From the NCBI RefSeq assembly GCF_964194155.1, contig NC_135886.1, forward strand, positions 2,604,001-2,668,000: a stretch of DNA of 64,000 nt. Direction: 5' to 3'. The stretch comes from Cetorhinus maximus. Taxonomy: Eukaryota. Below the pieces are notes generated by a model. That model had not been told where the DNA came from, did no database searches, and was given only the letters and a program-made list of their open reading frames with translations. Numbering within the stretch: position 1 is the stretch's first letter; each line of letters begins with the position of its first letter. The position numbers were made by a program, and so were the translations under genes. Positions 1 to 64,000 of the stretch are shown piece after piece.

Positions 1-454
1 AGTTGTACAACATACTGGTACAACAAATGAGAAAAAAAAAATCACATGACGGTCCCAATCCAAAACAGTCCTCCCCCACCCCACTCCTCCTTTGGTTTCT
101 GAATGACCCACTACACTTCTGTACTTTTTTCTGATCTTACTAATACTAGAAAATCATTTAAATATTCTGAAGGATCCAAGTGTCCGTTGGCAGAAAAACT
201 GGTCCAATAAAGTCCCAATGTTTCAACATTCAGAGTGTAACGCAGCCTCTTGTCTTACAAGTGGGAGAGGTCTGGAGGGTTATGGACTGGGTGCAGGTCA
301 ATGGGACTAGCGGAATAATATTTCGGCACTGACTAGAAGGGCCAAATGGCCTGTTTTCTGTGCTGTAGTGTTCTATGGTTCTAAGTCCAACTACTTGGAC
401 AACTTGGAATGTTTTTGAAGAGAGAACGACCCACTCCGGTGAAGAATTGTTCGA

Positions 455-945
455 GTTTCTGTGCACCACATTTTGGGAGGGAATTTGAAGGCTTTGGAGA
501 GGGTGGAAGGGGATTTACTAGAATGGTTCCAGGGATGAGGAATTAGTTACATGAATGGACTGGAGAATCTTCAGTTGCTTTCCTTAGAGCAGAGGTTAAG
601 AGAGATTCGAGGGAGGTGTTTAAAAGTCAAGAGTTTAGACCAGTACACAAACAGAATCTGTTCCCAATCGATAACCAGAGGGCACAGATTCACTAAAGAG
701 TCCAAGGCAACATGAGGAAGAACATTTTTTTGTTAAAAACAAGAGTGGTTAGGATTTGGAATGCACTGTCTAATAGGGTGATGGATACAGATTCAATAAT
801 AACAATCAAAAGAGAATTGGATGAACAGTTATCCAGCCATATAAGGGAAAGAGCAAGGGAGTGGGGCTAACTGGATTGCTCATTGAAAGAGCCAGCGCAG
901 ACTCAATAGGACAAATGGTCACCTTCTGTGCTGTACAACCGTATG
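455..945 (+). mobile_element. Decayed CR1-clade LINE 3' fragment
   Basis: Resembles the end of CR1 ORF2 and the 3' tail (..aaatggtcaccttctgtgctgtac..) seen in better-preserved copies at 12023-12340 and 18981-19760. Boundaries approximate. Confidence 0.7.
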
Positions 946-1540
946 AAAACACAAAAAGTGTGGTATATATTTGTCAGCTGTGGTCATACAATCGCTCCAA
1001 CACATAGAAAAGGTTGTAAATAGATGGTAGTTTTGTCAGTTTCTGTAAAGAAACAGGATAATGTTTCCACTGAGCACCCATACACAGGATCTACAGCCGG
1101 CCCTTCGGCCCATCTGGTCTATGCTGCTGTTTATGCTCCACACAGTTTTCTTCTGACCTTAACTTCACCTAACAACATCTCCATGTTTCTTTCTCCCTCA
1201 TGTGCTTAACTAGCCTCTCCTTAACCTGGTTAGAATTCCAACTCCTTCAAAATCCAAAAGCTTTTTTTTTTGGTTCTGATTAAAAGAAAGTAGTTTTACA
1301 TCCGCTTTGACAGGCTGGGGTGATGCAGGTTTAACACAAATCCTGTGACAGTGTCTCTAGCATCCCCCCCCTCCTCTCTCTCTCTCTCTCTCTCCCAGCT
1401 GGTGGTCTTGGTGCAGTCAGACCCAATTCCAAAGGACTCGAAAGGCAGATTCTCCTCTCCACAGGCGTTGCTAAGAGCTGCTGGGTTTTTTCTCTCTCTC
1501 TCTCTCTCTCCAGCAGTTTGTGTTTTTATTTCAGACCTAC

Positions 1541-1805
1541 CCAGGACTGTGGTTTGGGCTCTCTTGCCTCCCTTCCTCTTGCCGACTCCATGTTCTGCCT
1601 CCAGCTCCTCTTGCTGAATCCTGGCCTGCTCCAGGATCTTGCGGGACAGTCTCTCATCGACGTACTCATCCTCCTCGGCCTCCTGCCCCCGGCCCCGCTT
1701 CTTGATGCGGCTGACGGCTTTCACGGCGTCTCCCTGCAGGATCTGATCGGCCAGGGCCAGGTTCCTGGGCTCCGGGCCACCCTTAGCCGCTTTAACCTTC
1801 GGCAT
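1541..1805 (-). CDS. BYSL: Bystin, first coding exon (gene continues off the left edge of the window)
   Basis: Translation MPKVKAAKGG..LALADQILQGDAV..EEDEYVDERLSRKILEQARIQQEELEAEHG matches the bystin N-terminus. Phase-1 donor G|GTAGGT at 1541/1540. Adjacent to MED20 as in mammals. Confidence 0.93.
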
Positions 1806-1809
1806 TTCC

Positions 1810-1975
1810 CGCCGAGACTCACCACCGACCTTTAAAAAGCTGATCTACTCCCCTCCTACCCACCGACCCACCGGATTCCCGATTCCAGGGGCCCCCCCGG
1901 ACAGGATTAAACAGCCACACTACTGGCCAGCCCACGTGGCCCGGACACCCGCCCACTGCGCCTGCGCGGCATGTA
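1810..1975 (-). promoter_or_regulatory. GC/CpG-rich BYSL promoter region with E-box and NRF1-like motif
   Basis: CACGTG at 1933-1938 and TGCGCCTGCGCG at 1957-1968, 130-165 bp upstream of the BYSL ATG. Function inferred. Confidence 0.55.
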
Positions 1976-2544
1976 ACCATTTCACTGTAACACACCGCGT
2001 TCCATTCATTAGCATAGTCAATTTCATGCAAATTGAAGCTTCCTGCTGCCTTTCTCTCCTCTGGTCCACCCAGACCTGTTGTCTCTGGAAATCATCCATT
2101 CCATGCAGCCCCAGAAAGAGGCCGTTCAGCCCATCGTGCCTCTGCTGGCTCTTCCGAACTCATCCAACTAGTCTCACAACGACCCCCCCTCCCACCCCCA
2201 CATCTTAACCCTACAAACTTTTCCCCTTCAAATACTCATCCGGTGCTATCGAACTGGATTCCACCAGCTTTTCAGGCAGATCATAACTTTCCTTCAGCCC
2301 CACAACCTGCGCCCCTCTAATTCTGACCTCTTGAGCACCCCTGATTTTAATCGCTTCACCATTGGTGGCCGTGCCTCCAATTGCCAAGGGCCTAAGCTCT
2401 AGAATACCCTCCCTACACTTCCCCACGTCTCTACCTTGCTTTCCTCTTTTTAAACTCTCCTTAAAACCTACCCCTTTGACCAAGTCACCAGGTCACCTGC
2501 CCTAATATTGCCTTCTGTGGCTCTGTGGCATACTTCGTTTTCAC

Positions 2545-2980
2545 AGAATTAATACAGTGCAGAACGAGGCCATTTGGCCCATCGTGTCTGCACCTGCTCT
2601 CCGTATGAGCCATTCACCTAGTGCCACTCCCCCTGTAACACTGCACATTGTTCCTTTTCATATAACAGTGAATGCCTCAATAGAACCTACCTCCACCACA
2701 CTCTCAGACGCTGCATTCCAGACCCTAACCACTCACTGTATGAAAAAGTTTTTCCTCAAGTCGCTTTCACTAACTCCTTTAAATCTGTGCCCTCTTGTTC
2801 TCAGCCCTTTCAGGAGTGGGAACACTTTCTCCATATCTACTCTGCCCAGACCCCACATGATTTTGAACACCTCTATCAAATCTCTCAGCAATCTTCCCTC
2901 CAAGGAAAACAGTCCACCTTCTCCAATCTATCTTCATATCTGAAGTTCCTCATCCCTGGAACCATTCTTGTGAATCTTTC
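2545..2980 (-). mobile_element. CR1 3' fragment inserted in an L2-like tail (about 2340-2544 and 2985-3060)
   Basis: Reverse-strand CR1 tail motifs (gcattccagaccctaaccactcactg, gattttgaacacctctatcaaatc). The flanks match the L2-like tail at 9480-9725. Confidence 0.65.
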
Positions 2981-3787
2981 ATAGTACTCCTGTGAAGCAT
3001 TCTGGGGATTTTTTAAATAACATTAAAGGTGCTACGTGAATACAAGTTGCTGTAGTTGTTGTTGCATAAAATAAAGTCCCTCTGGTTATTTTGTCAATTT
3101 CCTAAATCCACAACCTTAGTCCATGCCCATATCCTCAACTCTCTATTCTTCTACTGGGCCCAGAGCCAGCGGCCCAGCCTTGATCCTCCATAAGCTTCAA
3201 CTCATCCAAAACCCGACAGGCCTGCACAAAGGCTCACTCTCCCACCACCATCTGCAAGCTCACATGAGCCATCAGACCCAAGGGTGCCAATTTCAAAATT
3301 CTTACACTTCTTTCAAATCCAGGTGGGAGATGAGGAGAATTATTTTTATGTGGTGATTTATGATCTGAAACATGCTGCCAGAAAAGGGTGGTGGAAGCAG
3401 ATTCAATAGTAACTTTGAAAAAGGAATTAGATAATTCAATATAATTCCATGTAAGTTAATTACTTGAAGGGGAAAATTAGCAGGGCTAGGAGGAAAGAGC
3501 AGGGTAGTGGCACTGATTGGATAGCTCTTCCTAAGAGCCGGCACATGCATACTAGGCCAGACAGGTTCCTGCTGTGCTATATGATTCTATGATTCAATGA
3601 CAAATGCTTAGTAACATGTCTGCTGAAGGTCAGGAAGATCCTGGGTTTCTCAGTAAGTATTTTCTTCTTAAAATTTGCAATTCCATTACTGCAACCAAGA
3701 TGGTGAAAATGGCTGCAACTTCCTCTGCTCCTGAGTTTTGTGGAGATTCAAGAAGAAAGGGACTATCAGGGAGATTCATGAACCACC

Positions 3788-4170
3788 TGCTATTATCCAC
3801 AGATCCATATTTATAGACCCAAATAGAACTACCTGGGATTTTCAGAAAAAGTTTGACATGTCAAGCTTAGGTTTACCATGGCAGCTGTAACAGAGCTATG
3901 TCATCTATTCAGGCTAATCTGCTGAAAACTCTGGAACAGGAGCAGCACTGCCAGCGGCTCTCAAGGTCACAACCACCTCCGACTTCTATGCATCCTGCTC
4001 CTTTTGACTAGCACAGGGGGATAACTACAGCATCAATCAATCTGTGGTGCACAGTTGCATCAGACCAGTCACTGATTATTCATTCACCAGGGCAAACAGC
4101 CCAAGAGATAAGTGGCAGCTGGTTCCAGTCTGCTCCAATCTGTATTGTGCCACCTTGTCCTGTAAGCAGA
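3788..4170 (+). pseudogene. Fossil PIF/Harbinger transposase (HARBI1-like) fragment
   Basis: Hand translation through stops and frameshifts: YPQIHIYRPK*NYLGFSE..LRFTMAAVTELCHL and, from 3945, ALPAALKVTTTSDFYASCSF*LAQGDNYSINQSVVHSCIRPVTDYSFTRA. This resembles the Harbinger motif LPVAVKVT.ALNFYASGSFQ...GD..GISQS.VH.CIR.VTDALF.RA. Confidence 0.7.
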
Positions 4171-5820
4171 GAAACGGTGTTGAGATTTTGGAGGTGTGGG
4201 GAACATATTGTGGCGTTATGCCCCTGATACAGCAACATTTTGTGTGTCTGTGAAGATGTGTGGACATGCATAAGTACTGTGCAACTAGATTTTGTTAAGA
4301 TGTCAACATGCCAAGAGTTTGAGATAAATTGCAACTGGAATTGGTACTCTTCTACTTCATGGCAGATATGGTAAAGTTCCAACAGTTGTTAGGTAGTCTG
4401 AGTCCTTTGTATGGAGCAACAGTTGATTTCTAACAATGTAGGGGATCCATGCTTATTTTATGTGTCTGTGTGACAAAAAGCTGCTTGTAGATGAGCCTGC
4501 CTTGGCTGATATCTTCATTTCTATTAATTTCTGATTTGATGCCATCCTTTAGTTGGTCCAGACTGCACTGACTTGTGCATCCATGCACAAGGCTACTTTT
4601 TAGGAAGGAAGTCACTGTTCATTGTCAATGAAACAAAGCCTAGGGGGCTTGTTTCAATCAAAGTAATGCCCCTAATTTTGCTATGTATCACGGTTTTTCT
4701 TTCCTTCAGCGCTTTTCCAAGGTAGAAAATTACCATCTGCTTTTGGTGTATTGCACATCCTTCCTACAAGAAATAATATTTTCCCCATAGAATAATATAA
4801 ATCAAGAGTAGCTTCTTTGGAGAAATGAACATTATATATATTTTTAATAAAAACCTGTATATATTTCAGGTCAAGAATGGGATTGAAGGTTGAACAGAAA
4901 ATTCTTGATAAGTGAATAATCAGTGTTATAAGACTTTTACTCTTCTGCTGAGTCAGGTAAATGTTACTTTGAAAAAAAGTCAATCATGGTCCAAAATGGA
5001 GGAGGAAGATAAATAGATATTTTGTACTTTTGCACCATTACTTTTGAGAATTGGTAGAAAGGTATTTGAAAGTCACTTCCTTTGTGATATTAGAAAAATC
5101 TGTCTTTGATGGGGCAAAGCTGGTTTGCCATTGTTAAAGCAAATAGGTTTGAACCCTCTTTCTATACTTTTGTATTTTTAAAAGGGCTCTTGTGAAAATA
5201 GAAAAGTTCATTTTTAATAAGCTTTCTATACCACTACGCTTTTAACTGTTTACCATCAACCTCCACACTCAATCTAATTTAAACAGTTGGAAAAATATAT
5301 TTCATAGAAGCTGTATATGTGATTTAGATCATGGTAAATTGGATAAATGTTTACTTATAACTTAATAACAGAAGGTTTATATCATGTAGTACAACAGATT
5401 CTGTTAGTAATGTAGAGACTTGTTAAAATATTCTATTCCTTGTAGGGCTATAAAGTCCAATTGCTGTAAATCCTGAATTCAATTAAAACTTAATTGCTAT
5501 TTGTAGAGAAACTTGCAGGCACTTGTCAATTTTTAGGGCAAAAGAAACAAGTATGAAATAACTACCTTTGCTCCATCTTTAAAAAATACTTTTGACACTT
5601 TTAAATGTGAAGGGCCGTTGAGGCAACAGTTGTAAATCTACCTGTATAATCATTTAAAGGGGCTGTTGATTTTCACTAGGTTTAGTGGTTTATTACTGAA
5701 CTCTACAGCGCTCAAAATTGAACTCTATTTCATTATTCAGCCTCTATCTGTTTTCTGGATTACTTGCTTGCAGACATTAGTTTACACAGTATGCTCATTG
5801 GCAGTGCAAGGGACTTCTTG

Positions 5821-5927
5821 CTCTGCTGAAGAGTCATAGGGACTCGAAACGTTAGCTGTGTTCCTCGCCGCAGATGCTGTCAGACCTGCTGAGTTTTTCC
5901 AGGCATTTTTATTTTTATTTTTGTTTT
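5821..5927 (+). mobile_element. Penelope-type short repeat with degenerate hammerhead motif
   Basis: CTGCTGA-A-GAGTC-atagg-GACTC-GAAACGTT followed by the cagatgctg.cagacctgctgag family sequence. 16-bp flanking duplication with one mismatch (5805-5820 / 5928-5943). Confidence 0.6.
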
Positions 5928-6215
5928 TGCATGGGACTTCTTGAGTTGGTGTTGAATTGGCATAAAAAGAAATAAGGAAGAAAGGCTTGCAATTATACTT
6001 GAAGTCAGTGAAACACTTTTGAAGTGTGTTCCCTGTTGTAATTTAGGAAACATGCTGTAGATGGCATGGCACACTTCTAACAATTTTCTAAATTTGTACA
6101 GAGATTTGTTTCAAATAGGCTCCTCACTTCACAAGCCTTGGTATGTGGATGTGATCAAGCTTGTCTTAACAGCAGATTTGCAACCAACTCCTGATCAACT
6201 GTGATCAGGAATGTC

Positions 6216-6415
6216 NNNNNNNNNNNNNNNNNNNNNNNNNNNNNNNNNNNNNNNNNNNNNNNNNNNNNNNNNNNNNNNNNNNNNNNNNNNNNNNNNNNNN
6301 NNNNNNNNNNNNNNNNNNNNNNNNNNNNNNNNNNNNNNNNNNNNNNNNNNNNNNNNNNNNNNNNNNNNNNNNNNNNNNNNNNNNNNNNNNNNNNNNNNNN
6401 NNNNNNNNNNNNNNN
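6216..6415. other. Assembly gap (200 N)
   Basis: Run of N; true size unknown. Confidence 0.99.
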
Positions 6416-6547
6416 GGAGCCTTTGGCATTGACTCTCTCTGTAACATCCACCCCATTGTCCAGACCTGAATTCAATTGCATTCAGCCACCCAGGGCTCCA
6501 AAGCAGCAATTTAAAATGTTCAATTTGTGGTTCATAGACCAAACCTC

Positions 6548-6631
6548 GCCCCCCCCCACCACCCCTCTCTCTCTCCTCCCCGCCACCCTCTCTCTCTCTC
6601 TCTCTCTCTGTCTCTCCCCCCCCCCCCCCAA

Positions 6632-6658
<27 letters not shown>
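6548..6658. repeat. Compound microsatellite poly-C/(CT)n/(CA)n
   Basis: Directly visible. Confidence 0.9.
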
Positions 6659-6663
<5 letters not shown>

Positions 6664-9174
6664 AATGTTCTTGTGTGCCAGTTCTGAGGAACTCCAGCAT
6701 TTCTTAAAGGTTTAATTTCCGTTTGCAATTTGAGTGTATTTTGCATCTATTCCAAGATCATGCATGTGGTAGATTTAATCTGTTTTATTTTAAATTATTT
6801 CTTTCTGCCCTGATTATATATTCTGACCAGCTGCTCCCTGTGCTGTCAGGGGTGGGGGGAGGGAGGTGTTGCTGAGATCAATGTGCCTGTTAACATTTAG
6901 GCCCCTGGGAGCAAGGAGGGCTGCAGATTCAAGACTTGCTTCACTGTTTCTGCTCTTGAGTTGCATTGGACAGGGAATTGAGATCTTTTTTGCAGCCAAA
7001 GGGTGGTGGGGGCTGAGGAACTCGCTGCCTGACAAGGTTAGAAACCCTTATCACGTTAAAAAGAACTTGGATATGCACTCGAAATGCTGTAACCTACAGA
7101 GGTACAGACCAAGAGCTGGAGAGTGGCACAGGCACGAAGGGCTGAATGGCCTCCTGTGCTGTAAATTTTCTGTGCTTGAGAGGGTGTTGGGACAAGGGAT
7201 TATCAGAGGTGTAAATGTCCATATAGAGAACCAGCAAAAGTTGACCATATCTCTCTGCTCCCTGCCTCATAAAGCCGATGCCTTGAACAAACAGCCTTGA
7301 GTAAAGGGCTTGGACATTTGAAACAAGAGGCTGGATTTTCATATCCGATGGGAATGGGAACAGCTATGGGTGTGATTTCTAAATTGTGTTCCCAGAGGCC
7401 GGCATTGGATCCCAAAATCTCCAGGACGCACTCCAGTTTTTATTGGGTGGTTGGGGGGTGGCGGGGTGGGGGTGGCGGGGGTGTGGATCAGGGGAAGATG
7501 TTGCCTCCAATTAGCGACCTGTAAAACTCCTTGAGCTTGTTAATTGGCTTGTGGGGGGAGAGAATAAGAATGTCATTTTCAATGTGAAATCGAGAAACCT
7601 GAATAGCCTGGAGCACGTTAGCTGTCAGGTTCAATGTGGGGGGAAGTGAAAGTTTGTTTTTTTTTATATATAAAGCAGAAATTTTTCGGGACTTGGGAGT
7701 GTTTGGTGGGGGGGGGGGGTGGTATCTTGTACCAAATTATGCGTATTACCCCTCACATGGCCGTATAGTTGCTTTGATGTGTGTTTAGGCTGCTGGCCCT
7801 TCGAGATGCAATCTTCAAGGCAGCAGCAGACCCCATCATGGCTGCCGTCTGCCTTTGCAGCTCCAACCTCCTGGTAATGCTCAGTGTCCCTAATTGGATG
7901 TTGAACTTGCCTCCTGACCTGTTAGGATGTTTACATTGCAAAAAAGCAACGCAGTTGTAGCGTGGAGTCAGAACCTCAAAATTATGTGGGCATTGGGCTC
8001 CCAACCCTGATTTGAAAGTCAAACCCAAAGATTTGCGCTGAGTGTGCAGCAGGACACTGGCTTATTTTAACTTTAACTGTAAATAGACCAAACGCTTGAA
8101 CTTCGTATAACCAGAAGTACAACAAAGTGCAGATGATAGCTGAAATTCCAAGATAGGTGACGAGTGCTGATAGCATGACTTCTGGCAGAGTTTAGGTTTA
8201 TGCTCTACAGAAAACATTGTGTTTTGTGCACTTTTCAGCATTGTGGAGCATACTGTAAGTCAGCCTTTCAAGTCAACAGTGATCAGTGAAAGGTTGAATA
8301 TTTTAAAATTGCAAAGCATTGTATCACTGGAGCCACTTCCTTTCATCACCAATCCTGACTACGTCTGGCAAAAAGTTTGTTCACAAGCCAGCATATACCT
8401 GACCAGCACAGCATTCAACATTCACAAGGTAGAGCAATTGCACTTGCCCTTGTTATGGACCCCAAGTTGGGTTGCCAACTCTGGTCGGAGGTAATCCTGG
8501 AGGTTTCATCGCACGATCCCTTGCCCCCATACTTCCCCTATTGGTTGCCCGATATCCATCCTCACGCTGATCCCCCTTTCCCAAAGCAAGTGTAACATAG
8601 ACTATGTTACTCAATTGGATGATTCTTGATTGTCAGTCAAACAGCCAGTTTTCCCATTGCCTGTATTTTTACAATCAATAATTAGAGGCAGTAAACAAAA
8701 TGAACACTACGTACAATTTATTTTAATGCCATGATGATTTTTCTCCACGGTTGCTTGCGGCAGTCTTGGAGATTTAATCTTTATTTCCTGGAGGCTCCAA
8801 ACCAGTTCTAGAGCATTGACAAGACAACACCAAGGCACATTGGGGATTAAGGTTCTGCTGATTTTAATTACTTTGCATTAATGTTCTTTTCCAAAGGGAG
8901 AAATACTGGTGTTGAGAGTCTCTTGGAAAATAAAAATGTCACAATCAGATACTGATTGAGAACTCACGGCCACAAGCTTTGTTTGTTGCTGTTCAGCCTA
9001 CCTTGTAATTCAAACATTTAATCTTTGAAAACCTTCAACCATGAGGCTAGAACCTGTCGACGCTGATAATGGCTCAATGGCTTTGTCTATCTGATATTTT
9101 AACGGAGGCATGAATCCATTTGAAATAAACACGTTTAGCGCCTTTAATTTAGTTTGTTCATTCTTTCGTTACCT

Positions 9175-9725
9175 CTAGACTTGACTATTCCAATGCACTC
9201 TTGGCTGCTCTCCCACATTCTCCCCACCCTGAACTTGAGATCACCCAAAACTCTGCTGCCCATGTCTTAACACGCAACAACTCTTGTTCACCTATCACTC
9301 CTGTGTTCGCTGACCTACATTGGCTCTCGGTCAGGCAACATCTTGATTTTAAAATTCTCGTCCTTGTTTTTAAATCCTTCCGTGGCCTCACTTCTTTCTT
9401 TCTCTCTAACCTCTTCCAGCCCCATAATCCTCTGAGATGTCTGTGACCCTCTAATTCCCTTGTGCACCCCAATTTTAAGTGCTCCACTGCTGGTGGCTGT
9501 GCCTTTAGTTGCCTTGGCCCTAAACTCTGGAATACCCTCTGCCCCTCTAACTCGCTTTCCTGCTTTAAGGCACACCTTAAAACCCATCTCTTTGATCAAG
9601 CTTTTGGTCATCTAATCTAATATCTCATTATGTTGCTTGATGTCGTATTTTGTTTTATAATGCTCCTGTGAAGCATCTTGGGATGTTTTATTACATTAAA
9701 AGTGATATATAAATAACTTGTTGTT
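9175..9725 (+). mobile_element. L2-clade LINE 3' fragment
   Basis: ORF remnant QNSAAHVLT..SPITPVFADLHWLSVRQHLDFKILVLVFKS is typical of the L2 ORF2 C-terminus. Tail ends ..tataaataacttgttgttg. Confidence 0.8.
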
Positions 9726-9943
9726 GTAAAACGTACCAAGGTGCTTTGCGGGGGTGGGGGGGGTGGGGTTTAATTAGCTACAACCTCTATCTAATCGGTA
9801 TTATTATTGACTGTTCATTTTCTTGTGCTGAGAATATTAATCGATACAATTGCATTTTTAAAATGATAGCGCTTATTATAAATTGTAGTGCACAACACTG
9901 TGATCTGTAGGAATAGAGCCGGGACTTGGATTTTGGATCTAAC

Positions 9944-10715
9944 TTTTTTCCAAAAAATTACTTTATTCATAAAATTTGTAAAGTTACATTACATATTAGT
10001 TCAAGGTTGACAGTACATACAATGCAAAACAGATCCATTTCTTTCCATACAGTATCTGGCACTCCTGAGGTGCCTCATCTTCCGTTACAGATTATGTTTA
10101 CAATATTCATTTCATGTTAAGTATATAGCCCAAGGTTTTCAGCCTCTTAGTGCACCATGGTAGCAGGGCCTTAGACATTGGCCTTTTCCCTGTAAGCCTT
10201 TACAGCAGCTGCCCCCAGCTTTAGTACATCCCTCAGCAAGTTGTCCTGCACCTTCGAATGTGCCAGCCTGCAACACTCAGTCGTGGACAGTTCCTTGCAC
10301 TGGAAGGCCAACAATTTTGAGATAGGCTAAAGAGCATCTTCACCGATTTGATGGTCCTCCAGCAGTAGTTGAAGTTAATCTCGCTGTGCATCCCTGGACA
10401 GTGGAGAGCACACAGCCTTATGTCATGGAGCTGCTCGGGATGAACCTCAGTTAAAAACTACACCCCTCCCCAGACCTGCTTTGCAAAGGCACATCCCAGA
10501 AGGAGATGGGCAACAGTCTCTTCCCTACCGTAGCCGCCTCGAGGGCAGTGCTCGGAGGAGGCGAGACTCTATGCGTGCAGGAAGGCTCTGACTCAGAGGG
10601 AGCTTCTCACCACCAGTCAAGCTGCGTCTTGCTCCTTGTTTGAAAGTTTTGATGATGAGGTGTTCGACCGAGTGACTGATAGTCTGCTCAGGGAGCAGAA
10701 CCTGACAGCTTTCAA
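9944..10715 (-). mobile_element. Old 5'-truncated Tx1 fragment related to the element at 28729-34037
   Basis: The reverse complement ends ttttatgaataaagtaattttttggaaaaaa, like the intact element's tail (tttttatgaataaagtatattttt). 10190-10260 aligns by eye with ORF2 VQDYVLRDALKLGAAAAKA, and about 10680-10695 with PEQTV. Confidence 0.8.
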
Positions 10716-11264
10716 TGGTGGAGTTGCACTCTCTCATACTATTTTTTCCCTTCTGGCGCATGCCAGAGTTCTGATGGTTCTGTCTCTCTTTGTCACAGCT
10801 ATTGCAAAGTGACAAATCGATTTCTTCTAATGGTGTAAAGGAACAAAAAAAAGCTTCAAAAAAACTTGAAAGCTTTCAAAATGACAGAATCAGAAATGGC
10901 TGGTGAAACTTAGCGCCAGTCTGCATCACTCATCACACTAGACACACAAGTGCAATCCTAAACCTGGTAATCTCCATCTGGTTGCTTTCAGATCATTCCA
11001 ACACTAATCCTTGGTTTATTTCTGATTTTCTTCTGTGAGCACAGTGACTGGAATATTCAAATAAAGCCAGTTTCCTTCCCAGGAATATCTCATTTGTTAG
11101 TGGCTGCAGCTGTATCGAGCTAATGAAGATAGCAGCATCCAAGCTGGGGGAAATTACCTTTCAGGGAAAAGAAGAGATTTAAAAACCTGAATTTTTAGTA
11201 GGTGGTTATTATCTGTAGATTTCTTTGGCAATAAATACACCATAGCTGTTCAAAACCATCTATT

Positions 11265-13205
11265 CGTTTTGCAAATTCTTCGGAATTCCCTAGGTTTTAG
11301 AATGGTCCCCGTGAATTGGAAGGTGGAAAAACTATCCCCGCTATTCAAGAAAGGAGGGAAAGAGGAAACCGAGCCAGTTAGCCTGACATCAGTAGTAAGG
11401 AAAATGCTAAATCAATTCTTAGAGGCATGATTATAGAGAGTTGGAAAATCATGATATGATTAAGCGGAGTCAACACTAATTTATGAAAGGGAAATGGTGT
11501 TTGACAAATCCCTCCAGTTTTTTGAGGATATAATGAGTTGGGAGGATAAGGGGGAACCAGTGGATATAGTTCATTTGGGCTTTCCAAATGGGGAGGAGAA
11601 CACCAATAGGCTGCAAAAGGGTTTAGACGGGAAGTGAGTGCGCAGGAACAAGATGGAATATGATGTGAAGTTATCTACTTTGGTAGGAAAAATCAAAAAG
11701 CAGAATATATTTTAAATGGCACGAGACTGGGGAATGCTGGTATTCAGACAGACCTGGGTGTCCGTACACAAATCACAGGAAGTTAACCATAGAAAAATTA
11801 CAGCACAGAAGGAGGCCATTCGGCCCATCTTGTCCATGCCGGCCCGAGGACACCCAGGTGCCCTTTCTAATCCCACCTTCCTGCACCCGGCCCATAGCCC
11901 TGCAGCTTACAGCACTTTAGGTGCAGATCCAGGTACTTAAGAGTTTAAAGTTTCTGCCTCTACCACCAACTTGGGCAGCGAATTCCAGACACCCACTACC
12001 CTCTGCGTAAAAAAGTTCTTCCTCATGTCCCCCTACACCTTCTGCCACTTATCTTGAATCTATGTCCCCTGGTTCTAGAATTCTCCACCAAGGGAAACAA
12101 TTTTATCCTGTCCACCCTATCTATTCCCCTCGTAATTTTGTACACCTCAATCAAGTCACCTCTCAGCCTTCTTTGTTCTAAGGAAAATAACCCCAACCTA
12201 TCCAATCTCTCCTTGTAGCTACATTTCTCTAACCCTGGCAACATTCTTGTAAACCTCCTCTGCACTCTCTCCAGAGCTATTACGTCCTTCCTGTAATGTG
12301 GTGACCAGAACTGCACACAATACTCCAGTTGTGGCCTCACCAGTGTTTTTATACAATTTCAACATTATATCCTTACTTTTATATTCTATAGCTCTGCCAA
12401 TGAAGGAGAGCATTCCATTTGCCTTCTTTACAACCTTGTCTACTTGAACTGCTGCCTTCAGGGACCTGTGTACTTGTAAGCTAAGATCTCTCACTTCATC
12501 TACCCCTCTTAGTATGTTCCCATTTATTTTGCAATCCCTGTCACTGTTTGACATCCCGAAATGTATGACCTCACGCTTAACACATGGACACAGCAAGCAG
12601 TTAAGGAAGCGAATGCTGTTTGCCTTTATTACAGAGGGATTAGAGTGTAGTATATTGTGCCGTTGTATAGAACCTTAGTGATACTCACTCCCAGGGTACT
12701 AGGTTTTGGTTGTCTTGCCTAAGGAAGGATATACTCATTTTGGAGGATGTGCAATAAAAGTTTCAGGCATATGGGGGGGATAGTCCCATGAGGAGAGATG
12801 GAGTAGCCTAAACTTATGTTCACTAGAGCTTAGAATAATGAAAAGTAATCTTATTGAAATATATAAAATTCTTAAGGGATTCTGCAGGATAGATGTTGGG
12901 AGGATATTTCCCCTGGCTGGGGTATCTAGAACTCGGGATCACAGTCTGAGTAAGGGGTCGGATGTTTAGCTCTGAGATAAGGAAAACTTGCTTCGTTCAA
13001 AGGGTGGTGTGTCTGAGAGCTGTCTTTGCTCAGTCATTGAGTATATTCAAGGTGTAGGTTGACAGATTTTTGGACACTAGGGGAATTGAAGGATATAGGG
13101 ATAGTGCAAGAAGGTGTTGCTGAGGTAGACGATCAGCCATGATCTTATTGAATAGCAGAGCAGGTTTGAGGGGCTGAATGGCCTCCTGCTCCTATTTCTT
13201 AAGTT
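11265..13205 (+). mobile_element. Internally deleted CR1 copy split by a younger antisense CR1
   Basis: CR1 RT remnants at 11290-11785 resume at 12585 after the insertion. Confidence 0.7.
11788..12580 (-). mobile_element. CR1 LINE 3' fragment (younger)
   Basis: ORF RPQLEYCVQFWSPHYRKDVIALERVQRRFTRMLPGL..LRGDLIEVYKI is a CR1 ORF2 C-terminus. Confidence 0.9.
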
Positions 13206-14737
13206 TAGAATCCTCAAGTGCTTGAAGTAGGAGAATATAATATGATTCAGGCAGATTCCAGTTTCACCCTCAAACCGATCTGATTGGTTCTGTCAGATTC
13301 TATTCTTGCTCTCTAATTGATCTGATTGGATCAGACAGTTCTCATTTCCTGCCTTCCAATGGATCTGGTTTGCATCAACAACCACTAATCTGGTGATTTT
13401 TATTGTCAAATACTGGCCTGTAGGTTGAGATGTTGACGGTTTTTGTGCAATATAGAGGGAGAGCCGTGTATCTAGGGGTCTGCTGTAAGGGGCCAGCATC
13501 AGGAACTTACGAGATGGCTATCCACTGCACTGTGCAAGAATCAGGACTAATTGCTAATTGGTGCTGAGGCGCAATAATTGTTATAACGGCTCTGGGCTAG
13601 AAACCGAATGGTCATACGTTCAAATTCCACAGTGACAAATTGTGAAATAGAATTTGTGCGCTGGCACCAGGAGGGAAAGCTTCAGAGGTGTCATGAGCCT
13701 GTCCCCCACCTCCCTGCAAACCACTCCAACCTCCGGGGAAGGCAGTCTGCTCACCCTGCCTGTCATGCTAGGAATCCATTACATCATGTGGGACTAATGT
13801 TGTCTGAAGTGGCCAAGCAGCCACTGTGAAGCAAGAAAGCGCCACACTTTTTGGATTATTGGGAATTGATTGTAAATGCAACCTTGCTAGCATTCCGAAG
13901 GCAAATTTAAAAAAAAAAAGATACTGTCGTTTTACCTCGGACAGGGGAAAGCAATACTGATTGCACTACAAAATCAGCTAAAATTTCAAAAATCATCTCC
14001 AGGCCAATGTCAGTTCTTGTCCTGCGTTCTTTATACAAAGAGTGATCAATACTTTGGGTGGACCTGCAGGTAGGGTAGTTCGGGTCACGACCCTGGAAAC
14101 ATTTAAGAAGAGCTGGATGCTGTGATGGTGAATTGTAGGTTCTGTCTGGATCTGTGAACTAGAATGGGCTTGCTATTGGGAGATGTGCAGGCAATCGTCT
14201 GGGGGTGAAGACCTACCTATTTGTTCTCCCCTCGTCCCTGGTGGAGACATCAGTAACTTCCAGCAGATGTCTCCCCACCCTCATGTCCTCGATTGTTTTT
14301 GTCGCTGTGTGTGAAATCTATTCAAACACTCTCGAGTACAGTGTATTGATAATTCCAGGCGATTGTGTTTCTCACTGTTCAGCAAGTCGTGACTTCGAAC
14401 TTTGTTTCCTGACCAAAACTATTAACCAATGGATTTGGTAAGTCCAGCTGAATGTTGGTTAACTGCTAGCCTTTAATATTTTGTGAACTTTATATTAATC
14501 AAGGTGAGAGTTGTGTGCCAGCAGTAGAATGTTTCAGTCTTTCGGTTGCTTGTAGTGCCTGTCCGGGTTAGCTTGTAGGTCTATGAGTAGATTTTATTTG
14601 AATGGCTATATTGAGCCCGTATGGTTGGTGGAGCCACTTTGAAAAGAAATTGAGCAGTGATTAATTGCAGAATTTGAATTGGTTGTTTGTCAGTAGGATT
14701 TTTCTAGCTCTATACATCAGACAACTGGAATGGTCAG

Positions 14738-14832
14738 CATAGGCAGCTCACCACCGCCATCACAAGGTCAACTAGGGATGGACAATAAGTGCTGGCCCAG
14801 CCAGCGAAGCCCACATCCTGTGAATGAATAAT
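14738..14832 (+). mobile_element. 3' tail of the LINE family found at 61757-63800
   Basis: caactagggatggacaataagtg..gaagcccacatcctgtgaatgaata is the reverse complement of about 61760-61850. Confidence 0.7.
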
Positions 14833-15146
14833 ATTTTTTTTAAATTCTTAGTTGAGCTGATCAGAAAAATAGTAAACCTTGCTTTTAAACTGATCAGACA
14901 AGCCTGTGATGCATTCTGTGGTTGAATAGCCTGCCAAGTTGGGAAAAAATAGCTCTTTGGGCTGGTTACCAAAACACTCTGCATTTGTATCGCAAAGAGA
15001 GCATCACCTTCAATAGAGGAGGGGAGGAATAGAATGGGAATGTTAAATTCACAGCCCCCCACCGCACACTGTTTTCCCCATCCCCTGCCAAATGCTGCCC
15101 GTGAATGTGTGCTGAGTTTTGCTAATCTGTTAATTCTCTTTTGCAG

Positions 15147-15298
15147 TGTTTCCCAGATTCCAGCAGTTGAGGGGAAGAGTGTTCAGCAAGCAGTGGAACT
15201 GCTCACCAAAAAACTGGAAATACTGGGCGCTGTGAAGCAGGGAACGTTTTGCGTGGATTGTGAAACCTATCATGCAGGACCAACTGTGACAATCCCAG
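15147..15298 (+). CDS. MED20: Mediator subunit 20, coding exon 2
   Basis: ttgcag|T acceptor; [42 protein letters not shown]; donor G|GTAATT. Confidence 0.95.
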
Positions 15299-17513
15299 GT
15301 AATTATCGCAAACACTGACGGCCCACAACTCCTTGCCTGCCGCAAAACATTTGATCTTTCCTTCGCAAACTTGAAATATAGTGAGATGAATAGACACAAC
15401 TAGCAGAGACCTGTAAAACATCTGCAGCAAAATCAGTATCTTTATTGCAACAGTGCTACTTTAAATCCCCATTCCGTGCCATTGTATCCCCCCCATGCCA
15501 ACCCTCCCATGCCATACCTATCCCATCCCTTTCATCACCCTCATACCATCCCCATCCCTTCTTCCCTATGCCATCGCAACCCCATTCCTCCTATGCCATC
15601 TCATTTCCATTTGTCATTTCCCCCTCCTGTGCAGCCCCAGCCCATCAAGCCCATCCCACCGCCCAGGCTTTGTACTTTGTTGTTGAGATCCCCTCTGCTG
15701 TTCCACTGTTCTTTTTTTCCCCACCAACCTCCCCCACCCCACTGCTGCCACCAACCATTGGCTGCCACGCGTGCACCATGAGCTGCAGCCCTCTGTGCGC
15801 CCCAGGTGCCTCTGCGTCTGCCAGGCTTCACCCACCAAATGGACCCACCAACCAATCAGAACAGTGCGGATGAACAAAAACAGTATATTATTGTTGTAGA
15901 TTCTGTACTTCACTCACTACTCTCTTTGAAACTTGAAGCACAAAGCAAGTAGGAGTTTCATGTAACTTTTCTAATTTTTTGATAAATGGAGCAATTTCTA
16001 AGACTCATTTTACAGGATTTCCCAAGTCGTACAAGGCGTTCGTGGTTGAAACGTACAAATCAACAAAGGTCTGTGGTTTGATCTCTAGCCTCTGCTGTGT
16101 TAGTTGATCTGTACTGCGGCAATGATTGGGGCATTACATTGACCTTAGTGCCCTGGAGTCAGAGGGGAGAAAACAACACTGCACCCCACTTCTTTTAGCT
16201 CTCCCGCAACGCCTGCTGGAAGGGCAGTTGTGTACGTGGCGGGTGAAGACTGCATTTGGCTTGGTTGTGATGCTTCTTTTCGTGGTTAAGACTTGCATAT
16301 GAACACTAGCTGCTTGTTCCGGGTGATATTGTCAACTGTGGAACTCAGCCCTAATGAAGCCTTTGCTTTTAGGAGAGTCATTGAGGGTGAAAAGCAAGAG
16401 AATAATTTTCACCTTGCAATCCTGGTCCAGTGCAAACTGGACGTGGTTAGGAGCCAGAATCCAACCGAATCCCCCATTGGATGGCCCACCCTAGATCATA
16501 ACCCTGTGGGTCTATTGTAACCACAGCCATTGGGAGTTTGTGTCCAATTTTAACCAACTGTATTACATGATACGCTGATGGTCATAACCTTTTACCTACT
16601 AAAGTTATGGTTTGGCTTCTCTGACTTATTTTTGGCTTTTGACCAGCTGAAGCTGTGATGCATACAGAAGATGAAAAACCAGACTATAAAATCTCCTAGG
16701 TACTCAGACTAGAATTACCAAGGACCCTCTTCCCCACCCCCAACCCACCTCCGGAAAATACATCAGCAAACTGAGGTACAAGTAGTCAAAATCGTTTTAT
16801 TGGCGAAAGCACATCTAATTGTTCATTGCAACTAAGTCAGTGAGGGAGCACTGAGTGCTAAAGGGTTGGATGTGGTGGGTTGCAGGTCATGTTCTTTTCC
16901 CCTTAGGCTGCTGAATGTTCTGTTGTAACCTCATTACAGCCAGTAAGCACCAAATGGCTGACGGGCAGTCAGTTACCTGCTGTGAGAGGGGTGAAATAGG
17001 ATGAGTTATCTGCAGAACATTAGTGCACATCTTGAAATTGTTTTCTGCAGCAGCCAAAGCTTGTCCCCCAGTCGCTGCCTCCACTGTGGCTGCATGGCCT
17101 CAAAAGGAACCCTGGATAAATAAATAAAATCTCTCGCAACCAGAACCTGATAACACTGCAAAAGAGAAAACCGGAAAAATCTCCAGCTGTAAATCTTTCA
17201 GCATTCAGTGATTCAATTCGATGATGTGGTAAACTGAGAATTTTACTGTCTTCCTATAAAACCCAACAGTTGAGCTGCAATTTCTTCTACATCCACGTTA
17301 CAGGCCCAGGAACATTAATTCTGCATGTATAAATGAAACAAGATCACCATCCTTTGCTTTGTGCTAAAACGGTTGATCTCCATTGGGTTGGCAATAAAAA
17401 TAATTAAAAACGTTAGCAGAATGTTGGCCTTTATCTCAAGGGGCTAGAATACAATGAAGTGGAAGTTACTATTATATAAAGCTTCGGTTAGACCCCCATT
17501 TTAAAGTACTGTG

Positions 17514-17610
17514 CTGAAGAAAAGTCATATTCAACTCAAAACGTTAACTCTGCTTCTCGCTTCACAGATGCTGCCAGACCTGCAGAAAATTTCCAGCACT
17601 TTGTTTTTAC
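17514..17610 (+). mobile_element. Penelope-type short repeat with 13-bp TSD
   Basis: TTAAAGTACTGTG at 17501-17513 and 17611-17623. Begins CTGAAGA..AAAACGTTAACTC (degenerate hammerhead core). Confidence 0.65.
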
Positions 17611-17788
17611 TTAAAGTACTGTGTTCAGTTCTGGGCACCGCACTCTCAGGAATGATATATTGGCCTTGGAAGGGGTGCAGTGCGGAGGGACATTTTTTCC
17701 ACCCGGGGTTTGTGGGGGTTTGGAACTCACTGGCTGAAAGGGTGGTAGAGGCTGAAACCATCAACGTTTAAAACTTGGATAGTACTGG

Positions 17789-19987
17789 AGTTCTGATTAA
17801 CGGAGTTCAGCTTAACCAGGTTCCTACCTTCCACAGCTTGGGTCAATCATCACAGAAGGTGCAGAATCTATCAAAGAAATTCGAGCTAGACTTATCAAGG
17901 GTCGTGGGGTTGTGAACTCACTTAAAAGAATATGGAGTAGCCACAGCCCCTTGATTACAATGAACATTCATCTTTTGAAAACCCTTGTGTGGCAGGTGAC
18001 AACGTATGGTAGTGAAGGCTGGACCATCAAGAAGAGTGACGAGGCGCAAATAAGGGCATTAAAATTAAAAGACTCAGACGGATAGTACATGTCAAGGATG
18101 GCCAAGTGGACAGATGAGCAGGTGCTCAAGAAAGCTGGTGTTGAGAGACTATGATGTCAAGGAAGTGTGAAATATTGGATACAATAAGCATAGTGAGAGA
18201 GGAAGTACTGGAGGGACTGGCATCCATGAATGTGGATAAATCACCAGGGCCAAATGGATTGTATCCCAGGCTGTTGAAGGAAGCCAGGGAGGAAATAGCA
18301 TATGCTCTGAGGATCATTTTCGAATCTTCACTAGATACAGGCAAGGTCCCAGAAGGTTGGAGGTCTGCAAACGTTGTACCATTACTTAAAAATAAGGCGA
18401 GGGATAGGCCAGAATATTATAGGCAGGTCAGCCTGACTTCGGTGGTGGGCAAATTATTGGAAACAATTCTAAGACACAGAATAAACTGTCACTGAGAAGG
18501 GCATGGATTGATCAGGGATAATCAGCATGGTTTTATTAGGGGAAGATCGTGCCGTACTAATTTAATAGAATCTTTTGAGGAAGTAACAAGCAGAATTGGT
18601 AAGGGTAGTGCAGTGGATGTTGTCTACATGGATTTCAGTAAGGCATTTATCAAGGTCCCACATGGCAGACTAGTCAGGAAAGTGAGATCTCATGGGATAC
18701 AGGGGAAGGTGGAAGATTGGATCCAAAATTGGTTCAGTGACAGGAAACAAAGGGTATTGGTCAATGGATGTTTCTGTGGATGGAAAACGGTTTCCAGTGG
18801 TGTTCCACAGGGCACAGTGTTGGGTCCCTTGCTGTTTGTTATATATATTAATGATTTAGACTTAAATGTGGGAGGCATGATTGGGAAATTTGCAGATGAC
18901 ACAAAAATTTACCATATCGTTGATAGTGAAGAGTGGGTAGAGAAGTGGCAAATGGAATTCAATCGGGAAAAGTGTAGGTAATGCACTTGGGGAGGGCAGA
19001 CAAAGCGAGGGAATACTCAATAAACGGGAAGTTATTGAGAGGGATTGAGGAAGTGAGAGACCTTGGAATGCATGTCCACCAGTCCTTGAAGGTGATGGGG
19101 CAGGTGAACAAGGTGGTCAAGAAAGCATATGGAATGATTTCCTACGTTGGACGAGGTATTGAATACAAAAGCAGTGATGTAATGATGGAATTGTATAAAA
19201 CACTGGTTAGGCCACAGCTGGAATTTTGTGTACTGTTCTGGTCACCACATTACAGGATGGACATGATAGCTCTGGTGAGAGTGCAGAGGAGATTTATAAG
19301 GATGTTGTCAGTGCTTGAAAATTGCAGCTATGAGGAGAGATTGGACAGGCTATAGTTGTTTTCCTTAGGACAGAGGAGGCTAAGGGGTGACCTAATCGAG
19401 GTGTACAAAATTAGGAGGGGCCAGGATAGGGTAGACGGGAAAGACTTGTTTCTCCTGGCTGAGAGGACAATTACCAGGGGACATAGATTTAAGGTGATTG
19501 GTAAAAAGATTAGAGGGGACATGAGGGAAAACCTTTTCACCCGGAGGGTGGTGGGTGTCTGGAATTCACTGTCTGAATCGGTGGTTGAGGCTGAAATGCT
19601 CAACTCACTTTAAAAGGCACCTGGATCTGCACCTGAAGTGCCGTAACTGCAAGGCTACGGACCAGGCGCTAGAAAGTGGGAGTAAAATGAACAGCTAGTT
19701 TCTTTTTGCCTTTTTTTGGCTGGGACAGACACGAAGGGGCTGAATGGCCTCTTTCTATGGTTCTGAGCTCTCATATTTTGGACATGCGTTTGGAATAAAA
19801 GGTAATGAAAGACAAAACAGCTGGAAACGTGCACAAGGAAGACCCCAAGATGGATGGATAATTTCAGAATGTGGACTGGCCTCTCTATGGGACAGGCAAA
19901 TATGGCAGCAGAGAATAGAAAACAGTGGAGAAAGATTGTTCATGGTGCGGCCAATCCTTGCAATGGGGACAGATGAAAGACAGACAC
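17789..19987 (+). mobile_element. RTE-clade LINE 3' fragment split by a CR1 insertion
   Basis: Hand translation GSIITEG..KEIRARL, LKTLVWQVTTYGSEGWTIKK, TDEQVLKKAGVER, resuming at about 19764 with LSYFGH and GRP..WMD. TSD AGTACTGG at 17781-17788 / 19988-19995. Confidence 0.7.
18151..19763 (+). mobile_element. CR1 LINE, 5'-truncated, RT region with stops and frameshifts
   Basis: KSPGPNGLYPRLLKE, QHGFIRGRSC.TNL, VYMDFSKAF, GVPQGTVLGPLLF..FADDTK, RPQLEFC..WSPHY. Confidence 0.92.
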
Positions 19988-21712
19988 AGTACTGGCATGC
20001 TGTAAACTGCAAGACTACGGACTAAGAACTGGAAAGTAGGATTAGCCTACTTGAGGGCTATGTGGATATGATGGGCCAAATGGCCTCTTCCTGTTCTGTA
20101 GATTTCCTCTATGATCCACCAGAATGACACTGGAGCTAAAAGGGTTACATTAGGAAAACAAGTTGCATAGACTAGATTTGCAAACTTGAGTGTAGAAGAT
20201 TAAGGAATGATCTATCTGAAGTATTTAAGATGATTAAAGGAGTTGATAGTTTCTCTCCTATTCATTTTTCCCTGATAGGGGAAGTCCAGAACTCAGAGGC
20301 ATTGCTGAATAATTTGAGCTAGGCCATTCAGTGGTGATGTCTTTGCACAAGTAGAGGAAATCTGGAACACACTCCCTCAAAGAGCTGTTGAGGCTTTGGT
20401 GGTCAATTGAACATTTTAAAACTGGGATTGATAGATTTTTATTAGGGTTGTGTGCGCGTGTGATCAATCAGATTATTTAGAATGCTGCCATCAGTGCTCA
20501 TTCTCAAAGTCACAATTTGCACAATCAGAACAGCACACAGAAGGAATGATCGTCTTACTTCAGTGTTGTGTGTTTCTCACTGGTCTGCCTCACTGCAGCT
20601 GCTTACAACAGCACATACTATTTTATGTATAATGCTTGCTGGTATTGATGTAAATAGGATGACTTCTGTAATGTTAAGCCCATTCACATTCACAGCCATA
20701 ACATTGGCCCTAAGATTGTTATAGTAAGTACAGAGGTTCAGTGTTGCCATGAAAGACTGAGCCGGTCGAAACAGTGAACTGTTTTTCATGCTTCTAATGC
20801 CTTGGGCTTACCTATTCAGGAATGCAGTAGAACTTGGTCTTTGAATGCAATTTCCATTGATGTTGAGACATGCAGTCTCAGCCTTCAAGATTTCAGGTGA
20901 TTCACTCACAGAATGTCATCCTTCTGGGGGAAAAATAAATCCCTCTGCACTGCAACCCTTCCAAGGCTGATACACCTTTCCTGAGGGTGTGGTGCCCAGA
21001 ACTGAACACTGTTTTTAGATTTTTTTTTTCTTTTTAAAAACTATGTAAAATGTATTAGAGCTTAAAAAAAACTCTGACTATATTTCACAAGACTTCCTAC
21101 AATACAATTTTGTCTTGCTTAAGTGTTTCCAGTCCACTGGATTCTCTTACACCTTATTTTCTGAAAGTGACTCTCAGCCGGAGATGTCAGATGGGTGAAC
21201 ATCTGCATTTGACTTCGATGTTCCTGGGTTAGGGAGGGGGCGCAATCAGCTGGAATTCTGGTTTTCGTTTGCTGCCCATTGACTCCTATTGGGAATTGTG
21301 CGTGCAGAGTGAGCTCGGAATCGTGAAAATGGATCTGATAAATTCCATGGTTGAATAGCCTGCTAGCTCTTACCATCGAAATACACACATGAGGAATGGC
21401 TACTGGGGTGAAATACCAGCAGGTGATCGATGCCCATGGAATTTTAAGCTAGCATGAATGAGTGAGTGCTTTCAAAAGAGGAAGCGGCTCAATTAATAAC
21501 TGATGTAAATCTCCCGCTGAGTGAAGTGAGAACTCTAGATGCTGCGTGTGTGTGTTGAGTGAGTAATTTACTGCATCTTTGTTAAACAGCAGCAGCACCC
21601 AGCCTGAACTGAGTGTGACCTCTTGTGGGGCTGGAAGTATAACGAGGGCTCAAATCTCTTCATTAGCCTTGTGCTCATTAATTCTAATGATATCCATCCT
21701 ACTTTTCATCAG

Positions 21713-21966
21713 GGCAGGCTGCAAAGTTCATGTACATTATGCACAACACGGAATACCCTCTCAGCTGCTTTGCCCTTTTCGAAAATGGCCCCTACTTGGT
21801 GGCAGACTCAAACTTTGACACGCTAATGATCAAACTGAAGGGGTTTTTCCAGAATGCAAAAAGCAGCAAGATAGAGAGCCGGGGACCTCGCTACCTGTAC
21901 GGTGACTTCCTAGTAAAGGTTGGGACAGTCACAATGGGACCCAGTGTACGTGGCATATCTGTTGAG
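21713..21966 (+). CDS. MED20: Mediator subunit 20, coding exon 3
   Basis: ttttcatcag|GG acceptor, phase-compatible with exon 2; [47 protein letters not shown]; donor GAG|GTAC. Confidence 0.96.
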
Positions 21967-23234
21967 GTACGTTCACTATTTGCCTTGATCTCAGCTGTAG
22001 CTCCTTGCTCTTCATAACTTTTTATATTTTTCTGGCATTGTTTCTACAGGGTTATATATCAAAACATTTATTTTAAATTTACACTTCTGTGCTAGTAAAG
22101 AAGAAAATTGCTCCATTTGCTCACCTACAATGCCTATTTTTATTTTTCCATGTTCAGTAGGTTGACAATAACGAAAGTTGTGATGTGAAAACAAATGCCA
22201 AGCTATGTGCAGCTCCTCTCTCTTTACCCCCCACCCCTTACCTGGTCTGGCAAGTCCTAAATTCTAGGGGAAACCTGGCTGGTGAACAACAGATGAGAAT
22301 TTAATTTTGAACTGTGATCTCCAAGCCAAAAGTCTCAAGCTCTGCCTTTGTAACTTCCTCCTTATCCCAGGTTTTCTCTCCCTCTCTGGCTATTTGCCAG
22401 TGAAGATCACCAACCCCACCAGTAGCTTGTCCAGGTAGCCATTTTTAATCTGTGAATCTACACAGCCTGCTTGTGGGTGCAACCATGACTGAGTACAGTC
22501 CTGCCTTCATCCAGCATTTGTGATTTTCCTAGGTTGCGGTCAGAAGTGAGAACCCCGGTGTGCTTTTTCTTTTGTGTTTGACTCTTCTAGGCCTAAAGCC
22601 CTGAGGTCAATTACCCTCTGCCAGTAATCCAATTGGGACTGGCTCATTCAGAACAGTGAACAGCCTTGTAACTCTTCCTGTTTCAGTCTAATAAAACATT
22701 AGACTTTTATCCATTGGGGGCCCAAAGGACTTTACGAAGTCTTTTTTTTTTAAGAAATGATACAGAAATAATTCTACAAAGTAGTGCAGCTGCGAGTGCT
22801 AGTAAATTTACCCATTGATTTCTTCCTGGAGTTTTTTTTTGCCATATGTCATTACGAATGGGAAACACTGCTAGGCAGCATCTGTGAAGAGGGAAAGGCA
22901 GGGTAACGTTAGCCTGACCTTCCTCTCTTCACAGATGCTGCCTGACCCATGGAGAGCGTTTCTGACATTTTCTGTCATTACTTGTTTGACTACAAAGGAA
23001 CAATGATGGACTGCCCGCCTTACTTTCGTTGCTGTTTAGCTTACTCTGTACTGCACTGTGTTCCAATTTTGATTGTAACTGTCTTACTTCACTTAATTTG
23101 CTCAGTAACTTTTGGTTTCTAATCTGTGAAAGGGCCCAATTAAGCATAGTGAAAGATTGATGCATTCTATTTTATCAAAGGTGGTTGTGCAGTTATAAGA
23201 AGGGAAGAGCATAGATTGGAGACTTATGGTCAGA

Positions 23235-23555
23235 ATTTGTGCACAAAAGTCAAGGCTGACACTCCAGTACAGTACTGAGGGGGTGCTGCACTGTCAAAAG
23301 TGCTGTGTTTCAGATATGATGTTAAACCACGGCCCCGTCTACCCCCTCAGGTGGATGTAAAAGATCCCGTTGCACCATTTCAACAAAGAGCAGGGGAGTT
23401 ATCCTTCAATCAACATCACAAAAACAGATTATCTAGTCATTATCACAAAGCCTTTTTTAAAACTGTTTCTCCTTGGGCCACCTCCCCTAGATTTTCTCCA
23501 TAATTTCTTGACCCTGCACTTTGTGAAGTATCCTGGGACCTCATGCCACATAATA
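23235..23555 (+). mobile_element. tRNA-derived SINE (5'-truncated)
   Basis: ggctgacactccagtacagtactgagggg..tcaggtggatgtaaaagatccc core, shared with copies at 37000, 38255, 39660, 45400 and 49390. Confidence 0.65.
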
Positions 23556-24060
23556 AGAACAAGTTATATTTATATGGCACCTTTAATGTATTAGAATGTT
23601 CCAAAGCATTTCACGGGAGCATTATAAAACAAAATATGACACCGAGCCATATAAAGGGATATTACGTCACATGATCAAAAGCTTGGTCAAAGAGGGGGAC
23701 GTTTTAAGGAGTGTTTTAAAGAGGGAAAGAGAGGTGGAGAGATTTAAGGCAGGTATTCCAGAGCCTAAGGCTTAGTCAAATGAAGACACAGCCACCAATG
23801 GTTGAGCATTTAAAATTGGGGATGCATAAGAGGCCAGAATTAAAGGAGTTCAAATATCTCAGAGGCTTGTGGGGCTAGAGGAGATTGCATAGATAGGGAG
23901 GGGTGAGGCCACAGAGGGATTTGAAAACAAGGATCAGAATTTTAAAATCAAGACTTTGGCTCCCAGTCAAGCAATGTAGATCAGCGAGTGCAGGGTGATA
24001 GGGGAACAGGACTTGGTGCGAGTTCAGGTATAGGCTGCAGCGTTTTGGATGACCTCAGAC
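23556..24060 (-). mobile_element. L2-clade 3' fragment
   Basis: Reverse complement of the 9240-9725 sequence. Confidence 0.7.
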
Positions 24061-25002
24061 ACAATATGGTATTTTATCCTGAATTCAGTGGTTAAAACAA
24101 AAAAAAAACAGATTAATGCAGCAATAAACAATTTGGAGATTTTTTTGTCGACAATAAAGCAATGTGTTTTCTGAGTGAAGAACTTGAAAGGAGCAAATAA
24201 AATGCTTGAAGTAAATAGCGATTGCTTAATACTGTTTTCACAAAGCGTATGCTTGCTAAAATACTCCATGTTGGGTGCAATCTCAGTGCCTCCCCCATAG
24301 AACTTTATTCCGTATCGCTGTGTGACCCATGTGGCTGAAGGTGTGATCTATGTTGATGCCACCCATTGACGAGCAAAGATGAATTGCTACTTGTGGCAAA
24401 TGGGAAAGCAGCTGCCTGCATCCCGCAAAAATTGCAGTATACTATTTAAGTGATATTCGGCTTTTATTGAGGTTGCTCCGAATTTTGGAGTTCCCTTTAT
24501 TTTGAGTGACAATTAAATGGTCTAAAAATCACATGGTCCATTTATACGAATGATTCTGAGACAGTTGATTTGTGAATTTTGTTTTGTTTTTTTAAGTTGG
24601 GTTTGGCATCGCAAACGCAATGAGAAACAGCTGCATGATGCACATGCATAGATGCCATGTAGTGGCCTGAAATCCTGGGGGGGGTGGGGAGAGGGGATGT
24701 GAAAAATCGATTGATCCTTTTTGGTAATTACAACATTATCAAGAAAACTACAAGGTGACTGGGTGGTGTAAAAACAGAGAAGTTCAATAACTCCTGACCC
24801 ATCTGTTTGACGAGGGAGCTAGGTTGACGGTCACTGATGTATCTTTTTGCCCTTCTTTCACTGGGAAATGTGTTCTTTGATCTCCACTAGGTGCATTCTG
24901 TTGAGGACCTGACCAGGATCAAGGACGCATACTGTAGATATAATTTGCAGTTAAATAGGATCTTTTATAAAAGAGTAAATACTGTGTTTTTCATAATTCT
25001 AG

Positions 25003-25218
25003 GTGGAATACTGCCCTTGCATTGTATCCAATGACTGTTGGAATCTCATGATGGAATTCATGCAAAGTTTCATGGGAAGTCATACACCGGGATCTCCTTC
25101 TGTGTTCTCATCAAAACACGATGGGGTTTATACACCGACAGACACGGCTATTCAGTATATGGAACTGTTCAATAAAATTCGGAAACAACAACAGGCCCCA
25201 GTATCTGGAATTAGATAG
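25003..25218 (+). CDS. MED20: Mediator subunit 20, last coding exon
   Basis: ttctag|GTG acceptor; [51 protein letters not shown]. Candidate AATAAA signals at about 26120 and 27210. Confidence 0.96.
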
Positions 25219-27434
25219 TCTGCTTTGATGTAGAAAATCTGCGTAAAGCCACATATGGACTTCATACTTTCTATGTTTTGTTTTATTTTTTAAAATGTGA
25301 AGCTGATTCTTACTAGATTGAATCACAGTAAGATCACATTTTTCAATATGGAATGTTTTTGGATTCACTCAAGGTGCTACAAAAATGTTACACAATACTT
25401 CTTGTTTGAAAAGAGTGGAGTGTGGAGTAGAGAAAGATGGTTTCCATCTCTGCTGATAGTGGCTGCTCAACATTTGGGTGGTGTTGTTCTAAACTGACCT
25501 GTAAAATTTTCCTGTAATTAATTTTAAATCTCCCCCAAACAAGGCTTGTGCGTACTCCCTTGTATAACTGCAGCGTTTTGGGGCCAGAATCATTCAATTA
25601 AAAATAGGCAGAGTCCTGATGTGATGAATTCTACTGACTCGAGTTTGCACCCACAGCTTTCGCAATTTCAGCCATACCAGTGTGAAAGAGTGGAAGCCAG
25701 TTGTTCACAAGGATACAGGGAAGATCTTCAGGGAGTACAGCCCTATCTGTCCTCATGCATATCCAGTGACCAATTTGAAAGTCACATGTGTGATTGGTTG
25801 AAGACAGTGTGTAATATTGAAGTCATAAGCAGCAGAGGAAGATGCAAAGAGCGGAAAGGTCTCTTGCTCCTGACAGCAATATAACCCTTAAACAAAAGCA
25901 ATGCTGGAAATCTGAGATGATAACTGAAAATGCTAGACGTTCTCAGCAGGTTAGGCAGCATCTGTAGAGAGAGAAACATTCTGATGAAAGGTCATCAATA
26001 TTTACTCTTTCTCTCTCCACAGATGCTGCCTGGCCCGTGTGTTTGCCTGCATTTTCTGTTTTGATAAAATAACCTTTAATGTCTTCCTGTGCGACTGCAC
26101 AGACAACAAGCTCAATGAAAATAAAATGCTTTGCGTTAGATTAGAACTGAAAGGTTGCATTGGTCTTTGTAACTCCTTTGTTGTGGTGGTTTAATAGGTA
26201 AATGCACTTAGTGAGCTTTATAGCCTGGCAGTGTTAGTCACTCAAAGCTTGGTTTGTGTTAAAATCTAAGCTGAATCAAAAGCACTGGCACATTTAGTCT
26301 CAGTGCTGCCAGGGCTGGGAGGGAGTTTAAAACAATGTACAGCTAGTATTCCCATTTTTGATCAGTCAATTGACTCCCAATGGAGAACTTGCATGTGGCC
26401 TTCTGGAGAGGGCAAGATCTAACTGTAATGGTCCATGCGACCAAACAGCCTGCTGAGGTTTGCTCGGTAGATTTACACATGAATGGTCCCTTGTCTGAGG
26501 TACCAGCAAGAACTGCTGGTGCTGTGTGCGTTTCTGAATTTTGGCTGTTAAGTATTTGTACATTTGTATCTACTGCTGAAGCAGTCTATTGAAAATGTTT
26601 TTAAAAATGATTAAAAGAATTTGATGGGTTATCTTTTTGCTTGATGAGTGACTGAACTTTTTCTCTTGTAGATGAATACGATTTATACCCCAAAGCAAGG
26701 GAAAATACCAGTACAGTGGGGAACTGAGGAAATCTGATTCATATTGCACTGAGTCTTTGTATGCCTTAATTCCAAAGCACATTACAGCTCTCTGTACTCC
26801 CTTGTTCAAAGCTATCCCAGACTGTGTTATATAGCATGTTGTATTTCTGTATAGCAGTTGATGGTTTTTATCTATTTGTGGAAAAAATAATTCATTGATG
26901 GGCCACACCACTTCCCTACTGCCTGAGGTTGAGATAATGTCATAAACCACATGAGCAAACCTTGAAGTGACATACTAACTATGTCAATCTTGGGAGGTGT
27001 TGATACGCTGAAGCCCTTTCAAAAATGTTATATTTACAGTGTGTCTAACCCAAAGCTTTCTTCCTCATTTTGTGCTGAGGATTGCTGGAACAGAACTGTT
27101 GGATTTATGAAGTGATATTGTCTCCCACGTGGCCTGCTGAGCAGTAATGGTGAAATTTATTTAACTGAACAAATAAGACAAGCTGAGCAACCCTGTCTGC
27201 AGAAAACAAAATAAAAACTGTGACTATGCTGGAAATTTAATACAAAAATAAAATGCTGGAAACGTTCAGATTGTCTACGATATGTGGAGAAGCCAGTTCT
27301 GTTGCATGTCTGAAATTTAGTCTGGTCTGTGTTGTTTTACTATCCTTTTTGCCCCACTTCAACTTTCACTCCTGTTCTCATATTGATTCTATTTTTTGGA
27401 TAAGGAAGAGGCATTTCTAACCCTCCAGTAACAC

Positions 27435-28095
27435 ATGGACATTCTTCAGTGTAGGGAGACAGTAGGGATAAATGAGTCTTTTTTGTGTTGGCAAGCTGTA
27501 AATAGTGGAGTGCCACAGCGATCAATGCTGGGGCCTCAACTATTTACAATCTACATCAATGACTTAGATGATAGGAGTGAATGTATGGTAGTTAAATTTG
27601 CTGGTGACTCCCAAGATAGGAAGGTAAGTTGTCAAGAGGAGGTAGCGAGTCTCCAAAGGGATAGAGACAGGTTAAGAGTGGACAAAAAAAATTGGCAGAT
27701 GGAGTATGATGTTGGAAAAGCAATATGCTTTTTAAATGGAGCGAGATTGTAGATCTTGGTGGTACAGAGGGATCTGGGTGATCTTGTGCATGAATCTCAA
27801 AAGGGTAGTCTGCAGGTATAGCAAATAGGGGACATGGTGTAAGAATAGGAGGTCTCCTCTTAAGATGGAGATGAGAATTTCTTTCCCCTGAGGGTTGTTA
27901 CAATGTGGAATTCTCTTCCCAGAAAGCAGTGGAGGCTGTGTCATTGAATTTATTCAAGGCAAGAGTTAGACATATGTTTGATAGACAAGGAAGTTGAGGG
28001 TTTTGGATGACAGACAGGAGTTGAGACCACAACCAGATCAGCCATGATCTTGTTGAATGGTATTGCAGGCTTGAGCCTACTTCTGCTCCTATGGT
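27435..28095 (+). mobile_element. Internally deleted CR1 fragment
   Basis: SGVPQRSMLGPQLFTIYINDLD remnant and CR1 tail. Confidence 0.75.
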
Positions 28096-28715
28096 AAGTG
28101 ACAGCTTAGATGGAATGTTGTCATGGTTATTCAGCAGTGAAGAGCATCACATCTAAGCTGAATCAATAATCTGCATTTTTTTATATATATACTTTAATAT
28201 AGTAAAATATCTCAAGACGCTTCACAAGAGCATAATAAGTCAACAATATCTAACCAACAAATAGGTTAGGTGACCCAAAGTGTGAGCAGAGAGGTAGATT
28301 TCAAGAACTTAAAGGAGGAGGAAAGGTTTAAGGGGGGAATTGAACTAAACAGCTGAAGCCATGGCAATGGTAGGTCAAAGGAGGTGAGCAATGCACAAGA
28401 GATTTGAATTGGAGTAATGCAGAGCTCCCAGAGGTTGTAGGTCTGGAGGAGATTATGGAAATAGGCCTTCCCTAATCAGATGTCCACACGTGATGCACTT
28501 TACAACTGGGATCACTGGGTAGTAATCAAGACTTGGTTAATTTCTCTTTCCCCCCCTCCCTAGTCAAGGAGTGCTAAGGACAGTTGTGGTGTTTCACCCA
28601 GTGCCCTGGCTCAGATTAGCTACCCTCAGTATGAGTGGGGAAGGATCCTGAGAACCTGGGTGCCTCAGTTCCCCATTATCTCAGGACCTTTATTCACTAT
28701 CCTCATATTCTTTGT

Positions 28716-28728
28716 GTCTACACTACTG
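28716..28728 (+). repeat. Left target-site duplication GTCTACACTACTG
   Basis: Identical 13-mer at 34038-34050, directly after the poly(A). Confidence 0.97.
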
Positions 28729-28773
28729 ATCGCTTCTCGGCCTTTTGGCTAAGATCAAGTGTAGTATCTGTTC
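28729..28773 (+). ncRNA. RNU2: U2 snRNA 5' fragment (nt 1-45), retrocopied; not a functional U2 gene
   Basis: ATCGCTTCTCGGCCTTTTGGCTAAGATCAAGTGTAGTATCTGTTC is identical to vertebrate U2 nt 1-45 as I recall it. It includes stem-loop I and the branch-point recognition GTAGTA. No Sm site and no recognisable PSE upstream. Confidence 0.93.
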
Positions 28774-28782
28774 AACGGGAAC

Positions 28783-28810
28783 TCTCGGCCTTTTGGCTAA
28801 GATCAAGTGT
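28783..28810 (+). ncRNA. RNU2: Second U2 snRNA fragment (nt 7-34)
   Basis: TCTCGGCCTTTTGGCTAAGATCAAGTGT is an exact 28-nt repeat of 28735-28762. Confidence 0.92.
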
Positions 28811-28825
28811 TGCAGGAGCGACACC

Positions 28826-30388
28826 ATGGTCCTGCCATGGCAAGGTCGGGATGGAAGGGCGAAAACCAATCGCAATCCGAATTCATACCGTGGGTTACCT
28901 ATCACCGTCCGAGTCACGGTGAACCACAGCGACGAAGGAGGATCACCTATGGATCGGGGCTTCTTCACCAGGAGGATCCTGTTGAAGGCGTGCGGCTTCC
29001 AAGCTACGGAGATCTTCACCCTGCACGACTCCCGCAAAGGTGGTTATTTTGACGTGACGTTCAAGCAAGTGGCAGACTGCGTCCGGCTCCTGAGGGTGTT
29101 CGAGGAGAAGAGAGACCTGCCGGAGATGAAGATCCTGACGGCGGAGCCGCACTTTTCTCTGCCGTTGCAACGGGAACGTGAGGTGATGGTGCATGTGTAC
29201 AACCCCTTCGTCCCTGTCGCCGACGTGGTCACCTTCCTCACCAGGTACTTCGATAAGGTGGGGAGCGGCACTGAGATTCGAGACGACTTGGGGATCTGGA
29301 CAGGCAAACGCCTGTTTAAGGTCACGCTAAAGACCGATGGTAAGGGAGCCATTTTCCACCCTCCTTCCAGTTTCGCAATCGGGGGAAACCGTGGCTACCT
29401 GGTCTACGCTGGGCAACCCAAGCATTGTCGCTCATGCGGCAAGGCTGGTCATGTGGCGGCCAACTGCAGCGCCTCCCTCTGCAAGATCTGCAAACAGGAA
29501 GGGCACCAGACAAAAGACTGCAAACAGGCCAAGTGCTGCAACCTGTGTGGCGAGGCAAGTCACCTCTACAGGACCTGCCCCAAACGCTGCCGTACTTACG
29601 CACAGGCAGCCAAAGCCGACCACGGGGAAGCAGAAGAAATGTTCCGTGTCACTCCAACCACCAAGGCCCCCAGGGAGCTCAACGGGACAAAGGAGGACAC
29701 AGAGAGAGACAAGGTGGAGAAAGAGATTGAGGCAACAGAGAGCCAATCAACAGCACTACCCCCTGAACCTTCCAGTCCTCAGGACAGCGAATCAATGGAG
29801 GAGGAGGCAGCAGTGGAAAAGCAGCAGGGGGAGTGGCGGACGGTGAAGAACAAGAAAAGTAAGAGGGTGCGAAGAAGAAGCAAAGGCGTTTCCCAGAGAA
29901 GCGGCAAGAGGCGTCTCCCATCCGACACGGATGACAAGGGCAGCAGCTCTTCGGATGATGAAGTGCCAGAGCGGCACCGACAGAAGAGGCGGCAAAGCTC
30001 CAGGGCGTTGGAGGACGAGACACCCGAGCTCCAGAAAATTGGAGACAACAAGGAGCCCAGCGCACCCCAACTTGGCCTGCAACCTGAGGAGGCCAGTGCA
30101 CCACAGCCCCTGGAATCTGGGAGCAGTGAGGCAATCATCGCACCCCAGCTCCAGGAAGCCGGGAACAGCAACCCCCCAGAGGGGGTGAGTTTTGGAGAAG
30201 CTTCTCCAGCAAAGGTCATCTCAAAATCCGCTCACTACGTGAACCTCCAGATGCCACTGGAGCAGAACACGGCCAAGGAGATCTACCTCAGCCCATCCAA
30301 AGTGAAGGAATTTGAGCTCACTACGGGTATGAAGGAGCAGACTAAAGGTCTGGGACTCTCAGAGACAGTGGGTTTGGTAGGAGAATAA
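28826..30388 (+). CDS. Tx1 ORF1, gag-like protein with three CCHC zinc knuckles (ZCCHC3-like), 520 aa
   Basis: First ATG of the element, in a strong context (acaccATGg). Knuckles CRSCGKAGHVAANC, CKICKQEGHQTKDC, CNLCGEASHLYRTC; basic NLS-like stretch KNKKSKRVRRRSK. Confidence 0.9.
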   Translation: MVLPWQGRDGRAKTNRNPNSYRGLPITVRVTVNHSDEGGSPMDRGFFTRRILLKACGFQATEIFTLHDSRKGGYFDVTFKQVADCVRLLRVFEEKRDLPEMKILTAEPHFSLPLQREREVMVHVYNPFVPVADVVTFLTRYFDKVGSGTEIRDDLGIWTGKRLFKVTLKTDGKGAIFHPPSSFAIGGNRGYLVYAGQPKHCRSCGKAGHVAANCSASLCKICKQEGHQTKDCKQAKCCNLCGEASHLYRTCPKRCRTYAQAAKADHGEAEEMFRVTPTTKAPRELNGTKEDTERDKVEKEIEATESQSTALPPEPSSPQDSESMEEEAAVEKQQGEWRTVKNKKSKRVRRRSKGVSQRSGKRRLPSDTDDKGSSSSDDEVPERHRQKRRQSSRALEDETPELQKIGDNKEPSAPQLGLQPEEASAPQPLESGSSEAIIAPQLQEAGNSNPPEGVSFGEASPAKVISKSAHYVNLQMPLEQNTAKEIYLSPSKVKEFELTTGMKEQTKGLGLSETVGLVGE

Positions 30389-30398
30389 ATGCTTTAAT

Positions 30399-33300
30399 AT
30401 GGGTTTAAAGATTGTATCCATAAATGTGCGTAGCATTAAATCTACTACGCGATGTGTTGCGACCTTGGACTACCTAGCCAAGGTCAAAGCTGACCTGTTG
30501 TTTCTGCAGGAGTGTGCGATACCGCACCTCAGCTCCTACAGGCAATGGTCACGATGGTGGTCCCACGGGCCATCGATCTGGTCGGGCGGAAACGACTCTC
30601 GTTCCTCCGGCCTGGGTATTCTGCTGCGGGGAGGCAACTTCACCGTCTCCGAGGTCAAGGAGGTGGTGGGCGGGCGACTCCTGGTAGCAGACGTAATGTA
30701 CAAGAACGCTCCACTCCGGTTAATTAACGTGTACGGCCCGGCACAAGGGGCTGAGCGGCTGGAGGTTTTTCAGCAGCTCCCACTGCTGCTGGCGACCTCC
30801 AGGCCGGTCATTCTGGGCGGGGACTTCAACTGCATCATCGATGCGGCTGGACGATCCGGCAGGGCCGGAAGCAGATTGGACGCTACGTCCAGATCCCTGA
30901 TGGAAACAGTTAAGGATGCCAAGCTGCACGACGTCTTCAGCAACCCTGCAGACGGAGCGCAGCGTAGATACACCTGGTCGCGGCCAGACGGGTCCATTCG
31001 TTCCAGGATAGACTTCCTGTTTGTGTCCCGTGCATTCACAGTCAGATCCACCGAAGTCAAGCCGGTGTTCTTCTCTGACCACTGCCTCCTACTGGCGGAC
31101 TGCCACTTGGAGGAAGACCTGAGGGTGGGCAGGGGGGCATGGAAGCTAAATGTGCAACTGCTGACCCCAGAGAACATTGAGGAGCTCAAGAGGGATTACA
31201 AAGGTTGGAGAACCGTGAAACCCCTCTTTGAGTCCCTGACACACTGGTGGGAAGTGATCAAGGGAAGCATCAAGAGGTTTTTCATCCTCAAAGGCACCCA
31301 GAAAGCTAGAAAGGAACAGAGGGAAATGCCCCGACTCCAGGAAAAGATGCAGAATCTGCTCCGGCTGCAGTCGATGGGGGTCGATGTCAAGGAGGAGCTC
31401 CAAGAGGTGAAGGGCCAGCAAGCCTCGCACTTTGCCTCGGAGGCCTCCAAGATCATCTTCCGTTCCAGAGTCCGCTCCGTGGAGCAGGATGAGACGTGCT
31501 CACGTTTCTTCTTCCAAAAGGTACACAGAGAGCGCTCTGTGATCAGCAGCCTGAAGGAAGAAGACGGCTCAGTAAAGTCATCACGGTCCGACATTCTGAG
31601 GATCAGCAAATCCTTTTATGCCGGACTGTATGACGTGAAGCCCACGGACAGCACGGCCTCCCAGTCCTTCCTGTCCTCTATCACGGAGGTCCTAGACCAC
31701 AGTACGCGGGAGAGCCTAGACAAACCGCTAACTCCTGACGAACTGACTAAGGCCCTCGAGTCCTTCGAGAAGAGTAAAACCCCCGGAAGCGACGGCCTGC
31801 CGGCGGAGTTGTATTCGGCTCTGTGGGACTTGATCGGCCCAGACCTGCTAGAAGTGTACGAGAGTATGCTCCTGGCCGGCAGCATGTCAGAATCCATGAG
31901 GAAAGGCATCATCACCCTCATCTACAAGCACAAGGGGGAAAGGGAGGAAATTAGAAATTGGCGACCCATTTCACTGTTGAATATGGACTATAAGATTCTG
32001 TCCAAGGTCATCGCCAACCGGGTCAAATCCGCTCTGGAATTGGTGATTCACCCTGACCAGACCTGCTCTGTGCCAGGCAGGAAGATCTCTGACAGCCTGG
32101 CGCTGCTCAGGGATACGATTGCCTATGTACAGGACAGGGGTGTGGATACCTGCCTCATCAGCTTGGATCAGGAGAAGGCCTTTGACAGAATATCGCACAC
32201 CTACATGGGGGATGTGCTCTCCAAAATGGGCTTTGGGGAGGGAATTCGAAATTGGATCCAACTGCTCTACACTAACATCAGTAGTGCAGTCTCAATCAAT
32301 GGGTGGGAAACAGATAGCTTTCCGATTAAATCTGGAGTCAGGCAGGGCTGCCCTCTCTCGCCTGTCCTTTTTGTGTGCTGCATAGAACCCTTTGCCGAGT
32401 CCATCAGGAAGGATCCGGGCATAAGAGGAGTGACGATCCCAGGCAGTGGAGGCACTCAGGTAAAAGCCTCCCTGTACATGGACGACGTCGCCGTCTTCTG
32501 CTCGGATCCGCTGTCGGTGCGCAGACTGATGCACGTCTGCGACCAGTTCGAACTGGCCTCGGGAGCCAAGGTAAATCGTGGGAAGAGCGAGGCCATGTTC
32601 TTTGGGAACTGGGCTGACCGATCCTTTGTCCCCTTCACTGTCAGGGCTGACGGCCTGAAGGTGCTGGGGATATGGTTCGGAGGGACCGGGGCATGCGTTA
32701 GAAACTGGAAGGAGCGAGTGGCTATGGTGAAAGGGAAACTGGGCATGTGGGAGCGACGCTCCCTCTCCATTGCGGGTAAGAACCTGGTCATCAGGTGTGA
32801 GGTACTCTCGCTGTTGCTGTACGTGGCGCAGGTCTGGCCCATTCCACACTCCTGCGCGATGGCGATCACTCGAGCCATCTTCCGCTTTATCTGGAGGTCG
32901 AAAATGGATCGTGTCTGCAGGGACGCGATGTACAAGCCTCTAGATAAAGGGGGAAAAAACGTGCCCAACATCGCCCTCATACTGATGGCCACCTTTGTGT
33001 GCGGCTGCATCAAGCGGTGCGTAGACCCTCAGTACGCAAACACCAAGTGTCACTACGTGCTGAGGTTCTACCTGTCCCCGGTGTTGCGAAGGATGGGTCT
33101 GGCCACGCTGCCGCGGAACGCTCCAAGTAGTTGGACCGTGCCGTACCACCTGTCCCTGGTGGAAAAATTTATGCAGAAAAACACCTTTGACCACAAGTCC
33201 ATCAGGCAGTGGTCAGCACGTAACGTCCTAGAGGCCCTGAGGGATAAGGAGAGGGTGGACCCTGTGGGATGGTTCCCCGAGCAGACTGTCAAAGTCATTT

Positions 33301-33806
33301 GGCAGAATGCCTCATCGCCAGAACTTTCCAACAAGCACCAAGACGTAGCTTGGCTGGTGGTGAGAAAGGCCCTCCCCGTCAGATCCTTCCTACACGCCAG
33401 GAGTCTCACCCCCTCTGCACGATGCCCTCGAGGTGGCTGTGGTGGGGAAGAGACCGTTGTTCACCTCCTTGTGGATTGTGCCTTTGCAAAGAAAGTCTGG
33501 AGAGAGATGCAGTGGTTGCTGTCGAGGTTCATCCCGAGCAGTTCTGTGACACAGGACTCTGTGCTCTACGGGCTGTTCCCAGGGACACACACCGAGACAA
33601 ACATCAACTGCAGCTGGAGGATCATCAACTCGGTGAAAGTCGCGCTTTGGTCTGCCCGAAACTTGTTGGTCTTCCAGCACAAAGAGTTGTCCCCGACCGA
33701 TTGTTGCGGACTGGCACAATCCAAAGTCCAGGACTACGTGCTGAGGGACGCACTAAAGCTTGGGGCAGCTGCCGCAAAGGCGCAATGGGGAAGGGTCGCT
33801 GTCTAA
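30399..33806 (+). CDS. Tx1 ORF2, APE endonuclease + reverse transcriptase + C-terminal zinc finger, 1135 aa
   Basis: APE motifs SINVRS, FLQE, GGDFN, RIDF, SDH. RT motifs KTPGSDG, WRPISLLN, DQEKAFD, GVRQGCPLSP, YMDD. C-terminal CPRGGC..EETVVHLLVDC. Confidence 0.97.
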   Translation: MGLKIVSINVRSIKSTTRCVATLDYLAKVKADLLFLQECAIPHLSSYRQWSRWWSHGPSIWSGGNDSRSSGLGILLRGGNFTVSEVKEVVGGRLLVADVMYKNAPLRLINVYGPAQGAERLEVFQQLPLLLATSRPVILGGDFNCIIDAAGRSGRAGSRLDATSRSLMETVKDAKLHDVFSNPADGAQRRYTWSRPDGSIRSRIDFLFVSRAFTVRSTEVKPVFFSDHCLLLADCHLEEDLRVGRGAWKLNVQLLTPENIEELKRDYKGWRTVKPLFESLTHWWEVIKGSIKRFFILKGTQKARKEQREMPRLQEKMQNLLRLQSMGVDVKEELQEVKGQQASHFASEASKIIFRSRVRSVEQDETCSRFFFQKVHRERSVISSLKEEDGSVKSSRSDILRISKSFYAGLYDVKPTDSTASQSFLSSITEVLDHSTRESLDKPLTPDELTKALESFEKSKTPGSDGLPAELYSALWDLIGPDLLEVYESMLLAGSMSESMRKGIITLIYKHKGEREEIRNWRPISLLNMDYKILSKVIANRVKSALELVIHPDQTCSVPGRKISDSLALLRDTIAYVQDRGVDTCLISLDQEKAFDRISHTYMGDVLSKMGFGEGIRNWIQLLYTNISSAVSINGWETDSFPIKSGVRQGCPLSPVLFVCCIEPFAESIRKDPGIRGVTIPGSGGTQVKASLYMDDVAVFCSDPLSVRRLMHVCDQFELASGAKVNRGKSEAMFFGNWADRSFVPFTVRADGLKVLGIWFGGTGACVRNWKERVAMVKGKLGMWERRSLSIAGKNLVIRCEVLSLLLYVAQVWPIPHSCAMAITRAIFRFIWRSKMDRVCRDAMYKPLDKGGKNVPNIALILMATFVCGCIKRCVDPQYANTKCHYVLRFYLSPVLRRMGLATLPRNAPSSWTVPYHLSLVEKFMQKNTFDHKSIRQWSARNVLEALRDKERVDPVGWFPEQTVKVIWQNASSPELSNKHQDVAWLVVRKALPVRSFLHARSLTPSARCPRGGCGGEETVVHLLVDCAFAKKVWREMQWLLSRFIPSSSVTQDSVLYGLFPGTHTETNINCSWRIINSVKVALWSARNLLVFQHKELSPTDCCGLAQSKVQDYVLRDALKLGAAAAKAQWGRVAV

Positions 33807-34037
33807 GACCTTTCTACCACAGCGCACCGAGAGACTGGGAACTGTTTAGAGCCCCTCGGGCTGTACAGATCAAAATGAAAGGCTGTAAATGACTGTAATA
33901 TTGTTTGTACTGATGCACCTGGTGATACATTTTGTAAAAGTTTAACCTGGATTGTACCCTTGTAATGTTGTTTTTGAAATGGTTTTGAATGTGATTGAAG
34001 ATTTTTATGAATAAAGTATATTTTTACAAAAAAAAAA

Positions 34038-34050
34038 GTCTACACTACTG
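34038..34050 (+). repeat. Right target-site duplication GTCTACACTACTG
   Basis: Identical to 28716-28728. Confidence 0.97.
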
Positions 34051-34279
34051 CTCAATTGATACGTTACACGAATGAATATCTGAATATCCTTTTAAGACAT
34101 GGGCTAATAAAAATGACTCGTTCAATCTGCTTCATTAGCAGTAAAAGATTCTACACCACTTGTGACAGTTACAGAGGTATATGATGCTCTATTCCACACT
34201 CATAGAATCCTCATATTACAGTAGTGGTAGTATGTATGATGCTCAGATCCAATGAATGACTATTTGTTTTTCCCTGTCT

Positions 34280-34885
34280 ATCATAATATAAGAAATAGGA
34301 TCAGGTGTAGGCCATTTGGTCCCTCAAGCCTGCTCCACCATTCACAAGGATCATGGCCGGTCAGATTGTGGTCATAACTCCACAAGCCTGCTTCCATAAC
34401 CCTCGACCTCCCTTGTTTATCAAAAAGCTGTCTAAGTCTGCTTTGCATGTATTCTATGACCAAGCTTCTACTGCTCTCTGTGGAAGAGAATTACAAAGAC
34501 AGCAATCCTCATAAAAATTCCCCTCATCTCAGTCTTAAATGGGAGATCCCTTATTTTCAAACTGTGCCCCCTGGTTCCAGATTCCCCACAAGGGGAAACA
34601 TTCTCTCAGCATCTTACCCTATCATGTCTCCTCAGAATCTTTTATGTTTCAATAAAAGCACCTCATTCCTCTAAACTCCAATGAATATAGGCCCAATCTG
34701 CTCAACCTTTCCTCATAAGACAACCCCTTCATGCCTGGAATCAGCCTAGTGAATCTTCTCTGAACTGCTTCCAATGCAAGTATGTCCCTTCTTAAGTAAG
34801 GAGTCTAAATTGGTATACGATACTTTAGGTGTGGTCTCACCAAAGCCCTGTGCAGTTGTAGCAAGACTTCTCTACTTTTATACTT
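34280..34885 (-). mobile_element. CR1 3' fragment
   Basis: Colinear with the antisense CR1 at 57315-57900. Confidence 0.75.
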
Positions 34886-36994
34886 CACCGTCTTCTAATC
34901 GTAGTGAAGTTTACTCTTTAGTGATTCAAGACAGTTGCTGCTTCCCTTCTCAAGAAGTCAGCACAATTTATTAGCAATATCTGGTATACAATCTTACAGC
35001 ATAGTTGGCCTTTCACAAGTATTGTGCCTGTAATGGGCAACTAATGAATTGAAACAACAGCAATTTTTTTTAGTTTATGATGTTGACAATCACCAATAGA
35101 AACCAGGAGTGGACCCACCTCATGCTACCATCAGGTAGTGGCAAATTAAGTCTCTCGCTCTCCCTCTCTTTTTCTGCACTATATGCCTTGTGCAGCTGAC
35201 AGGACAGCCTGTGGAGTTACCAGCTGCAAAAGCATCTTTAATCTTATGCCAGGTTCTTGAGAATCACCCAAAAATCAGCAACTGATGAGTGGAGAAAATT
35301 AGTTTGAACAATATGCGAAATATTGCTATTTTAGTGTCAGTTCATGAATGTAAAGAGTGACAATGTCAGTGGATTCTCCTTATTTTGCTTCTTGAATACT
35401 ACATGTTGACATATTTAAAACCTGATTTATTTCACTTTAATCTGGCAATTTCTTTAAATTATTGCCAATTGTCACATTTTTTTCCATTTTATTGTCCTAA
35501 GACACAAAGATCTGTCAACAGAGGGGAATTTTTAAGAGTAAGAAAGACTGAACATGTGGAAGTGTTTACTTTTACAAGTAATGTACATCAAAGTGGATCA
35601 TATTTTTCGGATGAGATTTGCATTGTACACGTTTATTTTCCTATTACACCTGCTGGGTGAAGTATGTTTTGAAGCTCTTTCTAAATGCCATAAAGTCTTT
35701 ACAGCTGTTAACAGTAGTACTGTAGTCACTACAGAAAACAGCTTTATTGTTGAGTAGAGTTTATGACCACTCTCACTCAAAAATCTGCTCTCCCGGTGGC
35801 TTAATTGGTAAATGCGCAGCCTATCGGTTGAGTTTACAGACTTGGAAAAAATCAATTGCTAAATCAAGTTGCAACTGCTGATCTGAGTTGCGTGGCAGTA
35901 GTGATCAAAGGCTGGCGTCAGTACCTGGACCTCATTATATTGTCCAGGGTTCCTGTTCTATATTGCTATCCTGTTGGAAAATCCAATTATGGGGACGTTT
36001 GACAAGGGCAGGGTTAGGCTTGACTTTGTGGTAAAAGAAGCAGAGGTAAATTGGGATTTTTAAAATGTTTCCTCGATGTGGAATGCCTTACCTTAATGGA
36101 TGCTGGAAGCAGACTTAATAATAACTTTCAACAGGGAATTGGATGTATTCTTGGAAAGGAAAACATTTGCTGGGTTGTGGGGAAAGAGCAAGGGAGTGAG
36201 ACTGGATTCTTCCAAAGAGCTGGCAAAGGCACAATGGGCTGAATGGCCTCGTTCTGTTCTGTAATGTTTTACCTACCTTTCTATAAAGTAGCCTGCTAAA
36301 ATTCACTCAAGGCTATCTCATGAGGATGGGCCTCTTGGGCAAGGCACTATGATGGGGACTGACAATTTTGACAACTGTTCAGTATGATAGAACTTTCCAG
36401 AAAGTGGAGAAAATTGGGGGGGGGGGGGGGGGGGGGGGAAGGTGGGGGGTGGGTGGGGTGGGGGGGGTGGAATTGGTGGAGTGGAATGGGAGGGGTTTTG
36501 TTTGAGATGTGTATCTAACAAAGCAAGGGACAAGCAAACTATCCAAAACACATTTGCTAGGAATGGCAGATATTTTTTTAGCAACGTTTTTAACGCATAT
36601 CGCTCCTGTTCCAAAAAATAAACTTTGTTAAATGAGCTTGCAATGTAACTGAACAATTATATCTATATAGGATATATGTAAAATTCTGCATTCATTAAAT
36701 TCCAGTCATTACACTGTGGTCACATATTTAAAACACCTTTAATATAAGAAAGCCGAATGTTTTATAATTGCCTCTTCTAACCTGCAGTCAAAAAAGCTGC
36801 AAAAATTTAGATACCTTGCAGTTGATATCAGGAAATAACACATTTACCTATGTAGACCACTTGCTCATAGGAAATATTCAAGCAGTGATCTTAAAAGGGA
36901 CAGGCCGGGTGAGCAGCTATCATGACTGTACTCCAGACTTAAGATACTTTGGTGTCTGTTGCATGACTGAAGTGCTGCTCAAAGGGTGTCTGTC

Positions 36995-37377
36995 TGGTTA
37001 AGTGGTGGCGTTCTGAGTCACATGGTTCTGGGTTTAAGTTTCACTCTTAGAGGTTTGAGCACGCTATTCCCCCTGACATTTAAGTGCAGAGCTTCATTTT
37101 GAGATATAAGATTCTCTTTTGGGATGAGATGTTAATTTAAACTGACACCCTGTTTGCGATGTGACTGATTCCACACACATATGGGAGTTCTTCTGATCAA
37201 CATTTATCCCTCAGCCTACATCATCGCCAAAACAGAGGAACTGCTTGTTTATCTCATTGCTGTCTTTCAGACCTGTTTGTGCACAGTTGGCTCCTGCCTT
37301 CGACTATGCAGCAATGATCTAAGGGTAATTAATTGGCTGTGAAACTTTTTAGAACATCCCCAGGGTGTAAGATGTAC
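36995..37377 (+). mobile_element. tRNA-derived SINE, tail interrupted by a MITE
   Basis: Head ..tctgagtcacatggttctgggtttaagtttcactc.., SINE body, tail resumes at about 37686. Confidence 0.6.
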
Positions 37378-37379
37378 TA

Positions 37380-37683
37380 CACTGTAACCTCCCCAATACC
37401 AAATGTTTGGGACCAAGTCATTTCTGGATTTTGGAATTTCCTGTGTTGTAGAATCCAGAACGCCTAACCACAAGTATGTAAGCTGGAAACCACTGTTTTA
37501 TGTTTCAGGTAAACAGCAATAAAAATTGATTCAATTGTCCAAATACTGTATTTTCCACGTATCCGCTCTCAAAGTATGTAATAAAGTGATGCCGTGACTT
37601 GCTTGGGTCTGCACAAAAAGCTTCTGGACAACTGGTGTTTTCTAACGATAGATTTCTAACGATAGATAGGAGAGGTTACAGTG
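37380..37683. mobile_element. MITE with 12-bp TIRs and TA duplication (Tc1/mariner-pogo type)
   Basis: TA-CACTGTAACCTC (37378-37391) and GAGGTTACAGTG-TA (37672-37685) are perfect inverted repeats. Confidence 0.75.
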
Positions 37684-38254
37684 TATTATAAAAATGAATG
37701 TCTTTTTTTCTGAAGCGAGAAACTCAACACAAGCTCATTTAAACAGGTGACATTTTTCATGTTTTCTGTAGAGCTGTGTTTATTGCCCAGTGTAAAAAAA
37801 CTGATTGTTTCCCCCTATCTCTTCAAAACGTAAAAAGGAGGTGCAGCAAGACAGAGGGGTTGGAATGTGTACCGGACACAGGAGATAATATCCAATTTTA
37901 CAAGCTTCCTTTTGTGTTATGGTTTTGAATTTTTATTAGTTACGCCCATCTTAATAAGGGGCCGTGTTTCGTTTGATGTCACTGGGGCAAATCCAATGTC
38001 TCCTTATGATTTTATTACAAAAGGGCATTTTGCTGTGTGTTAAGGCGCTAACCATATTCGGACATGTCCCTGGAGGCTTTGTCACCTCCAACTACCCAAC
38101 CCAGTCAAACAACATTTTTTCCCCATCTCCTTTGGCAAATGAACCAGAGGCGACATAAGGGGAAAAAATCATGCAGAGAGTTCTTATGATCTGGAATGCA
38201 ATGCTTGAAAGGGTGGTAGAAGCAGATTGGACAAATACTTGAAGAGGAAAATTG

Positions 38255-38690
38255 TGTGGAAAAGAAAGAAAGACTTGCATTTGTATCGTGCTTTTCATGA
38301 TCACCGGATGTCTCAAAGCATTTACAGGCATTGAAATATTGTACATTTTGAAATGTAGTCTCTGTTGCAATGACAACAAAATCCCACAAACAGCAATATG
38401 ATAATGACCAGATAACCAGTTTTTGCGATGTTGATTGAGATATAAGTATTGGCCAGGACACCAGGGATAACTCCTGTGCTCTTCTTTGGCCACAGGATCT
38501 TTTACACCTGCCCAAGGAGGGCCTCAGTTTAACATCTTATCTGAAAGATGGCACCTCTGACAGCGCAGCTCTTCCTCAATACTGCACTGAAATGTCATCT
38601 TTGATATTTGTGCTCAAGTCCTGGATTGGGATCTGAACCCACAAACCTGTGACTCAGACAAGAGTGCTACCAACTGAGACACAGCTGACT
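38255..38690 (-). mobile_element. tRNA-derived SINE, near full length
   Basis: The reverse strand starts gctgtgtctcagttggtagcactc (A box) .. ggttcagatcc (B box), with a (TTTC)n tail at about 38260. Confidence 0.8.
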
Positions 38691-39174
38691 TTCTACACAA
38701 TAGTCATCCTAAACATGCTAAAAATAGACTGACAAGCAAAGAGCGGGAGCAGTTGGGGTGAGGGTATTAATTAATTGAATATTGCTTTTAACAAGCCAGC
38801 ACAGGCAGGATGGAATGAATGGCCTCCTTCTGAATTGTATCATTCTATGAACTCCAATATTTTTTAACTAATAAAGAAGTGTTCAAAGAAAAAAGCGGGG
38901 GGAGGGGGGAATCATACGATTTGAAGATGCTTTTTTTTTCTCTTCATTTGCTTGCAGCTGGTGTCTAGGAAATGATAAATCATTTACTTTCTGGAGAATC
39001 CTCAGACAATTTTGGATGGTTAAAAGGAAAACTAACATTTCACAATGTCAGGACTTTACTGAGTGCTTTGCAGACAGTGAGGTACTTTTGCATTGTTGTC
39101 ACTATTGTTATGTAGGAAAATGTGGTAGCCCTTTTGTACACAGCAAACTCCCACAAACAGCAATGTGATAATGA

Positions 39175-39560
39175 AAGGCTTTAAGTTTTAAACTATGCCT
39201 CCCTCTCAGTGCTAGACTCATCAACCAGTGGGACTCCCAATCTATCTTATCAGTTCCCCTTAATATTTTGAAATATTTGATTTAAGCTACGTTTTAAGCA
39301 ATGCCCCCACCCCAATTGGAACTAGACTCCTTAACCAATGGAACTCCCAATCTACCTTAATCAGTTCCCTTTAATATCTTGAAAATTTTGATCAAATCAC
39401 CACTTATCCTGAAAGGCTCTACGTTTTAGAATATGCCCTTCTCCACCTTGGTCCTAGACACCCAACCAGGGTAACTCGCAATCCACCCTATCAGATCCCC
39501 ATGCTATCTAGAAAACCGTGATCCAAATCACCCTGTATATTTTAGACTATGCTCCCCCCT
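39175..39560 (-). repeat. Tandem triplication of a ~110-125 bp CR1-derived segment
   Basis: Unit ..ctagactc..aaccagtgggactcccaatcta.c.tatcagttccc.ttaatat.ttgaaa.. recurs at about 39178, 39285 and 39415. Confidence 0.7.
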
Positions 39561-40424
39561 ACCCCCCACAACCAATTGCCCCATCTATAAGGCTGGCATA
39601 GCACAAACCTACTCTGAGTGTGTGTGTTTCTCTAAAAGGAAAACCAAAAGGGAAAAAAAAATTCTTGCATTTATATAGCACCTTTAATGACCACGGACGT
39701 CTCAACACATTTTACAGCCAATGAAACATTTTTGAAGTGTCGTCACTGTTGTAGGAAATGTGGGAATTCAATACGGTATGCACACAGCAAGCTCCCACAA
39801 AACAGCAACGGGATAATGACCAGATAATCTGTTTTTGTGATGTCGATTGTGGGATAAATATTGGCCAAGACACCTGCGCTTCTTCAAAATAGTGCCACGG
39901 GTTATTTTACATCCAGCCAAGCAGGCCGACAGGTTGACACACAAGATCACATAGAATTAGGAGCAGGAGTAGGCCATTTGGCCCCTTGAGCCTGCTCCGC
40001 CATTCGACAAGAGAGTGGTTACAACACAGGAGACTATTTGGCCTGTCTGTCGTGACTTTTTTCTGCGCCCTCTCTAATGCCTTCACACCCTTACTAAAGT
40101 GTGATGCCCAGAACTGGACTCAATGCTCCAGTTGAGGCTGAACGAATGTTTTAAACAGATAACTTCCTTGCTAAACCCCACTTCAACCTGACCACCCATG
40201 CCCATTGTGAAGGGAGAAGAGCATATGGTAAGATCATGGCTGATCTGATTGTGGCCTCAACTCCACTTTCCTGTCTGCCAGCTCCCTCCACCCCGTCTCA
40301 CTGTAACCCTCAACTCCCTTGTCAATTAAAAGGAAGTCTCATGCAGGAAACAGTACCCCCGACAGCGCAGAGCACCCGCAGCACTGCACCAGAGTGTCAA
40401 GCCTGGATTTCTTTTTAGGGCGGG

Positions 40425-41010
40425 TGCTCAAAGTCCGGCAGGAGCGTTGGACTTGAACAGGGTGCATGGTGAACGTGGCATGGACTGAGTGGGTGGGGGT
40501 CAAGCCCCAGGGAAAGGGGCTTGAATGTGGTGCGTAGCACGGAGCGAGTAAGAGGGGTGAGGGGGAGTCAAGCCCTGGGGGGTGGGTCTTGAATGTGGAA
40601 CGTGGCACAGAGTGAATGAGTGAGGTGGGAGAGGGGGGGGTCAAGTCCTGGGGAAAGGGGCTTAAATGTGGGGCGTGGCAGGGAGTGAGTGGGTGGGAGG
40701 GGGCAGGTGGGGGTGAAGGGAGTCAAGCCCCAGGGAAAGGGATTTGAACACGGTGTGTGGCACAGAGTGAGTGAGTGAGGGGGGGCGGGTGGGGGGGACG
40801 GTCCAACTGGGAAAAGGGGCTTGACTGTGGCGAGTGTGGCACAGAGTGAGCAGGGGTGAGGGGGGTCAAGCCCATGGGGGTAGGATTTGAACACGGTGCC
40901 TGACACAGAGTGAGTGAGTGAGTGAGTGAAGGGGGGGGGGCCGAGTGGGGGTGGGGGGGTCAAGCCCCAGGGAAAGGGACTCGAACACGGTGTGTGGCAC
41001 GGAGTGAGCG
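40425..41010. repeat. G-rich minisatellite (~65-95 bp unit, 7 copies) derived from a SINE head
   Basis: Unit gtcaagccccagggaaaggggcttgaa..gtggcacagagtgagtg at about 40499, 40567, 40640, 40722, 40801, 40865 and 40959. Confidence 0.8.
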
Positions 41011-41117
41011 TGGGTGGAAGGTGGGGTGGGGAGGGGGTGGTGGGCGAGAGATGGGCCAAAGCCACATGGGGCAGAGACAATGTGAGTGAGTGTGTTGGGG
41101 GGAGGGGAGATGGTGGC

Positions 41118-41540
41118 AGCCACGCCCCGCCCCCACCCATAGCCTGGCGACCCCCCCCCCCCCCCCACACGAGCCTGGCGGCCACGCCCCCCCTCGAGCC
41201 TGGCGGCCACGCTCCTCCCCCCCGAGCCTGGCGGCCCCGCCCCTCCCCCCCCCCCCAAGCCTGGCGGCCCCTCCCCCTCCCCCTCCCCCCGAGCCTGGCG
41301 GCCCCGCCCCATGCCCCTCCCCCCCCGAGCCTGGCGGCCACGCTCCTCCCCTCCCCCCGAGCCTGGCGGCCCAGCCCCCTCCCCTCCCCCCTCCCCCACC
41401 CCACGAGCCTGGCGGCCCCGCCCCCTCCCTCTGCCCCTCCCCCCCAAGCCTGGCGGCCACGCTCCTCCCCCCCTCCCCCCACCACGAGCCTGGCGGCCAC
41501 GCCCCCACACCCCCACCACGGCCCGGCGGCCCCGCCCCCC
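41118..41540. repeat. C-rich minisatellite, ~12 units of AGCCTGGCGGCC + GC-box + poly-C
   Basis: Core AGCCTGGCG seen 11 times between 41141 and 41500, plus one degenerate copy. Confidence 0.88.
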
Positions 41541-41549
41541 CTGACCCCT

Positions 41550-41789
41550 GACCCCGCGGCGTCACAGCAGCAATGGCGCCACCCAGTGACTTCCTGTCCA
41601 AGCGCTCTATTGTTCTTTATGAGGATTTTCAAATCTTATTTTGGAGGTTAAAAAAAAACGCGCCGATGGTGCCGGCTCTGCCCAGGCGGCGCTTCCTCTC
41701 GCTTTTCCCACTTGTTATTCCGTCTGGGGGAAGGAAGATGTCGGGGGAGGAGGTCGACGACGGCCGCCGGCGGCGTTTTCGCGGTGAGT
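41550..41789 (+). promoter_or_regulatory. CpG-island promoter and probable first exon (ends 41783); USP49 by synteny only
   Basis: YY1-like AATGGCG (~41572), ETS-like ACTTCCTG (~41589), CpG-dense stretch, strong donor GCG|GTGAGT at 41783/41784. The mammalian order is BYSL-MED20-USP49, but no USP49 coding sequence is visible here. Confidence 0.55.
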
Positions 41790-42277
41790 TGTGTGTTTTT
41801 TTTTTGTGGGTTAAAAAAAAAACAAAACAAAAAAAAAAATCTGCGGAAAAAAAAATGAAACCTCACGCAAAAAAAAAATAAAATCCCCCCCTTCCCCCTC
41901 ACAGAGAGAGAGAGAGAGAAATAATAAATAAAATATGAATATTGTTTCGGGGAGAAGGTGGCGCAGGCCGCGAGTCAATGTGTTGGACTCGAGGTCTCCA
42001 CAACAACAATAACAACACATTAAATCCCCCCCCCCCCCTCTCTCCTCCTCCTGCTCCCCCCTCTCCCCCTCTCCCTCTCTCTGCCTCTAATTATTTATTC
42101 ATCATTATTTTTATTTTCAATGATCAAATGGAAGAAAGGAGGGAGAAAGAACCAAAAAAAAAATCACCCCGGCATTCGCCAGCCCCTCTGTACTTTTTCT
42201 CTCTCTCTCTCTCTTCCTCTTCTTTCAGTCACACAACCAAAAAAAAATTGCCTGAACTTTTATTTTAAGGGGGCAAA

Positions 42278-42600
42278 TTCCCCCCTCCCACCCCCCCTCC
42301 CACCCCCTCACCCCCTCTCCCCCCCTCCCACCCCCTCTCCCCCCCTCCCACCCCCTCTCCCCCCCTCCCACCCCCTCTCCCCCCCTCCCACCCCCTCTCC
42401 CCCCCTCCCACCCCCTCTCCCCCCCTCCCACCCCCTCTCCCCCCCTCACTCCCCCTCTCCCCCCTCACTCCCTCTCCCCCTCTCCCACCCCCCACTCCCT
42501 CTCCCCCTCTCCCACCCCCCACTCCCTCTCCCCCTCTCCCACCCCCTCTCCCACCCCCACCCCCTCACTCCCTCCCCCACCCCCTCACTCCCTCCCTCCT
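42278..42600. repeat. Polypyrimidine satellite (CCCCCTCTCC/CCCCCTCCCA)n
   Basis: Directly visible. Confidence 0.9.
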
Positions 42601-45399
42601 CCGCCCGCCTTAACAGCATTTGTGTGACTGACTGATCCAAACCTTTATCTTCATAACAAGTGTTTGGAACATCCCAGCACGTTGGGAAATCCTTTTTCTC
42701 TCTCCTCCTCTCCTGGGATTTTCTTTCTTTCTTTCTCTCCACAAGTCCTTTCAAAGATTCTTGCCCCATATACATGTCATTTTTTTTTAGCTCCTTTCCC
42801 TTTCTCTCTCTCTCTCTCTTATCAGTCCAAGGGTGTGATTTATCTTTTATTTCTCTCTCTCTCTCTCGTGGTTGCCACATGATTAAATTTTTTGAACAGT
42901 TTGATGACATGTCGGTGATTATGATGCCAGGGGGGAACGTCATTAATCCTCTTGGTATAAATAAACAGGCATATATTTCTGGACTTTAACTCTGCCCAGT
43001 AGAAAATCCTGATTTTTATGCTGCATCCGAGCCCCTTCTGTCTGTCATGAATGTAAGCAGAAGCGCCTCTCTGTCTCTGTCTCTCTCTCTCTCTCTCTCG
43101 GGGTGTTGCTGGGCCGCATCCCAGTTTAGGTGGATTAGATAAAAAGTCTTGGCTCTCTGGAGTAAGAGTCACTGTAACTCCTCCGCCGTGTGTTTCGTGG
43201 TTAGTTCTTTTTTTTTTGGGGGGGTGGGGGGGTGGTGGTGGTTTGTTGTTGCTGCCGTTGCCATAAAGCGCGGATTAGAAGGCGAATTTGTGTTTTTTAA
43301 ATGCAGCCTTTTTAAGTGATTCTTATCTGTGTCAAGTCGAACACATCAGATCAGAATGGGCAGTTCAGAAAGGATTTTTATTTTTGGAAACGTGTGTGTG
43401 TATTGGTAGAAATATCGCGTCATTGGCAGACTTAACAGTGTACAAAAGAGTATTCGATGTGTAAAGTCGTGGATTATATCCCCCACAGTATCTCCACTAC
43501 ATTGTCTCTGAGCGATGGAGGATGCGATTGTGCCATCCCTGTGAAACTTTTATCTGTTATGGTTGACAGCTGTGGATTTTTGTGTCCTGGAAGGGTAGAC
43601 CTGGGAGATTTTTGAGTATTTTTGGAGAGGAGGGGCGTGTGATCCCTTCTGATGAAAGCAGGCGCTTACAATCTCGGATTTGGAGGTCAGTTTGCAATTT
43701 CAGGTTTGGAGGTCAGCTATGGCGTAATTAGACCACATATATTGTTATAGTAAACGGCATTATTCTGCAATTTGCCAGATTATCTTCGTAGTGTTTATAA
43801 ACAGCTGGTGCATTCTATCAAAAGTGCAAATTCTGCAAATAGCCTTGAAGTAATTCTGATATGTAGGTGCAAAGTGTAAAAAAACTGCACAGATTGCAGA
43901 TCACCATGTCATGAATTGTGTCATGTTGTGGAATTTCTAAATGCTGGTATCCATAGGCAAATTTACCTTTCATGATGAGAGTGTATTTGAGTGTTCATTT
44001 CAAAGTATAAAAAAGTTTCACCTGATTGAAATGCATTGCAAGATATCACAGTATAGAATCATAGAAAAGTTTATGGCACAGAAAGAGGCCACTTGGCCCA
44101 TCATGTCTGTGCCAGCCAAAAACTAAGCCACCCAGCCAAATCCCACTTGCCAGTATTTGGTCCGTAGCACTGCAGGTTACGGCACTTGAGGTGCATATCC
44201 AAACACCTTTTAAATGAGTTGAGGGGTTTTGCCTCTACTACCTTGTAGGCAGAGAGTTCCAGATTCTCCCACACTCAAGAGTGAAAAACATTTTTCCTAA
44301 TCTCGCCCCCATCCTTCTACCAATCACTTTAAATCTATACCCCTAGTCCCTGACCTCTCTGCTAAAGTAAATAGGCCCTTCCCTCACAATTTTGTACATC
44401 TCAATCAAACCTCCATTCTTCATATCTCCTCTAATTTCTGTATTCCTTTTACTCAATCTAACGAAAATCTCTTAGTTCCCACTATCTTCAGCCCTTTTTG
44501 TACATATAAAGATACTGTTGTTATAAAGTTGCTACTGTTGCTTGAGAAGATTAGGTATTCTATAATTTTCTATGCAAGTGATTCTTTTTAAAAAATTACA
44601 AAAACACTGTTCTCATCTTGAATTGATTTTCTTTGGCTGCACCAGTTATTGTATGAGGACATTACATATGTTCCAGTAAACTCTTGTTAGGATTCTGTGT
44701 TAAATACACATTTCAATAAGTGCCTTAGTTCAGTGAGCAACTGATCCCAGGTTTGATCAGTGGTAAGTTGGCTGAACATAGTGGGAGGAACACAGCAATT
44801 AGTCTCCGTACTGGTGTTAGGTAGGGAAAAATCACCCAAGGCTCCTGATCACTCCAGTGAATCCTTTTGGGCTTTTAACTTGAAATCTGAATATCTTAAT
44901 CCTGAACTTTTTTAATTAAATTTTGTTCTAAATCATGCTTTGCTTTTGAAATGTTTAAGTTGCGCATGATCAGGTATTATCACCAAGGTGCCAGTCAAGT
45001 CTAAAGGAAAGCAGCTCATTTTTGGCACACGACTTAACATTAACAGTGAAATTTGAAAGTGCTTGAATGCAGATGTAGGGTGTGGGCAGAATTGAGTTCA
45101 GCTGTGATTGTCTTACCTTTTCTCCACCTCGCCTCTTTGCCACTCCACCACTTGAGCAGTTTACAAATGCTTAATATCGATGTTCATGTGTAAAGAATGG
45201 AGCACTTTGTGGATGAGGTTCTGGAACATCCTGGTGCCTGTCGAACCTTAGGCCAGCAGGAAGCCAATTGCTCTAACAGGAGAGCAGTAAAAGGAGAAAA
45301 TTTAGCTGACAAAGGTGAAAGAAACCTTTCAAAGATCGTTGGCAGTCTCCTGCCAGGTCTGTGCCTGTGGCCAGTTTCAGGCTGACAGGGTATGTGTGA

Positions 45400-45790
45400 A
45401 AGCTTGGCAAAGTTGGTAACACTCTCCCCTCTAAGTCAGAAGTTTGTGATTCTAGTCCACTCTGACCTGAATGCATAATTTAAGTTGACATCTCAGTGCA
45501 ATACAATACCGCTATAATGGCAGAGGCACTGTCCTTCAGATGAGATGCTAAACTGAGATCTCATCTGTTCTAGTGTTTCAGGTGGATGTTAAAGATCCAA
45601 TGCCACTCATCAAAGAAGAGAATTCTTCCAGTGATCTGGCCAATATTCATCCCTCAACTAGTGACACTAAAAACCGATTAACTGATCATTTATATCCTTG
45701 CTGTGAAAAGTGGCTGACGTGTTTGCCTACATTAGTCTGTGCACTTCAAGGTAATTAATTCATTGTATGTGAAGTACTTTAGACAATTAA
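45400..45790 (+). mobile_element. tRNA-derived SINE
   Basis: Head agttggtaacactctc..agtcagaagtttgtgattctagtccac and the shared SINE body. Confidence 0.65.
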
Positions 45791-48197
45791 GTGTATATAT
45801 TGGATCCTGCTCACCAATTACCCCTGTCCTTGTTACTTGTATTGAATTCTGGTTGCTCAAAATCTCAATTTTAAGATTCTCAACCTTAAATGTCCGTTTT
45901 CTTACCCATTCTAAGTCTGTAACTTTCTCCAGTCCTACAGCCACTGTCCCCAGCACACCCAGCTCCTGCAAACTCTCTGCTCTAACTTTTGACTTTTTGT
46001 ATGTTCCCTCCCTCCTTCCTTCCCATCCATGGTGACCATGTCTACCTTGCCTAGACGCTACATTCTGGAATTCACATCATAAATCTCTCCACCTTCCTCT
46101 CTTCATTTAAAATCCTCCTTAAAACCCATCTCTGACCAAGTGTTTGGTTACCCCACCTAATAAACAAAGAACTTACCTTTATATAGCTCCTTTTGTGACC
46201 ATGAGACATCTCAAGGTGCTTTACAGCCAATTAAGTACTTTTGAAGTGTAATTCCTTTAACCTGCTGTCAATCTTTGTCTGATTACATCTCTGTAAAGAG
46301 CTTTGAGACTTTTTCTACATTAAAGATGCTTTATCAATACAAGTCTTTGACTTCTTCCCCTTCCTATAGATAAGCTCCTAACCTTATTGACTGTCCAGCT
46401 AAGATTGGGTGAAGAATACTGTCCTGCGCTCAGTGGCCTGACATACTATCACAGTAAGATGGTGTGGTACAGGGTTCCTGTGAGACATTCCAGCTGATTT
46501 TCTTTTCTCTTTTGCTTGCACTCCACCATTGAGTGGGCTCATGCTAGTCCATAGTTAACTCTGTAGTTGCTGGTACCTTACGCAAGTGGCCAGTCTTCAG
46601 GTATAACCCTATATGGTTAATATCACCAAATAAAGGTGTTGCTGAGCCCAGCTTACCAACCCCCACCCCCCAATTTACATACACACCTTCAGCAAGGCTC
46701 ACTAGATAGTAATCAGAGCTGATGAACTCTGGAATACTTTCTGTCTGGGCACCAGGCCTTTTTTAGTACCAAGGTTAGATCAGCTAATTCAGAAATGATT
46801 GGGAATCAAATCTGATGTCCTCTGGTCTGTATGATTTTTGTCTTTATACAATCTGTGGATTGAGAGTCAGTATGTATCTTCTGTTTCAAGTTGCAAATGC
46901 CTGTTCCTTTCTGGATTTTAAATTGCAGCAAGATGTTTTTTCCCAACTATTTCTCTGTAACATGTTAAACATGTTGATAAGCTTTTCTGTAATTGTAAGA
47001 TATTATTCTTGTTTTCAGTCCAGTCTTCAGCAAGTTCTTCTCTAAAAGTGGATGGTGAGTTTTCTGATGTTCATACTGGTTGAATGGTCAATAAATTACA
47101 CATTGTGTCACTGTTAATTCAACTCTCACTGCATTGTTAAAACATGGGATCTTATCAAGCAACTGTGCATGTGAAGCATATGTACTGACTCAATGAATGT
47201 TGTGCAAAATGAGCCAGAGGAAATGTGATGATCAAGCGGTCCCCTATTACAAAGCTGAAAACTCTTATGTTTTGAATGTTTTCGTGTCTTTCATTGGAGG
47301 TCTGACTCATGCTGTGATTCAATTCAGTTCTCAGAGCAGTGCTCTGAAACTTCAGCTAAGTGGGCATTCTTGAGAAAGCGAATGTTCGCAGGCCAGTCAA
47401 ATTCAGAGGCATCTCAGCCAAATGTCTGATGCCCACCTGTCCGCATTCCAGCTGGGATGATTGGATAGTGACTGCAATGCCTGTGGACAAGGTTTATGTA
47501 GTTAGCTTCAGCACCTTCAGCTCCTATAATAGCCAGCCCAGTTGTAACGGTCTCTTCTACCTCTTTTAGATCAGCCAACTCAGTATAGATCTAGAATTCA
47601 AACGTAGAGCTATCATATATTGTTCTCTATCACACTGGATAACACGTTTATCCTCGGGGCTTTTTGGAACAGGATTGAGGCAGGGTGTAAAAGAAAATCA
47701 TCTTGTTTTGCACTTTGTATCCAGCAGTAACTTGTTTCACTTCTAAGTAATTTGGCAGTGACTTTCATCTCTAAGATAATATCTACTTCATTTGTATACA
47801 TTTGCAAAGAGAATCCTAGAATGGTTACAGCATAGAAGGAGGCCATTCGGCCCGTTGAGCCCTTGCCGGCTCTCTGCGAGAACAGTTTAGCTAGTCCCGC
47901 ACCCCGGCCCTTTCCCCATAGCTCTGCAAATATTTTCCCTTCAGGCGCTTATCCAACTCTCTTCTGAGAGTTATGATTGAATTTGTCTCTAGCGCTCTTT
48001 TAGGCAGCGCATTCCAGATCCTAACCACTCACCGTGCATCAAAGTTTTCCCTCATGTCACCTTTGGTCCTTTTGCTAATCACTTTAAATCTGTGTCCTCA
48101 GGCTCTCGACCCTTCTGCCAACGGGAACAGTTCCCTGCTATATCCACTGTCTAGATCCTTTCTGAGCAAATGCTAAGGCATTTATGTAGTTGACAAT

Positions 48198-48407
48198 AGG
48201 ATAAAGGCAAAATACTGCGGATGCTGGAAATCTGAAGCAAAAACAAAAATAGCTGGAAAAACTTGGCAGGTCTGACCGCGTCTGTGGAGAGAAAGACAGA
48301 GTTAACGCTTCAAAAGAAGCCATACAGACTCGAAACGTTAACTCCGTCTTCCTCTCCACAGATGCGGTCAGATCTGCTGAGTTTTTTCAGCTATTTTTTG
48401 TTTTTGT
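48198..48407. mobile_element. Penelope-type inverted-arm insertion with 13-bp TSD
   Basis: TGTAGTTGACAAT at 48185-48197 and 48408-48420. The arms at about 48235-48307 and 48336-48407 are inverted copies. Confidence 0.7.
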
Positions 48408-49090
48408 TGTAGTTGACAATCGTTTATTTCAATACAATGTCTTTCATAAATCTAGACATCCTAAAGCAGTTCACAGGGCAGCATTGGACACTAACTAGGC
48501 AGAAAGGAACGGAGGTATATTTTGAGGACGATATTGAAGAATGTGGAGACAAGGGGGATAAAGAAGAAAACAGCGGTCAGAGATATGGAGGTGCTCACTG
48601 GAACATGGGGACAGCAGATTTTGAATATTGGAACGTGGCTGTGGAGGATTTACTTAAGTCAACACAACAGCTGTGATCTTACTAATGTTGGAGTTGGCGA
48701 AAGTTTTGGTTCATCAAATACTTGATGCCAAACAAGCAGTTGGACAGCATGATAGTGGTCATGGAATTGAGGGCAAAACAGACAAATGGGGTTGAATGTC
48801 ATCCATGTAGATAAAGAAGCTGGGCCCCGATGTTTAGAGATGCTGTTATCAATGGAGAACATGTCGGGAAGAAGTAGATGGGTGACTAGGATGGAGGCAT
48901 GTCTCACACTGGAAGTAACTGAACATAAGCAGAGGAGCCATTAACAGAGATTAACTGACCGTACTGGGATGGGTCGGAATGAAGTTAGGGAAGGTAATGC
49001 CTTACAGGTTCATCACTGATAACTTGTAATGAAGCTGGGAAGAATGGTCAATTATGTTGAAGGCAGTAGAGAGGTCAAGGAAGAATAAAG

Positions 49091-49276
49091 TAAAAGCAAA
49101 AAACTGAGGATGCTGGAAATCCAAAACAAAAAGAAAAATACCTGGAAAAACTCAGCAGACCTGGCAGCATCTGCGGAGAGGAACACAGTTAATTTAGTTC
49201 TGTTGAAGGGTCATTCGGACTCGAAACGTTAACTGTGCTCCTCTCCGCAGATGCTGCCAGACCTGCTGAGTTTTTC
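49091..49276. mobile_element. Penelope-type inverted-arm insertion with 15-bp TSD and hammerhead-like core
   Basis: CAAGGAAGAATAAAG at 49076-49090 and 49277-49291; hammerhead-like fold at 49196-49234. Confidence 0.7.
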
Positions 49277-52200
49277 CAAGGAAGAATAAAGCTCTGTATC
49301 AGCAGTCACATCATTGATATCTTCATACCGAAAATGTGGAGTGGTGGGAGAGATGCACATGAAATCAGTTGGTGCTGTATTCTTTATAACGGAAGAAGGG
49401 AGCACTGGCATTTATACTGTTCATGACCACAGGATGTGCCAAAGTTATTTATTGTCGGTGAATTGTTCCTGAAGTGTATTCAAGAATTTAGGTAAATATG
49501 GCAGCCAGTTTGCTCACAGCACCTTCAGCAATGAGATAAATAACTAATCTGTTTTTTTTAGAAATATTGAAGATAAAAGTGTTGGCAAGGAGAGTGCCAT
49601 GGGGTCCTTTATGCATAATGAACAGGCAGCTCACCTGAAAGATGGCACTTCTAACAATGCAACACTCCCTCGGTACTACACTGAATTATCGAGCTAGATC
49701 CTGTTTCTGGAATGAAGCTTGAACGTGCCCCCCCCCAAATCTCCTGACTCAAGCAGAATGTTGCAGCAAGGCCTAGCTGATCTGAAAGGCAGTTGGAAGT
49801 TTCCTGGTCATTTTGCTTTCTTTGGTAAACTCAGTTAAGCTACTGGAGGAGCTAAAGTGTTAATGCTTTGTTCAAATTTACTTTATAAATTTTTTAATCT
49901 TATGACACATCAGTACATAGAGTCAGTAAAATTTTGGCATGATACACTGGGAAAGAATTATCGTGTGGGTGTTATAGTTGATCCCAGCTTCTCTGAGCTG
50001 TGTGGAGGGGGAAATTAACCAATAATCCCTCACCGCTATCTAGTGACTCCTGTTGGAATAGTCTGTGTTTGGACAAAGGGTTGCATGGCTGTGATGTCAT
50101 CCACAGTTGAATAGCTTGGTAGCACTCAATAACCAAATTTGTACATGAAGAAGGATGAGTTGGATGAAATACCAGCGGGTTGTGTGTGCTTGTGGAACCG
50201 CACCCCAGTGAGCTCTACCTTTAAGGAAGGAGAACATATGGGAAAGGAAATAGAAAGGGAATGTACAGTATACTTTCTGCGAAAATTCAAGCAATCAGCA
50301 ACAACTTAATTAGCTTACTCGTGGCATGAATAGACTGGAGTTATTACACAGCGAGATCCACAGAAAGAGAAAGAAGTGTTTTTCCACAAAAATGGTGATT
50401 GTCACTGGATGCAAATGAGAATTTGACATGGCTGTTAATTGCAGATTTGAAAGGATGTCAGGGTATAACCTCATCGTGAAGTATCTTTCTTTGTTTGTAA
50501 AAGAAAAGCAAATTGAAAGAAAAATCGCACGATGCTTGTCTTTCCAATTGAGGCCTGCCTCTCTATTGCAGCACTGAGATAGAAGCTAAAATGCGACATT
50601 TCATTTGATTAGCTTTTTTGCCCCCCAACCGGCCTCACCCCATCCCCTGCTGTTTTCTGTGTGCAGTAAAATAGCAGACCAAGGTGGTGGGAAACACAGT
50701 GGAAGATAAGGGAAATAAACTTGTGGATGGGGTTGTGTTTTTCAGGAAATACTTGAGGATAGAGTCATGATCTAGGAGTGCTCCTTTAAAACAAAGAATT
50801 CTTTTTTTTTGGTTGCATACTTCAGGTGTATAGAAAGAGTAGCAGCAGATCAGAGAAAAACACACATTCCAAAAGTACAATTCGTTGTCTCAGAGATTGG
50901 ATTAATAAAATTATAAATTGAAAATGATGAAGATACAGGCTAAAGGATCCCATCTGAAACTGATACTCATTGTCTTTCTCTCTCTTTTGCAGTCCCCCCC
51001 ATCCCCCTCATGTTTCCTATTCCCTGTGCTGCCTCTTATTATTTCGGATTTCCAGCTTTCACGGTCTTTTTACCTCCACTGTTGAATTGCTAAAGTTGGC
51101 CATTGTCCTCTACCAGGACGAGTTTAAAAAAAATAACTGGCTTAAACATAAGTGCATTTCTTTTTACACATACCCTGTTTATACTGGAATCAGCAGCTGC
51201 TCCCTTTTTAAATTTCTTAAGGTATTGCCCAGAATAAACTGATACACCCTGCTTACACTAGCACAAAGCAGGGTAGTAATGCTAGCTTAAAACGGCAGCA
51301 GCATTTAAATCCCTGCATGGTAGAAAGAAAAAAAAATCAGGAAAACAGTGATTTGTATCAGTAAGCCATTTATGCAGCTGCTTCTCTGCTCAGGGTAAAG
51401 AATCGAGCTTCAAAGAGATCAGTTTTTACGCTAGTTTTACACTGGTGTAGGTTAATCCAAGGTTTTACATTAGAGGCTTGAAAACTTATACCAGGGTAAA
51501 ATCTCCAGCGTAAACGTGGGTTACTCTGTAATAGTAGAGGTCAGCTCAGTTGTAACACCCGAAGGTAATTTGGGGTATTCCTAAGGAAATCGATCCCGAG
51601 GTGGTTCCCTCTTGTTTCTGGGGTTGAAATTTTGATGCTGGTGTCCCCTTTTTAAAAAATTGCCAACTTTTTTTTGAGTGAAACTGACTTGATTTTCTCT
51701 GATATCTCAGACTTATGCAGGTCCAAGTTATTTGTGCCAATATTTTGCAATGTGTTGAATGGCAAATAAGTGAAGGCAAAAGCCGAGAAACACCCTGTCA
51801 ACCCTTATCGTGTCTTTTGTTTTACCTTCAGCAAAACTGTGGGGAACAATTCCTGCTATTGTGTAATTGTTCCAAGTTTGGGTATCTGACCCTATTAGTT
51901 TTGTGTTTAAGATAATCTGATGGCAGGCAATAGAAGCAGTAAACTAAATTTTTAAGAAAAAAATTCTAGCCTGTGCCAATCTGTGGAACTCCAGAACTAC
52001 TATGTCTTTGCAACTAAGGGTGACATGCCATGTATTCTGGCATTCTCTGCGTTTGCAGCATTTTGATGTGTGGACATTGTGGAACAAAACATCCCATTTT
52101 CGGCTGCAGCTTGTCAGAAATCACTGATGCTAATATATGTCTGACCAAACTTGAATCGTCCAGATATTGTCACTTCAGCTTGAGAGTAATTTTGGTTAGG

Positions 52201-55200
52201 TTATCTTCTGTTTAACTTGACGTGCATCAATGTTTTCCAGTACCCTTTTTCATCTTAAAGGACTGATCTTACTTGATCATCAATGGAACGTAAAATATTC
52301 TTAAGTGTAAATGAAGTGAATGCATTATCCTGCCTGGGGTTGCCATTTTGAATCTGGGCAGGCTGAGGAAACGGTGGCAGCGAGTGGTATGCTGAATGAC
52401 GTGATGAGTATCATTCTGGCTAAGAGACGGAATGGAGTCAGCAGAAACTTGCAGGATTAGGAGAATGCTAAACCTACTATTTGATATAGTTACAGATGAT
52501 GATGCCTCCTGAGGGAGTGTTATATAGTACTTACTTACACATTCAAAAAAAAAGAGTTCTTTAAATTGACGAGCATGCAAAATCCAATGCACTAATTATT
52601 ATTTTTGAATTGTTTGGGTAGCTGACAGGCAACACATTAGGAAAATCCTGTAGTCGTAACCATATGTGCTATTGAAGTAAGATGGCACGTCAGCTTATTC
52701 TCACCTTTCATGAATAGGCTATTAACACATTCTGGGGCTTTTGTTGTGTGACTATCCATCGTTAAATGGCTGATTAATGGGGCAGTCCACAGGACAAAAG
52801 GGTGCAAGGTCACCTTAGATCACTGGGGGGTGTGCTGCAGCTGGGGGAAAGAGAAAAAACAATCACACTTGTTTATAACCAGAACAGCTTTTTCTTATCA
52901 AGAGATTTAGTTCTCGAGGAATGAGTAAAAGAAAATCCTGCGCTCCCTGGTGTGTAGAACTTCTTCGCAGGATAGCTGTGATGTGGAATACCCTAGTCAA
53001 AGTTAAAATTATATGACTTAATCAGCGCTGGTTTACATTTTTCCACTGTATGTACAATTTTAGGAGAAGATTAAAATGAGACTCACTTTGTTTTTTGGTA
53101 AATAGAATTCACAATGGGCTCATTATCTTTTCTGTCTGAGTGAGCGGTAACCTGCTGAATTACGAGTGTGTTAAACCAACAGTTGGAATGATATTTGAAG
53201 CACTCGACAGCTCTTTGGTTCTTCGATACAATGATGTAAGACTGGCTGAGAAAAAGAAAGAAGGTTCAAGATGTAACAGTGCACAAAACCGAAAGCATCG
53301 GCAAGTTCTCGGGAACTCGAGATTGATGCTGGCTGTGTTTATTAAGCAGCTTCTCTAACTGCTTTTGTTGAAACCACCTTGCTATATAGATGAAGCAAGA
53401 ACCCAAAACTGAGTGTAGACAGCCACTTGCAAAAGCAGTTCTGTAGTGTAATGAAGTGGGATTATTCTTATTGTTTGGGGTGCATCATGAGGAAGTGCCC
53501 TTAATTTGTAACCATGGATGGAGTTCATTGCTGTTGTATACTTGACAATGGACTTTAATGTGTTATCAGGTGATGCTTAGTAGGTGTTTGTGTGTTTTCC
53601 AAACAAAATTGATTAGTGTATTTGCCCTGGCAACAAAGATCAGCATTAATTCTATGGAGCAAAATCAGGATTTTAGGGCATTGAAACAGTTTTTGAATAA
53701 AAAATCCGTTTGGAAATAATTTTTGAGGAGAATGATGGATATTTGGAAACGATTACATGGCTGTTATCTACCTGAAGCACTCTGTTCATATCTGAAATCT
53801 CAAGAGCAAAGATCGAGTGGTTTATAACAGTCACATGGGCCCCTAAGATTAGATTTTAACCTTGAAATCACTTCCAGATACCTGTTGAGATCAAAGGATG
53901 GGAAAAATCTGCAAAAGCTTAAAATCTGAAATAAAGACAGAATATGTCCAAAAACCACAGCAAACCAGTTAAAGGGTTTATCCTTTCCGATACTGCTAAA
54001 CCAGAATTTTCTGTTTATATTTCGGGTCTCTGTTCTTTTAGGGGTAGAGGTGATTCTCTGCCCCGCAGAAACTGATGGTGTGCTCCATATTATTGTTAAC
54101 TGAGTACAGCCATTAGGATTGTGACCCCTCTATTGCGGGTTATCAAGAAATAATCTGCAGTTAAAAGCTGGAAAAATTATGCAACGGTTAATCTGTCAAC
54201 TTGCATTCAAATAAATAGATTTTTTTACAAAATGGACACACTTTTCTTTAGCAAAAACGTGTAAATAATTTTTACACTACTGCTGTCAATAATGCCGCCA
54301 AAATTGGCTTTAATCCAAACCCTCTTCTTCGTCCCCATCCCCACCCTCTTACTTCCGAGGGGGCAAATTGGACTCAGTTACCCCCCCCCCCCGGGAACCC
54401 TGCTCGAAAGCATATGGACAAGGATCAATTTGGTTTAGCTGTGATTTCCCTCCCTTACACCAGTGATCTGGGCTATCGAATATCTGTCACTTGTGCAAGG
54501 TACAGGAGGGTAACCAGCCACACCTCATTTGTCAGCACCAAGGGGAGGAGGGAAAATTGTCAGGATTATTTTTTACTCTTTTTCAAGTCATGCTTGAAAG
54601 ATTTGGGGTCTTTCCTCCTTGTCCATTTTTCGCCCCCACGACCTTGTCCTTTGCCCCCTCCCTCTTCATGATCTAATTAACCTTCAAAATTATATCTGGC
54701 ATAAGTTAGGGAAATGGCATACAGTACTTATTATGAAGCTGCATTGAAAACTGACACTGATTTAGGGCATGTTTATATATTTTCAGGCATTGGAAAACTG
54801 TTTACATATTTCTGACGTTTGACAGTGATACAATATAAATTGTAGTGCAAAGTTCAGATAAAGTTTATAGACCGAGAAATTTGACAAGTTTTGGCATTCA
54901 GCATGTTAAGATTAAAACAGAATGAATGTGAACGTATTTTTCACTTTACCTTTTATCTTAAAGACAGTGAATTGTGCTGGGATATGGTTCATAGATGCTG
55001 ACAGCTCTCTTGTTCAACTCCCGAGTGTTGGCAGCTGATTTTTCCTGCAACTGGTTTCCACATGGGCATACTCCAGGAGTGACAATCCTTGGTAATATTT
55101 AGCCCATTTCGCTGAGGGCAGTAACTCCAAAATTACTGCATTAAATTTCCTTATAGTTGCACTAGTTGAAATCAGCTAAATCAGTGCATGGCCTTTGTAT

Positions 55201-57314
55201 GACTACAGCATCACATCATGTGGGAATGTATTGCACGGGCTGATTTTACAAAGTTTCTAAACACCACTTTTCCCTGTAATCCAGCTGTCTGGACTAATAT
55301 GTCCAGTTATTTACATCTTCCCATTTACTCTTGATTTTTATCTCGCAGCACCACTGTTTATATGTTTGTGTTTTATTTTCATAATGTTGGCCAGACATGA
55401 GCTGGCAATTGGCTTGTGTAGGGATGAATGATCTGTTTCTGTGCTGCAATTTCTTTGTAATTCTGTGATCCTATACCTCTCCCTTTCCTCCTGGTTTAAT
55501 ACATCAAGTTGTTTTTACCACTCCTCCTCCCCTGAGGGCTTGTTGGATGGTTCAGTGGGTGCCAGGTACTCTCCAGTATCTCAGCCATCATCCCATTCTT
55601 CAGTTGTGAGCATTAACTGTGCATGTCTTGAGTGGGACATCACAGCCAATCACATACACATTTCTAGCCGGTATCGCTGAATGCACATCTACAGGGTTCC
55701 TGCTTCAAATCGTTAATAATTTAGCAGCCTTGGCATGATAGTATTTCCCAGTAGAAAAAGCTGTGATGTTGGTCTTTGGTGCTAATATTTTGAACTGATT
55801 TATTGCCCTGTTATTGCATTACTGGCATTTCACTTTTATCTATCATAATGCTCCTTAGCATTTCATTCATTGACTGTAAAGCACTTTGGGGACAACTTGA
55901 GTTTGTGAAAGGCGCTATATAAATGCAATTCTTTCTTTTAGGTTTCAAAAGCATTATTACCGAAATGAAAGTTTTCTGATGGCTGGCCCTGCAGAAAGGA
56001 GCCAGCTACCTCCGTGGAATGTATAGGCTGGTGTCATGTTCCAGAAAGAAAACACATTGTGAATATGTTTGTATTCCCCTGCCACAGAGTGAGAGACGGT
56101 CTCTCTTGTTACTGTATTTTTAGTTGCATGAAATTTTGGAAATTCTTGTCCTTCTGTTGACCCTAATTTTCTGTGAATATACAGTTGATTACTATGAAGG
56201 AGCAAGCTGTTGAGAGTCTCTCCCTGGTTTTGTAATTTTGTGTGTTGGTGGATTAACAATGTCAGCTTTGTTATACATTGGTGTTAACTGTATTTATATG
56301 AAATCAGCCTTTTTTGGTTCAATGGACTTTACTGTTGATATATTATCTTAAAACATACGTCTACAGTATAAATACGTTTTCAGATGAACTCCACCTGAGC
56401 AGTATATGTAATAAAAACTTATATTTAAATCTTTTAAAAATTCAGCAATACTCACATTTCTTGGGTTACAGTGCTTCAACACTAGGTCAGTCTACCCTGA
56501 TAAAATTCTGCCTCTTAATTCTGATTAGTGTGGAGATTTAGTAGATAATCCATCTTCCATGCAAGCTCTGCCGTTGATCAGTATTCACATCTTCCCCCTA
56601 GCTGTGTTGCATGTCTAATGTCATAAGTGGTTTTACACAGGAACTGCATCTTTATTAGATTGGGTGTGTTGCACCTATAAATGTTTGCTTTGAAAAAAAT
56701 GTTTTGATCTGAAGCTCGCCTATATTAATGTAGTATATCTTTTGAAAATTTGGTATATATTAGGCATATCATTTTGTTAAGAATTTGTTTGTCAAAAATG
56801 CCATATTTTTAGCTTTGCCTTATATTTCATTGTCTTTTTTTCCAAGGGAACACTAACTGCATATGACCCGTTCCTTAGGAAAAACACAATGATCTAGATG
56901 CTGTCCAACCCTAGGTTTTGTCAAGCACATTAATACGTATTTAGATAGCAAGTTCCAGGGAGGGCGACATGAGTAATGTGTTTAGTTGGAAGTTACAGGC
57001 TGCCTGAGAACATTAAACGCTGTTCATAGTTTCAGTTCAGTAAGAATCACCTTCATGACCTTAACTGAATGCTATTCTCTTTCCCTGGGCTGCCCTCAGT
57101 CATTTTATTCCCCATGTGGTGTTGGATTACCTGCTTCACCTATCTGCTGACTTTGTTTCCTCATTTACAGCTAAAATTAGTTGGTGATTCTCAGCTGTTT
57201 GTTTACCCTTGTGTGAATCTTGTGTTGCAAACCCTCTCTGAAATGACACTCCAGGACATGTATTTCTTTACACTGTTGGAGAATATTGGTTTGTTATCTT
57301 GAGAATATTTCTAT

Positions 57315-58325
57315 GTATATACGAACATATGTATTAGGAGCAGGAGTAGGCCCCTCGAGCCTGCTCTGCCATTTAATAAGATCATGGCTGATCTGAATGT
57401 AACCTCAACCTCACATTGCTGCTCACCCCCGATAACCTTTCATCACCTTGTTAATCATGAATCTATGTAACTCTGCCTTAAAAATATTCAAAGACTCTGC
57501 TCCCACTGCCTTTTGAGGAAGAGAGTTCCAAATATTCTCAACCCCCTGAGAGAAAACATTTCTCCTCATCTCTGTCTTAAATGAGCGACCCCTAGTTCTA
57601 GGTTCTCCCGCAAGAGGAAACACCCTCTCCACATCCACCCTGTCAAGATGTCTCAGGATCTTAAAGATTTCAATTACGTCACCTCTTACTGTTCTAAATT
57701 CCAGTGGATACAAGCCTAACCTGTCCAGCCTTTCCTCATAAGACAACCCACCCATTGCTGGTATTGCTCTAGTGAACCTTCTCTGAACTGCTGCTAACAC
57801 ATTTACATCTTTCTTTAGATAAGGAGACCACTACTGTGTACACTACTTGAGATGTGCTCTAACCAATGCCCTGTACAACTGAAGCAAAACCTCCCTACTT
57901 TTGTAATCAATTCCTCTTCGCAATAAATGTTAATATTCTATTAGCTTTCCTAATTATCTGCTATACCTGCATACTAACCTTTTGTGATTCATGCAATAGG
58001 TCACCCAGATTCCTCTGAATCTCAGAGCTCCTCAATCTCTCACCATTTAGACAATAAGCTTCTTTTTTATTCTTCCTGCCAAAATGAATGATTTCACATT
58101 TGCCCACATTATACTCTATTTGCCAGATCTTTGCCCATTAACTTAACCTATGTGTGTCGTTTTGTAGCCTCACATCCTCTTCACAATTTCCTTTCCTACC
58201 TATCTTTGTGTCATCAGCAAGTTTAGCAGCCATTCCTTCGGTCTCTTCATCCAAGTCATTTATATAAATTGTAAAAAGTTGAGGCCCCAGCACTGATCCC
58301 TGTGGCACACCACTCATCACATCCT
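57315..58325 (-). mobile_element. CR1 LINE 3' ~1 kb
   Basis: SGVPQGSVLGPQLFTIYINDLDE..LADDTKIG; VQRRFTRAIPAMGGLSYEERLDRLGLY. Confidence 0.9.
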
Positions 58326-60659
58326 ATGTACAGTTCTTCCCTACCGTGTTCCAAGCCAGGCAGGTAAGAACTTATGGTCATAGTATAAATAAGGATTTCT
58401 GGTATATGTTCTCAAATCTGGAGATGTGTTTTCTGGTGTGGTTTTAAGATTTCCCTCAGAATTTCCCAGTATCATCATGGACGTTCCCTCCAAAGTGCCC
58501 AAATTCCGTTTAAAAAAAAATAGTCACTGTCCTTCTCTCTCTCCCCCCCCCCCCCACCTTTTTTTTTGCTCCTGAAGGCACTGACATGTTGGAGTCCAGG
58601 GTCAGCAGCTATTGAATTACCCAAATGGCCCTTCCTCACCTGTGAATCTTGGTGAGTTTCAAGAGGCTGTTGAACTATAGCAAGCATCACAGCTAATCCT
58701 CAAATGGTTGATGTTTCCTGTCCCTGATTCCAGTGGCCATGTGTTAATTGTAGTTGCTGCCTTGGCTCAGGTCACTTTATTCCGCACAGAGACTGGAAGG
58801 CTCTGGTCTTCAGATTTCCCTGTGGCTGCTGTGTGATCAATGGGCAGGAACTGTGTTTCTGTGAGACTGCTTCTGCTATATCTCTTCCTCGCCCTTCTCC
58901 ACTCGAGTGTTTAGAGAAAGCAGAGTGCTGTCATAATCTGGCTGAGGCATGGCAAAATGTCCCCAGTGAGGGCACAGCCTTAAAGCTAGGGATTTACTTC
59001 TGTTCAGGCGAGCATGCCAGTCAGATGGGTCAGTGCCAGATTCCACAGATTGCTGCCATTCGCGGATCAGTTATCAGATTGCACAATTTTGCTTGGTGAT
59101 GCATATACTGTAGTAAGACTTGTTAATATGTGATCACTGGCTGTATTCTAGAGAAATGTTTGTGTGTGGAACTTGGTGTTTTGCGGCATAAGCAGAGGTC
59201 TTTGGCAATACATGGTGGTGCTATTTGTGAATGGATGACGTTGATGCGTATTGCGTATTAATTGAGAAACAGTAGTGCTGAATTTTGCAGATCGGAGCCA
59301 GCAAGTGGCTTTCTCACCAAACTCTGAATAGCCTCAGAAAGTGCACTTGCTGCATATTTCTGTTTATATTCAAAACATTTTTGCTAAGGTTTTCTTCATG
59401 TAATCCCACTTTTGGACTGAAAAAACACAAGCTTTTTTTGATCCACTTTCACGTATTCTGCTTTTTGTCATGATTTATCCTCTGTTTAGGATGATTGACT
59501 TTTAAAAATAAATTTGAAAGTCATACCATTTTTAGACAAATTCTCCTCTTAAATTTTCCATTTTGGAAAATGCGTTTGGAAAATGCGATATAGATATAGC
59601 ACTGGATTTTGAATCCTGTGAATGTTTGGAGTATTTTAAGAGATGGAGCTAATGTTTCCCATCACTTTTCTAAGTCTTCATCTCTGAGCCAGAACTGGGA
59701 CTATAGTAAGCTATCAAAACTATAGCTTAATTTCTGCACTGAAAGAAGCGATTTCCTGTATCTAGAAATGCCCTGTTTCTTTTTTATCCTCCTCTGTCTG
59801 GCTTTAGGTGAGGTAAGGACTCAGTGCCCCTTGCCCCTTCCCTGCTTTCTTACAGGCTAAACCTGGAACTTCCTGCCTGCTGGCCTGTGTACACCTTGGG
59901 GAAGGACCAGGGACCAGAACTGAAGCGCTCAGTTGTGAATTTCAAACAACTGCACAAGTATAAGCTTGCCACTTGAATTGTTTGTTACTCCAGTGGGTAT
60001 TGTGCGCTGAGGAATTTGCCCCACTGCATCATTCTTGGGATTATTCCTTGAAGAAATTTGGTAATAAATAAAGTGCGAGTAAAATGTAATCTGGGTCTAA
60101 TTCAGTCTGTACAGGGGCTAGTTTTGGGAATTTCAGTGCTGTGTGGCTGTATCTGATGTCAGCCTGAACATGTCAGCATAATTTGTGACCATTTTAGCAA
60201 GCAGCAGATTGAGAGGAGGACGTAAGTACAGGATTAGCTCACTAATTATATCTTGCCAATTTTCTTGGCTTTGTGGATCTCTGCTTATTAATATCAGTGG
60301 GCTTCATTTTGTTAAAATACAATATTAAGAAAGCTCAGTATGTCAGTTTGCACTGAGAATTATGTGCTTTTAACCAATAAGTCTAGTTTTCCATTAATGT
60401 AGCTCATCGTATTTTTAAATAACTGTTTCTTTTCCAATTTTGTATGCTTACCTTTCCTCTCCTGCACATGCAGCTTATAACAGAAAATAGTACCACAATT
60501 GGCCCTAACCCTCCTGTGTTTCACTGAAATGGCCACTCTTCATAGGTGTTCACTTTGGTTCCCAAATATCCAGCTCAGCTTCTATAGGACATGGCATCTT
60601 TTTAAACATTCTGAATTTTACCAAGTGAGCTCACTCAGTATGGCACTGACTCTCCATAG

Positions 60660-61370
60660 GGTTATGAGGGAGATTGGGATATGTTAGTATTCAGAAGATC
60701 CTGGTTGTCCTTGTACACAAATCACAGGAAGTTAACATGCTGGTAAAGAAAGCAATTAGGAAAACAAATGCTATGTTAGCCTTTATTACAGAAGATTTGG
60801 AGTTTAAGAATGAAGAAGCCTTACAGCAAATGTATGAGACCTTGGTGAGACCATAACCTCGAGTACTGTGTACAGCTTTGATCTCCTTACCTAAGGAAGG
60901 ATTTATTAGATACAACTGATTCTGGGGATGAGGGGATTGTATTGCAAAGAGAGGTTGAGTAGACTGCAACAGTGGTCACTCAAATTTAGAATTATTGGAG
61001 GTGATCTCATTGAAACACAGAATCTTAAGGGGTTTGATAAAAATAGATGCTGGGAGGTTGTTTCACCTGCGTGGGGAGTCTAGAACTTGGAGCCACAGCC
61101 TCAGGCTAAGGAATCAGCATTTAGCACTAAGTTGAGGAGAAATTTCTTCACTCTTGAGGCTGTGGTCTTTGGAAATCCCTATCCCAGAGAGATGTGGGTG
61201 CTAAGTTGTTGAATGTGTTCACAACAGAGATTGAAAGATTTTTGGATACCAAGGGTTATGGGCATAATGTGCGAAAGTGGAATTGAGGTTGAGGATGGAT
61301 CAGCCATGATTGTATTGAATGACAGAGTAGGCTTGAAGGACTGAAAATGTATTTCTATTTTATATATTAT
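60660..61370 (+). mobile_element. Decayed CR1 3' fragment
   Basis: KAIRKTNAMLAFI..YETLVRP remnant and CR1 tail. Confidence 0.75.
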
Positions 61371-61756
61371 GCTCTTAATTCCTTGGGTGCTGGTTGCCTT
61401 GAATATTTCATTAAGTTGTTATTATATATGAGTTTCAGAATGAGCATTAGCAAACTATTTGATTATATAGGCCACTGTAACCGAATCTGATCTGAACTTC
61501 CTTCACAGCCCCAGTGCAATTTCCATAACATGTTACTGAGTAGTGGAAAGCATGGGAAGCTTAGGTGATTTTTATTTATATTTTTTGCCTTCCCTAGTTC
61601 AGGAGTGTTGAGGCCAATTTTAGCACCCCAATTGCTGGGATCAGCTAATTGAGCATAGATTGGGGATGAAACCTGGGACTTTCTGGTCTTCATGGCCATC
61701 ACGCCACCTGATGCGTTCACACCAAGCTCTTAGGAGAGGTAGAAGGATAGTATTTG

Positions 61757-63800
61757 TTTTATTCATTCACAGGATGTGGGCTTCGCTGGCTGGGATACCA
61801 CTTATTGCCCATCCCTAGTTGCCCTTGAGAAGGTAGTGGAGAGCTGCCTTCTTGAACCGCTGCAGTCCATGTGGTGTAGGTACATCCAGAGTGCTGGTAG
61901 GAAGGGAGTTCCAGGATTTTGACCCAGTGACAGTGAAGGAATGGCGATATATTTCCAAGTCAGGATGGTGAGTGACTTGGAAGGGAGCTTGCAGGTGGTG
62001 GTGAGTGACTTGGAAGGGAGCTTGCAGGTTGTGGTATCCCCATCTATCTGCTGCCCTTGTCCTTCTCGATGGTTGTGGTCGTGGGTTTGGAAGGTGCTGT
62101 TGGAGGAGCCTTGGTGAATCCCTGCAGTGCATCTTGTAGATGGTACACTCTGCTGCCACTGTGTGTGGATGAAGTGAATGTTTGTAGATGTGGTGCCAAT
62201 CAAGTGGGCTGCTTTGTCCTGGATGGTGTCAAGCTTGTTGAGTGTTGTGGGAGCTGCAATCATCCAAGCAAGTGGAGAGTATTCCATTAAGCTCCTGACC
62301 TTTCCCTTGTAGGTTGTGGACAGGCTTTGGAGAGTCAGAAGGTGAGTTACTCGTCGCACGAGTCCTAGCCTCTGACCTGCTCTTGTAGCTACAGTATTTA
62401 TATGGCTAGTCCAGTTCAGTTTCTGGTCAATGGTATCCCCCAGGGTGTTGATAGTGGGGGATTCAGTGATGGTAATGCCCTTGAACTTCAAGGAGCAATG
62501 GTTGGATTCTCCCTTGTTGGAGACAGTCATTGCCTGACACTTGTGTGGTGCGAATGTTACTTGCCACTTGCCAGTCCAAGCCTAGATGTTGTCCAGGTCT
62601 TGCTGCATTTGGACATGGGCTGCTTCAGTATCTGAGGAGTCGTGAATGATGCTGAACATTGTGCAATCATCAGCAAACATCCCCACTTCTGACCTTATGA
62701 TGGAAGGAAGGGCATTGAAGAAGCAGCTGAAGATGGTTGGTCTAGGACACTACCCTGAGGAACTCCTGCAGTGATGTCCTGGAGCTGAGATGACTGACCT
62801 CCAACAACCACAACCATCTTCCTTTGTACTAGGTATGGCTCCAACCAGCAGAGAGTTTTCCCCTTGATTCCCATTGACTCCAGTTTTGCTAGGGCTCCTT
62901 GATGCCACACTTAGTCAAACGCAGCCTTGATATCAAGGGCAGTCATTCTCACCTCACTTCTCAAGTTCAGCTCTTTTATCCTTATTTGAACCAAGGCTGT
63001 AATGAGGTCAGGAGCTGAGTGGCCCTGGCAGAACCCAAACTGGGCATCAGTGAGCAGGTTATTGCTAAGCAAGTGCCGCTTGATAGCACTGTTGATGACC
63101 CCTTCCATTACTTAACTGATGATGGAGAGTAGACTGATGGGGCGGTAATTGGCCAGGTTGGATTTGTCCTGCTTTGTGTGTGCAGGACATACCTGGGCAA
63201 TTTTTCACATAGCTGGGTAGATGCCAGTGTTGTAGATATAATGGAACAGCTTGGCTAGGGGTGCGGCAAGTCCTGGAGCACACGTCTTCAATCCTATTGC
63301 CGGAATATTCAGTGTCTTCAGGCGTTTCTTGATATCACATAGTGTGAATCGAATTGGCTGAAGTCTGGGGCACCTGTGGTGCTGGGGATGCTGCCGATTG
63401 CAGCAAATGATTTTGCACTGATGTGCTGGGGATATTTGTCGAGCCTCTTCCAGTGAGTTAATTGTCCACCACCATTCACGACTGGATGTGGCAGGATTGC
63501 AGAGCTTAGATCTGATCCGTTGGTTGTGGGATCGCTTAGCTCTGTCTATCACTGTCTATCATACTGCTTATGCTGTACTCAAGTAGTCCTGTGTTATAGC
63601 TTCACCAGGTTGACATCTCATTTTTTTTGGTATGCCTGCTCCTGGCATGCCCTCCTGAACCAGGGTTGATCACTGGCTTGATGGTAATGGTAGAGTGGAG
63701 GATATGCCATGAGATTGTGTTCGAGTACAGTTCCGCTTCATGGTCTTGAGTTGCTAGATCACAACACGATGGAGGGTGTCCTCAATGTGAAGGCGGGACT
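61757..63800 (-). mobile_element. Decayed LINE of the CR1/L2 group, RT region and 3' end
   Basis: LLTDAQFGFCQGHS, ALDIKAAFD, GVPQGSVL, LNWTSHINTV..VRSLMEYSPLAW; tail ..tgtgaatgaataaa. Exact clade not determined. Confidence 0.85.
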
Positions 63801-64000
63801 GCGGCAAGCGTTTTATGTATGTTTTTCCTCTCTACCTGCCACAGACCCAGTCTAGCCAGTTTGTCATTTAGTTGAAGTTGCTGCAAGGATGCAGCATCCC
63901 CAGCAACACAGGTGCCCCAGTCTTCAGCCAATTCAATTCACGCCATGTGATATCAAGAAACGCCTGAAGACACTGAATATTCCGGCAATAGTACTGAAGA

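Follow-up and report, generated by a model that had tools for sequence, protein, structure and literature searches.

A young Tx1-type LINE of Cetorhinus maximus with a fixed U2 snRNA head and probable sources in U2 genes

Introduction

The stretch of 64,000 nucleotides analyzed here (Cetorhinus maximus, contig NC_135886.1, positions 2,604,001 to 2,668,000; hereafter the window) contains a retrotransposon that begins with two pieces of U2 snRNA but lies outside a U2 gene. How is such an element transcribed? For snRNA-headed retroposons, this question was left open in PMC4494074 because snRNA promoters lie outside the RNA. The family to which the window copy belongs is young and intact and features promoter-fused copies as well as traceable offspring, which renders the question directly testable. 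Keno, the U2-headed Tx1 elements of crocodilians, and the analogous annealing of R2 are already published. The literature search returned no account of promoter use by Keno or of a U2-headed Tx1 in sharks; subscription papers, Repbase, or supplements may hold one.

Structure of the element

The region 28716..34050 of the window holds a copy of a Tx1-type LINE that is both intact and very young. The element is 5.3 kb long, carries two ORFs on the forward strand, and is bounded by two identical 13-bp target-site duplications (TSDs; 28716..28728 and 34038..34050). The left TSD is followed by an outer, one-off piece of U2 snRNA, nt 1–45 (28729..28773, forward strand), which is matched by the Rfam U2 model with 56.7 bits (gathering threshold 46, E 2.5e-9). 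A 9-nt linker (28774..28782) separates it from the inner piece—here U2 nt 7–34 (28783..28810), a 28-nt exact repeat and the fixed head of the family. The linker and the base preceding it match the element's own ORF1 at 29168–29177, with a chance of about 0.012. A 15-nt leader (28811..28825) ends at the ATG of ORF1. ORF1 (28826..30388; 520 aa) is open and features two ZCCHC3-type RNA-binding domains and a zinc knuckle; ORF2 (30399..33806; 1135 aa) is open and features an AP-type endonuclease, a reverse transcriptase, and a zf-RVT domain (Exo_endo_phos, E 1.5e-16; RVT_1, E 2.1e-37). Besides the AP-type domain at the N-terminus of ORF2, the Pfam search found no nuclease family. The 3′ UTR (33807..34027) contains AATAAA at 34010–34015 and is followed by a poly(A) tail of ten residues (34028..34037). 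The order of parts given in the preliminary description, from the TSD through U2 1–45, the 9-nt linker, U2 7–34, and two ORFs to A10, is confirmed by the sequence, its repeats, and Rfam. The window copy also bears four amino-acid changes that are rare or absent in other intact copies.

The flanks had been described as not belonging to a U2 gene, and this is borne out: when the U2 gene, the 400 nt upstream of it (from two types of gene), and the flank 3′ of it were searched by BLAST against the whole window, neither a promoter nor a U2 remainder was detected close to the element. Contigs from another sample (runs X2 and X3) match the right flank exactly from 34038 and extend 670 and 684 letters beyond the flank match, off the element tail; this read check of the right-flank side is consistent with an empty allele.

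The family and its fixed head

Intact starts of the family number 932 in the genome and tails 3,589, at an identity of about 99.5%. All 86 dispersed starts sampled (contigs C1–C3) carry the fixed U2 head, which joins the body at nt 34 in 60 starts and at nt 37, the very point of insertion, in 26. The expectation that copies start at U2 +1 holds only in part: the head is universal in the sample, yet only 33 of the 86 starts begin precisely at +1 (59 within nt 1–5). Likewise, the nt-45 junction expected in all copies occurs once in the genome, in the window. The inner copy is hence the family head, and the failure of this junction test for the outer piece does not refute the idea of a borrowed promoter.

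Just one of the 86 starts shows extended identity to what precedes +1 in U2 genes: L188 carries, inside its 11-bp TSD, 13 nt equal to positions −13..−1 of type-B U2 genes. The base before +1 is G in 16 of the 33 +1 starts versus 14 of the 53 others (p 0.06), and G or C in 27 of 33 versus 25 of 53 (p 0.0015). A G copied from the cap at +1 starts is only hinted at by these counts, as many such bases fall within the TSD.

Both ORFs are kept in 71 of 89 dispersed full-length copies, a set that includes the window and eight chosen double heads. Young copies are mosaics: by the four-gamete criterion, 387 of 561 site pairs are incompatible in a set of 29 such copies from dispersed sites. Alleles common to at least three young dispersed copies are also present among 39 U2-cluster copies in 33 of 37 cases—a sharing that carries no direction. 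Older dispersed copies differ at 40–100 positions from any sampled U2-cluster copy.

U2 genes as target and candidate sources

At U2 genes, the tail is joined to U2 nt 38; the insertion lies at the Keno site (U2 37/38). Copies with U2 upstream sequence in front and the U2 remainder behind, which the preliminary description had proposed to look for, do exist: at least eight, among the 40 matches scored rather than as a genome-wide total, consist of U2 upstream sequence, U2(1–34/37), and body, with the tail on U2 nt 38. Both ORFs are open in 8/8. The fused upstream sequence is a putative promoter, going by its position ahead of whole U2 genes.

The 25 type-B U2 genes divide into 12 intact genes, eight with truncated or other insertions, in which U2 38–42..53 is duplicated, and five fused copies, which may represent as few as two events. 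Nucleotide 16 is T in 20/20 nonfused type-B genes and C in 5/5 fused copies, a comparison biased by the search query, which itself carried C; C at this position is a common variant of element heads. In addition, head-34 fusions lack U2 nt 35–37. Together, the C at nt 16 and the missing nucleotides suggest that the cDNA head took over from the host's own.

Junctions of poly(A) with U2(38–47) number 961 in the genome, 890 on contig C29 and later contigs and 71 on C1–C28. Where the U2 target is duplicated, the duplication stops at nt 46–58 in 21 of 23 junctions, and one array unit features a double-headed copy with U2 38–55 on both sides, i.e., a plain TSD. Genome-wide, the family also enters sites of loose similarity; around the cut, dispersed sites show only weak likeness. 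Some dispersed targets recur.

U2-locus pieces in dispersed copies

Twenty junctions were sampled from the 71 on C1–C28: 14 are poly(A)–U2(38–49..58)–element composites, and six are chance matches. TSDs flank the entire composite in L263 (6 bp, weak), L266, L267, L276, L280, L193, and L260; the composite of L260 comprises U2 38–191 plus 57 nt of gene flank. In an unbiased set of 79 full-length copies whose 3′ end could be read, five are composites. Seven dispersed stacks have linkers that do not derive from U2; in five of them, this linker is the local TSD, and derivation from another dispersed locus was shown for 0/7. L276 and L279 have one junction in common, for which the assembly contains no source; L276 could thus descend from L279, which is dispersed and full-length.

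Origin of the outer U2 piece

The doubled U2 had been taken to argue against a one-off event; yet the outer piece is one-off, and double heads account for two of the 86 sampled starts, each with its own junction. In 12 dispersed double heads, the outer piece stops at U2 nt 36–57 (at 45–57 in eight of them), never beyond. For the window, the somewhat likelier origin is that the outer U2 1–45 represents the target duplication (nt 38–45) of a lost, almost complete copy that had inserted into a U2 gene and would have been transcribed from +1, and this origin is ranked above a template switch onto U2 RNA.

Such a switch—in which the reverse transcriptase, while inserting the window copy, would have jumped to U2 snRNA or to a different RNA with a U2 head—is a possible, though less probable, origin. 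Template jumping clearly occurs in the family, since L151 carries a U1 piece between two U2 pieces and L092 an added U2 13–37; multiple 5′ additions are described in PMC4494074, and the 5′ extensions of SINEU-2 were proposed to form likewise. A jump also agrees with the uniqueness of the window junction: the sole match to the 45–linker–7 junction in the assembly is the window itself, every double head is a singleton, and 0/8 promoter-fused copies are double-headed. However, the outer ends at nt 36–57 of a 188-nt RNA overlap the range of target duplications, the array unit bears U2 38–55 on either side of its double-headed copy, and an element-templated linker requires two jumps.

Transcription from U2 promoters

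The fixed head, the U2 target site, the promoter-fused intact copies, and the U2-locus pieces inside dispersed TSDs are established. The best explanation, which we consider probable, is that copies fused to U2 promoters are the sources of the family, that the head serves as a 5′ homology arm by which sources are rebuilt, and that dispersed copies are mostly sinks. Transcription from U2 +1 would yield an RNA consisting of U2(1–34/37), leader, ORF1, ORF2, and poly(A). At a U2 gene, the cDNA head would pair with host nt 1–37 and produce a seamless promoter–head–body copy, i.e., a new source. If, instead, the partner is the head of a copy that already sits downstream, the U2 remainder would be doubled and a whole U2 gene placed in front, leading to tandem arrays. 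Elsewhere, joining by microhomology would leave a TSD of 7–20 bp and a copy without a U2 promoter. Through the fused copies, U2 gene promoters likely drive transcription of the family, and dispersed copies would mostly be promoterless sinks.

The leader of only 15 nt counts in favor of the U2-promoter reading, as does the same annealing logic in R2 (PMC3774820). Counted against it are the 71/89 intact dispersed copies, which could be active if transcribed; the lack of a parent copy in the assembly for the window and L276/L279 junctions; and template jumping, the query bias at nt 16, and the possibly small number of events behind the five fused copies. The promoter-borrowing model of the preliminary description is upheld by the U2-fused copies and by the U2-locus pieces in dispersed TSDs, but its details are reversed, as the inner copy is the family head. 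Its opposition of a permanently captured head to promoter borrowing dissolves: the two are not alternatives, and both hold.

It is unlikely that the head was captured once and that transcription starts at its first base under a promoter of the element's own (within the head, leader, or ORF1), with dispersed copies also acting as sources and U2-resident ones being a minority. The fixed head, the intactness of most dispersed full-length copies, the potential parenthood of L279, and the distance of old dispersed copies from sampled cluster copies speak for it. That distance is, however, expected as well if cluster copies turn over; all transductions of identifiable origin trace to a U2 locus; L188 carries U2 upstream sequence; the leader is short; and, according to PMC4494074, snRNA genes have no reported internal promoter. 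A reading in which every head arose by its own switch to U2 RNA as template, so that the head is not fixed and is unconnected to U2 promoters, would suit the variable outer pieces but is extremely improbable and is refuted by the two fixed junctions, one at the insertion site, that cover 86/86 starts.

If the U2-promoter reading is true, an AP-endonuclease LINE would join its copies by homology, as R2 does, but at an snRNA gene transcribed by Pol II. This would explain the persistence of Keno-like elements in a small gene family and offer a path by which a Keno that targets U2 could give rise to the crocodilian Tx1 and SINEU families, which bear heads and have other targets. A closed source cycle in the U2 clusters has slightly better than even chances: expression would come only from hijacked snRNA promoters, the head would be start site and homology arm in one, thousands of silent copies would be shed, and a full-length hit in U2 would either create a new source or restore a complete U2 gene in front of an array that is being extended. 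Such a cycle would represent, in living form, the stage that preceded snRNA-headed LINEs and SINEU.

Comparison with known systems

Keno is a Tx1-clade LINE that targets U2 snRNA genes, as cited in the available parts of PMC4494074, PMC4640811, and PMC6136364, the last of which gives U2 nt 38 as its 3′ target. The window element resembles it in combining an AP-type endonuclease with a reverse transcriptase, and the family's tail is joined to the same nucleotide. In contrast to Keno, only about a quarter of the family tails lie at the U2 site (961 junctions versus 3,589 tails), the U2 5′ piece moves with the element as a fixed head, and promoter-fused sources and U2-restoring arrays are absent from the Keno accounts in those parts of the three papers. 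Because of these tail counts and the weak likeness of dispersed sites, the family is called Keno-type and not Keno proper.

The crocodilian Tx1-Mar elements include Tx1-11_Crp with a U2 head and Tx1-2_Crp and Tx1-4_AMi with a U1 head, and prefer Mariner-N4-like DNA transposons as targets (PMC4494074). These headed Tx1 LINEs cluster with Keno, snRNA pieces were added repeatedly at their 5′ end, and transcription from an upstream promoter was suggested (PMC4494074). They are, however, old (85–87% to consensus) and Mariner-targeting (PMC4494074), whereas the family described here is nearly uniform at about 99.5%, still enters U2 genes, and has candidate sources. SINEU shares the snRNA-derived head but is short and noncoding, unlike the 5.3-kb element with its two ORFs.

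R2 in 28S rDNA is co-transcribed from its host gene, and target sequence on the 5′ end of its RNA anneals to the target and yields uniform 5′ junctions (PMC3774820). R2 differs by its restriction-like endonuclease, Pol I transcription, ribozyme-made 5′ end, and confinement to rDNA; the 5′ end of the window family would be an snRNA start site, and most copies lie elsewhere. Utopia uses the same U2 site, with a specificity weakened in reptiles, and forms arrays in Phytophthora with whole U2 genes upstream of insertions (PMC4640811), but it features a restriction-like endonuclease and one ORF instead of the AP-type domain and two ORFs (PMC4640811). Among the protein-similarity matches to the element, none is a Keno-named sequence; the reverse transcriptase region is 46% identical, as a similarity only, to a protein from zebrafish that bears the name transposon TX1 149 kDa protein.

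Structure of the window element

The Tx1-like LINE copy of the window is entirely enclosed by a 13-bp target-site duplication (TSD; 28716–28728 and 34038–34050). Within it follow U2 nt 1–45, a 9-nt linker, U2 nt 7–34, a 15-nt leader, ORF1, ORF2, AATAAA, and A10. ORF1 encodes 520 aa with ZCCHC3-type RNA-binding domains and a zinc knuckle; ORF2 encodes 1135 aa with an AP-type endonuclease, RT, and zf-RVT. All features listed for the element in the preliminary description were recovered at their positions, and the observation is real. Its flanks are indeed not a U2 gene: neither U2 upstream sequence nor the U2 remainder was found near the element in a search of the window. Past 34038, contigs from one other sample run on for 670–684 letters with no match to the tail, the pattern expected of an empty allele. 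In a protein search, pieces of the element are 71–79% identical in shark proteins, which makes a cartilaginous-fish host likely. An old fragment of a related element (76% identical) lies at 10140–10694 on the minus strand.

The fixed U2 head

In the 4.0-Gb genome assembly, exact-pattern matches amount to 932 intact ORF1 starts and 3,589 family tails, and the 3′ ends are approximately 99.5% identical. The head sample comprised 80 stretches with 86 starts, drawn from the 100 places listed first out of 932 (contigs C1–C3). Every sampled start is headed by U2 sequence, and only two junctions occur: nt 34 in 60 starts and nt 37 in 26. Of the 86, 33 begin at U2 +1 and 59 within nt 1–5; in 2, another U2 piece precedes the head. 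An nt-45 junction shared across full-length copies had been named as a test, but the outer junction of the window copy occurs nowhere else in the assembly. Because all sampled starts use the two junctions, few are double, and the outer junction is unique, the inner U2 copy is the fixed family head and the outer one an accident of the window copy's lineage. The mechanism proposed earlier, with master copies in U2 genes driven by the U2 promoter and promoterless dispersed copies, remains for the most part the probable one; the assignment of the head moves from the outer to the inner copy. Dispersed copies have TSDs of 7–20 bp (the 55 copies yielding one), and their target sites weakly resemble the U2 site around the cut.

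Insertions in U2 genes and promoter-fused copies

A survey with U2 upstream sequence as query scored 40 of 977 candidates. Type B is one of two kinds of U2 gene told apart by upstream sequence. Of 25 type-B genes, twelve are whole (one at 190.5 bits), eight are interrupted by a short repeat or by 5′-truncated element copies, with U2 duplicated from nt 38 to nt 42–53, and five consist of upstream sequence, U2(1–34/37), and a full element. Type-A upstream sequence precedes three further fused copies. In all eight, the tail joins U2 nt 38 and both ORFs are kept, bearing out the expectation of copies behind U2 upstream sequence. The nt 37/38 site is the reported Keno target (PMC6136364). Poly(A)–U2(38–47) junctions number 961 genome-wide, 71 on C1–C28 and 890 on later contigs.

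The 5′ side of fused copies has no TSD, and U2 nt 16 is C in fused type-B copies versus T in 20/20 other type-B genes—a contrast biased by a search query carrying C, and with five fused type-B copies that may be two events. Both features fit a replacement of the host's first 34–37 nt by the cDNA head, which would be joined by homology. For R2, a comparable 5′ replacement by RNA-derived target sequence, with joining by homology, has been postulated (PMC3774820). The fused copies would use the U2 promoter. Among the papers listed in literature searches, no account of promoter-fused sources came up.

A repeat of approximately 200 nt, probably a SINE and likely mobilized by this LINE, shares this U2 site and also neighbors copies of the element (L096, L136, L138, L190, and L277); in one instance it follows a short U2 head.

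Tandem arrays in U2 clusters

The arrays (C29, C30, and small contigs; stretches L061–L080 and L111–L130) feature U2 upstream sequence, a whole U2 gene, and a 104-nt flank, followed by repeat units. Each unit, located behind whole U2 genes, consists of head, element, poly(A), U2(38–191), and flank. The flank end occurs in 415 copies; in 7 stretches, the final unit closes with the U2 remainder and flank, and no further head follows. Adjacent units differ at 14–52 sites, mainly shared polymorphisms, with the first difference at a median of 231 (12 pairs) versus 27 for random pairs. The shared 5′ part fits joining to the head of the downstream copy; gene conversion or unequal crossing-over would also produce this likeness.

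In a second array type (L132–L136; C29:2377162–2400506 and small contigs), approximately 2.3 kb separates U2 from the headed element, with a period of approximately 7.65 kb. The arrays also contain an amplified variant in which head nt 1–26 is joined to body position 1494, so that most of ORF1 is missing (L070–L079, L111, and L140). A sister copy (94% identical; L128:3689–3719, minus strand) has a 5′ start resembling the U1 rather than the U2 5′ end, with a weak Rfam U1 match (E 0.78).

Flow from U2 loci to dispersed sites

From the 71 junctions on C1–C28, 20 were sampled: 14 run on as U2 from nt 38 to nt 49–58 and then further element (3 of them older relatives), and 6 are chance matches. In seven composites, a single TSD surrounds the entire structure; one of them, L260, contains U2 38–191 plus 57 nt of gene flank and lies remote from every U2 cluster. 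The RNAs behind these composites must come from U2 loci. The composite type accounts for 5 of 79 unbiased full-length copies. L188 contains 13 nt of type-B upstream sequence within its TSD.

Dispersed copies would mostly act as sinks. A local TSD accounts for five of seven stacks with non-U2 linkers; this small sample showed no transduction of flanking sequence out of a dispersed copy. Since the assembly contains no U2-resident source of the junction common to L276 and L279, L276 could descend from L279. The young dispersed copies form mosaics; of the 37 alleles they share, 33 also occur in a pool of 39 cluster copies, a sharing that gives no direction. A recurrent dispersed target word lies in an abundant repeat (L191, L208, L211, L215, L228, L233, L237, L249, and L256), where repeated hits form stacks with a local TSD between copies.

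Relation to known systems

Crocodilian Tx1 families near Keno with U2 or U1 heads and repeated 5′ snRNA additions are already reported; their transcription is left open there and upstream promoters are suggested (PMC4494074). Utopia, with relaxed specificity in reptiles, shares with the shark element the U2 site and whole U2 genes ahead of insertions (PMC4640811). The nt 37/38 target is common to Keno and the shark element, but the latter lacks strict U2 specificity and is therefore kept apart from Keno proper; it is Keno-type in action, a class based on action rather than on a tree with named Keno.

Origin of the outer U2 piece

Dispersed double heads (n = 12) have an outer piece ending at U2 nt 36–57, in 8 of 12 at 45–57, and U2-target duplications end at nt 46–58 in 21 of 23 junctions. 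In one array type, U2 38–55 flanks a double-headed copy on both sides. The 9-nt linker of the window copy matches ORF1 of the same element, a trace that a failed first join might leave. Together, these features tip the balance toward an earlier U2-gene insertion with a TSD of 38–45, transcribed from +1 and then copied to the window. Alternatively, a template jump may have added the outer piece: other copies show jumps of this kind, to U1 as well as U2 pieces, none of the eight fused copies is double-headed, and the assembly holds no U2-resident source carrying the window's outer junction. In the head of the dispersed copy L151, a U1 stem-loop piece (372–404; model nt 16–48, E 0.0023) is sandwiched by two U2 pieces.
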